Assembly (NCBI GenBank): GCA_963807635.1
Contig: CAWEDJ010000067.1
Coordinates: forward strand, 81,918-145,917
Origin: an uncultured cyanobacterium
GTDB taxonomy: Bacteria > Cyanobacteriota > Cyanobacteriia > Cyanobacteriales > Microcystaceae
Length of the DNA stretch: 64,000 bases
Direction of reading: 5' to 3'
Position 1 is the first letter of the stretch, and the number at the start of each line of letters is the position of its first letter. Below the pieces are notes generated by a model. The model saw only the letters and a program-made list of their open reading frames with translations. It was not told the origin of the DNA and made no database searches. Positions 1 through 64,000 of the stretch are shown here, one piece after another. Made by a program: the position numbers and the translations under genes.

Positions 1-231
1 ATTACTTTCCGTGCTTAAATCAAAAGCCATTCCCTCTTCGCTGCGTTCTACCCACCAGGTCGCCGAACCTTGGGGATCAGCGTCCACCAAGAGAACGTCA
101 TGATTTTCTGCCAGAATTGCCGCTAAATTGATGGCCGTAGTCGTTTTCCCAACCCCACCTTTGCCATTGACAACAGCGAGGATTTTCGGGGGTGAGACGG
201 TATGAGTTGCAGTCCGTTTCCCATTTTTCAT
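1..231 (-). CDS. ParA/MinD-family ATPase, 5' part (runs off window start)
   Basis: Manual translation [56 protein letters not shown] has the deviant Walker A KGGVGKTT and DADPQ. An alternative in-frame ATG lies at 243. Confidence 0.85.
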
Positions 232-264
232 GCCCTTCACCATACCATGATTTATGACTTAATT

Positions 265-1179
265 TTATGAAGTAATTCGCGCTCCTTGGGAATCAATTTG
301 CAAGGCCGAGACGATCGCGTTGATACCTTCCTTTTGCCAAGTGGTTGCGATCGCATTTTGTACGCTTAAACTTTGCTCAGGATGAGTAATGGCGAGAACC
401 GTAGGGCCAGCACCGCTAATCACTAGATTATAGGCTCCTGCGGCGATCGCGGCGATTTTAACCGATTCGTAGCCCTTAATTAAACTCTGACGATAGGGTT
501 GATGAATTTTATCTTCCATTGCAATGCGTACCAAGTCTCCCTGTCCGCTTTCAATCGCTTTTACCAATAGGGCAATATGGGCCACATTAAAAATCGCATC
601 GGCACGGGAATAATGCTGGGGCAACACAGAACGGGCCATTTCAGTGGAAAGTTCAAAATCGGGAATTGCTACAACGGGAACCAATTCGGGATGCCAGTTT
701 AGGGGAGTAATTTGCCATTTTTCATCATCTTTAACCGAAAGCTGACAATTTCCCAAAAGAGCAGGAGCCACATTATCAGGATGTCCCTCGATCGCGATCG
801 CTAAATCTAAAATTTCCGATAGAGACAACGGTTTATCCGCCAATAAATTTGCACCCATTAACCCCCCAACAATGGCTGTTGCCGAACTACCTAAACCCCG
901 CGCTAGGGGAACCCCTAACTGGATTTCCATTTTTGTTTTTGGCGGTGTTTGTCCCAAATGTTGATAAAACTTGAGAAAAGATTGATACAGTAAATTAGTC
1001 TCGTCCCGACTGACGCGATCGGCTTCTGTCCCCGTCACGGTCATTAAAAAATCAGGCTCCGAATCTGGCAAAATGCTAAAGGTGAAGTGGTTATACAGAT
1101 TCAAAGCCGCCCCCAGGCAGTCAAAACCAGGGCCAAGATTAGCGGTCGTCGCAGGTACAGCAATAGTAAAAGGGGACAT
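265..1179 (-). CDS. thrB: Homoserine kinase
   Basis: PATTANLGPGFD, GHMP motif PLARGLGSSA, EGHPDN, ISGAGPT. Confidence 0.97.
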   Translation of the reverse strand: MSPFTIAVPATTANLGPGFDCLGAALNLYNHFTFSILPDSEPDFLMTVTGTEADRVSRDETNLLYQSFLKFYQHLGQTPPKTKMEIQLGVPLARGLGSSATAIVGGLMGANLLADKPLSLSEILDLAIAIEGHPDNVAPALLGNCQLSVKDDEKWQITPLNWHPELVPVVAIPDFELSTEMARSVLPQHYSRADAIFNVAHIALLVKAIESGQGDLVRIAMEDKIHQPYRQSLIKGYESVKIAAIAAGAYNLVISGAGPTVLAITHPEQSLSVQNAIATTWQKEGINAIVSALQIDSQGARITS

Positions 1180-1275
1180 AATTTTCGGATAGGAAAAAAT
1201 GGGTAGATCAACCTTATTTTCATTTTCTAATAATCTGTGACGCTAGACAATTAAATTTTATAAAAAGATTGATTT

Positions 1276-2436
1276 ATGTTTAAAATTTGCCTAGATGCCA
1301 CACCGATTAGAGAAAAACCCAGTGGGGTCGGTGTTTATACTTTTAATTTGATTAAAGCTCTGGATCAATTACAAGCATCGGAAGATTTTAAATTAGATAT
1401 TTATTTCCAGCCGACTTTTAAAAATTGGTTATCCAGAAATTTCTCTCCGAATGAATTAATTGAATCCTATTCCCCCCATTGTTTACCGATTCCCGTGACG
1501 GTAACGAATGCTTTAATGAAGTTTCCCAATCCTTTACTGGCTTATTTTTCGCGATCGCTGGATCGACCTGATGTCGTTCATGGAACGGATCATTTTGTCT
1601 ATCCTAATCCAACAAGTCGTAATATTATGACGATTCACGATTTAACGTTTGTTAAATATCTAGACTATGTGCCAACAATTGTTAAAACTTATTTAGACCG
1701 TATTAAAAACTGTTTAAAATTTACAGATGCTATTATTACTTTTTCAGAAAATACTAAGCGCGATTTAGTAGAATTATTAAAAATTGATCCTGATAAAATT
1801 TATGTGACTTATCAAGCCAGTCGTTATCACACCGATTATTTAACCAAGCAACAAATAGAAGAGCTTAAAGTTAGTTTTTCCTACGATTTTAATAAACCTT
1901 ATTTTCTGTTTGTCAGCACCCTAGAACCCCGAAAAAATGTCATTGGTTTAATTCAAGCTTTTAATTATTTAAAACAAAAGTATAAAATTGAACATCAATT
2001 AGTTTTGATCGGTCAAACGGGCTGGAAATATCAACCTATTTTAGACACGATTAATCAATCTCCCTATCGCGTTGAGATTCATCATTTGAATTATTTAACT
2101 GATGATTTAGTTGCTCTTTTTTATAGTCAAGCAGAGGCTTTTATTTACCCATCTTTTTATGAAGGGTTTGGGCTGCCTGTTCTGGAAGCGATGACTCTCG
2201 GCGCACCTGTGATTACGTCTAATGGTTCTTCTTTACCTGAAATAACAGGTGATTCAGCTTTATTGATTAATCCTAATGATTCGATGGAATTAGCTGATGC
2301 AATGTTGAATATTGTACGCGATCGCGTTTTGAGAAATAATTTAATTTTTAATGGAAAAGAACAAGCGAGTAAATTTTCTTGGGAAAAAACGGCTCAAGCA
2401 ACTTTAAATGTTTATCGTTCACGTCTCAATCAATAA
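1276..2436 (+). CDS. Glycosyltransferase family 4 (GT-B, mannosyltransferase-like)
   Basis: TIHDL, EPRKN, YPSFYEGFGLPVLEAM, FSWEKTA. Confidence 0.9.
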   Translation: MFKICLDATPIREKPSGVGVYTFNLIKALDQLQASEDFKLDIYFQPTFKNWLSRNFSPNELIESYSPHCLPIPVTVTNALMKFPNPLLAYFSRSLDRPDVVHGTDHFVYPNPTSRNIMTIHDLTFVKYLDYVPTIVKTYLDRIKNCLKFTDAIITFSENTKRDLVELLKIDPDKIYVTYQASRYHTDYLTKQQIEELKVSFSYDFNKPYFLFVSTLEPRKNVIGLIQAFNYLKQKYKIEHQLVLIGQTGWKYQPILDTINQSPYRVEIHHLNYLTDDLVALFYSQAEAFIYPSFYEGFGLPVLEAMTLGAPVITSNGSSLPEITGDSALLINPNDSMELADAMLNIVRDRVLRNNLIFNGKEQASKFSWEKTAQATLNVYRSRLNQ

Positions 2437-2491
2437 AAATCCCGAAGGCATCCTATAATAAATTAATAGCATTTTCAATATTTTTACCAGT

Positions 2492-2740
2492 ATGGAAACT
2501 ATCATCATCGATCAGCCAACTTTTGACCTTGCTCAACTCATTGCTAAAATCAATGAAAAACAACAGCCTATTCTCATTCAAGAAACAACAGGTAATGCTG
2601 TTTTAATTTCTGAACAAGAATGGAACGAAATCCAAGAAACGCTCTATCTTCAATCTATTCCTGGTATGGTCGAATCAATTCATGAATCAGCCGCAACGAG
2701 CATAGAAGACTGTATTGATGTTAAGGATATTGATTGGTAA
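2492..2740 (+). CDS. Phd/YefM-family antitoxin
   Basis: GNAVLISEQEWNEIQETLYLQSIPGM motif; directly upstream of a YoeB-like toxin. Confidence 0.88.
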   Translation: METIIIDQPTFDLAQLIAKINEKQQPILIQETTGNAVLISEQEWNEIQETLYLQSIPGMVESIHESAATSIEDCIDVKDIDW

Positions 2741-3000
2741 TGTGGAACGTGATTTTGACAAAGCAAGCCAATAAAGATGCTAAAAAGTTAACAGCCGCAG
2801 GATTAAAATCCCAAACGCAATCACTACTGATGATTCTAGCAGACAATCCCTATCAAGCTTATCCTCCTTATGAAAAGTTAAGAGGTGACTTATCGGGTTA
2901 CTATTCCAGACGAATTAACATTCAACATCGCCTAATTTATCAGATTTTAGTAGCAGAAAAAACAGTTAAAGTATTACGAATGTGGAGTCATTATGAATGA
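2740..3000 (+). CDS. Txe/YoeB-family toxin
   Basis: EKLRGDLSGYYSRRINIQHRLIY and C-terminal MWSHYE; start overlaps the antitoxin stop. Confidence 0.92.
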   Translation: MWNVILTKQANKDAKKLTAAGLKSQTQSLLMILADNPYQAYPPYEKLRGDLSGYYSRRINIQHRLIYQILVAEKTVKVLRMWSHYE

Positions 3001-4108
3001 TGATAATCTTATTATTACTGATTCTGCTCTCCTAATTAATCTTTCGTTTTTATTGGCAGAACCAACGGGAATTAGTACCTATGCTGCTAACGTTTTTCCC
3101 TACTTAAAAAAATTAGATCCAACTCTTTTAACCGCTCATCATTATCCTGAATTTAATTGTCATTCTATCCCCAATAATCTAACTCCTGCCCAGGGAACAA
3201 AAGGTCATTTTAATCGCCTACTCTGGACACAATTCCAATTACCTAAAATTTATAAACAACTCAAAGCTGATTTATTATTCTCACCCATTCCCGAAGCTCC
3301 TTTATATCAAAAAACTCGTAATATTATCATGGTGCATGACCTCATCCCCTTGAGGTTTCCCCGTTGGAATTCAGCGTTAACTCAATATTTTAAATGGTGG
3401 TTTCCTGAAGTGCTTCGGCAATCAGAACATATTATTTGTAATTCCCAAGCGACGGCAGATGATTTAGTGAATTTTTTCCAAGTTCCTGCCCAGAAAATTA
3501 CACCGATTTTATTAGCTTATAATGCTCAACATTTTCGTCACCTAGAAAATTTAGCCCCAGTAAATCCTGATTCAAAACCCTATTTTTTATATCTAGGTCG
3601 CCATGATCCGCATAAAAATTTGACTCGTTTATTAACGGCATTTAGTAAGCTTTCTAACTCTAAAGATTATGAACTCTGGTTAGCAGGGCCAACGGATAAA
3701 CGTTATACCCCAAAATTAAAGTTACAAGCCCAGGAATTAGGCATCCAAAATCAGGTGAAATTTTTAGATTATGTCTCCTATGAGCAATTACCGATTATCT
3801 TAAATCAGGCTTTTGCGTTAGTTTTTCCGTCGCTGTGGGAAGGATTTGGGTTTCCTGTCATTGAGGCAATGGCCTGTGGAACGCCTGTAATTACCTCTAA
3901 TTTATCTTCTTTGCCTGAAGTAGCGGGAGATGCAGCAATTTTAGTGAATCCCTATGAGGTTTTGGAATTAACTAATGCGATGCAAAGTTTAATTCAAGAT
4001 CAAAAAATGCGATCGCAACTAATTGACCGCAGTTTACAACAGGCAAAACAATTTAGTTGGGAAAAAACAGGACTGGAAACCCAAGCTGTTTTAGAACAAT
4101 TTTTATGA
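2993..4108 (+). CDS. Glycosyltransferase family 4
   Basis: [31 protein letters not shown]. Confidence 0.9.
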
Positions 4109-4888
4109 AGTGGACGTTACAGGAAAAACACCTGGCCACCGTTTATATTTCAGATAAAATCCTCCCAAACAGAGGGCAATAATAGCAACGGTTCCTAATG
4201 CTAAATAACTCGGTACAAAAAATACGGCTTCTAGAGTATTAATCTGACCTGGTTTTAGTTTCCAAACTAACTGTGAGCGCGTACTGGATTCGGGTAATAA
4301 AACTCCATCGGTGGTAATACTCTGAGTTAGAAACGGCGTATTGAGGGCAAATTCTAAATCGATCAAAGAACCAGGACTGACAATAATATTTCCCTGATCA
4401 GAAAGCACTCCCAATGCCCGTAAATCTACCGTTAAATTAAGATGATTTCGATCTAAAAAGAGCCAGTTACTCTGGGCGATCGCCATTTCTGCTTTTAGTT
4501 GTAGTAAATCTAATTGATCAGCCTTGGGTTTAGTCGTATTTTTAGGGGGATTCGGATTAAAAAATAGGTTGAATTTTTCTGCTAATTCTTTTCCATTAGC
4601 AAAAGGAATTTTAACAATCATTTCTTGATCAGAAAGACGTTGAGTTTTTCCCTGTAAAGCTTTAGCACGACTTTCAATACTCGCGAGCCATTTATCCGTT
4701 TCCGTTTGGCTTAGAGTGGTTAACTGTTGCCCTAGTTGAATATGTTGAACAATTTCTCCGTGATGTTGCTCAGTAAAATTAATGCCAACATCGTAGCGGA
4801 CACAGCCACCCAAACAAGTTATCAGTAATAATGCTAGGGGTAATAGGAAAGCAAAGAATCGATTTTTAGATTTCATAAGAAAGTTCAA
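4103..4888 (-). CDS. Conserved cyanobacterial membrane lipoprotein (DUF3153-like)
   Basis: Lipobox-like LGGC followed by VRYDVGINF; LVWKLKPGQINTLEAVF; C-terminal TM helix. Confidence 0.75.
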   Translation of the reverse strand: MNFLMKSKNRFFAFLLPLALLLITCLGGCVRYDVGINFTEQHHGEIVQHIQLGQQLTTLSQTETDKWLASIESRAKALQGKTQRLSDQEMIVKIPFANGKELAEKFNLFFNPNPPKNTTKPKADQLDLLQLKAEMAIAQSNWLFLDRNHLNLTVDLRALGVLSDQGNIIVSPGSLIDLEFALNTPFLTQSITTDGVLLPESSTRSQLVWKLKPGQINTLEAVFFVPSYLALGTVAIIALCLGGFYLKYKRWPGVFPVTSTS

Positions 4889-4958
4889 AAATTCAACAAA
4901 AATTAGGTTTTCATCAACGAGATACAGTAAATTGGGTTGTGATCACGGGAGGATTTTT

Positions 4959-4987
4959 GTAGGGACACAATACTATTATGTCCTTAC
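4959..4987. repeat. GTAG-type REP-like palindrome
   Basis: GTAGGGACACAATACTATTATGTCCTTAC; near-identical inverted copy at 53360-53387. Confidence 0.7.
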
Positions 4988-5021
4988 CTAGTAAAGGATT
5001 TAACCATCAAATGCTGTATTT

Positions 5022-7274
5022 TTATTCCTCATCCCAATCAGTATTCTGAGAAGCAACGCCACTACTAACGGTTATGAGATCAATTTGTTGACGGTAGTAA
5101 TCCACACTTTTAATCTGAACATCGACCTCATTTCCTAATCGGTAAGCTGTGCGATTTTTGCGTCCGACCAAGCAACTATGGCGAGCGCGATATTCATACC
5201 AATCATCTTTTAGGGAACTCACATGAACTAATCCTTCTACTAATAAATCCTCAATTTCTACAAAGAAACCATAGGATTGAACTCCTGTAATTAAACCCCG
5301 AAAGATTTGTCCCGTACGTTCTTTCATTTTTTCGGATTTTTTAAGACCCGCCAAGTCTTTTTCGGCATCTTCGGCTAGTTTTGAGCGGTCGTTGAGGGGG
5401 GACATCAACAGATGAAAATCTTCAATTAAGGCTTCATGAATTGCAGGGGGTAAGACATTCCAATTAATTTGACCGTGACAATCCAAATTATTGAGATTGA
5501 CCCCTATTTTATTTTGTTTGGTGCGGCGATCGCGTCCTTCAGAAAGGACTAATTTCAAGACCCGTTGAATGAGTAAATCGGCGTAACGCTGACCTGGGGA
5601 GATGAAATGGGCGTAACCGTCACTGTAGGCAAGACCAAAGTGGGGAGCGGGATGGGTACTGTATTTTTCTCCCTTTAACGTGCCTTCGAGCAGGTGATTA
5701 AGAATACGGGAAGAATCGGATTTCGCAAAGGCCTGGGTCAGATTGGCATAATCCTGGGGTTTGAGATCCGCTTCCGTATCCACAGTGACTTCTAACTTGA
5801 GATTAGCGGCGAGTTTCAACAGATCCGTTAGGTCTTCTCCATCAGGGGCGGACTGAGTGCAAAAAATACTGGGGACTTGTAGGGCAACCAGGTGATCCGC
5901 GATCGCCTTACCCATCAAAACAATTAATTCCGTCAACAAAGCCCGAATCGGCAGAGCTTCGGAAACCAAGACCACTCCCGAACGCCCCTCATCCAGAAAC
6001 GGTAATTGGGTATCGGATTGAATATTAAAACTACCCCGTTGTAAGCGTTGACTCTTAACCAGGGGACTGAAAGTAAAAAAGAGTTGATTCAATTTTTCAA
6101 CCAAATCTTCTAGCTCATTCGGCACATTTTCGGGTTCTGATAAAAGCGTTTGTACCTGGGCGAAATTTAACTGATGGTCAACTTTGATCAAACTAGGATG
6201 GTATTCAAAACCGACGATTTTAGCATTGACATCTAAGGAAACAAAGAAAGAAAGAGCCAGACGGTCTTCTCCTGGAACGAGGGAACAACGCTGAGTGATT
6301 GCTTCAGGAAATAAAGGAGACACTTTTTCCCCTAAATAAACCGAGGTTCCTCGTTTTTTCGCTGCTTTTTCTAAAGGGCTATTCGGTAAAACATAATGGG
6401 CGACATCGGTGACATGGATTCCGAATTGCCATCTTTTTTCGATTTTTTCAAGGGTAAAAGCCGTTTCAATGAAGGGTAAATTTTCCCTTGGTATATCATC
6501 AGTAAAGGTAAAAGTCAGGAGTTCGCGCAGGTCTTGACGATTTTTCAGTTCGGATTCATCGAAGGTCGGGGGTAAATTTTCGGCGGCTTGCAGAACTTCT
6601 GGTTTCCAGCTTTGGGGCAGGTCATGTTTACAGGAGACAATATCCGTATCGGCGGCGGCTTCTGCATCACTGCCAAGGATTTTGGTCACTTCACCGAGGG
6701 GCGGATTGGTTCCGATGGGATAGCGGAGGACAGAAACATGAACGAGATGATCGATCGCACTGGCTAAATCCTGATCATTTTCCAGCAGATTTAATTCAAA
6801 TAAAAGTCGGTCATCCAACGGCACAGCCCGAAATTTGTCATCTTCCAATTTAACTTGCGCTAGTAAAGAGGGATTAGCCCGTTCTAGGATTAATCGCACT
6901 GCTCCTTCAGGAGAACGTCGTCGGGTTCCTTCTTTAATCACTTTTACTAAAACGCGATCGCCATTCCAGGCATTGCCTAGCTGGGTTTCTCGGACATAAA
7001 TATCATCGGCATCTTCCACATCCTGGATCGCAAAACAGAAGCCTTTACTCGAACAACGGAGTTTGGCTTCGACAACGTTTTCTTCTACGACCCGTCGATA
7101 TTTCCCTCGTTCTTTTTCTAAAATACCGACTCGCTCTAGGGCATCTAAGACAATTTGCAGTTTTTCAAGGGATTCTTCATCCTCTTCGCAACCCAGTTTT
7201 TTTTCTAAAACTTTTCCTGCGATTAATTTATCATCCGAAAAATGGGAAAGGAGTGTAGCGATTGAAAATTCCAT
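5022..7274 (-). CDS. rnr: Ribonuclease R/II-family protein (cyanobacterial Zam-like)
   Basis: Cold-shock domain (GFCFA..DIYV..NAWNGDRV), RNB domain (HFGLA..YAHFISPGQRYADL), C-terminal S1 domain. Confidence 0.88.
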   Translation of the reverse strand: MEFSIATLLSHFSDDKLIAGKVLEKKLGCEEDEESLEKLQIVLDALERVGILEKERGKYRRVVEENVVEAKLRCSSKGFCFAIQDVEDADDIYVRETQLGNAWNGDRVLVKVIKEGTRRRSPEGAVRLILERANPSLLAQVKLEDDKFRAVPLDDRLLFELNLLENDQDLASAIDHLVHVSVLRYPIGTNPPLGEVTKILGSDAEAAADTDIVSCKHDLPQSWKPEVLQAAENLPPTFDESELKNRQDLRELLTFTFTDDIPRENLPFIETAFTLEKIEKRWQFGIHVTDVAHYVLPNSPLEKAAKKRGTSVYLGEKVSPLFPEAITQRCSLVPGEDRLALSFFVSLDVNAKIVGFEYHPSLIKVDHQLNFAQVQTLLSEPENVPNELEDLVEKLNQLFFTFSPLVKSQRLQRGSFNIQSDTQLPFLDEGRSGVVLVSEALPIRALLTELIVLMGKAIADHLVALQVPSIFCTQSAPDGEDLTDLLKLAANLKLEVTVDTEADLKPQDYANLTQAFAKSDSSRILNHLLEGTLKGEKYSTHPAPHFGLAYSDGYAHFISPGQRYADLLIQRVLKLVLSEGRDRRTKQNKIGVNLNNLDCHGQINWNVLPPAIHEALIEDFHLLMSPLNDRSKLAEDAEKDLAGLKKSEKMKERTGQIFRGLITGVQSYGFFVEIEDLLVEGLVHVSSLKDDWYEYRARHSCLVGRKNRTAYRLGNEVDVQIKSVDYYRQQIDLITVSSGVASQNTDWDEE

Positions 7275-7960
7275 GAATAGTGATCCTTAATAATGTGTAG
7301 CAGTTAAAAAAAGAGAGGACTGATGAGGGTTTCTACAGAAGAGTTCTTTTCCTCTATCTAGCTTTTCAGACATCAAATTTTAAAGAATTGTCTGATGCAG
7401 AAGAAGAAATGACACTAATCCAATAAAGCGGTTATGACCAATGAATTAAACCCGCGAGAATTTCTAGGTTGACGATGAGGGTGTCCCTAGAAAACTAGGC
7501 GTAAGCATGAACGAAGGGTTGCAATTAACAAGGTTGGGGAGAAAAAACTCTCTTCATCTCTTCGGACTTTAAGAAAGATTGCAGCTTTCGATAGCAAGCG
7601 ACTCTCGTTGAGGTTGACGATTGTTTCCGTAGGTAATAAAACCTAAAGATGGACAGTCGATTCTAAAGATATTCTTGGGATATTCTTTAGATTTAACTTT
7701 ATATTGTAACAATCTAATGGCCTTTATCGTGAATGTCGAAGGGACTATTTTTAAGATGGGAGGGATTTAGACAAGATAAAAGCGATCGCCGAAATGTGAG
7801 TAACTCTCCAGGAATTTGCCAAAACAGTACCAAAAAAACTAAACTAAGTGTCGAAAGCAAAGTTTTCTCTGCTAGGATCGAATCACGACTCAATAATAGA
7901 AAAAACTCGGTCAGGTCTCTATTCACCGCTATTTATTTCGATTAAATTCAAAATTTTGTT

Positions 7961-8896
7961 ATGTTGAATCAATTTCGTCTCCATTATCCCCAAGGCAGTC
8001 TCACCAGTGAATTAGTAATGATTGATCACGGTCTTTATATTGTGCGATCGCGGGTAGAGGTGGGAGATGTGACCCTGGCGACGGGATTGGCAGGAGCGGC
8101 AACGGTTGAGAGCGCGGAAGATCAAGCCCGACTCCGAGCCTTAGCCCTGTTGAATTTTGAGAGCAAGCCCTCCGCAGAAATCAAGCCCGCCCCCATTGCG
8201 TCTGCTACGGATCATAAAACCGCGATCGCGAGTGAACCTGTTGCCGTAAAAGAAAAATTAATCGAAGAAGTCCATCCCGTCCCGATTCCTAAAGTTGTTA
8301 AAACTAAAAAAGCCCCTACCCCGCCCTTACCCGTAGAAGTTGAAACCATTGCAGTAAAAACCGAGCAATCTTCCCCTATCTCCTCACCCGAAGTTGCTCC
8401 CATTCCTGAACCTTCCCCAGTGACCCCATCTCCGATTCCCGAAAAAGCTCCTGAATTAATCCTCTCAGAACCCGTTGAACCAGAAATTGAACATCCTGCT
8501 GAAGAGTTTGTTGAAATTCCCCCGATTCCACCTGAATTAACCGAGCAGAATGGAAAAGCACCCTTGCTGGATTTTGCTGAGACGAATGGTGGTCACGAAT
8601 CTCCCTTACCCTTGGAAACCCTACCGCTTTTGGATAATGTTATGGTGTCCCAAGCTCCAGAAATGGCAGTTGATCAACCCGCTCCTTCTGCTTTAGATAC
8701 CAGTCAACCCATTGATTTTTCCGAAGTGATTGCCCGTAGCAATGTGGAACTCAAGCGACTCAACTGGACACAGGAACATGGCAAAAATTATCTTCTCCAA
8801 ACCTACGGCAAGCGATCGCGTCAACTGCTTTCGGATGAAGAATTAATCGAATTTCTCCAGTATCTAGAAAGTCAACCTACACCGACCTCTGATTGA
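7961..8896 (+). CDS. Conserved cyanobacterial hypothetical protein with a Pro/Glu-rich linker
   Basis: Globular N-terminus, low-complexity middle, C-terminal ELKRLNWTQEHGKNYLLQTYGKRSRQLLSDEEL. Confidence 0.75.
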   Translation: MLNQFRLHYPQGSLTSELVMIDHGLYIVRSRVEVGDVTLATGLAGAATVESAEDQARLRALALLNFESKPSAEIKPAPIASATDHKTAIASEPVAVKEKLIEEVHPVPIPKVVKTKKAPTPPLPVEVETIAVKTEQSSPISSPEVAPIPEPSPVTPSPIPEKAPELILSEPVEPEIEHPAEEFVEIPPIPPELTEQNGKAPLLDFAETNGGHESPLPLETLPLLDNVMVSQAPEMAVDQPAPSALDTSQPIDFSEVIARSNVELKRLNWTQEHGKNYLLQTYGKRSRQLLSDEELIEFLQYLESQPTPTSD

Positions 8897-8949
8897 GGAT
8901 AAACTATTGGAATTTCAGTAAAAAAATTAGTGAATAATGGCAACTAATT

Positions 8950-9256
8950 ATGACAACGCTTCTTACCATCGACGCTAAAAAAAATGCTGATTCTTCCTTG
9001 GTTTTTTCTAATATTAGCTGCCCCAATTTGACGCGATCGCAACGGCCTTTAATGAAATTGCAGGAGTCAGGTTAACTTATTTAGATAATGTTTTAGAAAT
9101 TATGACCCTGAGTCCAGAGCATGAAGAAACAAAAAGCACAATTTGCATTCTGATAGAAGCCTATTTGAGAGAAATTGGCATTCGTTTCTATGTTCGAGGA
9201 AATGCGACTCTCGGAAGTCGAGAAATTGGCGGACAAAAGGAACCCGATGAATCCTA
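8950..9256 (+). pseudogene. Uma2/DUF820 endonuclease remnant truncated by IS5
   Basis: Manual translation GVRLTYLDNVLEIMTLSPEHEETKSTICILIEAY...QKEPDES ends exactly at the IS left end. The 5' boundary is approximate. Confidence 0.75.
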
Positions 9257-10168
9257 GGGCGTGTCATCAATTAGGGTGGTTGACATTAGTGGCAAATAAT
9301 GCGCAGAGTATGAAATGACACAATATACGTTGAAGAGAGGTGTGAATATGACGAGGCGTTATGCGTTGCGGGATGACCAATGGGAAAGAATCAAAGAGCT
9401 ATTACCTGGAAAAGAGGGAGATGTGGGAGTAACAGCCAAAGATAATCGTTTGTTTGTTGAAGCCGTATTATATCGATATAGAGCGGGCATTCCTTGGAGA
9501 GACTTACCCGAAAGGTTTGGAGATTTTCGAGTGATTCACACGCGTTTTACGCGATGGACGAAATCAGGGGTGTGGGAAAAGGTATTCAAGCACTTAGCGC
9601 AGGACGCTGATAATGAATACGCAATGATAGATGCAACGATTGTGAGAGCGCATCAACACAGTGCAGGAGCAAAAAACAGTAGCGCAGAGGAAGAAGATAT
9701 AGGAAGGAGTACAGGAGGATTAAGTACGAAAATCCATGCCGTAGTAGACGCATTAGGGAATCCAGTCTCTTTTTTCCTAACGCCAGGTCAAGCGTGTGAT
9801 TTAGACGGAGCCGATGTGCTATTGCCTGATGTAGAAGCAGAAGCGGTGCTAGGGGACAAAGCCTATGACGCAGACGATAGAGTCATTAAGGTTCTAGAAA
9901 AAAGAGGGATAGTGCCTGTGATACCCTCGAAAAGTAATCGAAAAGAACCTCGCCCTTATGATACATTTTTGTATAAAGCGCGTCATTTAGTCGAAAACTT
10001 CTTTGCGAAACTCAAACAATATCGTGCGCTTGCGACTCGTTACGACAAGCGCTCAGCCAATTTTCTAGGCGGCATCTATCTGGCCGCATCAGTTATATGG
10101 TTAGCGTAGCCCAGTTTGAACAGCATAATTATTCACTAATGTCAAGTGTGTTAGTTGATGACACGCTC
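9257..10168 (+). mobile_element. IS5-family (IS427-like group) insertion sequence
   Basis: TIRs GGGCGTGTCATCAATTA (left) and GAGCGTGTCATCAACTA (right, reverse complement); both ends in CTAG context (TA duplication). Confidence 0.92.
9348..10109 (+). CDS. IS5-family DDE transposase
   Basis: GIPWRDLPERFG, MIDATIVRAHQHSAG, GDKAYD, YKARHLVENFFAKLKQYRALATRYDK. Confidence 0.95.
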   Translation: MTRRYALRDDQWERIKELLPGKEGDVGVTAKDNRLFVEAVLYRYRAGIPWRDLPERFGDFRVIHTRFTRWTKSGVWEKVFKHLAQDADNEYAMIDATIVRAHQHSAGAKNSSAEEEDIGRSTGGLSTKIHAVVDALGNPVSFFLTPGQACDLDGADVLLPDVEAEAVLGDKAYDADDRVIKVLEKRGIVPVIPSKSNRKEPRPYDTFLYKARHLVENFFAKLKQYRALATRYDKRSANFLGGIYLAASVIWLA

Positions 10169-10186
10169 TAGAAATTGTAAACATAA

Positions 10187-10441
10187 TTATTTATAAATAT
10201 CTCGCCGATGTCCTATTTTTCTTAATTTGATTTTTTGGTTTTGATCATCAATATCATATATGATTCTATAATCACCGATACGAATACGATAACCTTGTGT
10301 ATTTTTCATTTTCAAATAACCATTAGGTCTAGGATTTGTCTGCATTTTCACTAAACACTCAAAAATATCATCTTGAATAGTTCTAGACAATTTTTTTATC
10401 TGCTTTTGGACTGAATTAGGAATGATAATTTGATGGGTCAT
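10187..10441 (-). CDS. RelE/ParE-family toxin
   Basis: NPRPNG..K, YRIRIGDYRIIYDI, IGHRRDIYK. Confidence 0.9.
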   Translation of the reverse strand: MTHQIIIPNSVQKQIKKLSRTIQDDIFECLVKMQTNPRPNGYLKMKNTQGYRIRIGDYRIIYDIDDQNQKIKLRKIGHRRDIYK

Positions 10442-10444
10442 AGC

Positions 10445-10663
10445 TTACTCGTTCTCGCGTTGACTCACAAATTCTTCTAATGTTAAATAATCACCCGAAG
10501 CAATTTCTGAATTAGTTTCTTCTATTGCCTGCTCATAAGCTTTAGCACAATAAAACTCGTCTAAGTCTTCTAATAGTTTTTCATAAACTGCAATATCTAA
10601 AACTACTGCAATTCGGTTCCCTTTTTCATCGGTTAAAAATTTTTCTTGTAAATTAGTGACCAT
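10445..10663 (-). CDS. Antitoxin of the RelE pair
   Basis: Small acidic protein (FLTDEKGNRIAVVLDIAVYEKLLEDLDE) 3 nt upstream of the toxin. Confidence 0.82.
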   Translation of the reverse strand: MVTNLQEKFLTDEKGNRIAVVLDIAVYEKLLEDLDEFYCAKAYEQAIEETNSEIASGDYLTLEEFVSQRENE

Positions 10664-10826
10664 AATGCTAAAGCTCCCATGAGAAATGATCGGGGTGAAT
10701 TCCTTTTTCTTTATTGTAACGAATTGCTGATGTTCTCTTCTAGACTATGCGATAACCCTTTATCACTGCAACAAAATAGGAATGGGATCACCATTTATTA
10801 TTACATTAAAAATTTAGACCTATTTG

Positions 10827-12845
10827 TTATGAATTTCTGGATGTTTCTCGGCTAGGACAAAGTGTACAATAAATATTTTTAAATATTTTTATTTGCTCAG
10901 TCCACTCTGGAGTCAATTGATTAACTAAATATCCTAATTTTGAGCATTCAATACATCTATTAGGATTTATTGTATACATTGTATGATGTGAATAAATATG
11001 TTGTTGATCTTGAAGAACTTGAATATGACGACAGAATTCATTTTTCTCTATCATTATATCTCTAAGACACTGAAAATCTATTATAATATTTTCTCTACGT
11101 TCTCTGGGCAAACCATACATTTGAAGTGTTTGGTCGGCATAAAATTCTAACCCTTCATTTGTTGATAAAGGAGATACATCAAAAACACCAATTTTTTTCT
11201 GTTGTACAATCTCATCAATAGATTTCATTATTTGTGAGAATAGAGAATTTCCATCAATAATTTCTTTAGCGGTTTCAAAATGACGCTTATATCCTAAAAA
11301 TTTAGACTGATTAGATACAGCTTGTGCAATCTTTTTAGCTTCTTCTTCTTGTCCATTTATTTCAAATATCTGAGCCATTATTAATTGAAGACGGACTTCC
11401 CCTTCTATCATTTTAGATATTTTATAAATTTCTAACGACTGATTACAAAAATTGATAAGCTCTGATACTTCCTGATTAATAAGATCTTTACTTATAGATT
11501 CTCCTTGAAATGTGATTAAAGCTATATTGTAAGTCAATAGAAGTACCTTAATAAATACTTTAGAGGTAAGAGCATCTGCTACGAAGATTGGATTTCCAAT
11601 TCTAATAGCATATTGAACGAGATCATTCGCTTCAACTAACCAATTTTCAAGATATTGAAAAGCGTATTTTGAATTAGAACTTTTATCAACAACAAAAGGA
11701 TTATTGTTACTCAAGACTATTGTAATAGTTTCATTCAAAATATTATGAATCGAATCTAAGCCTGCTATTTCAATATATTTTACTCTCACACTAAACTTTA
11801 GGTTATCTGGAAAGATTTCTGAATTAACAACTTTGTCTCTAATATTTTTTATTTCATCTAATATTTTTTTATCGTACACTGACAAAGAACGAAATTCATC
11901 TATGAGCTTTTGCAATTTAATTTCTTCTAACAAGCCTTCATCACAAAGTGCTTGTTTTTCAAGGTTTTTATAATATTCATCATTTGTAATTACCCCTAAA
12001 TTAAGTTTTGATGCTAGATGTAGTCTTTCTGCAAATTTTCTATCTTCATCTTGCAAGTCCTCCGAAATGGCTGCATCAGCAGCTTCTCCCAATGCAGTTT
12101 GATATTTACCAATAGTGAAATTTGCGTAAGAACTGATTAGCTTAAATCGGGAAGAAATAGAGGCTTTGTAAGTAATTAAACTTAACTTTTCAAGGACTAC
12201 ATGGGCATAGCCTGCTGCAACAAGAGTTATTCCAGTAGATTCTATAATGTTCTCAATTTCAATAGAATTTTCAGTATTTAGAGTATTAGTGTTGATTACG
12301 ATAGAGACCTTATCATTAGAAGGAGCATATGCGAGGGTTTCTAAAATTTTGCGATGTAATCCCACTTCTTGATAAATCCTGTCATAAATATAATTGAGAG
12401 TTGATTCATTTAATTGTTGTTCAAAAGGAATTGAAATTGTACCCTGATCTTTCCAATCAGAATCCATGCTGATATGGCGACGATTCTCGTCACTTGCCCA
12501 TGTATAAAATAATTCGTCTGTTTCTTCGATGTATAAAATATATAAACCCAAGGGGCCGTTTAATAAATAGTTTAAATTACTTGTTTCAATTTGTAGAGTG
12601 ACAATCCCATCCTTTCTTGCCTGCTTTTTTTGTTTACTTTTGAGTTGAACTTGAGCGCGCATATTAATCGGATTGCCATCAATTAATATCTCTAAAGAGC
12701 CATCAACGCCATAATCATCAATCCGTTCATCTCGAAAAATAAAAAGATGCTCTGGTAACAAAGCTTCAAACTTTTTAATACTTTTTCTCTGTAATCGAGA
12801 AGAAATATCTCCTTGAGGATAGGGATTTGGTTTATTATTCATCAA
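10827..12845 (-). CDS. DUF4365-like (PD-(D/E)xK) domain protein with helical middle and Cys-rich C-terminus
   Basis: DYGVDGSLEI...VQLKS motif; AT-rich; no HIP1 site seen. Confidence 0.72.
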   Translation of the reverse strand: MMNNKPNPYPQGDISSRLQRKSIKKFEALLPEHLFIFRDERIDDYGVDGSLEILIDGNPINMRAQVQLKSKQKKQARKDGIVTLQIETSNLNYLLNGPLGLYILYIEETDELFYTWASDENRRHISMDSDWKDQGTISIPFEQQLNESTLNYIYDRIYQEVGLHRKILETLAYAPSNDKVSIVINTNTLNTENSIEIENIIESTGITLVAAGYAHVVLEKLSLITYKASISSRFKLISSYANFTIGKYQTALGEAADAAISEDLQDEDRKFAERLHLASKLNLGVITNDEYYKNLEKQALCDEGLLEEIKLQKLIDEFRSLSVYDKKILDEIKNIRDKVVNSEIFPDNLKFSVRVKYIEIAGLDSIHNILNETITIVLSNNNPFVVDKSSNSKYAFQYLENWLVEANDLVQYAIRIGNPIFVADALTSKVFIKVLLLTYNIALITFQGESISKDLINQEVSELINFCNQSLEIYKISKMIEGEVRLQLIMAQIFEINGQEEEAKKIAQAVSNQSKFLGYKRHFETAKEIIDGNSLFSQIMKSIDEIVQQKKIGVFDVSPLSTNEGLEFYADQTLQMYGLPRERRENIIIDFQCLRDIMIEKNEFCRHIQVLQDQQHIYSHHTMYTINPNRCIECSKLGYLVNQLTPEWTEQIKIFKNIYCTLCPSRETSRNS

Positions 12846-13071
12846 TTACTTTTCTCCAATTAACTTGTTTGTCAGTTACAACTTTTTTATCAGTGATCTT
12901 CCATGTCAAGAATTCCGAAAAAAGAGGAGATTATCGCTAATCCGTACCATTATAACCTATTAATCCGCTCCCTCAATTAGTGCAAACTCTTGACGCTAAG
13001 TATTTTTCGTCATCTTAACGCTAAACTCATCATCAGACAACAACAATTTCCCAATTCATAAAAACTAATTT

Positions 13072-13240
13072 ATGAAATTCAACGTAACTATTGATCGAGA
13101 TGAAGTATGGCGTTTGGATTTTTGAATGTCCCATTATTCATGGCTGTGTCAGTCAGGGAGAAACCAAAGATAAAGCCTTAGCCAATATTCAAGATGCCAT
13201 TACTGCCTGTCTTCAGGTTGGACGCGATTCTCCATGTTAG
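13072..13240 (+). pseudogene. HicB-family antitoxin remnant
   Basis: MKFNVTIDRDE, then a frameshift, then ECPIIHGCVSQGETKDKALANIQDAITACL. The 3' end is approximate. Confidence 0.75.
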
Positions 13241-13274
13241 ACGCGATTCTTCAGGCTAGATGCCGCTGTTTACT

Positions 13275-13628
13275 TCAAATCTCTGGGATAGGAGGTAAAC
13301 ATTCCTCTAATTGAGTGCGTAACGGAACCAAATTTGAAACAATAACTTCCCAGACAACTTGCTGTTGAATATCATCATAACGATGAATTAAAATATTGCG
13401 TAAACCAATAATTCCACGCCAATTAATATCTGAATGAGTAGATCGAAAATCTGAAGAAATACGACCTGCGCCCTCCCCTAAAATCTCAAGTTGTCGCTCT
13501 ACTGCACTTTGAATTAAGGCACTATTTAAATAATCGTCAAAGGAAAGACTCGCAGTAAATTCCTGTATTTTGGCGATCGCCTGTAACATATCCCAAATAA
13601 AACCCGCATCACGATTATTCGGCAACAT
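13275..13628 (-). CDS. HepT-like HEPN ribonuclease toxin (DUF86)
   Basis: AVERQLEILGE; HEPN Rx4H motif RNILIH. Confidence 0.9.
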   Translation of the reverse strand: MLPNNRDAGFIWDMLQAIAKIQEFTASLSFDDYLNSALIQSAVERQLEILGEGAGRISSDFRSTHSDINWRGIIGLRNILIHRYDDIQQQVVWEVIVSNLVPLRTQLEECLPPIPEI

Positions 13629-13944
13629 AAATCACCTGATAACTATTTAAAATTTCATAACGCCGATAGGGATTTTTAAGACCTTGTTTGTCTGCAATAT
13701 CAACATCTCTACAGAAAAGACTTTTCAATTGTTCCCTCATTGTCACCCAATCCAATAAACTCCACTTTGCATCAGCATTAAAAGTGACAAGTACATCAAT
13801 ATCGCTATCATCACGGAAGTCAGACCGTAAGATTGAACCAAACAAAGCTAATTCATTAATTTTCCAATCCTGACAAAAAGCGGATAGTTGTTCAGGAGAA
13901 ATAAGAAGTCTTTTCTGAATAGCATAATCTAATTGAAATACCAT
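13615..13944 (-). CDS. MntA-like minimal nucleotidyltransferase antitoxin
   Basis: LFGSILRSDFRDDSDIDVLV motif; overlaps the HEPN gene start. Confidence 0.9.
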   Translation of the reverse strand: MVFQLDYAIQKRLLISPEQLSAFCQDWKINELALFGSILRSDFRDDSDIDVLVTFNADAKWSLLDWVTMREQLKSLFCRDVDIADKQGLKNPYRRYEILNSYQVIYVAE

Positions 13945-13964
13945 TAGCGATCGCCCTCTCCAAA

Positions 13965-14537
13965 TTACCAAATCGGCACTAAATCCAAAACAAAACTCGG
14001 TAATAGATCCTCTCCCGATAACATCATTGGATTACTCAAAACCTCCACCGCTCGACCCTGACGATAAATCTCAACTTGTCGATCTTGACGATTGATTAAC
14101 CAACCTAACTGATTCCCATTCTGTAAATATTCCTCCATCTTTTCTTGTAATGACTTCAAATCATCACTTTTCGAGCGTAATTCAATCACAAAATCAGGAC
14201 AAAGCGGCAGAAAACCTTGTTGCTGTTTTAATGTTAAACTATTCCATTTTTCTAACGGAATCCAAGCCGCATCAGGAGATTTGTCCGAACCATTGGGTAA
14301 CTTAAACCCCGTCGAAGAATCAAAAGCAATGCCAAGCTTATTACTCCGACTCCAAGCTTGTAATTGATAGGCAATTTCCGCATTTCGGTTCCCTGTTTCT
14401 CCGCTCGTAGGTGGCATAATCACCAAATCTCCTCGGCAAGTTCTCTCAAAACGTAGGTCACGATTATTCTGACACAGTTGATAAAACTGCTCATCCGATA
14501 AAATTAAAGGATCAAGCTTAATCGTTAGAGGACTCAT
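13965..14537 (-). CDS. Uma2/DUF820-family endonuclease
   Basis: FDSSTGFKLPNG, SPDAAWI, PLCPDFVIELRS, LGWLI. Confidence 0.92.
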   Translation of the reverse strand: MSPLTIKLDPLILSDEQFYQLCQNNRDLRFERTCRGDLVIMPPTSGETGNRNAEIAYQLQAWSRSNKLGIAFDSSTGFKLPNGSDKSPDAAWIPLEKWNSLTLKQQQGFLPLCPDFVIELRSKSDDLKSLQEKMEEYLQNGNQLGWLINRQDRQVEIYRQGRAVEVLSNPMMLSGEDLLPSFVLDLVPIW

Positions 14538-14580
14538 TCTATTTAAGAGGGAATTATTACTAACTCCCCTCATTATAAAC

Positions 14581-14883
14581 TTAGGAAGCAAATCGCGTAT
14601 TCACATGATCCTGATATTTCTGATTAGTCAATTGAAAGCGATACTGGGCTTCTCGGTTTAACCAAAACTCTGACGTACTACCAATAACCCTGGCTAAATT
14701 CAGAGCAATTTCTTTTGTAAGAATAGCTTCTCCATTTAGTAATTGATTAACAAATTGAGGGCTGTAACCTAAAGCTTCAGATAATTGATCTAGATTCCAA
14801 TCGCGCTCCTCTATCACATCTTGAATAGTATCTCCAGGAGGTGACACCCATTGAGGCGTAAAATAAATAGTCACTTCAGTCAT
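14581..14883 (-). CDS. HigA-like XRE antitoxin
   Basis: SPPGDTI, HTH, FWLNREAQYR. Confidence 0.85.
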   Translation of the reverse strand: MTEVTIYFTPQWVSPPGDTIQDVIEERDWNLDQLSEALGYSPQFVNQLLNGEAILTKEIALNLARVIGSTSEFWLNREAQYRFQLTNQKYQDHVNTRFAS

Positions 14884-15205
14884 GATAATCTCCAATAAAA
14901 ACAATACAAATACGAGTCACGCTAGACCAATCAATGCTTTCATCTGGATTAAGCGGAACAGGATCATTTCCTGATTTAAAAACCAATCGGTTGCCTCCCT
15001 CTAATTTAACCGAAAATTCTCCTAAACGATTGCCCTTAAGAGGATGAGGATCACCTGTTATTAATTCTCGTACTGTTCTAGCTGCCATCAAATCAGCTAA
15101 ACGTGACTGAAGTTTTTTAGAACAGCTTTTTCCCAGTTTTCTTTGAGCTAAAGCAGGTTGCTCACAAAGATTTTGCAATTTCTGATTATCAAACGTAATT
15201 TCCAT
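14876..15205 (-). CDS. HigB-like (RelE superfamily) toxin
   Basis: HPLKGNRLGEFSVKL...RLVF, C-terminal GDYHD; toxin-first gene order. Confidence 0.85.
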   Translation of the reverse strand: MEITFDNQKLQNLCEQPALAQRKLGKSCSKKLQSRLADLMAARTVRELITGDPHPLKGNRLGEFSVKLEGGNRLVFKSGNDPVPLNPDESIDWSSVTRICIVFIGDYHD

Positions 15206-15287
15206 TAATATAATTACATTTTGAACAAATTTTCAATTAAACTGGGGGCAAACTTAGAACTTGTATAAATCTCCCCCAATTGTTAAC

Positions 15288-18259
15288 TTACTGATCTGCT
15301 CCTTCAATTGGTGCAAAACCTTGACGTTGAATATTTTCCGTCACATGACGCGGCTCTAGGAATTGCAACAAATAATCAGGGCCACCTGCTTTGGAACCCA
15401 CCCCCGATAACTTAAAGCCGCCAAATGGTTGACGAGAAACGATCGCGCCTGTAATGGTTCGATTAATGTAGAGATTACCTACCTCAAACTCACGGGCCGC
15501 CCGATCAATATGCTCAGGAGTACGGGAAAAAAGACCGCCTGTTAACGCATAATCTGTACTATTAGCAACGGCTAAAGCTTCATCAAAATCAGTTACCTTA
15601 ATGACCGCAACAACGGGGCCAAAAATCTCTTCTTGGGCAATAATGGCGTGGGGAGAAACATTTTTAAAAATGGTGGGACTGACAAAATAACCATCCAAAT
15701 TAATTTCACCTTCTAGGGCAATTTCTGACTCTAATTTACCCTTAGCAATATAGTCCTTAATGCGTTTTTGGGAAGTTGCATCAATCACAGGGCGACCTGG
15801 GTGCTGGGGTCATCCGTTGGGCCGACATTCAGAGAACGAGTTGCTTCTACAAACCGTTCCACAAAAGCATCATACACAGGCTCAAGCACGATCACGCGGG
15901 AACAGGCTGAACACTTTTGCCCCGTATAACCAAAGGCAGAATAGACCGCACTGGCAACTGCTTGATCGAGATCGGCACTTTCATCCACGATCATGGCATT
16001 TTTACCACCCATCTCTGCAATGACTCGTTTGAGATGTTTTTGTCCAGGTTGCAACACCGCCGCATCTGCATAGATCCGACAACCCACTTCTCGCGATCCT
16101 GTGAAGGCGATGAGATGAACATCGGGATGATTGACCATGTGGGAACCGACCACCGAACCTTTGCCAGGAACGTATTGGAACACTCCGTTAGGAATACCTG
16201 CTTCGATTAAGATTTCCGTGATTTTGGCCGCAATCACCGTTGACGTTTCCGCAGGTTTCAATAAAGTACAATTGCCCGTTACTAAGGCCGCGACGGTCAT
16301 TCCTACCGCGATCGCAAAGGGAAAATTCCAAGGAGAAATCACCAGGGCTAAACCGCGTGGTTGATAAATATACCGATTAGTTTCCCCCGCAATATCGTAA
16401 TTATGACCCTGATCCAACCGCTCCATTTCATCGGCATAGTAACGACAAAAATCGATCGCCTCCGAAACTTCCGCATCAGCTTGGGGAATAATTTTACCGA
16501 CTTCCAAACAAATCCAAGCATTCAGTTCATGGCGACGAGTTTCCATGATTTCCGCCGCTTTACGGAGGATTCCTGCTCTTTCCCGTACAGGGGTTTTCTT
16601 CCAGGCAGGAAAGGCATTTTTTGCCGCTTCTAAGGCCAGATCCGCTTGATCTAGATTAATTAAGCCAATTTTGCCGATCAATTCCTGGGGACGGGAGGGA
16701 TTAACCGAATCAATTAACACATCTGTTTCGACATATTCCCCATTAATCAGGGGTAAATAGGTTTTTCCGAGGGAATTTTTAACTTCTGCTAACGCTTGCA
16801 TTGCCTTATCTCGTAGGACGGCGTTGGAATAATCCGTGTCGGGAGAATTGGGATAGCCTTTGGTGGGCAAGCTATCGTGACCGAGGACTTTTGGAGGGGC
16901 AATGAGATCATCAATGGAAACGCCTTCTAAATTCTTCCGTAGAAAGGAACTATTGGCAGTATTTTCTAATAAACGACGAATTAGGTAGGACATCCCTGGT
17001 AAGAGTTTTCCATAGGGCGCATAGACCCGTACTCGATGACCCCGTTTAACCAGAGCTTTGGCGAGTTGATCCCCCATGCCATACAGCACTTGCATCTCAA
17101 AACGACGTTTGGGAATTTGCAACGTTTCCGCGATCGCACAGGCTAGGGCTTGGGAACGCACATTATGACTCCCGATCGCTGCATAGAGATATTCATGATT
17201 TTCTAATAATAAACGGGTCATGCGCTCATAATTGGCATCGGTTGCAGTTTTTTCGAGATAAACAGGGATCGGCCAGTGATTTTGTTGCGATTTAATAGTT
17301 TCCTGATCCCAATAGGCTCCTTTGACTAAACGAACGGTGACGGGATAGCCGCGATGTTTGCCCCATTCGATTAAATTCTTGAGATCCTGCTCAGAATCTT
17401 TCAAATAGGCTTGTAAGGTAATCCCAATATCGGTACGGGGACGAAATTCTTCTTCTATCAGTAATTCTTTGAGAATATTTAAAATCAAATCTTTGTAGGC
17501 ATACTGTTCCATATCAAAGTGAACGGCAACCCCTAATTCCTTCGCCCGACGCAATAAAGACCGAATGCGATCGCAGACTTTGAGCTTACTGCCCTCTGGA
17601 TCAAAGGAATCAAATTGGGAATAAAACGCCGTTAATTTAACCGAAACCTGAACTTTAGGAACTATTTCACCGTCTGCTTCATCAATTTGAGCAACCGTTG
17701 ACCATTTTGCGGCTTCTTGGGACAATTGCTCCATTAAATCCAGATAACTCTGCCAATATCCCTCGGCTTCGGTTTCCGTAATCACCGCTTCTCCCAACAG
17801 GTCAATGGTAAAACCCATTTTTTCTTTTCTGAGGCGTTCTACCGCTTTTGTGACCTGGGCGATCGTTTCCCCTGAAATATATTTAAATGCTAAGGTTTCC
17901 GTCGCTTTACTAATGGTTGCGGCAGCAATTTGGGCGGGGGGAGTATGGGGATCGGTAAAGTTCAAAATGCCTTTTAACGCGGTCGGCAATTCAACCGTTT
18001 CATCCCCCAAATACTGTTGTAGGTGGTTCGCAATTTCCGTATTACTCTTGAGCGCGGGTAAACAGTCAATAAAACGGAATAACTGCATCCGCAAGCCAGG
18101 GCTTCCCATCGCCCAATCGAGCAATTTATCATCCAATCTAACGGAATCGCTGATTTTGTCCCAAAGCGATCGCTTCTCACGGGTTTGGGCTAATAAGTCT
18201 CTCGCAATTTCCTGGGTCTTTTGTTCGTAATCTTGTTGAGTATTGAGTTGGGCAACCAC
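15288..18259 (-). CDS. putA: Bifunctional proline dehydrogenase / P5C dehydrogenase; 1-nt frameshift near 15793, probably a sequencing error
   Basis: RLVKGAYWD, RRLLENTAN, EMGGKNA, GQKCSACSR, QEEIFGPV. Adding one G restores QVGPVIDA and joins ORFs 15785-18259 and 15288-15788. Confidence 0.93.
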
Positions 18260-18595
18260 TGTCTATGCGCTCCGATTAAGTCTTGATGTAGAGATATTCC
18301 CAAATAAAACATTATAACGCAGGAACGGGTTAATTAGTTGACAGGTAATCTTTTTGTAATTTTGGTATTAAGTTAATGCAATCTAGTTAGTTAGGGAATA
18401 TGATGGTAAATTGCCGTTTTGCTCTAATTCGTAATTTTTATCAGAAAAGAATTTATTCAAAAAATTAAAAGAATAAGAGAGGAAGTAAAATACCGATAAT
18501 GACTGGCGAGAGAACCTTTTGCGAACGAAAATAACTACGAATCCAGAAATAATCTTCTGCCGCATCAAGAATAAAATTTAAATTATTCTGATCTA

Positions 18596-18722
18596 GGGCG
18601 TGTCATCAATTAGAAGCCAGAAGCTTTATCAGGCAAGGGATTCAGCCTCCATACTTTCTTGCAACAAAGGCTCACGAAATCCTTACGGAGAGCCAATTCC
18701 AGATTTAATTGATGACACCCCC
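18596..18722. mobile_element. 127-bp MITE with IS5-type ends
   Basis: TIRs GGGCGTGTCATCAATTA and GGGGGTGTCATCAATTA (reverse complement); CTAG context on both sides; left TIR identical to that of the IS at 9257. Confidence 0.9.
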
Positions 18723-20980
18723 TAGTTCAATAATAGGAATAACGACATCTAGACTAAACAAAAGTGCATTTTCTAAATTCTTTTGGATAACTACTGCTGG
18801 AGTGTTATCTTGTTGTAAAGTTCTGTGTCGCCAGAATACAAAAATTTTGGAAAATAAAATTATTGAGATTAATAAAAAAAAGAAGGTTTGTAATCGAGAA
18901 ACCCATCCCCAAATAAATACCACAGGTGCTGAAGAAAATAAAAATATTAATAAAATAATGATAATTAAAATCACTAATATCAAAAGTACACTCTCTACAC
19001 ACAATACAAAATACCCAAGTTTAGGTTGCCTAATTAGGACATTTATCATATTCGCGTCTTTTTCCTCTTTAAATATGACAGAAATCAGCTTAAATACAGG
19101 TTTCAAGAATGAAAATGGATTAAATGGTAATGGATAAATAGATTCAAACTCCACCTTTTTAATAAGTTTTTGCTCGTGAATAAGATATAAATCTATTGAC
19201 TTTACTTTTGGCTTTATTTCTGATACATCTTCTGGCTCTGTTTTTGGACGTTTAAGAGCAACAGACCAATTACCTCTTGGATAATAATCTTGACAAAAAC
19301 CAATTTTAGTATGTAGAGGGCATCGGCTGTCTAAAATTTCGATAAGATATTTAAATTCTTCAGAATTAAGTTTTATTTTTTTATACTTGTCTTTACCATT
19401 ATCAATAAATTTTAAATATAGAAAAAAATTCATATTTTTAATTTCAATTTTATCTCTTTGTTCAGGCTCAGATTTATCAAAAATAATCTGAACGATATTA
19501 TCAAGTTGTGTTCTAATTGATTTTAGATCACAAATTTTATCGTCTGAAATTTTTTGCTCAAGTTCCTCATCTCTTATTTCATTTTCTCGACACTCTAAAG
19601 ATTTAAAAGCTATTTTTCCTTGCTTTTTATAGCTAACAAATAAAGCTAAAAAGAAATTTATGCCTAAAAAGATGATAATAAGACGAAAAATTATTAAACG
19701 TTTAAATCCGTATCCATAAGTTATATCTTGAACAACATTACTTAATAAATTCCAAGACAAAGCAATTGCTTGAATTAAATCAGAAGACAAAGTATTGTTA
19801 TCTTGATCTTGATCTTTATCTTTATTGTCTTTTTGATGAGGATAGATATTCTTAATAATATTAGATTTTGAATTATTTAAATTAGTTAAAGCTATATAAT
19901 ATTCTAACTTCTTTTGCCTATACATCATTTCTTGTTCAACATTAGAAATACCTAATACCTTAGAAACAGTTGCTAGTTTTTGAATGGGTTGTAAAAGCTG
20001 AAGAAGTTTATCATTAGCATTTTCATTGTCTTCGGGGGTCTGAGCTTTATTGTTAAGAGTAATGGCTTCTCGATATAGACTATCTATACAAATCGTTAAA
20101 AATTTATAAGCAATTTTATTGACCTGATTATAATTAAAACCATTAAGTCTGACTTTACAACCACTTTTTTCATCTAGAGATTTCCCAGCTTGAGGAGGCT
20201 CTTTTACTTTCTCCATGTTGATAGTGCCAATATTGGCATTTTCTAAATTAACGACAAACTGAGAAAGATAATTTTGAAAACTTGATGTTTCATTGGTATC
20301 CCATTCACTATTAAAAAGTTGAAAAATGCGATAATCTGAGATTTTTTCAGCAAGTTCAGGAGCAACATAAGAGACCAATGCTTTTGCTTTAATATTACTC
20401 ATATTAATAACATCTATTTGTGAATATTGATCTGGCAATTTTGTTGCATAAAAAGTTTGATCGATAATAATAGCATCGTCTACCTCGGCAGCCACTAAGC
20501 TGATACCTCTTTCAATCTTTTCAGTTTGTAGAGCCATCACATTCAGCACGAATTCATCGATACTTGAATTAATCATATCCCGTACTTTTTTTGCGCTTAC
20601 GCTGAGCGAAACGCTTTTAATATATACTGATACTTTGATTTTAGTGGCTTTTAAATCTACAACATAAATGGGTTCATTATTCTTTTTCTCTTCGTTTAGA
20701 TTACACGAGAATTGAGTTTCTTGTAAATAGAGATCACTTCCAATTTGGGTTCTAGTTAAATCAAGTAATTTACATTTATCCGATAGATTGTGATTATCAA
20801 ATTTTGCTTTCGTGAACGATAATGTTCCTCCAACAATGGCATCATTAAAAATTACTTTACGTTTAAATTCAGAACCCTCAAAATTCAAAGATTTTGCAAA
20901 ATTCGAGTAAGATAAATCAACTAAATTGTTAAATGTAGAATCAGTTAGATTTACCTCTTTTTTTATATCGTGTGATCTTA

Positions 20981-22041
20981 CAGCAATTTCCGATCAAACG
21001 CACCACGAAAAAGCTATCTCAAAGGCTCAAAGTAGAGACCACAATGTTGGAACCAATCAAGAGCATTTTCATCAGTAATGGTATTGATCGCATTAGTAAT
21101 AGCTTCGTCAAGAGCCTCGATTGTTCGAGCTTTAGCAGAGCGAATAATTTCTTTTAATTTAGACCAACACAACTCAATTGGTGATAAATCTGGCGAATAG
21201 GAAGGTAAAAATTTAACCTTGGCTCCAACAGATTCAATCAGATTTGTAGTGACGGTAGCGTAATGTACAGACAAATTATCCATCACGACAATTGCCCCTG
21301 CCCATAACTGAGGTAATAATACTTGCTCAATAAAGACTAAAAAACTATCGGTATTTAGACTGCCAGGAAAGGTCATTGAGGCAATCAAACCTTCATCACT
21401 CATCGCCCCAATTAAAGTGATGTTTTGTCCTTTATTTCCTGGACGCTCATCATAAACCCTTTCTCCTCCCAGACAACGCGCATAGAGTCTTACCATCGCT
21501 AGATTAAGACCCGTCTCATCAATGAATATCAGGTTTCTTATATCTATCGTCTCTAGCCAACGTCTAAATTCATAACGCGATTCTTTAACCTTTTCTGTGC
21601 CTTGCTCACTTGCTACTAATGTTTTTTTTTTACGCCCTAATTCTAAACGTGTAAGAGTTCGACTTACCCCCGATATACTTACTTCTATTCCTTTCTCTTG
21701 TTGCAATTTTTCTTGGATTTCTCGTAAATATATATCATTTTGTTCTGCAACTATTTTTTTTAATAATTCTTCGTCTTCACCCTTTATCTTTGAACGGCGA
21801 TCTCCCCCTTGGGGTTTGGGTGCTATTTCATTTGTTTGTCGATACCGACGTAAAAAATCGCGAACGAAAGATAAGCTAACCTTAAATCGTTTTGCTAAAC
21901 CTCTTTGAGTATTTTCTTGGTTTTGCCATGCCGTTAGTATTCTTTGGCGTAAATCTAGCGAATATGCTGCCATATCTCATTAATTTTTTTAAGTTTTTTT
22001 CATGTTACCATACTTGTAGCGGGTTTGAACGAAATTTGCTG
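20981..22041 (-). mobile_element. IS630-family insertion sequence
   Basis: TA duplication at 20979-80 and 22042-43; TIRs CAGCAATTTCCGATCAAAC and CAGCAAATTTCGTTCAAAC. Confidence 0.92.
21014..21973 (-). CDS. IS630 transposase
   Basis: AYSLDLRQRI HTH, FIDETG, VMDNLSVH, LPSYSPDLSPIE. Confidence 0.95.
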   Translation of the reverse strand: MAAYSLDLRQRILTAWQNQENTQRGLAKRFKVSLSFVRDFLRRYRQTNEIAPKPQGGDRRSKIKGEDEELLKKIVAEQNDIYLREIQEKLQQEKGIEVSISGVSRTLTRLELGRKKKTLVASEQGTEKVKESRYEFRRWLETIDIRNLIFIDETGLNLAMVRLYARCLGGERVYDERPGNKGQNITLIGAMSDEGLIASMTFPGSLNTDSFLVFIEQVLLPQLWAGAIVVMDNLSVHYATVTTNLIESVGAKVKFLPSYSPDLSPIELCWSKLKEIIRSAKARTIEALDEAITNAINTITDENALDWFQHCGLYFEPLR

Positions 22042-22719
22042 TAAATTAATTTCACTATCAAAATTTGCTCCTTTAATAGTGATTATTATAGGGAGCTTTT
22101 CGCTATAATTCTTGTTCGTTAAAATTTCCATCAAAAACTTAGCACTGATTTTCTTATCATTGTTATAATTCTTATTTGCCAAAATTGTTGTCGAAAACTT
22201 GGAATTAATTTTCTTGCTATCATTTTTTTTTAATTGTTCTTGTAAACTTTTAATATATTCATTTAAATCAGCTTCTTTTTGTTCACACAAGTTTTTCCAA
22301 ACCCATTTTTCCGCTTCACTCCATTTATTATCCTTGGGAGCGGCATCGCGACATTCATTTTTATCAATACTAGCCTGAGAAGGTAAAGTAAAAACAATAC
22401 TTGGTACAGAAAAGACACCCAAAAGAACCAATAGTCCGAAAAAAAGCTTATTTTTCATTGTGTTTGAGACAATAACGTAATCTACACCCTAATATGGATC
22501 GAAAAATTTTATTATTTCAGTTAACAAAAATTTACAAATCACAGATTTTTACTGTGGTATCCCACTTTCAGCAGGTTCTGTGCAACTTTTAAATAATTTT
22601 TAAATCGTTACAGAGCAAGGATCTTCAGAATTTCTATTTGTGTCATGAATTTAAACAAAAATGCGATCGCTAATCCAGACAAACGTTACTAGTTAAAAAA
22701 ATCTTTAGTGAAATAGATT

Positions 22720-23307
22720 TTACTCGGCTTCTTCAAACAATAATTCTTCGAGAATCATTTGCATTTTTTCGTCTTCAGGAGAAACTAATTCAACCTTGCC
22801 GTTATCATTCGCTTTCGCCAAAAAGAGCAAGGGAGCGAGGGGCGTATAAATCGAATAGCGTTGTTCTTTATGATAAAAGCTCACTAGGAACTGTAACTCT
22901 TCAGGCTCTAGGGGTTGATCTTCATCTTCACCCTCTAGCTCTAAGGTGAGAATATCATCATCTTCAATGGGAGGTAATTCACCGCTAACGGTCAGACTAT
23001 AGGCCGTGTATTTAAGGGAAAGATCCAGTTCGGCTAAAACCGCTTTAGCATCGGGGAAAATCTGCTCTATTTCTTCTTCGTCTTCTAATAAAATTGCATC
23101 AGAAAATTCTTCGTCATCTTCTGAATCCTCATCCCAAGCGATAATAACAATGGGTAGATCTACTGGCATTAACAAGAGGTAATTGAGATTGTCAACTTCA
23201 ATGGAATTTTCCACATAGCATTCTAACGCCCGTCCCCTTTCATCGATAAGGGTTACGCTATCAGCTTCTTCTGGCTCGTTTTCTGGGCTAAATAGGTAGG
23301 AAGACAT
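22720..23307 (-). CDS. Conserved acidic cyanobacterial protein (DUF3727-like)
   Basis: LIDERGRALECYVE, YLLLMPVD, TAYSLTVSGELP, YSIYTPLAPLL. Confidence 0.75.
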   Translation of the reverse strand: MSSYLFSPENEPEEADSVTLIDERGRALECYVENSIEVDNLNYLLLMPVDLPIVIIAWDEDSEDDEEFSDAILLEDEEEIEQIFPDAKAVLAELDLSLKYTAYSLTVSGELPPIEDDDILTLELEGEDEDQPLEPEELQFLVSFYHKEQRYSIYTPLAPLLFLAKANDNGKVELVSPEDEKMQMILEELLFEEAE

Positions 23308-23371
23308 AGGACTTGGAGATACTGTGAAACTTAGAATATCACATTTGATGATCCTCTCCTGTCTTTTTTCG

Positions 23372-24193
23372 TTAGATTTTATGATTGAGCCAGGGAGCCT
23401 TTTCTAACGAGTTAAAGCCTTCTACATCGGTCAGATTGTATTGTAAAGGGGTCAAAGTAATATAATTTGACTGAATTGCCTGAACATCGGTGGGAATATT
23501 CGGATCGAGATGACTGTGATGGGGTTGCTCGATTTCTTTAGAGATTTCTCCTGCTAACCAGTAATAGCTTTTCCCCCTCGGATCAATACGTTTTTCAAAC
23601 ATTTCGATATAACGCCGCAATCCTTGACGAGTTAACATGACTCCCGCGATCGCGTCTTGGGGAACGGCAGGAACATTGACACTGAGTAACGTTGCTTGGG
23701 GTAAGGGATTGGAGTATAAATGAGTAAGCAAAGTCTGGGCAAAATCGGCGGCGGGTTGGAAATTTTTGTAACTAAAACTGGCTAAACTCAGGGCAATACT
23801 GGGAATTCCTTCGATTAAGCCCTCCATTGCCGCAGAAACCGTTCCTGAATAGAGAATATCGGTTCCCAAATTTGCGCCATGATTAATGCCTGAGAGAACG
23901 AAATCAGGACGTTCAGATAAAACCGCAGAGAGGGCAAATTTCACGCAATCAGCAGGGGTTCCCGAACAAGACCAGGCGACAACCTGGGGATGGAAAACGT
24001 CTTCCACGATGTCGGCTCGGATCGGGCGATGGAGGGTTAAACCGTGACCTGTGGCGGACATTTCGCGATCGGGACAAACAACGGTCACTTGATGCCCTGC
24101 TTCGGCGAGGGTATTGGCTAGCGTTCTTACACCAAGGGCAAAAATGCCGTCATCGTTACTGACAAGGAGTTTTAGGGGCGGAATTTGGGTCAT
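23372..24193 (-). CDS. surE: 5'/3'-nucleotidase SurE
   Basis: [36 protein letters not shown]. Confidence 0.96.
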
Positions 24194-24281
24194 AACTATT
24201 TTGCTGAATTGCGGGAGTTCGATACACTAAGAATCAGTAACGGGTCTATATTTATTTTACTTGCTAAAAATTGCCAATTTT

Positions 24282-25277
24282 ATGACTACTCAGTTAGAAA
24301 CGGACTTACAATCGCTACAACAAGAAGCCCTGAGCGCGATCGCGGTGACGACGGAGTTAGATGCCTTGGAGCAATTAAGAATTAATTATTTGGGTAAAAA
24401 AGGGCAATTATCCCTCATTCTACGGGCAATGGGTAAATTAAGTGCGGAAGAAAGACCCCGTATCGGTGCGATCGCCAATGAAGTCAAAGATGCTGTCCAA
24501 AATCAATTAGACCAACAGCGACAAGCTTTACAAAACGCCGAAATTCAAGCTAAATTAGCCGCCGAAACCCTCGATGTCACCATGCCAGGCGTTTATCGTC
24601 CCCTGGGCCGTATTCATCCCCTCAATAGCACCGTCGATAAGGTTTTAGAGATTTTTGTCGGTTTGGGTTATACCGTCGCCACTGGCCCGCAAGTGGAAAC
24701 CGATTATTACAATTTTGAAGCTCTCAATATTCCCGCCGATCATCCCGCCCGCGATATGCAGGATACGTTTTTTCTCAGTGATGGTCGTCTGCTCCGAACC
24801 CATACTTCCCCTGTGCAAATCCGTTATATGGAGAACCACGAACCTCCCATTCGTATTGTTGCCCCTGGTCGAGTTTATCGTCGGGATACGGTGGATGCGA
24901 CCCATTCTGCGGTTTTTCATCAAGTCGAGCTGTTGGCGATCGACAAGGGTTTAACGTTTACCGATCTCAAGGGAACGATTAAGGAATTTGTGAAACAGAT
25001 GTTTGGGGAAGATTTGCCTGTCCGTTTTCGGGCCAGTTATTTTCCCTTTACTGAACCTTCTGCTGAGGTGGATGTGCAATGGAAGGGTAAATGGTTAAAG
25101 GTGATGGGTTGCGGTATGGTTGACCCAAATGTGATGAAATCGGTGGGTTATGATCCTGAAGTTTATACAGGTTTTGCGGCAGGTTTTGGGGTTGAACGCT
25201 TTGCGATGGTGTTACATCAAATTGATGATATTCGTCGGCTTTATACAAGTGATTTACGGTTTTTACGACAGTTTTAA
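24282..25277 (+). CDS. pheS: Phenylalanyl-tRNA synthetase alpha subunit
   Basis: [34 protein letters not shown]. Confidence 0.98.
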
Positions 25278-25286
25278 AGGGACATT

Positions 25287-25739
25287 TCAAGACTGCCAAA
25301 AATTCTGATTTAAGAGTGTCAATCGTTCTGTTGAAAAAGGAATTGTGCTGGGAAATTCTGTATCGGGATAATCTCCTTGGACTTTTTTGAGAGCTAACCG
25401 CCAGGCTTGATTACAGGATTCTTGCCATTGACTTTTTAAGCTGGGAGAGACTTCTAGGACTAATTCCAATTGAATGCGTTGTTCTCGAATGGTGCGTTCC
25501 CAACCGTTATATTCTAGAGGCATGGGGACATAGAGACGCTTGAGTAAATGTTCAAAGAGAACCAGAAGACGGCTTTTGAGTTCTTTTTTTTCTGAGCGTC
25601 CCAAGGTTTCGATTTCCTCAATTAGGTTATCTAGATCTAGGTCATCAAAGTTTTTGGCTTTGAGATGGCGGATGGTTTCTTCTGTCCAGAGCAGAAGGTC
25701 TTGTTCGTAGAGTGAGATGGGAGAAGCGGTGACAGTCAT
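25287..25739 (-). CDS. DUF29-family protein
   Basis: LYEQD..LW, LDLDNLIEEIETLGRSEK, HLLK, WERTIREQR. Confidence 0.88.
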   Translation of the reverse strand: MTVTASPISLYEQDLLLWTEETIRHLKAKNFDDLDLDNLIEEIETLGRSEKKELKSRLLVLFEHLLKRLYVPMPLEYNGWERTIREQRIQLELVLEVSPSLKSQWQESCNQAWRLALKKVQGDYPDTEFPSTIPFSTERLTLLNQNFWQS

Positions 25740-25935
25740 AATGGGTTCTCCTAATAGAGGTTAACAAGTTTCCTTTTTTGCTATTTGAATTATAATAAGT
25801 ATTTAAATAATCGTGGTTTAGTCTGGAATACTCAATACCACTTTTTTTCACTCTAATATAAAAATTTTTTATACAAAAAACGAACAGATACGATTTCCCA
25901 CAATAAATCACCTCTAAAATAATGAGGAATATGGT

Positions 25936-26724
25936 ATGAACAGACGAAGAAAAAATACTTCTTTAGCAACTAAAACTACACAATCTAACGTTAGTCGCTC
26001 CGTCACTCAAAAGACTCAAAAATCATCTTTGGAAAGAGATATTACATCAATTTCTAGCATAGAGGATGTAAATCAAGAAGTTCCTATTTTGACTAAATCA
26101 AAATTTGGAAATGGTATGACTTTTACTCAAGTCAGCCATCTCTTACCCTTCAGTATTTTTACCAAAGTCATCATTTATGCCATGCACGAAATTGAGCATT
26201 ATTTAGATGAAATTAATAGTATATCCGACCAGATTAATATTGGAATTAATACTCAAGATGCTGAAACTATTATCAAGTACATAGAATTACTAATCAGACT
26301 TAAACAGCTAATCTTAAAGTTTGTTTCTTGGGTATCGGTAATTTCTAATATTACTTATTATTTTCTAGAAGAATATAACAACAATCTATTGGAAGAAATA
26401 GATGGCTTAATTCCTAAACTTTGTCACTATTTGGTTGATATGAATAAGGCTTGTGATACATTCTTAACCTTTGTTCCCCAAGAATCCGTACTAGGTATTA
26501 GCTTGGCTCCCAATCAAAAACAAATTTCTGATACAAAGGCGATGATCGCTAAACTTTTATTGCGACTTAAAGAAGTTCAGACTGATAACAAAACTGCGGA
26601 AGAAGATTGGGGACTTGCAGAGCAAAATGCTTATACAAGAATGATGGAAACTCGTCATCAAAATATTCCTGGTGAGGTATTTCTTGATTGGCTTTCTGAA
26701 TTAGAACAGGGGAAAGATGTTTAA
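25936..26724 (+). CDS. Hypothetical helical protein with an antitoxin-like C-terminus
   Basis: 262-aa ORF overlapping the downstream RelE-like gene; ends IPGEVFLDWLSELE. Confidence 0.6.
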   Translation: MNRRRKNTSLATKTTQSNVSRSVTQKTQKSSLERDITSISSIEDVNQEVPILTKSKFGNGMTFTQVSHLLPFSIFTKVIIYAMHEIEHYLDEINSISDQINIGINTQDAETIIKYIELLIRLKQLILKFVSWVSVISNITYYFLEEYNNNLLEEIDGLIPKLCHYLVDMNKACDTFLTFVPQESVLGISLAPNQKQISDTKAMIAKLLLRLKEVQTDNKTAEEDWGLAEQNAYTRMMETRHQNIPGEVFLDWLSELEQGKDV

Positions 26725-27010
26725 CGTTGAATTTCATCCCAAAGCCTTGAAAGAAGTGCAAGAACTTTTGAGAAAGCATAAAAAATTCTCTAACCAGTTT
26801 CGAGAATTTTATCAAATGCTAGAAACTGAACCCTACAAATTTCCTAAAAAGCGAGGTAAACTAAGAGCCTGCCGAGCCATTAGTTTTAATATTGATGGTA
26901 ATGCTTGGCGGTTAGTATTTCGGATTTTGGAAGCAGAAGATACCGTCGAAATTTTGGCGATCGCTATTCATGATGATGCCTATAATTCTGCTGAACGGCG
27001 TACTGAATAA
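26717..27010 (+). CDS. RelE/ParE-family toxin
   Basis: VEFHPKALKE, GKL..CR, AWRLVFRI, VEILAIAIHDDAY. Confidence 0.78.
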   Translation: MFNVEFHPKALKEVQELLRKHKKFSNQFREFYQMLETEPYKFPKKRGKLRACRAISFNIDGNAWRLVFRILEAEDTVEILAIAIHDDAYNSAERRTE

Positions 27011-27151
27011 AATTCCTGCAAGATTTATGAACAAATATAACATTAACCTTCAATGGTTTGAAGAAGATCAACTTTTTCTGGTTACGATTCCCGAATTCAG
27101 CGATCGCCGTCTCACCGATTAGCCAATATATCGCGATCGCAAAATAATATT

Positions 27152-27697
27152 ATGAACAATCTTGTCAATAACTGTTGCGAAAAACACTTCCTCGGTCGGC
27201 GATCGCTACTGCAAAGCCTTTTCACAGGAATTGTCGTTTCTCCCTTCTTATTTTTCTCTCAAAAAGCCAATGCCCAAACCTATCAAGCAAAAGCATTGGT
27301 TTTAAGTTGTATTGATTTTCGCTTTATTCATGCGGAACAAACGTTTTTAACTGAAACCTTAGTAGGGCAATACGACTGGACGGCTTTAGCAGGAGCCTCT
27401 TTAGCCTTAACGGGCTTTCCCCACAGAGCCGAAGCCATAACCTTTTGGGATCAACTGGAACTGTCTAGTCAACTGCACCATATTGAAAAAATTATTATTT
27501 TAGATCATCAAGATTGTGGAGCCTACGCCAGCTTTATTGACGCTGATTTAAGCCAAGATCCAACGCGAGAATATCAAGTCCATCAGAATTATCTCAGACA
27601 AGCTTATGAAGCGATCCACCACCGTTATCCCCAGTTAGAGATTGAGCTTTATTTTGTTCGTCTGACTTCGGAATTTCAAAGAATTTCACCGCAATAA
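27152..27697 (+). CDS. Beta-class carbonic anhydrase-like protein with Tat signal
   Basis: Zn ligands SCIDFR and HQDCG; twin-arginine GRRSLL followed by a hydrophobic segment and ANA. Confidence 0.85.
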   Translation: MNNLVNNCCEKHFLGRRSLLQSLFTGIVVSPFLFFSQKANAQTYQAKALVLSCIDFRFIHAEQTFLTETLVGQYDWTALAGASLALTGFPHRAEAITFWDQLELSSQLHHIEKIIILDHQDCGAYASFIDADLSQDPTREYQVHQNYLRQAYEAIHHRYPQLEIELYFVRLTSEFQRISPQ

Positions 27698-27928
27698 AAC
27701 TCTGCATCATTCTTGAACAAGCCAGACGGGAGAGAAACCGTCACTACTTTTCACGCTTGATTGGGCGGTAAACTCGTCTTGATTTGAACCGAAAATCTCT
27801 TAACAAAAAATAAAATTGTGTTACAAAGCCGTGATATGATTGCTTCTGGCTTAGGCTGGTTTATCCAGTCAACGGGAGATTAAAATCTTTCGAGCTGAAA
27901 ACCTCCGATTTGTCAGTAGCTCAAACGT

Positions 27929-28372
27929 GTGAACCCCACTCATCCACCGTCCGACGACCTATCTATCCATGAAGTTCCTGAGCAAAACGGCTCACCAGCC
28001 CTAGATTCAGGGAATTCTATGCAGGATTTTTATCAACTACAGCGTCAGTTGCTAGTTTTGACAATGGGGGCAATAGTTATTATTTTTGGCTGTGTTTGGT
28101 GGGTTTATTCCCTCAAAATCGCCTTAAATTATCTAATTGGTGCGGGAGTGGGGCTAGTGTACCTGCGGTTACTGGCGAAAGATGTAGAGCGGATAGGCGT
28201 TCAGTCAAGTCGGGCGGGTGCAAAAGGATTAGCTCTTTTTGCAGGATTGATCATTGTCGCTAGTCAATGGCAACAATTGGAAATTTTGCCTGTCTTTCTG
28301 GGATTCCTGACCTACAAAGCCGCAATCATCATCTATATGTTGCAAAGCGTTTTTACGCCTACGGCAGATTAG
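27929..28372 (+). CDS. atp1: ATP synthase protein I (Atp1)
   Basis: Four-TM protein leading the atp operon; [10 protein letters not shown]. Confidence 0.88.
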
Positions 28373-28536
28373 AAGAATGAGAGGTTGAGGAAGGGTGCAA
28401 TTAGTCAATAGTTAATGGTTCTGCGAATATATAGTTGATCCCGTTAACCGCGATCGCCTATGGTTCAAACTCCCTAACTATCAACTAATCCTTAAGAATT
28501 CCCTTGTCCTAACTAAGTAAATCTCACCGAATAACA

Positions 28537-29292
28537 ATGTTAGCTGGTTTGAGCGTTTTAAATTTGTTTCCTTTAGCTGCTTTAGAAGTTGGTAAGCAGT
28601 GGTACTGGGAAATCGGAAATCTCAAATTACATGGACAGACTTTTACGACCTCTTGGTTTGTAATGGGCCTGTTAGTAATAGCCTCTTTGGCTGCGACGCG
28701 CAATGTTCAGCGAATTCCAAGCGGCATCCAGAATTTAATGGAATACGTTTTAGAATTTTTGCGGGACTTAGCGAAGAACCAATTAGGTGAGAAAGAATAT
28801 CGTCCCTGGTTGCCCTTCATTGGCACATTATTTCTATTTATATTTGTGTCCAACTGGTCTGGTGCATTACTTCCTTGGAAACTAATTCATATCCCCCAGG
28901 GGGCTGAGTTAGCTGCTCCTACCAATGATATTAATACCACTGTTTCTTTAGCTCTGTTGACTTCTTTGGCCTACTTCTATGCGGGTCTCAGAAAGAAAGG
29001 ATTAGGTTATTTTGCCAACTATGTGCAACCGATTCCTATCCTCTTACCGATTAAGATTTTAGAAGATTTCACCAAACCTCTTTCCCTCAGCTTCCGTCTT
29101 TTTGGAAACATTCTCGCGGATGAGCTAGTGGTAGCCGTCTTGGTGCTATTAGTACCTTTATTTGTGCCATTGCCCCTAATGGCTTTAGGATTGTTTACCA
29201 GTGCCATTCAAGCGTTAGTGTTTGCGACTCTTGCGGGAGCCTATATCCATGAGGCGATCGAATCGGAAGGTGAACACGAAGAGCATGATTAG
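28537..29292 (+). CDS. atpB: F0 subunit a (cyanobacterial atpI)
   Basis: [21 protein letters not shown]. Confidence 0.97.
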
Positions 29293-29425
29293 TTTGGGAA
29301 AGCCGTCCTTTAAAATTTAAAATTTGATAGGAAACTGGCCTTAAACTTTTCATTTTCTAGGAGTCTATTGTCCAGAATTCAACTTGATTATCTGGCTTGG
29401 AACGCACTCCTCATTAATTACTTGA

Positions 29426-29710
<285 letters not shown>

Positions 29711-29905
29711 TTCTTAGCTTTTTTGGAGACGTGAGGAAAAGTTCAGAGGGCGGGTAATTCCCTAAAAAAATTCAATTTATTATAGATTTTGTTTTTTTTT
29801 GTGACTTGTTGCTTATTCTTGACTTTTTACTTCACCGTCTCTACCTATTCCCCCAGGATTAGACTCGGTTAATAAAAAAACGCCTGACCTGAATTAGTAA
29901 AAAAA

Positions 29906-30337
29906 ATGTTTGATTTTGATGCCACCCTGCCCTTCATGGCATTGCAATTTATTGTCCTAGCCTTTGTGCTAAATGCCATTTTCTATAAGCCCTTAAATAA
30001 GGTACTGGATGATCGGGCCGATTATATCCGCGACAATGAATCGCAAGCTAAGGAACGGTTAGCCAAAGCCAAGGAATTGGCGAGTCAGTATGAACTACAG
30101 ATTGCAGATGCGCGTCGGCAATCCCAGGAAGTTATTGCTACTGCCCAGAGTGATGCCAAACGAATCGCGGCGGAACAAATTGCAGTAGCTCAAAAAGAAG
30201 CCCAACAGCAGAAAGAAGCTGCGGCCCAGGAAATTGAAGAACAACGCCAAGTTGCTCTCCGTTCCCTAGAACAACAGGTCGATGGTCTGAGCCGTCAAAT
30301 CTTAGAAAAATTATTAGGCCCTGAATTAGTTAAATAA
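29906..30337 (+). CDS. F0 subunit b' (cyanobacterial atpG)
   Basis: [14 protein letters not shown], coiled coil; operon position. Confidence 0.95.
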
Positions 30338-30352
30338 CGCTTTATTTAGGTT

Positions 30353-30901
30353 ATGTCAATTATGTTAAATTCTTTGTTGATCCTAGCAACAGAGGCACAG
30401 GAGATGGGCGAAAGAGGATTTGGAATTAATCTAGATTTTCTAGAGGCCAATCTCTTTAACCTAGCAATTTTGCTGGGGATAATCGTTTATTATGCCCCCA
30501 AGACCTTGGGCAAAACCCTCGGCGATCGCCGCTCAAAAATTGCAGAAGCGATTCAAGAAGCAGAAGCTCGCCAAAAACAAACCGCTCAGACCCTAGCTGA
30601 TGAACAGCAAAAGTTAGCCCAAGCCCAGGCAGAAGCAGTTCGGATTCGTGCCGCTTCCGAAGAACGGGCCAAACTGGTGAAAACTGAAATTGCCGCTCAA
30701 GCAGAGCAAGATGTGGCGCGACTGAGAGAAACAGCCGCAAAGGATCTGGGCGCTGAACAAGAGCGTGTAATGGGTGAATTGCAACGTCGGATTGCGGCCT
30801 TGGCGGTTGAAAAAGCTGAAGCCGATATTAAAGGTCGTTTAACCAACAATGATCAAGACCGCTTAATTGATCGCTGTATTGCTCAGTTAGGAGGTCATTA
30901 A
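30353..30901 (+). CDS. atpF: F0 subunit b
   Basis: [18 protein letters not shown]; operon position. Confidence 0.95.
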
Positions 30902-31458
30902 TGAAAGGAAGTTTATATAGTAGCCAAATCGCCGAACCCTACGCCCAGGCTTTGATGTCTTTAGCCCAGTCTCGCGGGATGGTTGAAGCGATCGGTGAAT
31001 CAATTCGCTCCTTGGCTGAGTTATTAGAATCCTCTCCCGATTTGCGAGATTTTATTGCGAGTCCTGTGGTACAAGACGACAATAAAAAAGCGGTTTTAAA
31101 GCGGGTTTTAGGGTCAGAAATTAATCCCTTTTTGCTAAATTTCCTGATGTTATTAGTGGATAAGCGACGGATTATTTTTTTAGAAGCCGTTTGTCAACAA
31201 TATTTAGTCTTGTGGCGTGAGTTGACTCATACCGTTTTGGCGGAAGTCATTTCTGCTCTGAAATTAACGGAAGGTCAACAGCATTCTGTGACGAATAAAG
31301 TTAAGGACTTAACGGGAGCGGCTTCGGTAGAACTCAAAGAAACGGTTGATCCTAGTATTATCGGTGGGGTCATTATTAAAGTGGGTTCTGAAGTTTTTGA
31401 CTCTAGCCTCAAAGGTCAATTGCGACGTATTAGCCTCAGTTTAGGCGGTGCAGTCTAG
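30901..31458 (+). CDS. atpH: F1 subunit delta (cyanobacterial atpD)
   Basis: [30 protein letters not shown]. Confidence 0.96.
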
Positions 31459-31593
31459 GATTATCAATCAACAATTTTGAGTACAAATTATTACTTAAAC
31501 TGTGTTGATAGAGGTGAGAGAAACTGAGCAAAATTGTCTAATTAATGTCACGTTCATTTCAGTTAAATTATCCAACGGTAAAACAGTAAAACT

Positions 31594-33102
31594 ATGGTAA
31601 GCATCAGACCAGACGAAATTAGTAATATTATTCGCCAACAAATTGAGTCCTATGACCAAGATGTTCAGGTTTCTAATGTGGGAACCGTTCTCCAGGTGGG
31701 AGATGGCACGGCTCGGATCTATGGGTTAGAAAAAGCCATGTCCCAGGAATTATTGGAATTTGAAGATGGAACCATTGGTATCGCCCTCAACTTAGAAGAA
31801 GATAACGTGGGTGCGGTGTTGATTGGCGACGGTTTCGGTATCCAAGAGGGCAGTACGGTCAAAGCAACGGGCAAAATTGCTCAAATTCCCATTGGCGATG
31901 CCATGTTAGGTCGGGTCGTCGATGCTTTGGCTCGTCCCATTGATGGTAAAGGCCCCATTGCCACGACAGCAACTCGTTTGTTAGAATCTCCTGCTCCTGG
32001 GATTGTTTCTCGGAAGTCGGTTTGTGAACCGATGCAGACAGGGATTACTTCTATTGATGCGATGATTCCTGTGGGTCGGGGTCAACGGGAGTTAATCATT
32101 GGAGACCGCAAAACGGGTAAAACCGCGATCGCGATCGATACCATCATCAACCAAAAATCGGAAGATGTGATTTGTGTGTATGTGGCGATCGGTCAAAAAG
32201 CCTCTACCGTTGCTCAAGTTATTGATGCCCTAACCGAAAAAGGTGCGATGGATTACACCATTGTGGTTGCGGCCAATGCTAATGATTCCGCTACTCTGCA
32301 ATACCTCGCTCCCTACACAGGCGCGACTCTGGCGGAACACTTCATGTATCAAGGGAAGCACACCCTCGTGATCTATGATGATTTGACCAAACAGGCCCAG
32401 TCCTACCGTCAAATGTCGTTGTTAATGCGTCGTCCTCCTGGTCGGGAAGCCTATCCTGGAGACGTTTTCTATATTCACTCCCGTTTGTTAGAACGTGCCG
32501 CTAAATTGAGCGATGCCCTGGGTGGTGGTAGCATGACCGCTTTACCCATCATTGAAACCCAAGCGGGTGACGTTTCGGCTTATATTCCGACCAACGTAAT
32601 TTCTATTACCGATGGTCAAATCTTCCTTTCCACCAACTTGTTTAACGGTGGTTTCCGTCCAGCGATCGACGCGGGTGTTTCCGTTAGTCGGGTAGGTTCG
32701 GCGGCTCAAACCAAGGCGATGAAAAAAGTTGCGGGTAAATTGAAACTAGAATTGGCTCAATTTGCTGAATTAGAAGCGTTTTCCCAGTTTGCGTCTGATC
32801 TAGATGCTTCTACCCAAGCTCAATTGGCACGGGGTCAACGTCTGCGTCAAATCCTCAAACAGCCCGAAAATTCTCCCTTGGGTGTATGGGAACAAGTGGC
32901 GATCGCCTATGCAGGTTTGAACGGTTATATCGACAAAGTTCCTGTGGAAAAAGCGACGGACTTTGCCGAAGGTTTACGGGAATATTTGAAAACCAATAAA
33001 CCCAAATACGTTGAAATTTTGGTTAAAGATAAAGCCCTAACCGATGAAGCTGAAACCCTCCTCAAAGAAGGAATCAACGAATTTTCTCAAACCTTTGCTT
33101 AA
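31594..33102 (+). CDS. atpA: F1 subunit alpha
   Basis: [32 protein letters not shown]. Confidence 0.99.
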
Positions 33103-33216
33103 TTAGAGAATAGTTAATAGTGATCAGTGGATAGAATTAAACTAGAAACTAGAATCTATTAACTATTTTTTTACCCATTTTAAACGTCTTTTCTTTAATT
33201 TCAATGGTATAACACC

Positions 33217-34160
33217 ATGCCTAATCTAAAATCTATCCGCGATCGCATTCAGTCGGTCAAAAATACGAAAAAAATTACAGAAGCCATGCGCTTGGTTGCC
33301 GCTGCAAAAGTTCGTCGCGCCCAGGAACAAGTCCTCGCAACCCGTCCCTTCGCCGATGCCCTGGCCAAGTTTTATACAATCTTCAAAATCGTCTTGCCTT
33401 TGGAGACGTAAATCTTCCCCTGTTTGAACAACGGGATGTAAAATCCGTCGCTCTTTTAGTTGTTTCTGGCGATCGCGGTCTATGCGGTGGTTACAATGCC
33501 AATGCAATCCGTCGGGGCGAACAACGGATGAAAGAACTCCAATCCCAAGGCATTAATGTTCAATTGGTTGTAGTTGGACGGAAAGCCAGTCAATACTTTG
33601 GCCGTCGTGATACCAATATTGCGGCTAATTACACCAATCTTAACCAAATTCCCACTGCGGCTGAAGCAGCTCAAATTGCCGATGCGATCGTGGCTCTGTT
33701 TGTCTCTGGTTCCGTTGATCGGGTGGAATTAGTTTATACTCGCTTTTTATCCTTAATCAGTTCTCAGCCTGTCATTCAAACCCTATTTCCTTTAACGCCC
33801 CAGGGTTTAGAGGTCAAGGACGATGAAATTTTCCGTCTGGTGACTCGTGGTGGTAAGTTCCAAGTAGAACGGGAAAAAGTCGGTAGTGAAGTTTCCAGTT
33901 TTCCCCAGGATATGATTTTTGAACAAGATCCTGTACAAATTTTGGATGCTCTGCTTCCTTTGTACAATACCAATCAATTACTGCGTGCGCTCCAAGAATC
34001 GGCAGCCAGTGAGTTGGCCGCACGGATGACTGCAATGAGTAATGCTAGTGACAATGCTGGTCAATTGATCCGTTCTCTCACTCAATCCTATAACCGTGCC
34101 AGACAAGCGGCAATTACCCAAGAGTTGTTGGAAGTGGTCGCAGGTGCAAACGCCCTGTAA
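33217..34160 (+). CDS. atpG: F1 subunit gamma (cyanobacterial atpC); 1-nt frameshift near 33366, probably a sequencing error
   Basis: [13 protein letters not shown]. Adding one C restores LAQVLYNLQ...[10 protein letters not shown] in frame with ORF 33528-34160 (RQAAITQE). Confidence 0.93.
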
Positions 34161-34182
34161 GTTATTATTTGAATTTTTTTGA

Positions 34183-34214
34183 GGGAGCAGTCATTCAGCC
34201 AACTGCTCCTTTTT
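34183..34214 (+). terminator. Intrinsic terminator after the atp operon
   Basis: GGAGCAGT / ACTGCTCC stem followed by TTTTT. Confidence 0.75.
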
Positions 34215-34334
34215 CATGAATTTCGGTGAATGGCATTAGAATAAATTCATGGAATAAAATCTATACTTTAAAACTTTTCCATTATCAAAAAGCTTAATCT
34301 CTTAGGTTTAATAAATCGCGATCGCGTTTAGTAT

Positions 34335-35087
34335 TCAACCCGAATAAGAAATCTCTTTCAAATGTTGTTCGGCTCCTTCTTTTAACATCCAGCGAATTGT
34401 AGTAAAAAAACGAGGCCAATTTTTTGTTCCGTCTCCAAAATGCATTTCTGCAATTTTTCTGTCTAAATCAATAGGATCAATGATTCCGTCATCTAGTTCA
34501 TCAAGTTCTTGTGTAATTTCTTCAATTAATACCAATCTTTTATCTTTTAAACGTTGAACATTCAGTCCTAATGTTTCAATCGTAAAGTGAGCATTTTCGA
34601 TGGGAATTCCGACCTGTTTACAAACTGTTTCATCAGGTTTAATTTCACCATCTTCATTGTTAAAACGGAATAAACATAAATTGCTTAATTCAAGGGGATT
34701 TAATAATCGTCCATCAGGAACAAAATCATTTTTAGATTTACCACAGCAAGGAAAATTATGGGGAACTTCTGAGCTTTGCAGATCATTTTCTGTGAGTCCA
34801 CCTGGCGGATGACAGATAGCCAACATATTAGACCAATCTAGATCACGATTGTTTTCTTTTGTGGATTGCTTGCAGGGAATAAAGTGTTCAACAGAGCGAT
34901 TTTTCTCATGGAGAGTTATTTCACAATAGGCACAAAGTCCTTTTTGATCGGTTGCTAAAGTTTTGCAGACAGCACCATGTGTTTTGGCATTCTTTTTTAA
35001 ATGTGTCCAACGTTGAAATGCAGAAGAAAAACGCTTTTTGTACTTTTCAAGCTCAGGCTGTTTAGTGGATTTAAGAATTTTTTTCAT
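34335..35087 (-). CDS. ptuB: PtuB-like HNH endonuclease (Septu/retron-associated type)
   Basis: DQKGLCAYCE, VEHFIP, LDWSNMLAIC, CGKSK, TIETLGLN; overlaps the ATPase gene. Confidence 0.85.
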   Translation of the reverse strand: MKKILKSTKQPELEKYKKRFSSAFQRWTHLKKNAKTHGAVCKTLATDQKGLCAYCEITLHEKNRSVEHFIPCKQSTKENNRDLDWSNMLAICHPPGGLTENDLQSSEVPHNFPCCGKSKNDFVPDGRLLNPLELSNLCLFRFNNEDGEIKPDETVCKQVGIPIENAHFTIETLGLNVQRLKDKRLVLIEEITQELDELDDGIIDPIDLDRKIAEMHFGDGTKNWPRFFTTIRWMLKEGAEQHLKEISYSG

Positions 35088-36370
35088 ACGCTGAGTCTCC
35101 GTTCCAATCGACGAATCTGCATATCGGCTCTCGTCATATCCGCATCAAAAAATTCCCATTCTTGCAGTTCTTGTTGCAATCGTTTTGCTTCTTCTAAACT
35201 TTCATTATCAATCGCTTGAAAAAGAGCCGTTAATTTTCTCGATTCTTCTGTATCTGGGCGCAGATTCTGTAAGCCTAAAACATAACGCACAATATCTGAA
35301 CTTTTCATTCCTTTTGTTAGATAGGGACAGGGTTTTATTTGATAATCTTCGAGTATCCAAACCTGATCGCGGTCAACTGTCGTAACAATTTCGGGGCTGT
35401 GGGTTGTGGCAATAATTTGAGTATTGGGAAAAACTTTTCGTAGGTCGGGAATAATTTTTTGTTGCCAGGTGGGATGTAAATGTAAATCGAGTTCATCAAT
35501 CATCAAGATCGCTTCGGCTTCTAAAGGATTTTCTAGATGGGGATTGGCCTGGGCTAAACGTCGCGCAAAGTCCATTACTAATGCCAACATATTGCGATAG
35601 CCAGCACTCAGTTGATTGAGAGTGAGTTCTCGTTTTTCTCCTGTTTCCATTGTCCATTCAACCATCAATTTAATATCATTATCTTGTGTGAAATAAACGC
35701 GAGCATTTGGCGAAATAATTTTCTTGATTGCCTTTCGTATTTGTCTGAGTTCGGGCAGTTCTAGGTCTATTTCTCCGTAGTTTTTTGCTTCTCTTAATTC
35801 TTGAAATTCACGCATAAAAAACCAGTTAGTAAAATCCGAGAAATTAGTTGTGGCATCCAAGGCTTTTTTCAAAGAATCAAATCTATCAAAAAATTTATTG
35901 GAAATATTTACAGGCTTAGAATTATTTTTTACATTACGATTCTCTTTGTAATAACCAATTACAGAAAGATCATGGTAATTTTCAACTCTTAAATCTGACA
36001 AAGATGAAGATTTTATACTTGTTCCAATGTTATTTTTATTATTTTCCGTGTCTATTTTATGATAGGCCGCTTGCCACTTTAAAGAGTTATCAAGTAATAT
36101 ATTAAATTCCATTTCTTGATACTCGCGCTTGTTAATAATTGGAAAATCTTCTAGAAAAATGGGTAAATTTTCTTTATATTTTGTTGCTCCTATTGTTTGA
36201 ATACGACGTACATAAGGATACATTGCGGCAGCGATTGCATCTAGAACCGCACTTTTTCCAGAACCATTATTGCCCACAAAAATATTAATATCGGGATTGA
36301 GATCAAATTCGAGATGCTCAAAACAGCGAAAATTTTTGACAGTAATATGTTTAATGTGCATTTTTTTCAC
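35084..36370 (-). CDS. ptuA: PtuA-like ABC/AAA ATPase
   Basis: GNNGSGKS, QLSAGY, LMIDELDLHLHPTWQQ, IATTHSP. Confidence 0.85.
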   Translation of the reverse strand: MKKMHIKHITVKNFRCFEHLEFDLNPDINIFVGNNGSGKSAVLDAIAAAMYPYVRRIQTIGATKYKENLPIFLEDFPIINKREYQEMEFNILLDNSLKWQAAYHKIDTENNKNNIGTSIKSSSLSDLRVENYHDLSVIGYYKENRNVKNNSKPVNISNKFFDRFDSLKKALDATTNFSDFTNWFFMREFQELREAKNYGEIDLELPELRQIRKAIKKIISPNARVYFTQDNDIKLMVEWTMETGEKRELTLNQLSAGYRNMLALVMDFARRLAQANPHLENPLEAEAILMIDELDLHLHPTWQQKIIPDLRKVFPNTQIIATTHSPEIVTTVDRDQVWILEDYQIKPCPYLTKGMKSSDIVRYVLGLQNLRPDTEESRKLTALFQAIDNESLEEAKRLQQELQEWEFFDADMTRADMQIRRLERRLSV

Positions 36371-36386
36371 GAATTTTTAGAGAATC

Positions 36387-36412
36387 GTAGGGGTGCAAGG
36401 CTTGCGCCCAAC
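36387..36412. repeat. GTAG-type REP/SDR-like palindrome
   Basis: GTAGGGGTGCAAGGCTTGCGCCCAAC. Confidence 0.6.
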
Positions 36413-36417
36413 AGGAG

Positions 36418-38485
36418 CTACTTCCAATCATCCCAGGTTTCATTAAAAATAGAAGTATTGGGAAAAGTTGTGGGATTATCATTATCATTTAATAATAATT
36501 GTAATTCCTGTAATTTTTTCTGCTGTACTAATGGTTCTTGCACTAACTGAAACGGCATGATTTTTTGATCCAATGCAAAAGCCGCCACTGTTCCCGCCGC
36601 CGCCCCCGATGACCACTCATAGGAATGCACACGATAGGCCGCTGAGGCAATATGACTCACCGCGATCGCCTTTCCTGCGACGAGTAAATTATCAATTTTC
36701 TGGGGAATCATGGCCCGCAAGGGAATCTGAAAAGGATAGGTCTGCGCTCCTCCCTGACGTTCGCCCTCTTTTTCTGTGTTACCTGGCGTTTCGGGGGGTG
36801 AAAGCGTCATACAGGGATGAAAATCGATCGCGTAATGGCCAATTCCCACTGAATCGGCATAAATCGTTGAACGTTTGCGACGTTGGATAGCATCGGGAGC
36901 AACTTTCCCACTCAGCACATCTAAGCCCTCTAAACCCGCTAAGGTTGCCTGTAATTGACGATAGGTTTCAGGAGAAAGAGCTTGGCGGTAATACTCGTCT
37001 TGATAATTGCGTCGAGAAATATCAATTTCCGAAATTGTGAACCCATCGGGGTAATAAAAGGACGGACGGCCAATGATGCGGCGAGATTCTCGAATATAGG
37101 GATATTTCGATAATCCATGTACGGTTCCCATCGGTGAATCTAAACCCGACAGAAAACGGTTATTGGGATCGGGCTTTTTCACATCTGGCCCTAGCTGGGA
37201 ATCCGTTGTACCTGCAACAAACCAATAATAAAAACCGAGGGAATGTTCTTCTGCTTTTTTCAGAGCATCAGTTCGTAACCCCCCTAACCATCCCCTAGGT
37301 TGGAGTTGACCCGTTGCCTTGAGTTGATCTTCCGTGTAGATAAAATTATCCTTGGCGGTGCCTGGTCGATAATCATTACCCCATGTCCAATTTTGCATAG
37401 AAATATTACCAGGACTGGGTTTATGATAGCGAATTCCGCCATAGGTTAGAGTTTCTCCCTGTTGGGGACTCCAAATTTGACGATAGGTAAACAGTAAATC
37501 GGGATTAGCAAAACGGGGTAGTTCGTAACTATAGTAGGGTTCATACTGGGGATAAAAAGGCGGCATGGTTTGGGGCTGAGGTTCCGCCGTTTTTTCCATG
37601 GCAAAGGTATAGGTAAACCCTTGGGTGCAGTAGGGATCGGGGACTTTACTCGATGCAGAGGGTTCGAGATAGGATTGGGGATCAATGCCGACTCGGTAGG
37701 GGACATCGGCTAGGGCAATTAATTCTCCTGTTTCTGTGGCTTCGATGATATACCAGGGAGCGGGTTCCGTCGTTCGACTAGGTTTGGGGACAAACTGAAT
37801 AATAGTTTTGTTAAAAAGGGCTGAATTTTCGTAACGATAACTATCTTCTATGGTTTGAGAAAGGGGATAGGTATTGAGAGGGGGCGCACCTGGGGCGGGA
37901 CTGTGTTGAATCGCGATCGCTTTGGTAATTTGTTTTCCTGACCCAATGGGTTTAATTTTTAAATCCTTAATTACCGTATTGGGAAACCATTTCAGGGTTC
38001 CTTGGCCTTTTCTTTCGGCATTTTTTAACTCAGCCATGAGAACAGTATTACCATCGGAAGGCAAAAAACAGGATTCACTGACCCAACAATCCCCAGGATT
38101 ACGACTATCATATTCTTGTTGAATGCGTCGCCGAAAATCCAAATAACCACGCGGATAAAAGAGCATTTTTGCCTGGGTGGGTCGTTCATCCAGGGCAAAG
38201 GTTCCCTGGGAAGAAATTTGTCCTCCGACCCAATCGGTAATCTCGGTTAAACAAACGGTTTTTCCTGCCAATAATCCTTCATAGGCCTGCCGCACTTCCT
38301 GCCAAACCAGCCCCCACGATCAGCATTTCACATTCCACTTTTTGATCGGGCGATCGCGGAGAGATCTGCTCCGTAGTGCGCTTAGTCTCTGCCAGCACAA
38401 AAACAGACATTTCCTGCCAAAACATCAGGGACAGGGGAATAATTGCCAGGAGATTGAGCCGAGATTTTGCTTGCTTGTGACCCAT
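36418..38485 (-). CDS. Exported FAD-dependent oxidoreductase; frameshift near 38286
   Basis: Signal-like N-terminus and Rossmann LIVGAGLAG in ORF 38279-38617; continues as YEGLLAG..TDWVGGQ, YIRESRRI, FQIPLRAMIP in ORF 36418-38295. Confidence 0.82.
38356..38379. repeat. 24-nt HIP1-inserted small dispersed repeat (copy 1)
   Basis: GCGATC|GCGGAGAGATCTGCTCCGTAGTGC|GC; 20/24 identical to the copy at 55381. Confidence 0.7.
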
Positions 38486-38495
38486 GATAAAAAAA

Positions 38496-38960
38496 TTAGT
38501 AGAGATAAACTTTGCCTGTATCTTGCAGATTAATGCTTCTGTGACCCATAAAACCTCGATCAGCTTTGACAATATTGACGTTAATCGTATTGGTTTTGGG
38601 ATCGACCTTGACTTCAAACTTTAAAACAAACGGCTTGTCTGGATCGAGACTTATACTGGGATAAATTGCGATATTAGCTGAATCATCTACATCTTCTAAG
38701 GTTCCCGTTTGTCCTGCTTCAATTTTTTGGGAGGGTTGTTCCTCACTTCCTGCCAGACCATATTCTAGGGGGATTTGGGTTTGATTGACTAATTTAACCG
38801 TTATTTTTTTATCCGCATCGAACTCTGCAACGGGTTGCCAAAATCCAGATTTGTAGGTTGTGGCAGGAGGATCTTGAGCTAAAACACTCGAAAATGGGGG
38901 TGCAATGAAAAGGCTGGAGAGTAAACACAAAGCGGAGGTCGTAACGAGATTAAGTTTCAT
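38496..38960 (-). CDS. Secreted hypothetical protein
   Basis: Signal peptide (..SVLA-Q); beta-rich; WQPVA motif. Confidence 0.7.
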   Translation of the reverse strand: MKLNLVTTSALCLLSSLFIAPPFSSVLAQDPPATTYKSGFWQPVAEFDADKKITVKLVNQTQIPLEYGLAGSEEQPSQKIEAGQTGTLEDVDDSANIAIYPSISLDPDKPFVLKFEVKVDPKTNTINVNIVKADRGFMGHRSINLQDTGKVYLY

Positions 38961-39226
38961 AGAAAAACTAAATTGAGCAAAAAAGATATTTTGTCCAGAT
39001 TATCCTAAGTTTGAGTCGATTGACTATTTTACCGAGAGAAACTGCCAGCCCTGACTTTTTGGAGTCGCGATCGCTTTTCTTGGAAAAATCAATATATTAA
39101 TATAAGTTAACGAAAGATTCCTTGCAGTATTGAAATTATTTTGATACAATTCTTTTCAAAAGTTTCAAGCATAAAAAAACGCTTGATTTGTTCGGAAAAC
39201 TCAAAAAATACCTCTTGGAGATCAAT

Positions 39227-39550
39227 ATGGCAGATTCCGATTTTTCTAAAGACCAAATTATTGACAATATTGTTTCTCAAGATATTCTTGAAGACATTCA
39301 TCGAAAACTAAGGGCTGTAATTTCAGAAAAACCCTTTGATCAAACGACCCCAGAAGAACTGATGGAAAAAATGACTGCTGTTATTCAAAGCAATCCCCTG
39401 ACGAAAGGACGGGATTTCCAAATCGACGACTCTCTTTTGGGGAAGCTAAACTTTGGTATTACCAGTTCAGAAATTGACAATCCAGTATTAGTTGCATTTC
39501 AGACAAAAAGATGTTTTTGTAGTGGTCAATGGAAATCATGTCCTTGTTAA
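39227..39550 (+). CDS. 107-aa acidic protein with Cys-rich tail (RCFCSGQWKSCPC)
   Basis: GGAG RBS at 39217-39220; 35 nt upstream of the haemagglutinin-domain gene. Confidence 0.65.
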   Translation: MADSDFSKDQIIDNIVSQDILEDIHRKLRAVISEKPFDQTTPEELMEKMTAVIQSNPLTKGRDFQIDDSLLGKLNFGITSSEIDNPVLVAFQTKRCFCSGQWKSCPC

Positions 39551-39585
39551 ATTTTATTTCAAATTAATTCTTGGTAATTCAATAA

Positions 39586-42084
39586 ATGTCTCTCAATTTC
39601 TACCGTTTTCGCGTAATAGATAAGTTATTATATTGGGGAATTTTTGCAATAATTACCATGCCTTCCCTAGTTTCTGCCCAAATACGCACAGATGAAACCC
39701 TGGGGGCTGAAAATTCAATTGTTACACCGAATATCGAAATTAATGGTATTCTCAGCGATCGCATTGATGGGGGGGCAATCAGAGGCAGCAATCTATTTCA
39801 TAGCTTTTCAGACCTCAATGTAGCAGAAGGGCATGGCGTTTACTTTAGCAATCCAGCAGGAATTAGCAATATTATTAGCCGAGTTACGGGCGGTAATTCA
39901 TCATCAATTCTGGGAAAACTGGGTGCATTAGGTCATGCCAATTTGTTTTTGATTAATCCCAATGGAATTATCTTTGGGCCTCAAGCTTCTCTCGATTTAG
40001 GAGGTTCCTTTGTCGCGACTACTGCTAATGCGATTGAGTTTAATGGTCAAGGGCTATTTAGTGCTTCAGAGCCTAATATTCCTCCCTTGTTAACCGTTAA
40101 CCCTTCTGCGTTCATTTTTAATCGACTGCGGCCTAGTCCTATCAGTTTAAATTCTTCTCAGGAACCTGTGGGAGTCCGTTACGATGAGATTTATCAGGAA
40201 ACAACTGTTTTTGGCTTACAAGTTCCGAATGGCAAAAGTTTAATGCTCTTGGGTGGTGATGTGAACCTAAATAATAGCCAGATAAATGCGTTGGATGGAG
40301 GGCGCGTAGATTTAGGAGGAGTTGCAGAAGCGGGAATAGTAGGTTTAAGCATCAATGGAAACTCATTCAGTCTTAATTTTCCTAGTAATTTAGCCTTAGC
40401 AGATGTCTCTCTTGCCCAAGGAAGTCGAGTTTATACGACTGGCGATCGCGGAGGTAGTATTCAGTTAACAGGCAATAATATTAGGATGATTGATGGATCA
40501 AGTTTAGCGGCTGAAACCTTTGGAGAACAATCAGGGGAAAATATCACCATTATAGCAAGAGACACCCTAGAAGTTTCTGAAAATCCTGCCAATGGTGTCT
40601 ACAACCCCAGCATATCGACCGTTACCTACGGAAATGGAGATGGTGGCGATATTTTCATAGATACTAAAAAGTTGGTTGTTAGAAATGGGGCGCAAGTGTC
40701 CAATACCAGTGTAGGTGGAGGTAATGGAGGTCAACTCGTTATTCATGCCTTAGACTCTGTTGAATTAAGAGGGACAGATACTGATGGCGGTTTTAGCGGA
40801 CTAACTGGCGGGGCTGTTCTAGCAGGAAAAGGCGGGAATATTATTATTACCACTAAAAATTTGACGATACAGGACGGGGCAATCATTACCGTTGAATCGC
40901 TAGGAGACGAAAATAGTAATAATATCAGTGATTCTGTTGCGACAGGAGATAGTGGAAATATTACGATTAATGCGTCTAATTCCTTTTTAGTTAGTGGTAC
41001 TGACACTGGCATCGCTTCTAGTACTTCTGGTGTGGGCAATGCGGGCAATATTACGATTAATACGGGACTATTAACCATTCAAAAGGGTGGAGTCATCACC
41101 GTTAGCTCTAATAAAAATGGAACAGGAAAAGCGGGAAATCTCATTATTAATGCTACCCAAGCTGTTAATTTAATGGGGGCTGATAGTATGTTGTCTGCGA
41201 CTGGAGATGGACTCAGACCCGCAGGAAGTTTGACCATAAAAACGGGAAATCTTAATGTCTCTGATGGCGCACAAGTGACTGTTAACAATACAAAAGGAGA
41301 AGCAGGAAATTTAACGATTGATGCGAATAACTTGTTCCTCGATCGCGGATTTCTGACGGCTGAAACGGCTGAAACTGAGGTTAATGGAGCCAATATTAAT
41401 CTGTCATTATCCAATTTACTGAAAATGCAGAATGAAAGCCTAATTTCTGCTCAGGCAACGGGGGGAGCCAATGGCGGTAATGTGACTATTAATAGTGCTT
41501 TATTAGCGGTGCTTCGTCCCACAGGCCCCAATGGCAGTGATATTATTGCCAAGGCAGAAGCGGGGAGTGGGGGAAATATTTTAATTAATTCCCAGGGAAT
41601 TTTTGGGACTACGGAAGGAAAAGCGATCGCCAGAAATCGAACTAATGATATTGATGCTAGTTCTGAGTTTGGCGCACCAGGAAGAGTTTTAATTAATAAC
41701 ACCATTGACCCCAATCAAGGAACCGTGACTTTGCCTGAAGATGTGGTCGATCCCAATACCCTGGTGGCGCAAAATGCCTGTAAACGGGGAACAGCGAGTC
41801 AATTAACCCAAACAGGTCGGGGAGGTTTACCGCCAACGATTTCTGAAAATCTCAATAGTCAGGCGATCGCAGTGGGGCTAGTTGATCCTGCACCCAGTTC
41901 GGTGAGTCAAGCAGAAAATCAGGCGATCGCGTCTGAGAATTTACCTCTTGCCCAAAATCAAATCGCGCCTGCCCAGGGTTGGATTTTTAATCAGAAGGGA
42001 GAAGTGATGTTGGTAGCCTATGATCCGACGGTGACGGGTTCTCAACGAGTGAAAGTGAATCCATTGGGGTGTGTTGTGCCATAA
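39586..42084 (+). CDS. Filamentous haemagglutinin N-terminal (TPS) domain exoprotein
   Basis: NLFHSFSDLNV, NIISRVTGG, NLFLINPNGIIFG, repeated GNAGNITI beta-helix units, TGRGGLPP, AQGWI. Confidence 0.92.
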   Translation: MSLNFYRFRVIDKLLYWGIFAIITMPSLVSAQIRTDETLGAENSIVTPNIEINGILSDRIDGGAIRGSNLFHSFSDLNVAEGHGVYFSNPAGISNIISRVTGGNSSSILGKLGALGHANLFLINPNGIIFGPQASLDLGGSFVATTANAIEFNGQGLFSASEPNIPPLLTVNPSAFIFNRLRPSPISLNSSQEPVGVRYDEIYQETTVFGLQVPNGKSLMLLGGDVNLNNSQINALDGGRVDLGGVAEAGIVGLSINGNSFSLNFPSNLALADVSLAQGSRVYTTGDRGGSIQLTGNNIRMIDGSSLAAETFGEQSGENITIIARDTLEVSENPANGVYNPSISTVTYGNGDGGDIFIDTKKLVVRNGAQVSNTSVGGGNGGQLVIHALDSVELRGTDTDGGFSGLTGGAVLAGKGGNIIITTKNLTIQDGAIITVESLGDENSNNISDSVATGDSGNITINASNSFLVSGTDTGIASSTSGVGNAGNITINTGLLTIQKGGVITVSSNKNGTGKAGNLIINATQAVNLMGADSMLSATGDGLRPAGSLTIKTGNLNVSDGAQVTVNNTKGEAGNLTIDANNLFLDRGFLTAETAETEVNGANINLSLSNLLKMQNESLISAQATGGANGGNVTINSALLAVLRPTGPNGSDIIAKAEAGSGGNILINSQGIFGTTEGKAIARNRTNDIDASSEFGAPGRVLINNTIDPNQGTVTLPEDVVDPNTLVAQNACKRGTASQLTQTGRGGLPPTISENLNSQAIAVGLVDPAPSSVSQAENQAIASENLPLAQNQIAPAQGWIFNQKGEVMLVAYDPTVTGSQRVKVNPLGCVVP

Positions 42085-42164
42085 AACTTCTAAAATGACC
42101 AATATGACCTATTCTGAGTTTATGGGTTATCCTTTTTGATAGGCATTTGAAAGATTTAATCGAT

Positions 42165-42260
42165 TATGGCGGTCTTCAGTCGTATGAATTACAGGCAAGG
42201 GGCTTAAGCCCCTTGTTAATCTAGATTTGCCCATACTTCACTTGTATGAATACAGCGATA
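42165..42260. mobile_element. Degenerate MITE-like element with an internal REP hairpin
   Basis: Imperfect inverted ends TATGGCGGTCTTCA / TGAATACAGCGATA; internal palindrome CAAGGGGCTTAAGCCCCTTG. Confidence 0.5.
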
Positions 42261-42317
42261 AAATCCTACGGTGAGTTTTAAAAAAGCAACATTTTAAAAA
42301 TTTTAAGGAATACAAAA

Positions 42318-45252
42318 ATGCAGAAATTTTTGGCTTGGTTTAAAAGATTTTCAGGCAAAATTTTATCTAATTTTTCTTTAAAAAGATCTGGTTTTTTATT
42401 TTGCTTTTTGTTTTCTCTTTTTTCTTCCCCTATTAATTAGTCAAGTTTCCCTGTCAACGCCAATCGCATCAATCCAAGACATTAACCCTGGATCGACAAC
42501 GGAATTAGTAAATCAGGCAAAAAATCTTTACCAAAATCAAAAATTTGAGCAGGCGGCAAACCTTTGGCAAAAAACAGCCCAGATCTTTGCCACCCAAGGC
42601 GATCGCGTGAATCAGTCAATGGCTCTGAGTAATTTAGCGTTAACTCAACAACAACTGGGTCAATGGGAAGCGAGTAATCAGGCGATCGCTGAAAGTTTAA
42701 ATTTATTAAAAAATTCACCCCAAACTCCTGATCAACAACGGATTTTTGCCGCAACTTTAGATATTCAAGCTCAGGGAGAACTGGCAACGGGAGCAACCGA
42801 GTCGGCAGTTAAAACGTGGCAACAGGCGATCGAACTTAATCAGGAAATGTCTAATCCTGTTGGAGTAATGCAGAGCCAAATTAATCAATCCCAAGCTTGG
42901 CAAGATTTGGGGCAATCTCCCAGGGCTTGTCAGGTTTTATTGGATGCCCTAGAAATTCCTAATACCGATTGTCAAATTTCCGAAAATCAACTGCAAAATT
43001 TGCCTAATACACCTTCGCTCAATTTACAGGCGATCGCCCTCCGCAGTCTGGGGAATGTGTTACGCATTAACGGGAAAACAGAAGAATCCCAACAAGTTTT
43101 ACTCAAAAGTCTTAAAATCCAAGAAAAAATAGGAAACCCTCAAGAAATCGGGAAAATTTATCTTAGTTTAGGAAATACGGCCCGCGCCTGGGGAAATAAA
43201 AATAATTTTAATAAAGTAAATAAAAAAGCAAATGAAGAGAGTAAAACGGTTTCTTGTACTACTGAAATAACGTCAGAAAAAAACTTTCCTTTTTATCAAC
43301 AGGCCGCCATTTGTTATCAGCAAGCCGCCGCAATGGGTTCCAAACTTGATGCTGTTCAGGCTCAAATTAATTTACTCGATCTGTGGAATCAGACTCAGAA
43401 CTGGGCAAAAATTCCTCCCCTCGTTGCTGAGATTCAAACCGATCTAGATTCATTAGCTCTTAGCCGAAACGCCCTTAACTCCCGCCTCAAATTTGCTCAA
43501 AATCTGATCTGTTTACGATTTATCGGCACTATGCCCTCTCTGCAAGCAAAAGATTTGGCTTTTGTCTCTCCTGTTGTTCAACAATGCCCTGCTTTTTCGA
43601 GCAATTTACAAACGGATACAATATTAGAATCCGAACCGTTCCAAATTCCGCCTCTTTCTCGCAATCTTCCCATTGTTGATTCATCTTCCCTATCCTTAGC
43701 TAAGATTCCTTCTTGGGATGAAATTAATCAATCTCTGACTCTCGCTCTCCAACAATCCCAAACTTTAGGAGACAAACGTAACCAATCTAATGCCCTGGGT
43801 TATCTCGGTGCGATCGCCCAACTTCAGGGCAATATGCAGAGCGCAGAACAATTGACAAAACAAGCCTTACAATCCGTTTCTGCCTATAGTTTTCCCGATA
43901 TTACCTATCGTTGGCAGTGGCAATTAGGGCGACTTTATCAAAGCCAGGGTAAATCCCAAGAGGCGATCGCGGCCTATAGTCTCGCTTATCAAACTCTCCA
44001 ATCCCTACGACAGGATTTAGTCGCGACCAACCCCGATATTCAATATACGTTCCGTGACAGTGTGGAACCCGTTTATCGTGAATTTGTGGACTTGTTACTG
44101 CAAAAAGATAATCCCGATCAAACAACCCTCAAAAAAGCCCGTGATATTATTGAATCTCTCCAATTAGCGGAACTGAATAACTTTTTTCGTGAAGCCTGTT
44201 TGGAAACCACGCCCCAACAGGTTGACCAAATTGATCCCCAAGCCGCCGTTATCTATGGCATTGTTTTACGCGATCGCCTAGCGGTCATTTTATCCTTACC
44301 CAACCAGCCGCTAGAGTATTATGCAACAAATCAAGCTCTAACCAGAGAGCAAGGCGGCCAGGTAATAGTTGAGCAGACCGTTGATAACTTATTTGCGACT
44401 TTAACTCCCTATGTCGCGAGTATTGACCCCTTAAAACCGAATCAAACGCTTTATGATTGGTTAATTCGTCCCGCAGAAGCAAAATTAACTAAAAATGGGA
44501 TTAAAATGCTAGTTTTTGTTTTGGATGGGGCATTGCGCGGAATTCCTGTGGCCGCTCTCCATGATGGTCAGCAATACCTCATTGAAAAATATAATCTTGC
44601 CCTCACGCCAGGATTGCAACTGTTTAGCTCCCAGACCGTTGCATCGACTAACTTGAATGTCTTAGTCGGTGGATTAACAGAGTCCCGTCAAGGTTTTGCG
44701 GCTCTTCCAGGAGTGAGACAAGAAGTTGAGCAGATTGCTAATTCCTTTTCAGCCGAGGTGTTATTAGACAGTAATTTCACTCGCGATCGCCTAGAAAACC
44801 AAGTTCAGACTCAAAATTTCCCGATTGTTCATTTAGCCACTCACGGACAATTTTCTTCCCAGGCAGACGAAACCTTTTTGATCACTTGGGATAAAAAAAT
44901 TAATGTTAAAAATTTAGACCAATTATTAAAAGAACGGGATAAAATCACCCAAAATCCCATTGAATTACTAATTTTAAGTGCTTGTCAAACTGCCACAGGG
45001 GATAAACGTGCGGCTCTCGGTTTAGCGGGTGTTGCAGTGCGATCGGGGGCGAGGAGTACTTTGGCAACCCTCTGGTCAATTCAGGATCAATCCACTGCCG
45101 ATTTCATGACCGAATTTTATCAGGCCATCAATCAGCCCAATGTCTCTAAAGCCCAAGCTCTGCGCCAGGCTCAACTTTCTTTATTGCATTCCCCTCAATA
45201 CCAAAACCCCTACTATTGGGCCCCCTTTGTTCTGGTCGGTAACTGGCTGTAA
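42318..45252 (+). CDS. TPR + CHAT (caspase-like) domain protein; 5' frameshift in the poly-T near 42420
   Basis: WQWQLGRL, VHLATHGQF (His), LILSACQTA (Cys), TLWSI, PYYWAPFVLVGNW. The frame is open upstream of 42607 back to the T-run; ATG at 42318. Confidence 0.9.
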
Positions 45253-45818
45253 ACCTCTTTCTATAATTCTTCGGTAGGAACTATGGGAAATTCTTTTATC
45301 AACTTCTAAAACCCTTGCTATATAAGAATTTTAGTTAAAAGCGAAGAATCCTTTTTGTTGATTTTTGTTGATTTTCAATAAATTTTATAAAGAATCATAC
45401 TCTAGTTCTAATCCTGCTTTCTCTCGTATTTTTGATGATATTTCATCGATAAAATTAGAAATATCAAACTTTTTCCTATTGTGAAATGATTTGGTTTTGA
45501 GTTTAATGAGAACAACAACACAAAAGTTATTTTGCAATGACTAGAAGGGTTGGACTGCCTGACATAAAATTTTTGCTTTCCTTTTCTTATTTTTTATTAA
45601 GTTTAATGATCAAGCAAAGATTTTTTTATTGAATTAATAAAACAAATGATCCCCCTTGGGATAGTTGCTGAATCAGGATATTAATTAAAACAATTTGAGT
45701 TTCTACCGTATTCTTTTTGTTTTTTATCTCTAAAATAAGCAGCCTTCCACATTTTACATTCTACTTTTCCGTTTTTTCATCTTTTTTTTTCATTTATTTA
45801 TAGACGAGGATTCGCTCC

Positions 45819-46346
45819 ATGTTTTTTAAATCTTGCCTTACAGTTGTAACTCTTTCTGCCGTGATAACCCCTGTCGTCGTCCTGGCGGGCGCGCAAGCAC
45901 CACTCAAAGGATCGGCTACTACTACTTTCGCCATTACTTCTGCCCAATTATCCAGTGCAGTCGATCAAAATCCTGGAGGACTGATTAACTTTGAACTACA
46001 GGACGGAGTCAATGGTCTCTCTGTTAACAACAATAGCGTTCTGGTGAAAAATCCTGGTAGCTATCTCATTGTGGCCGCTCCCCAAGTAACAGCAACTAAG
46101 GATGGAGGTTGTTTAGATGCTTGGTTTGTATTGAATGGACAGGATGTCAAAAACAGTGGTGTTCGTTTGTGCCAAGCAAAAAAAGATAACACAAATGTTT
46201 TAGTCTCTCAGGTGGTCATGAAGCTCAAGTCGGGCGATAAAATTCAAGTGAAGACGGCTGGAGATGGTGCAAAACTGGATGCCATACAGCCCAAGAAAGG
46301 CCCCTTAATTCCATCGATTATTTTCACTGTTTTAGGATTGAATTAA
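45819..46346 (+). CDS. Secreted beta-sandwich protein (C1q/BclA-CTD-like)
   Basis: Signal peptide; VKNPGSYLI, WFVLNG, MKLKSGDKIQV pattern. Confidence 0.6.
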   Translation: MFFKSCLTVVTLSAVITPVVVLAGAQAPLKGSATTTFAITSAQLSSAVDQNPGGLINFELQDGVNGLSVNNNSVLVKNPGSYLIVAAPQVTATKDGGCLDAWFVLNGQDVKNSGVRLCQAKKDNTNVLVSQVVMKLKSGDKIQVKTAGDGAKLDAIQPKKGPLIPSIIFTVLGLN

Positions 46347-46356
46347 CAAAGATAGT

Positions 46357-46467
46357 GGCGTTGTTATATTAGGAATAAATTCAAATGATTTGATCTTGGT
46401 GAAATCTTGATGATTAGGATTTTACTGTGTATATATTGTTTTATTTCTTTTTAAGGTAAACAACGCC
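46357..46467. mobile_element. Degenerate 111-bp MITE-like element
   Basis: Inverted ends GGCGTTGTT and AACAACGCC, with weaker similarity extending inward. Confidence 0.5.
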
Positions 46468-46593
46468 TTTTTAATCAATCTATGGGCGATCACCAAAGTT
46501 TTTCATAAATTTCTATGAATCTCAATCTTAGACATGGGGATCACAAAGGACGGTAAAATTAGGATTGATCCTTAATTTTGTTAAATTTTAATC

Positions 46594-46896
46594 ATGAGTG
46601 ACATAAATTCTAATGTAGAAACCACAACAGGAGCCGATGCTATTGATACCGCGATCGCGGCGGGCATTGATTTTGATGGTTCACCGATCCCGCCCGAAAA
46701 GCTGGAACTCTACCATAGCGTGATGGGATTAGAAGCGGGCAGACAACGCAGTGGAGTGAGTAATACCATGCGCTCTCGGATTGTGCGTATTGGTGCAAAA
46801 CATATCCCCCAGGCAGAACTGGATCAAAAATTAGTTCAGGCAGGATTCGCCCCCTTAAAGGAAAAAGAAGTTGCTTTTTTCTATAGTGGTAAATAG
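46594..46896 (+). CDS. Conserved cyanobacterial protein (DUF4090-like)
   Basis: GIDFDGSPIP, RQRSGVSNTMRSRIVRIGAKH. Confidence 0.8.
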   Translation: MSDINSNVETTTGADAIDTAIAAGIDFDGSPIPPEKLELYHSVMGLEAGRQRSGVSNTMRSRIVRIGAKHIPQAELDQKLVQAGFAPLKEKEVAFFYSGK

Positions 46897-46921
46897 TTCT
46901 CCTTCCCATTGACTGATCGCT

Positions 46922-48408
46922 ATGTTAGAAAAACAGACCTTACAACCCGTTGATAAAGTGGCCATGGCCCTCATGGTTGCATTAACCGTCGTGACGGGCG
47001 GGTTAATTTTAGGCAGTAAATTCTGTAATAATAATTGCTGGTTTGAAAATCGACCCAGGGTACAAAATTTTAGCTGGCAAGAGCAAGTCGTTGGTTTGGA
47101 AGATAAGGCTTTTATTTTGACCTTTGACCGTCCGATGGATCAGCCCGATGTGGAGAAAAATTTAGTCATTAATCCTGCCTTACCTGGAAAATTCAGTTGG
47201 TCGGGTCGTAAGTTAGCCTATACCCTCGAAACGCCCATTCCCTACGGGGAAACCTATCAGGTGCAATTATCCGATGTGCAGGAACATTTCCTGGGTCGAG
47301 AGAAAGAAGGAAAAACGATTCAACCCTTTGTCGGAGAATTTCGGAGTCGCGATCGCGCCTTTGCCTATATTGGAACCCAGGGCGAGGAACAGGGTCGTCT
47401 GATTTTTTATAATTTAACCCAACAAAAAAAGACCGTTCTAACGCCACCGAATTTGACCGTAGTGGATTTTAAATTTTATCCCAAGGGCGATCGCATCCTC
47501 TTTTAGCGGCGGATAGAGCATTAGGTTTTGAGGGATTGCGCCAATTGCAACTCTACAGTATTCCCACAACGGGAAGTGATAATCCCAATGTTCCCTTAGA
47601 ACCCCAATTATTGCTCGATAACAAAGATTATCAAAACAATCAATTCGATATTTCCGCCGATGGCAAAATCATTGTGGTGCAACGGGTGAATCGGCAAAAT
47701 CCCGCAGACTTTGATCTCTGGATGCTGAAGGAAGGAGAAGATCCCCAACGTCTGAAGGTAACTGGGGGAGATTTTCGGATCGCACCTGATAGCAAAAGTC
47801 TCGCGGTGGCGAAGGGAGAAGGTATTGGTATTTTACCCCTACAACCCAATGGCAAACCCCTGGATTTTTTACCTAAATTTGGTCAATTATTGAGTTTTTC
47901 CCCCGATGGCACTGCCGCAACGGTAGTCAATTTTAATACGGATAATGCCAAAATGCGTTACACGCGATCGCTGTTTTATGTGAATAACAAGGGTGTGCAA
48001 AAAGAATTATTAACCACCGAAGGCTCAATTATTAACTGTCAATTTAACGGAACTAATACAGAAATTTATTGTTTATTAACCCACTTAGCTAAGGGTAAAG
48101 ATTATCAAGAACAACCCTATTTTACAAAAATTGATCTGAAAACAAATCAAGTGACTCCGTTAGCAACCTTACCTGAATATCGAGACACCAAAGTCAGTTT
48201 GTCTCCCGATGGTGTAGCCCTTTTATTTGACCAAGTTCTTGCCAGTAATCAAGGGAATTCTAATACAAGTTTAAGCACGAATGCAGGGGAATCCGTTCTG
48301 GGCGGGAAACTTTGGTTATTGATTCCTCCTATCGGGAATTCAGAAAAACAACAACCCGATTTAAAGGAGTTACCCTTAGAAGGATTTCGTCCCCAATGGG
48401 CCCCTTGA
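46922..48408 (+). CDS. Membrane-anchored Ig-like + beta-propeller (TolB-like) protein; frameshift near 47504
   Basis: TM, LTFDRPMD, PGKFSWSG, repeated SPDG units; ORFs 46922-47506 and 47536-48408 join with one added base. Confidence 0.78.
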
Positions 48409-48432
48409 TAGTTGATAGTTGATAGTTGATAA
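48405..48432 (+). repeat. Short tandem heptamer repeat (STRR-type)
   Basis: (TTGATAG)x3 followed by TTGATAA. Confidence 0.8.
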
Positions 48433-48649
48433 ATTCAGAACGAAAACAGTTTATTTTTTTAGTGTTTACTAGACGAAATATCCAGTATTGTTGACTTTTG
48501 ATGCAAATAATAAAACCCTTGCTGCCTATAGATTACGGAGTTTAGATGCGTTTTTTCTGAGTATGAAGTTAATAATTGTTAAGTTGCTAGAGAATACACC
48601 TATAATGTTCTTTTTACTCCATTTTTAAATTGTTTAATCAATTGCTGTT

Positions 48650-51600
48650 ATGGAATTCAAAGATTTACCATTGACTGAAAGAGAAATATTAAAAGGTTCA
48701 GCTAAGATTTTGATTGTCGATGATTCTGAAAGCGATCGCTTTAGCTTCGTGCGGTATTTACAATCAGACAAAGAAAATTCCTATCATATTATTGAAGCGG
48801 AAACTTTAGAAGAAGGGTTGGAACTATGGCGATCTCAGCAACCCGATGTTGTATTACTAGATATTAATCTACCCGATGGCGACGGTTTAGAATTTTTAAG
48901 AGAAATTGGGACTGATCAAGCAATCAATAAGCTACCCGTGATTATGTTGACGGGACAAGGAGATGAGCGTATTGCAGTACGAGCGATGAAATTAGGAGCG
49001 GCGGATTATTTAATCAAAAAAGATATTACAGCCCTTTTACTTTTGACCACTATTCGTCAGGTACAAGAGAATGATTTACTCTTCCAACAACTGAGGCGAT
49101 CGCAACAGCAACAAACGATAATTGCCTCAATGGCTCTACACATCCGTCGGTCTCTCAACTTTGAAGAGGTTGCTAATCAGACCGTCCAGGAAATACGTCG
49201 CTTTTTAGAGGCGGATCGGACGATCATTTACCGATTCACCCCTGATATGAGCGGGGTAATTGTTGCCGAAGCCGTTATTCCCCCTTGGTTGCCCTGCTTG
49301 AATGCTCAAGTCGAAGATACTTGTTTTCAAGAAAATATGGGTGGAGAATATCAACAGGGTAAAGTTTTTGCGGCGGCGGATATTTATGCGGCGAATCTAA
49401 CAGAGTGCCATATCCAACTCCTGGAAAGATTTCAGGTCAAGGCCAATCTCGTCGTTCCTATCTTATTGAATGGTAATAATACGCTCTGGGGATTATTGAT
49501 CGCCCATCAATGTTCGGCTCCCCGTCAATGGCACGAAGAAGACATTCAACTATTGCATCAGTTATCCGTCCATTTAGCGATCGCCCTGCAACAAGCCGAA
49601 CTTTATCAAAATCTGCAAACCATGAATTCCTTGCTAGAGGAGAAAGTACAGGAGCGCACTAAGAAATTACAACTGCAAAATAAAGTTTTAGAAGAGATCC
49701 ATGATGGTGTGGTAACGACTGATCTTAATGGCATCATTCTCAGTTGGAATCGTGGCTCAGAAAAACTCTATGGCTATACAGAGAATGAGGTATTGGGGCG
49801 GAATGTAGCTTTTATCTATGAAGATGCCGAAGCTCTGCAAGTCGAGGTGATTGCTCCTCTGTTCGATAAGGGTAGCCATGCTGCGGAAGTTGTTGTCCGT
49901 TCTAAATCAGGAAAACGCATCTATGTTAGCTTGCACCTTTCTGTCGTCAGAGATGAGCAGGGTGACATTACCCATTTGATTGGTTGTGCTAATGACATTA
50001 GCGATCGCAAACGTGCCGAACAGGAACTTCAGCAACTCAACCAAGAGCTAGAAACAAAAGTCTTAGAACGCACCCAAGAACTAGCACAGGTTAATAGTCT
50101 CCAACGAGCTATCTTAGAAAGTGCCAATTACGCAATCATTTCCACCGACTTAGATGGCATCATTCAGACCTGTAATCATTCCGTCGAAAGGATGCTTGGT
50201 TACAAACCCTCAGAACTAATTGGCAAAGTGACACCTGAGATCATTCACGATCGCCAAGAGGTCATTGATAGAGCCGCAACTCTCTCTGCTGAACTGGATC
50301 AAGATATTCCTGTTGGGTTTGAAGTGTTTGTTGCCAAATCCCGTCAAGGTATTGTTAGCGAACAAGAATGGACTTATATCCGCAAAGATGATTCTCGCTT
50401 TCCCGTGTTGATATCTGTCACTGCCCTTAAGAATGATAACCAACAAATTATTGGTTTCTTAGGCATTGCGAAAGATATTAGCGATCGCAAACAAGCAGAA
50501 GAAGCCTTACGAGAAAGCGAAAGACGTTTTGTAACTTTAGCGGAGGCGGCTCCCGTTGGTATTTTCCAGACAGATGTAATGGGTCAAACTATTTATGTCA
50601 ATCCTGCTTGGGGAGATATTACGGGGCGCGAACTCGAAGCGGCTCTAGGGAGTGGTTGGCTCGAAACTATCCATCCCGAAGATCGCCAATGGATTTTGAG
50701 AGAATCAAGTGAGGGAATTAAGCAACGGAGAAGTTTCCAAACGGAGGCCAGATGCCTTAGACCTGATGGCACGATTACCTGGTTTTACTGTCAGGTAAGC
50801 CCCAAATTAGACTCTAACAATAATGTTTTGGGTTACATTGGCACTTTAACGGATATTAGCGATCGCAAACAAGCAGAACAGGAACTTTTAGAAAATCAGC
50901 GATTGATTCAACAAATTGCCGATTCATCCCCCAATGTCCTCTATCTTTATGATGTACAACAACAACGTAATGCCTATGCTAACCGCGAGATTTTAAAGAC
51001 GCTAGGTTACTCAGCGATCGAAGTCCAAACAATAGGGGCGAATTGGTTGCCGAGTGTCATGCACCCCGATGATCTTGCGCCCACTTTAGAACACTTTGAA
51101 AAATTGAAACGGGCTGATGATGACGAAATTTTCTCCCATGAATATCGCTTGAGACACGCCAACGGAGAATGGCGATATTTCTATAGTCGAGATCTAATCT
51201 TCAGTCGAGATACGCAGGGAGAAGTCAGGCTGATTATTGGAACGGCTCAAGATATTACCGATCGCAAACTAGCGGAAGTCCAACTCCAACAAAAGAATAT
51301 TGAACTCCAACAATTGGTGCAACTGCGCGAGGAAGCCCTCACTCTACGCGAAGATATGTCCAACATGATTGTCCACGATTTGCGTAATCCTTTGTCGGCA
51401 ATGCTTCTATCGGCTGAAATTATTCAAAGATACGGCGATCGCCCCGATCAACAAGCGTTGATGGCCAAAAAAGCAGAGCAAATTTTAAAATCTGGTAACC
51501 GACTGAAAGCGATGATTGATAGTTTGCTGTTAATGGCCAAATTAGAATCAGGAAAAATTCTTTTTAATCCAGTGCCAACAGATTTACACGAGTTAGGGAC

Positions 51601-52014
51601 TGCGATCGTAAGCGATTTTGAATTAACCGCCCAGTCCCAAAGGATTGAGCTAAAAGGAGAACTACCTAGCCCAGGTAATAGCATTATTATTGATGCCGTG
51701 ATTCTACGTCGAGTCATTGAAAACTTAATCTCCAATGCCCTAAAATTTTCTCCTCCGAATAGTCAAGTATGGCTACAAATCGAGTATTTCCCCGAAAATC
51801 ATCTGCGAGTTAAGGTGATAGATAATGGGCCAGGCGTAAGTCCAGATCAAGCAGAGGACATCTTTAAAAAGTTTGAAATCGGAACCATTAAACAAAATGT
51901 TTCTCAAATTGGTTTAGGTTTAGCCTTCTGTAAAATGGCAGTAGAAGCTCAAGGAGGCACTTTAGCGATCGCGCCCAATCAGCCCAGGGTTCTATTTTTA
52001 CCGTAGAAATTTGA
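48650..52014 (+). CDS. Hybrid sensor kinase REC-GAF(cyanobacteriochrome, DXCF)-PAS x4-HisKA-HATPase
   Basis: LIVDD/LLD/K receiver; GAF with EDTCF and ECH; four PAS/PAC units ending DISDRK or DITDRK; HDLRNPL, NALKF, DNGPG, GLGL. The terminal GSIFTVEI* needs one added base near 51985. Confidence 0.9.
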
Positions 52015-52039
52015 GTCAATGGCAACTTTATCTCCCGAA

Positions 52040-53242
52040 TTATTCTAGTCCTAAAGAATTTTCAAAGGCTTCAATTACGATATCCGAAACTTCTTTAATG
52101 CGATAACGACAAGCCATTGTTTCAGCACAATTAAAGCTTCCTTTTTCCCAATATTTATTGCTTCCTGCACCGCCACCACACAATCCAAAATAATCACAGG
52201 TTTGTTGACACAATTCGACACCTGCTTTCATATCCTGATAAATAGTCAGAAATTTTTCAGTGTTACAAATAGACTCAAAACTATCCGTTAAAACATTACC
52301 GAAGACAAAATCACCATATTTTTCCGTTTTAACTGATAACAATTCAGGATCAAAGGTCGAAAAATTACCCTGATTATCAATACTGACAATCACAAAAGGA
52401 TGATTCATATCGGTCTTATCTAAGCGTTCTTCAGTATAAATCAAACCACAAATTGCTTCAAATTCTCGGACTTGAAATCCACCTTCACTCTGGGTTGTTA
52501 GTTCCCAAAAGCGTTTAATGAATGCTCGATAGCGTTCTACTACCCCCTCTTTTTCTAAGGAAGATTTGAGATGAATTCCTTCTGTTTCTTCCATATTAAA
52601 GCCCACATCTCTGAGATTATGATCATAGAAAAATGTAAACATTTCATCAGGATAATTAACAGAATCTTCCGTTAAAACCGCAATCACGTTATGACAAATT
52701 TCATTTTTCTGTAAATATTCAATTCCCCGCATGGCGGCGGCATGACTCCCTAACCCTGTCCGTGTTTTACGATGGACATCATGGATAAAGTCGGGGCCAT
52801 CAATACTCACGCCGATATCTACCTTAAATTCCTTAAATAAATCACACCAATCCTGATTAATTAAGATGGCATTTGTTTGAAAAGAATGATTAAATTGTAA
52901 ATTTTTATGATTATATTTTTGGCTACATTCAGCAATTAATTTAAAGGCTTCTCGATAAAAACTAATAGGAGCCGCTAGAGGTTCGCCTGCGTGCCAACAA
53001 ATGGTAAAGTTTTCTGTTGTAAAGGGACTTTCAAATATGGCTTTACAAATGGGATCAATTAAATCGAGAGAGAGTTGATTTTTGAGATGGCGATCGGGTA
53101 AATAGCAATAATCACAATCTAGGTTGCAAAAAGAGGTGGGTTGAATAACAGCTAGGGTTAGCGGCCCAAATTTAGAGGTGTCTAGAAAATTATCTTCTTG
53201 TTGTAAATTTTGTTTTTTGAGATCCAATGAAACTAATGTCAT
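52040..53242 (-). CDS. grrM: Cyclophane-forming radical SAM/SPASM peptide maturase (GrrM/OscB family)
   Basis: QPTSFCNLDCDYCY, WHAGEP, FSTFDPELL, CQQTCDYFGLCGGGAGSNKYWE..C..ETMAC. Confidence 0.93.
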   Translation of the reverse strand: MTLVSLDLKKQNLQQEDNFLDTSKFGPLTLAVIQPTSFCNLDCDYCYLPDRHLKNQLSLDLIDPICKAIFESPFTTENFTICWHAGEPLAAPISFYREAFKLIAECSQKYNHKNLQFNHSFQTNAILINQDWCDLFKEFKVDIGVSIDGPDFIHDVHRKTRTGLGSHAAAMRGIEYLQKNEICHNVIAVLTEDSVNYPDEMFTFFYDHNLRDVGFNMEETEGIHLKSSLEKEGVVERYRAFIKRFWELTTQSEGGFQVREFEAICGLIYTEERLDKTDMNHPFVIVSIDNQGNFSTFDPELLSVKTEKYGDFVFGNVLTDSFESICNTEKFLTIYQDMKAGVELCQQTCDYFGLCGGGAGSNKYWEKGSFNCAETMACRYRIKEVSDIVIEAFENSLGLE

Positions 53243-53359
53243 TTTTTAATCTTTTGCTAGGAATAGTAAAAATAGAAGAATTAAGATAAAAACCGTTTCT
53301 GATCTGATTATTTGTCTTTTAGATGAATTACAAGATTTTGTGTTTAAATCCTACAGACT

Positions 53360-53387
53360 ATAAGGACATAATATATTATGTCCCTAC
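53360..53387. repeat. GTAG-type REP-like palindrome
   Basis: Reverse complement GTAGGGACATAATATATTATGTCCTTAT matches 4959-4987. Confidence 0.7.
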
Positions 53388-53440
53388 AAATATTGTGTCT
53401 GTTTCAAAAATCTGTGATTCGCCAGTATTTACAAAGGGAT

Positions 53441-53839
53441 TTAAAAACGATTCAAAAAGCCACCATTACGCCAACCAGGAGAATTTAGAAATCCACCATT
53501 GCCCCAGGGACGACTGTTAAAAAATCCGCCCCCATCTCTCCAACCGTTCCCCCAACCACCGCCGCCACGACGATTCACAAAACTGCCACCCCCCCGACCA
53601 TTGACCCAACCGATCGCGATGTCTCCATTGCCAGGAGCCTCTGACGCATTATTAGGTAACTGACTTTCTTTTGCTTTTAGGGTGGCTGAAATTCGGGTTA
53701 AACGGCCTTCGATGGAGCTTTGGGTTTGAGGGGTTGCCGTTGGGGAAATTTGGGGCGCGATCGCGGCATCAACGGGGGAACTAAAGGCAGATAAAGCCAC
53801 TAAAAAGCTGGCCCAGCCCATTTGAGTTTTAATATTCAA
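53441..53839 (-). CDS. grrA: GrrA/OscA-family Gly-rich RiPP precursor 1
   Basis: TTG start with GGAGGA RBS; leader SIEGRLTRIS; core with nine [WF]-x-[ND] motifs. Confidence 0.9.
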   Translation of the reverse strand: MNIKTQMGWASFLVALSAFSSPVDAAIAPQISPTATPQTQSSIEGRLTRISATLKAKESQLPNNASEAPGNGDIAIGWVNGRGGGSFVNRRGGGGWGNGWRDGGGFFNSRPWGNGGFLNSPGWRNGGFLNRF

Positions 53840-53906
53840 AGTTTATCCTCCTGATTTTTTTAATCAAAATTTAGCAATTCACTATAGACGAAATTAAAAT
53901 TATGCC

Positions 53907-53944
53907 AAAAGATGAGTTAGATACATTAAACTAACCCATCTTTA
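53907..53944 (-). terminator. Hairpin between the two precursor genes (terminator or stabiliser)
   Basis: AAAAGATGAGTTAG / CTAACCCATCTTT inverted repeat. Confidence 0.55.
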
Positions 53945-53970
53945 GAGATAAAGTAGGGCTAAGATTGAAT

Positions 53971-54297
53971 TTAACGGCGATTCAAGAAACCGCCACCATC
54001 ACTCCAACCATTGCGCCAACCGCCACCACGATTAGCATTAACAAAGCCACCGCCACCACGAACATTGGCAAAACCGAGAGCTAGGTTTCCATTCCCAGGC
54101 GTTTCTGAGGTTTTCTCAGGGAACTGACTTTCCTTGGCTTTTAGAGTAGCAGAAATTCGAGTTAAACGATTTTCAATAGAGGCTTGAGTTTGAGTTGTTG
54201 GGGAAGTTTGGGGCGCGATCGCCGCATCTACGGGTAAATTAAAAGCTGAGAGAGCAACTAAGAAGCTTGCCCAGCCCATTTGAGTCTTAATATTCAT
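53971..54297 (-). CDS. grrA: GrrA/OscA-family Gly-rich RiPP precursor 2
   Basis: Leader nearly identical to precursor 1; core motifs FAN, FVN, WRN, WSD, FLN. Confidence 0.9.
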   Translation of the reverse strand: MNIKTQMGWASFLVALSAFNLPVDAAIAPQTSPTTQTQASIENRLTRISATLKAKESQFPEKTSETPGNGNLALGFANVRGGGGFVNANRGGGWRNGWSDGGGFLNRR

Positions 54298-54339
54298 GGA
54301 TTTCCTGATTGTGTTTAGCAAAAACTACTGAGTAACCCA

Positions 54340-55236
54340 TTATTTGGTTTCAGCAGGCGGAATTTGTTCGTGGGTAATGACGGTGTAATTAAAGAAACTA
54401 CGAATAACATCAGGATCAACGATGGTAATGCCATTGGGGCCAAGCCAGCGATCGACAATGCCACTGGCAGTTTTCTCTTGGGCTAAATAGTTCTCCATAA
54501 ACCCAACAATGGAGAAGTTTACTAAACGCAAAAAGGTGGGATCATGCTGACCTATCATACAAGCAACGCCATAACTGGCAAACGGAGTCTGGGGAACTAA
54601 TTTTGTATCCAATAATCCTGCTTTTTGACGCGCACCGTCGAGCAGAATACTATCTCCCGCGACACCATCCACCTTTCCTTCTTTCAGGGCAATTAATCCC
54701 GCCTCTAGGTTTTCTACAGGGACAAGTTTTGCCTTGGGTTGGGCCAGTTTGATCGCTTTTTCGCTAACAGTATTCGGAATAACCGCAATGCGTTTATCGA
54801 TTAAGGATTCAGGTGCGTCTAAATTGCTATTTTTGGGGACTAACAAGCGGATTCCCGTGATGCTGTAACTAACCGAGAAATCTATATACTTGTCTCTTGC
54901 CCAGGTGAAAGCCGTGTCACAGGTAATATCAATTTCTCCTGTGAGCAATTTGGGAATGCGATCGGCGATGGTTTTGGCTTCAACGGTCTCTAATGTAACG
55001 GGTTTACCCAGTTCTTTTTCTAATTGTTGCCGAACCAAGTTGACAATGCTCATGCTATAGCCATCAAGTTCGCCCTTGTCATTGACGTAGGAATAGGGAA
55101 TCAGTTCGGAGTTAATACCGAGGGTTAGTACCCCCGTTCTCGCGACTTTTTCCATCACTGTTTCCGCTAAAGTTGCCTTGGTTCCCGCTAAAATCAACAA
55201 CAGGCTTAAAAGGGGAATTGAAAGTTTTTTGAACAT
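54340..55236 (-). CDS. grrP: GrrP-like orphan extracellular solute-binding protein (SBP family 3)
   Basis: Signal peptide; ARTGVLT, AFTWARDKYIDFSVSY; directly upstream of the grrA genes with no permease nearby. Confidence 0.85.
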   Translation of the reverse strand: MFKKLSIPLLSLLLILAGTKATLAETVMEKVARTGVLTLGINSELIPYSYVNDKGELDGYSMSIVNLVRQQLEKELGKPVTLETVEAKTIADRIPKLLTGEIDITCDTAFTWARDKYIDFSVSYSITGIRLLVPKNSNLDAPESLIDKRIAVIPNTVSEKAIKLAQPKAKLVPVENLEAGLIALKEGKVDGVAGDSILLDGARQKAGLLDTKLVPQTPFASYGVACMIGQHDPTFLRLVNFSIVGFMENYLAQEKTASGIVDRWLGPNGITIVDPDVIRSFFNYTVITHEQIPPAETK

Positions 55237-55355
55237 TACGTCTCCTCACAAGTATCTCAATCCAGTCTAAGGCTAGAAATGCTTATTAGTTCAGCCTTTA
55301 TATATATTTTATTTTTCACGATGATTTGCCTTGAGATATCAAGCAGGAGATTATT

Positions 55356-56120
55356 TTGGTTACAATTCGGTGCGGCGATCCCGCAGGGATCTGCTCCGCA
55401 GTGCGCGTTTTTAGGAATATTGAAGCGGTTATTTTCGATAAAGATGGAACCCTAGAAGACTCTCAGGCTTATTTGCGGGAATTGGGAATCAAACGCGCTC
55501 GGTTGATTGATGCTCAGATTCCAGGCATTGGCGAACCCCTATTAATGGCTTTTGGGATGCAAGATAATCAACTCGATCCAGCAGGTTTAATGGCGGTGGG
55601 CAGTCGTCACGAAAATGAAATTGCGGCGGCGGCCTATATTGCCGAAACAGGAAGAAGTTGGTTTGAATCCCTCGCGATCGCCCGTTCTAGCTTTAATGAT
55701 GCCGATCAGTATTGTCAGCCTGATATGAATTCATCTCCCATGTTTGCAGGAAGTTTAGATGTGATTCAAACGCTCTCGGATGCGGGTTTAAAATTAGCCA
55801 TTCTTTCGGCGGCCAGTACGCCCAGTGTGGAAAGATTTGTGAAGGAACATCAACTTTCGCCCTATTTATCCCTACTGATGGGAGCCGAGCAGGGATTAAC
55901 AAAACCCAATCCTGTCTTTTTTCTCAAAGCCTGTGAAGCCTTGGGAGTAAAACCCGAAGTCACGTTAATGGTGGGAGATTCCCAGGGGGATATGGAAATG
56001 TCTAAAAAAGCTAAGGCGGCTGGGGCGATCGGGATTTGCTGGGGAAAAGTCCCGAAAACCCATCTCCAAAAAGCGGACGTTATTATTAATCATTTAGACC
56101 AAATTCAGGTAAAACGCTAG
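55356..56120 (+). CDS. HAD-family hydrolase
   Basis: IFDKDGTL, KPNP, MVGDSQGD. Confidence 0.9.
   Translation: MVTIRCGDPAGICSAVRVFRNIEAVIFDKDGTLEDSQAYLRELGIKRARLIDAQIPGIGEPLLMAFGMQDNQLDPAGLMAVGSRHENEIAAAAYIAETGRSWFESLAIARSSFNDADQYCQPDMNSSPMFAGSLDVIQTLSDAGLKLAILSAASTPSVERFVKEHQLSPYLSLLMGAEQGLTKPNPVFFLKACEALGVKPEVTLMVGDSQGDMEMSKKAKAAGAIGICWGKVPKTHLQKADVIINHLDQIQVKR
55381..55404. repeat. 24-nt HIP1-inserted small dispersed repeat (copy 2)
   Basis: GCGATC|CCGCAGGGATCTGCTCCGCAGTGC|GC; removal restores HIP1 and the reading CGDRVF. Confidence 0.75.
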
Positions 56121-56208
56121 ATCTAATCCAACAAAAGATTGCGTCCCTTCCCCTCTTTGTGGCGATCGCGTTTCAGATTGATCATTAAGAAAAGAGCGAT
56201 CGCCAATG

Positions 56209-57657
56209 TTACTTAGCCTCTTTTAAATGATTATATTGCTCCTGATTAATCCTGCCTGAACTATAGAGCGTTTCCGTAATCTCAGAAATAGTTAACACCG
56301 AATAAGCATTATAACCCTCAGCCTTGATCCGCTCCTTAACGCCCTCCTCATGGTCAATTAAAACCACAATATCCTTAATTTTTAAACCTGAAGACTCCAA
56401 CTTTCCTGCCCCTTCGATCGCGCTTTTTCCCGTAATCAAAATATCGTCCACAATCACAACCGTTTCTCCTGCTTCATAATGCCCCTCAATTAAACGACGA
56501 GTGCCATGCGCCTTGACTTCCTTGCGGGGATAAATCATCGGATAATGCAATAACAAAGATAACCCCGTTGCCGTTGGTAAAGAACCGTAGGGAATGCCCG
56601 CAATTCTGTCGAAACTTAATGTCCTTAAAATTTCCGCGTAGGCTTGTAGAACTTGATGAAAAATTTGGGGATTAGAAATAATTTTACGAAGATCAATGTA
56701 ATAAGAAAAAGTTGCGCCCGAAGCCTGGACATATTCCCCAAATAGTAAACAACCAATATCATACAATTGCAAAATCAAAGATTGATGCGGATGACTTTCC
56801 AACAAACAAACATCGGGTGTCCATAAATCACAACTCGAATCAATTTCGATGACTTGATCTCTAATCTGATTAATTTCATTTTTTAGCAGACTAACTTTGT
56901 CAACAATATTGTCTTCTATCAATAAATCTTGAGGAACAGGAACCAATAAACCAATTCCTAATTTATTTAATCCCGCCCTGAGAATATCCTTGAGATTGGC
57001 CTTATTTTCTGACCAAATACTTCTTAAAAGAATCGTCCGTTCAGGAGCCGCTAAACGAATTTTTTTAATGACTTCCGCATCATTGGTTCCCACTTCTAAG
57101 TACAATTGCTCTGGAGTTCCCCAGGTTTGCACTTCCTTGACTACCTGTAAATAAAAAGGAGATTCTGCCGTCGGATAATTTTGTAAGGCGATCGCGCCTG
57201 GATTAGAGGTATGACAAAGGATAAAAACTCCCCTATCGGGATACACCAAAAATGGTGCGCTTTGATCCAATCCCGCAAAGGGATTTAGGGTAACGGCATC
57301 AACTTTCCAATCTTCAAAAATAGCTTTAGCAAAGACAGTGCTAGTATTCAAATCTCCATGTTTAGCATCCAAAATTAGGGGGATATGGGCAGGAATTTTT
57401 CCCAAAATTCTGGTCAGCAAATCCAAACCCGCACTCCCTAATGCTTCATAAAATCCGAGGGTGGGTTTATAGGCACAAACTAATTCCTGGGTTTCGGTGA
57501 TCACAAAACTTAACCAAGTTTCTAATCGCTCAATTATCGCTGCAGTTGGGTCATCCTGTTTCCAATTTCCCATGATTTCTGGGTTTGGATCTAGGGCAAC
57601 CACCAGTAAACTTTGATTAAGCGCGATCGCATCATTGAGCTTATTGAAAAACTCCAT
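56209..57657 (-). CDS. Bifunctional OMP decarboxylase / orotate phosphoribosyltransferase (PyrF-PyrE)
   Basis: ALDP, AYKP, ILDAKHGD, TSNPG; SGATFSYYIDLR, RKEVKAHG, IVDDILITG. Confidence 0.93.
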   Translation of the reverse strand: MEFFNKLNDAIALNQSLLVVALDPNPEIMGNWKQDDPTAAIIERLETWLSFVITETQELVCAYKPTLGFYEALGSAGLDLLTRILGKIPAHIPLILDAKHGDLNTSTVFAKAIFEDWKVDAVTLNPFAGLDQSAPFLVYPDRGVFILCHTSNPGAIALQNYPTAESPFYLQVVKEVQTWGTPEQLYLEVGTNDAEVIKKIRLAAPERTILLRSIWSENKANLKDILRAGLNKLGIGLLVPVPQDLLIEDNIVDKVSLLKNEINQIRDQVIEIDSSCDLWTPDVCLLESHPHQSLILQLYDIGCLLFGEYVQASGATFSYYIDLRKIISNPQIFHQVLQAYAEILRTLSFDRIAGIPYGSLPTATGLSLLLHYPMIYPRKEVKAHGTRRLIEGHYEAGETVVIVDDILITGKSAIEGAGKLESSGLKIKDIVVLIDHEEGVKERIKAEGYNAYSVLTISEITETLYSSGRINQEQYNHLKEAK

Positions 57658-57809
57658 TTTATAAACTGTGAATTAATGAGAAAAAGAAGTAATAAAATTA
57701 ACCCCAATTTTAATCTAGTCTTGACCCATAAAACTAGTACCCCTATTTGACAAATTTAGCTATGATAGTCACAACAACTTGACTAATGAGATTAAGATGA
57801 GTTAGCTGT

Positions 57810-58901
57810 ATGAAAAATTATACTTTAGGCATTAGTAGTTTATTAGGGTTTATTGGACTGTTTCCTCTCCTAAATTCCCCCGTTCAAGCCCAAGAATGTC
57901 CCGTTTCTGCTGATGGCAGTCGTTCCGTCAATTGTGCCAAGATCTACAACGCAACCCCAGACCGAGTAGAACTCAGTGGAGCGGTTGGGCAAGTCCGTAT
58001 TGAGACCGATCCTCGTTTGGAACCAACGATCAGTGCCTTTGCTGTTGCCGATCCTTCTCCTGGCAACTCCTTGTTTCCCAACAACGTTTTAGAAACCGCA
58101 ACCTATTCCAAAGCCCATCTCCAGTTTGATGACGGCACACTCGTTTGGCTCAAACCCGAAACCCAGGTCGGCTTGAGCAATGGCAGAAATTGCGAATGGA
58201 ACCCCTCAATGGATACAACAAGAATTCAGCAATCTGCCAACCAAAGACTTTGTTTGTTGAAGGGTTCTATTTTAGTGATGACTCCTGCCAGTTCTTCGGG
58301 GCTAAGGGTAATGACCGATGAAGCGACGGTGACAACTCCTTCGACAACCTATTTACTCACTCGTAATGACAAGAAACAACGTACCGAAATTTTTGTTTTC
58401 ACGGGAAATCGCATCGCTGCCGTCCTAACCTCTGCTAATACCCAGAGCTTGTGCGGAAATGATGCCCAACAACCCCGCTCCAACTGTTCTTTTCGAGTGA
58501 CCGCAGGAGAATATCTGTCGGTAACCAATGGGGGAAAATCGATGCTTAAACCCTTTGATGCCGCCGCCTGGGTCGTTTTAGATCCCTTCTTCGCTCCCGT
58601 CAGAGCTAATACCGCTATTCAAGCGACTGGAGAGAGTGCGGCGATCGTGGCTCAATCGGCGGGACTACAACCCCCAACGGCGATGAATACCCTCCAGGCA
58701 AGCCAAGCAAGTCTTGTCAGAACGCTGTCCTATGAAAGGTTTGCTTCCGACTGTCCAATTTCTGCCATAAATCAGACTCCTTTGGGCTTGGCTGAGTTGC
58801 CTCCTGCTGAATTCAATCCCCACGTTATGCCCCCTGTGATTGCTCCCCAGGCTCTTCCCTACATCCCACCAACTCCTCGTCCTGTGCGAGGTTTGTGGTA
58901 A
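57810..58901 (+). CDS. Exported FecR-domain-like protein
   Basis: Signal peptide; T..SKAHLQFDDGTLVWL, LLKGSI, VMTDEATV. Confidence 0.65.
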   Translation: MKNYTLGISSLLGFIGLFPLLNSPVQAQECPVSADGSRSVNCAKIYNATPDRVELSGAVGQVRIETDPRLEPTISAFAVADPSPGNSLFPNNVLETATYSKAHLQFDDGTLVWLKPETQVGLSNGRNCEWNPSMDTTRIQQSANQRLCLLKGSILVMTPASSSGLRVMTDEATVTTPSTTYLLTRNDKKQRTEIFVFTGNRIAAVLTSANTQSLCGNDAQQPRSNCSFRVTAGEYLSVTNGGKSMLKPFDAAAWVVLDPFFAPVRANTAIQATGESAAIVAQSAGLQPPTAMNTLQASQASLVRTLSYERFASDCPISAINQTPLGLAELPPAEFNPHVMPPVIAPQALPYIPPTPRPVRGLW

Positions 58902-58930
58902 TTAAACTCATTGCTCCAGTGAGTGATTAA

Positions 58931-58983
58931 ACCTACCCTAGAGAGCTTTTTGAATGCTTTCTCCTTGGGGTAGGTCTTTTTTT
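58931..58983 (+). terminator. Intrinsic (possibly bidirectional) terminator
   Basis: ACCTACCC / GGGTAGGT stem followed by a T-run. Confidence 0.7.
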
Positions 58984-58998
58984 GTCTTTGTTTAATTG

Positions 58999-60650
58999 GG
59001 GCTTGCTGAAAAAGTCAAAAAACAGGAAGAGGGGATTAATTTATGAATTTAAGGCGAGTAAAACATAAGGGTTAAATGAATTGTCAACACAAAGCATAAG
59101 CTGGGCTAATAAGAGGGCAGAAAAATAAGCTCTTCTTCCGAAAAAGACAAAAAAAACGTAAAACCTGCCGAAGCAGGGCAAAAAGATTGATGACTAAAAA
59201 GGTGATAGCAATAGCGGTTTCAGAGGTATCAGGAAGTTTTGTCATAACTCGATTGAGGCTAAATCGTCTCTTTGCTTGACCAAATTTGCCTTCAATAGCA
59301 TTACGGTCTCTTTCATCTTGAAGAGCTTCTTTCTTTTTTTCTGGACTAATATTTGTGGGTCGTCTTCCCAAGGGTGGGCCACTTCAATCGAATTCCCTTC
59401 TCCTTACAAAAAGCGCGATTTTCCCTTGTGCGATAGATTGCATCAGCATGAACAGACTGGGGATAGTAGCCTGTCTCACGTTTAAACTCTTCTATTTGTC
59501 CTTTGAAGTCGCCTGATTCATTATAATTATCCCAACTTAATCGGTATAAATAAAGATATCCATTCACATAACTTGCTGATAGTTTTGCACCAAACTCTAC
59601 TGGCGTTCCCGCTTTTCCTCTAACAATGGGACGAACATGAGGTTGAGTCAAACTCACAATTCTATTTTCTACCTTATTTTCTTTATTTTCATACATTCCT
59701 ACTTGTTGCTCATAGGCTTTTTGTATTATCGACAGTATCTTTTCGTCTTTTTTACTTAATTTTGCGACCTCTTTATCTTCTCTTAATTTTTCTATATGGG
59801 AAAGGTTTCTTTTGATATATTGGATTTGTTTTTTTATGCCCTTTCTCCTTTCTTTTCTCGACGGACGGCGTTTTTTTGACAATTTTAAGTAATCTTTTCT
59901 GGCTCTTATTCTATAGGTTCTTGGTTTTTTTCCTTTTTTTTTAGTTTTTTTATACAAGTTGTCTATTATTTTTTCGGTTTTTTCTCTTGCCTCATTCAAG
60001 ATTCCTAATACCTGTTGGATATTTGATGCTTGCTGGTGCACAGGTTGCATCTATTAATAGCTTTCCTCTATTCTGATTTTCCCCTTCACTTTTTTCTTTT
60101 ACTTCTGATAATATTTCTTCTTCTTTTTTTACCATTGCTTTATTTATTTGATTCACCAAGTCCATTCCTATTCTTTGACGGAAATGTACTAACAGTGACG
60201 CATCAAATGCCTCCTCATTTTCATATACTTCTAGTCCTATAAAATATTGTAAGTAAGGGTTTTCTTTTATTTGTTCTACTGTTTCTCGGTCACTTATTCT
60301 CAATATTTCTTTTATTATTAATGACCCTAATGCCATCCTAAATGGTTTGGCTGTCGCTCCTTTATTTTCTGAAAATTGTTTTGCATATTCTTCTTCAAAT
60401 TCCTCCCACGGAATTATTTTTGACATGATTACCCAACGATTTTCTTCTTTTGGCTTCCACTCACTTGGTATTTTGAAGTTTTCAACAGTCGATTTTTCGG
60501 ATTCTTTTTTGGGGTACATCGTTCAATGCTCTGGAAGGGGAGGGGTGCAAGCCTTTTCACTCATTTTAGACCTTTTTTTTGCACTTTTTTTGCTCTCTAA
60601 ATCCCCTCATCTCTTTTCTTATAAGGCTTTCAGCTTTTTTCAGCAAGCTC
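58999..60650 (-). mobile_element. IS5-family insertion sequence (long, about 500-aa transposase type)
   Basis: TIRs GGGCTTGCTGAAAAA and GAGCTTGCTGAAAAA; flanked by the direct repeat TAATTG at 58993-98 and 60651-56. Confidence 0.88.
59084..60519 (-). pseudogene. IS5 transposase in three frameshifted pieces
   Basis: QIKENPYLQYFIG, LIDATCAP, HVRPIVRGK, VEFGAK, HADAIYRT, RNAIEGKFG. Confidence 0.85.
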
Positions 60651-60675
60651 TAATTGGGATCTGTTTTTGAGACAG

Positions 60676-61957
60676 TTGACATCCTCCCCGCCCTAAAGGG
60701 CTAGGATTCCCAAACCTCACGATTTAGGTTTCTGTTTCATAGCACCCACCTTAACAGATTTACTCTGTTCTAGTCTTACGGTCGCTCCACAGACTGAAAC
60801 TGCTAGTCCAGCAGCCAAAATATTTTTACTCGCGTTCACATCCCGATCGTGGTTAGAACCACATTCAGGACAAGTCCATTCGCGAATATTTAAGAGGCAT
60901 TTTATCGACAATATGCCCACAGGAACTACAACGCTTGGAACTGGGGAACCATCGGTCAATAGCGACCAAGTTCCTTCCGTACCAACGACACTTGTAGTTC
61001 AGTTGTCGAATCAACTCACTCCACCCGCTATCCGAAATAGCCAAGGCGAGTTTGTGATTTTTGACCATATTCTTAACAGCCAACGACTCAACAGCAATTG
61101 TTTGATTTTCGCGTACCAATTGAGTCGTAGTTTTGTGCAAGAAATCTTTTCGAGAATCCGAGATTTTCAGGTGAATTTTAGCGACCTTTATTCTCGCTTT
61201 TTCTCTATTCTTGGAACCTTTCTGTTTACGAGAAAGATTCTTTTGCGCTTTCTTCAAGCGTTTACGATGCTTTTTGAAATGCTTGGGATTAGCGAGCTTT
61301 TCACCATTACTGGTCGCAATCAGGCTGGTTACTCCCAAATCTATTCCGACAGCATTCTCGCTAACGGACAAGGGTTGAATGGTTGGATCATCGAATCTAA
61401 TCGAGATATGCCAACGTCCAGAGGGGTGAAGGCTGACTGTTACACTGCTTGGTTCACACTCCTTGGGAATTTGTCTAGACCATCTAATCGGCAATGCTTC
61501 AGAGCATTTGGCAAGATAAATTTCTTTATTCTTAAATTTAAAAGCCGATTTAGTAAACTCCGCACTGCCACCATTTCGTTTCTTCTTGAAGTTGGGATAT
61601 TTAGCCCTTCCTGCGAAGAAATTAGTGAAAGCAGTCTGGAGATGTCGAAGTCCTTGTTGCATTGGGACACAGCTAACCTCATTGAGAAAATCAAGCTCTT
61701 CTTGCTTTTTCCACTGAGTAAGCATGGTAGAGGTTTCGGGATATCCGACTCTTTCTTGTCTTTCGTACCAAGCTTGGGTTCTTTCGTGGAGAGCTTTGTT
61801 GTACACCAATCTTACACAGCCCAAAGTCCGCCGCAACAGCGACTCTTGCTCTAGCGTTGGGTAACATCGGTAACGAAAAGCTTTTTCCATATTTCACAGA
61901 CTAACATATTAAATGCAAAGCCGTCCTAAAGGACGGGGTTTCAAACCCATTTTTCTG
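60676..61957 (-). mobile_element. tnpB-only IS200/IS605-family element
   Basis: Subterminal hairpins CCGTCCTAAAGGACGG and GCCCTAAAGGGC; right end ...GATGTCAA; no tnpA. The left boundary is inferred. Confidence 0.82.
60717..61890 (-). CDS. tnpB: RNA-guided endonuclease TnpB; 1-nt frameshift near 60890
   Basis: GCVRLVYN; RuvC GIDLG, AVESL and DRDVNAS; Zn finger CSSC...CPEC. Confidence 0.92.
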
Positions 61958-63302
61958 ATGAATCCGATGAATCTAGGGGCGATCGCGGAGTTTCACTTTC
62001 TGAGGGTGTTTCTTCGGGGCTTTCTTCAAACAAAGCCTTTTCTTCTAAATTGGCAACTTCTATCGTCTCCTCAACATAGAGTGAAAATTTATAGGATGTT
62101 TGGGAAGATTGGTCTATGGGTTCCTCGGTTTCGGAAATTTCGGGACTTTCTTCTTCATGGTCTTCTTCTTTTTCTTCCTCAGAGGCTATTTCGAGAGGCG
62201 TTTCGGCGATCGCTTTTTCGATCATGGTTGGTGCCGATGGATCGGTAATTATTTGAGAGATTTCTGAATCATTCTCTTCTTCCCAATCATCATCCCAATT
62301 TTCTTCTATTTCGTTTTCGGCTAAGGTCTGACGGTAGAAGAAACTTACCCACTTCAGGCACAATTGCTCGACGGTTTTCAATTTGTCAGTAATTACTTCC
62401 ATCACTGGAGTTATAAAGGATTCTTCGAAGTCCAATTTTCGAGTGGTGATCACGTTTTATCTTGAACAGTTTCAACATCGTCTTTGATGACCTCAAAGAC
62501 GGGATCCGTTGCTTCCTTGGGTTCCCCGAGCACATACACACGGACGGTTTCGATCGCCTATTAGGGCGGCAGTAATAGTTTCCGTTTTAGCAGGTGTGGG
62601 CTTTTTCCCGATAATCGTGCTAAAAAAATTCCATGTTTTTTAGGTTTGGTAAACGGTTGAGAAGTTAGCTTTGGGCGGGGTGATGGTAGTTTCGGTTTTT
62701 TGGGCAAAGGGCTTCACCACTACTTCGATACGCTTCTCTCGTTAAGACGGGCTCCACTCGCTTCAACTTCGGGGTAGCGAGGATTTCGGCTCGACCGCTT
62801 CTCAGAATTTCCGGGCGATCGCATTGGCATTAAGGGCGATGGTCTTCTGGTGATACCGATTCAGGAATTTCAGTTTCCACAACAAAAGGAGTTTCAGCAG
62901 GCGTTTCCGTCAAAGATTCCGTTGTCTCGACAGGCGTTACCGTTTCAACCGCAGTCTTAGCAATGGGTTGGACTTTCGCTTTTTTCTTCCCTAATCCGCC
63001 CCCAATCCAATCCAGCAAAGAAAAGGTTTTAATGCCCGCTTGTTTTTCGGGATCGGCTATTGTGCGGCAAAAGAAATCGTTTGCCAGGCAAAGGACAAAA
63101 CCAACACCACTGCCGCCATCTGTCCTAACAAAGCACCGCCCGTAAAGCGTCCCGCACACACCCAGAGAATTAAGCCATAGAATAATCCCACCCCACTCCA
63201 CAAGAAATCATCCTTACGATGTAACTTGGGGGCAAAAAATGCAGAAAAGAAGAGGACAACACTAGCCAGTGCAATCGCGATCGCTAAGATATATGCCAAC
63301 AT
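61941..63302 (-). CDS. ycf66: Ycf66-family protein with a long acidic tail; multiple apparent frameshifts; 3' end altered by IS insertion
   Basis: MLAYILA..PKLHRKDDFLWSGVGLFYGLILW..GALLGQ; Glu/Thr/Pro-rich pieces in ORFs 62830-63201 and 61941-62453. Confidence 0.7.
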
Positions 63303-63528
63303 GAAGGGTTGCTCCGTCGAGATTCCTTATCCCATTTTGAAGCATCTTGTCCGTTCTGTTACAGTTTTTTCTATTTACTAGGATTGTTTTTGAGTTTCCA
63401 AAACATTAAGAATCGTAATTGGGTAGTCATTAATACCTTAAATTTAAGTAGATTTTGCCAGGCTATTGTTACACCAAGTTCTTTTAACTAGCTGGTTGTA
63501 ATTAAAACATCAAATAAATCTTAGACTT

Positions 63529-63576
63529 GATCTCCCCTGTCCCTCTTAATAAGGAGAGTGCCGATAGGTGGGGAAT
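63529..63576. repeat. Degenerate cyanobacterial palindromic dispersed repeat
   Basis: GATCTCCCCTGTCCCTCTTAATAAGGAGAGTGCCGATAGGTGGGGAAT, with nested inverted repeats. Confidence 0.5.
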
Positions 63577-63650
63577 TTTACAATTTTCAACCCCTAATTA
63601 CTTAGACATATTACTTAGACATCCCTGAAATCGCAAAAGGAGTTCAATCC

Positions 63651-64000
63651 ATGACCACTGAAACCCTCAGTCCCGATGTTCAGACCATCGATCCTCCCGA
63701 ACTCGAAGTCGTTAATCTGACGAAACAATTTGGTTCCTTTACCGCCCTGGATCAGGTTTCTCTCAAGGTTAAATCTGGCTCTTTTCACGCGCTCCTTGGC
63801 GAAAATGGGGCAGGAAAAAGCACCCTCGTTAAATGCGTCATGGGTTTCTATACTCCCACTCACGGTGATGTTTTAGTGGGTAAACACTCCCGCGAAATTA
63901 ATACTCCCCGCGATGCCCACCACTACGGAATCGGCATGGTTTATCAGCATTTTACTTCAGTCCCCTCCATGACCGTCGCTGAAAATTTAGTCCTGTCTCG
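63651..64000 (+). CDS. ABC transporter ATP-binding protein (sugar/nucleoside type), 5' part
   Basis: Manual translation MTTETL..FHALLGENGAGKSTLVK..GIGMVYQHF; AAGGAG RBS. Confidence 0.9.
   Translation, partial: MTTETLSPDVQTIDPPELEVVNLTKQFGSFTALDQVSLKVKSGSFHALLGENGAGKSTLVKCVMGFYTPTHGDVLVGKHSREINTPRDAHHYGIGMVYQHFTSVPSMTVAENLVLS

Follow-up and report, generated by a model that had tools for sequence, protein, structure and literature searches.

The window analysed here is a stretch of 64,000 nucleotides from an uncultured cyanobacterium of the Microcystaceae (contig CAWEDJ010000067.1 of assembly GCA_963807635.1, positions 81,918 to 145,917). The source genome, G000, comprises 4.03 Mb with 41% GC and contains 4758 sites of HIP1, the cyanobacterial palindrome GCGATCGC. 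Two genes of the window, coding for a HAD-family hydrolase and a FAD-dependent oxidoreductase, each carry a 24-nt insert that splits a HIP1 site and preserves the reading frame. The features are the following:

36418..38485, minus strand (38485->36418): host gene, FAD-dependent oxidoreductase (Pfam FAD_oxidored; alignment with 6 relatives)
38350..38381, plus strand: second copy with its split HIP1, insert at 38355-38378, antisense to the host gene
55356..56120, plus strand: host gene, HAD-family hydrolase, frame intact (Pfam Hydrolase and HAD_2)
55375..55379, plus strand: left half of the split HIP1 target (GCGAT); HIP1 is intact at the same codon in the orthologues L003 and L004
55380..55403, plus strand: 24-nt insert in the HAD gene, adding PAGICSAV; the register may slide one base to the right
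55404..55406, plus strand: right half of the split HIP1 target (CGC), from the sequence and the orthologues
55380..55388, plus strand: hairpin 1, a 3-bp stem with a C-GNA-G loop, which can extend by pairing with GAT of the target
55391..55401, minus strand: hairpin 2, a 4-bp stem; its TNC loop on the plus strand is a C-GNA-G loop on the minus strand

An earlier note, made from the letters of this DNA, had claimed a 24-nt element inserted in frame into HIP1 in two genes. Both 32-mers, consisting of the insert and the split HIP1, are present at 55375-55406 and 38350-38381, and 20 of the 24 insert bases are identical. The 17-nt core shared by the two copies matches twice in the window against 0.11 matches expected, and none of 100 shuffles gave two or more. 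Excision of the HAD copy in silico restores, as predicted, CGDRVFRNIEAV, which the closest orthologues also have. The junction can be set at either of two adjacent positions, GCGATC/GC being equivalent to GCGAT/CGC and to GCG^ATCGC on the opposite strand; in a minus-strand reading, all copies appear as GCG, insert, ATCGC. The proposed gain of eight residues holds for both genes, but the FAD copy is antisense and adds TTEQISPR, unlike the PAGICSAV of the HAD gene. This second copy is older and degenerate, and its left HIP1 has been restored to the full octamer. In another public run, one contig (X4, record 28) covers 54818-55513 with 0 gaps, and the X2 and X3 contigs cross the FAD site without a 24-nt gap. 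The presence of filled alleles in contigs of other public runs shows that the inserts are not artefacts of a single assembly. Public RNA runs contained small shares only of the HAD stretch.

The 24 nt are an insertion, missing from all 28 HAD orthologous loci found in other genomes. HIP1 is intact at the insert codon in five of these orthologues; in the three closest ones it is either intact or altered at one position. A structure model built from 28 sequences (pLDDT 93; an earlier one from 3 sequences reached 35 and was uninformative) places the eight residues in a predicted N-terminal beta-hairpin loop, between strands 2-6 and 17-22 and before the DxD catalytic motif. The FAD site is filled in G000, G004 and G099, empty with an intact HIP1 in G002, G003 and G005, and empty without HIP1 in G001. 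Its insert probably lies directly after a signal peptide. Divergence at this site amounts to 5 of 24 positions in the insert and to 7 and 2 of 276 in the flanks, the insert decaying faster than its surroundings. In this assembly, the frame of the FAD gene is broken near 38288, at 62 nt downstream of the insert, by an additional base that all six relatives aligned lack; the gene is a pseudogene, or the assembly is wrong here.

G000 contains four clear 24-nt copies, against 0 for a reversed-pattern control. Two of the four lie in the window, a third in trpF of contig C41 (Pfam PRAI), and the fourth is intergenic on C99. The trpF site is filled in G000 and G003, empty with an intact HIP1 in G001 and G004, and empty without HIP1 in G002 and G005. 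No single tree accommodates the presence patterns of both the FAD and the trpF site, implying that alleles were exchanged or that the element was precisely excised or inserted more than once. No clean empty allele of the C99 copy was found among the relatives. A fifth, degenerate candidate on C29 is filled in both relatives found, and a candidate on C75 was dropped, its relatives being of the same length.

The exact 24-nt presence or absence at three genes, with empty alleles that retain an intact HIP1, argues for mobility. This is almost certainly a non-autonomous, SDR5-like mini mobile element, copied into GCG^ATCGC without target duplication, which supports the HIP1-targeted micro-element of the earlier note. 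It has no coding capacity. Elhai et al. in 2008 reportedly described SDR5 as small dispersed repeat 5 of Nostocaceae, and SDR4, SDR5 and SDR6 are said to share a secondary structure held by compensatory changes.

A close 24-nt pattern has matches in 21 of 89 genomes of the same family, and a relaxed one in 19 of 401 genomes across the phylum, with 0 control matches. At least 120 loci were found in the genome collection, 80 of them with names shown. The named hosts among the matches listed include Crocosphaera, Prochloron, Paraprochloron, Xenococcus, Hyella, Lusitaniella, Synechocystis, Snowella and others, all non-heterocystous. One locus labelled Sphingobacterium probably represents a misbinned contig, since its flanking genes cluster with cyanobacterial loci. 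The element is also carried by plasmids of Synechocystis (including pSYSM of PCC 6803), Stanieria and Picosynechococcus. Copy number is low, from 1 to 30 per genome. After removal of identical and orthologous flanks, 180 copies were reduced to 157 distinct sites, whose flanks are unrelated. Altered flanks were detected in 14 copies from 8 of 54 genomes, which had been picked because they carry copies; all 14 retain HIP1-like halves, and the search of the 54 genomes for copies off HIP1 gave none outside HIP1-like flanks.

Several variants deserve mention. Four Prochloron copies, all from G481, carry an additional AT at their right joint, resulting in a 26-nt variant; the same genome also has the 24-nt type nested in a 21-nt type (loci L263, L269, L271, L272, L128 and L111 for the two kinds together). 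In G050 (L036, L054, L060) the element lies beside an IS630-like transposase gene with identical flanks at several places, and therefore appears to have been amplified together with the IS that carries it. Viral contigs and phage records did not yield the 24-nt type; at least 119 viral matches to a loose pattern were rejected as mostly unpaired, GC-rich chance matches. Five metagenome matches lie off HIP1; four counted contigs have 0-1 HIP1, and all five look non-cyanobacterial. Locus L430 (match at 1691-1716) has a perfect 24-nt core on a non-cyanobacterial-looking contig of 59% GC with no HIP1. The core is found at the 3' terminus of a gene for a response regulator, enclosed by a different 5-bp inverted repeat, and may be a relative using another target.

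The consensus of the 157 sites is GCGAT / CYC GNA GRG AT CYGC TNC GCRG YR / CGC. At the variable pair 7/13 of hairpin 1, T-A occurs in 83 sites, C-G in 65, C-A and T-G in one each and other combinations in 7; at pair 18/26 of hairpin 2, the counts are 123 C-G, 31 T-A, 2 C-A and 1 T-G. The search pattern admitted all four combinations at each variable pair, so compensatory pairs were not imposed by it. The G-T wobble is as rare as the C-A mismatch at these pairs. The loops are GNA at 153 and TNC at 149 of the 157 sites, and the GNA loop is found on whichever strand meets each hairpin first. In a pairing test with 45 of the 157 sites, hand-picked for spread and 36 of them distinct, 98.3% of cells were paired in the three-helix structure; none of 500 shuffles was as high, and slid controls reached 22-62%. 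The covariation reflects few haplotypes, so the independent changes are few. Taken individually, the copies are no more stably folded than shuffles (z -0.2 to -1.1), the minimum energy belongs to another fold (-6.7 kcal/mol, vs -3.3 for the three-way fold), and RNAalifold recovered hairpin 1 and set hairpin 2 in another register. The C-GNA-G mini-hairpin is very stable in DNA and far weaker in RNA, according to the accessible part of PMC13037366. The covariation shows that it is a shape that is conserved, namely GCG-AT-(hairpin 1)-spacer-(hairpin 2)-NN-CGC, its mini-loops being C-GNA-G of the DNA type.

When G000 was scanned by structure only, a 21-nt family emerged at 27 positions, e.g., C60:32577-32605, C2:28876-28904 and C36:61101-61171. 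Many of its copies are in frame in genes, and a HIP1-like site is regenerated on both sides; a triple tandem occurs on C36 of G000 and a double in G004. One 21-mer site is occupied in G000, G003 and G004 and empty with an intact HIP1 in G001, G002 and G005; a second site has no HIP1 in its empty relatives. A third family, also of 21 nt, has four positions in G000 (C67:34638-34666, C27:17919-17947, C2:33010-33038 and C28:85122-85150) and is present in G002-G004, G036 and G084-G088 as well. Forms of 22 and 23 nt and nested insertions were also found. A generic twin-hairpin pattern has matches in 44 of the 89 family genomes and in 0 controls; genera g11 (0/17 genomes) and g14 (0/5) have none, in counts not scaled to HIP1 content. 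With a loose pattern applied to five larger genomes, a 21-nt insert was detected in two, each with about 80 copies. It also matches Nostoc plasmids, including those of N. punctiforme, and fits the published description of SDR5. In family f7, which carries the 21-mer, 0 of 45 genomes have the 24-nt pattern. All of the families have the same junction and the same layout, GCG-AT-(hairpin)-spacer-(hairpin)-NN-CGC, with differing sequences and lengths.

Tentatively preferred as the way in which the element moves, though short of probable, is a DNA-level strand transfer by a putative trans-acting enzyme reading the mini-hairpins. The element would travel as DNA, and the putative enzyme, HUH/Y1-like or tyrosine-recombinase-like, would act in trans and recognise the mini-hairpins. 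The folded element would swap one strand with an extruded HIP1 (GCG-AT-CGC). With its head joined to its tail, the 24-mer would form a dumbbell with 9+9 stem bases, two triloops and the joint in a 2x2 mismatch, as worked out by hand. The second strand would then be fixed via repair or replication, and copies would last where eight residues or an intergenic position are harmless, and decay afterwards. HUH enzymes do recognise folded single-stranded hairpins and their loops, as stated in the available portion of PMC8266576.

The co-occurrence of a recombinase or RT gene with the repeat, which the earlier note had proposed as a test, was searched for across genomes, and none of these genes accounts for the distribution of the element. 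When 648 ORFs from the surroundings of 180 copies were clustered, the only groups to emerge were orthologous loci and Uma2-like paralogues, and ten regions with close copy pairs have no gene in common. Four small plasmids with the element share no mobile-enzyme gene common to all four; an Rpn neighbour on two plasmids was discarded as a single orthologous locus. In element-positive versus element-negative genomes, GTAG-RAYT was detected in 16/44 vs 18/45, IS110 in 18/44 vs 16/45 and IS200-type TnpA in 37/44 vs 26/45 (hand count), in profiles where kin genomes are not independent and many genomes are drafts. The complete genomes G085 and G088 have elements and no match with either Y1 query, and an orphan Y1 gene is present in 2 of 89 genomes. 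G000 itself has three RAYT loci (L295-L298 set), flanked by their own GTAG repeats and two of them with broken frames, plus one orphan Y1 gene without such repeats, and 42 GTAGGGGCG-type palindromes. Copies show no replication-strand bias (54:46 in G192, from 100 of 122 copies, and 10:11 in G477), which counts against an IS608-type route, since a lagging-strand route would predict one. G475 and G476, reached via Paraprochloron and Prochloron loci, gave no match for dnaA, and the strand test is weak there. The metagenome collection contained no head-to-tail (permuted) junction, no donor locus outside HIP1 was found in cyanobacteria, and a search of G000 for a parent transposon gave no half-elements around a transposase. 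A broader and doubtful proposal is that the 21-26 nt HIP1 inserts constitute a superfamily of the smallest transposable DNAs, dumbbell single-stranded minicircles, with a putative enzyme that would read C-GNA-G and cut HIP1.

The element could also be spread by host machinery without any dedicated transposase. Repair or natural transformation would give rise to a nick or break directed by HIP1 or by methylation, and a twin-hairpin oligonucleotide that resists nucleases, derived from an existing copy or incoming DNA, would be used to patch it. This is possible rather than likely. The lack of a linked or co-occurring mobile enzyme and of a strand bias is in line with it, as is the conflicting presence between loci, by which alleles must recombine or be excised, and the extra AT of the four Prochloron copies is what a 2-nt staggered cut would leave. 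HIP1 has been tied to methylation-dependent transformation and site-specific recombination, and directed HIP1 cutting has been proposed for SDR5, in the accessible parts of PMC13756078 and PMC4390886. However, the two genera of the same family without the generic pattern speak against general host functions, and one joint and one fold kept across sequence families suggest a specific recogniser.

Improbable is an RNA route, in which an RT, of the group II intron type or another, would use an element-bearing transcript as template for reverse transcription into a nicked HIP1 site. Group II intron RTs do occur in G000, and RT genes were detected in 39/44 element-positive vs 29/45 element-negative genomes (p 0.012, kinship ignored), but genus g11 has RTs in 15/17 genomes and elements in 0/17, and five element-positive genomes gave no RT match. 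G-U wobble is not favoured, and GNA triloops are weak in RNA (PMC13037366, accessible part); moreover, there is no Rfam match, and no template locus off HIP1 in cyanobacteria.

The element had initially been thought to serve in adding peptides to proteins, a purpose that its relation to host genes does not support. Of the 157 sites, 53 were dropped for having fewer than 800 bases on one side or both; of the 104 retained, 55 lie within ORFs of at least 150 aa, against 3300 of 4623 HIP1 sites in G000; the comparison is rough, sites and HIP1 reference coming from differing genomes. In orientation to the host gene, 31 are sense and 24 antisense (p 0.42), and the added peptides differ with frame and strand. 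With about half of the sites outside long ORFs, random orientation, varying peptides and the decay of the FAD insert, the in-frame length is read as a survival filter and not as evidence of purpose, and the peptide looks like a tolerated side effect. That the sequence is not mobile at all, being a selected functional module (peptide or regulatory hairpin) or the result of fresh fold-back errors at each site, is very improbable: most frames are open, stops being concentrated in two of the six, and the frame is preserved in host genes such as trpF, but the same observations on ORFs, peptides and FAD divergence stand against it, identical 24-mers at unrelated sites in different families would not result from independent errors, and the empty alleles largely refute it.

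As a mobile element, the 24-nt insert is best compared with SDR5, which is inserted between the third and fourth base of HIP1 and only within HIP1 (PMC4390886, available part) and is 21 nt long, with a function described as not known (PMC13756078, available part). The 24-nt element inserts at the identical position without duplication and shares the restriction to HIP1, its altered-flank copies all keeping HIP1-like halves. The Nostoc-type 21-mer, derived here and used in place of the published SDR5 consensus, has the same layout, with two 3-bp hairpins and a 2-nt tail, and twin hairpins with compensatory pairs occur in both. They differ in length (24 vs 21 nt) and have unrelated stem sequences; the GNA loops are on opposite strands in the 24-nt element and both on one strand in the SDR5 type. 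The Nostoc-type 21-mer has 0 matches in G000 at up to 5 mismatches, and the hosts of the 24-nt element are non-heterocystous and lie beyond Nostocaceae. A 2018 paper, in its accessible part, reported no SDR-like repeat outside Nostocaceae (PMC5861425). The 24-nt element works like SDR5, yet its length, sequence and host range place it outside SDR5.

Other small elements are less similar. REP/REPIN sequences with TnpA-REP (RAYT) and the ends of IS200/IS605 are likewise short, hairpin-forming and non-autonomous, with HUH chemistry on folded single strands as a candidate mechanism (PMC8266576, in the part available). In contrast to REP/RAYT systems, the 24-nt consensus has no GTAG foot, and its copies are often inside genes, use one fixed target and neither flank RAYT genes nor co-occur with them. 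MITEs, of 70-300 bp with terminal repeats of 15-30 bp (PMC3733652, as far as accessible), such as the cyanobacterial Nezha, are also non-coding and mobilised in trans. Unlike them, the element has 24 bp, no parent transposon found in G000 and no target duplication, except for the AT-extended variant in 4 copies. Fungal mitochondrial double-hairpin elements are tiny mobile inserts with two hairpins, of organellar location; the likeness lies in the small twin-hairpin form and comes from descriptions, not from sequence or target. A literature search gave no account of a 24-nt HIP1 insert or its mobiliser, in a survey where most subscription papers were beyond reach and the supplements of Elhai et al. 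2008 may list related repeats. New here is an SDR5-kind twin-hairpin element that is specific for HIP1 and widespread outside Nostocaceae.

The mobility of SDRs has been without explanation since 2008, and the junction and fold shared across families narrow what an enzyme must recognise. The copy on pSYSM in Synechocystis PCC 6803, along with copies in other transformable strains, makes insertion and excision testable. The inserts account for odd insertions of 7-8 residues in cyanobacterial proteins and bear on what cuts HIP1. If the superfamily and minicircle proposal were true, it would provide a new chemistry for precise short insertions and a long-sought protein acting on HIP1.

The window contains two further loci of interest. 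At 48650-52006, a multi-PAS histidine kinase gene repeats a HIP1-containing coding motif at its domain ends, which leads to spurious read joints; an apparent repeat at 50-51 kb, considered as CRISPR, was ruled out, as it is PAS-domain coding sequence. At 52040-55236, on the minus strand, there is a cyclophane RiPP cluster with a GrrM/OscB radical SAM maturase, two GrrA/OscA1 precursors and GrrP.
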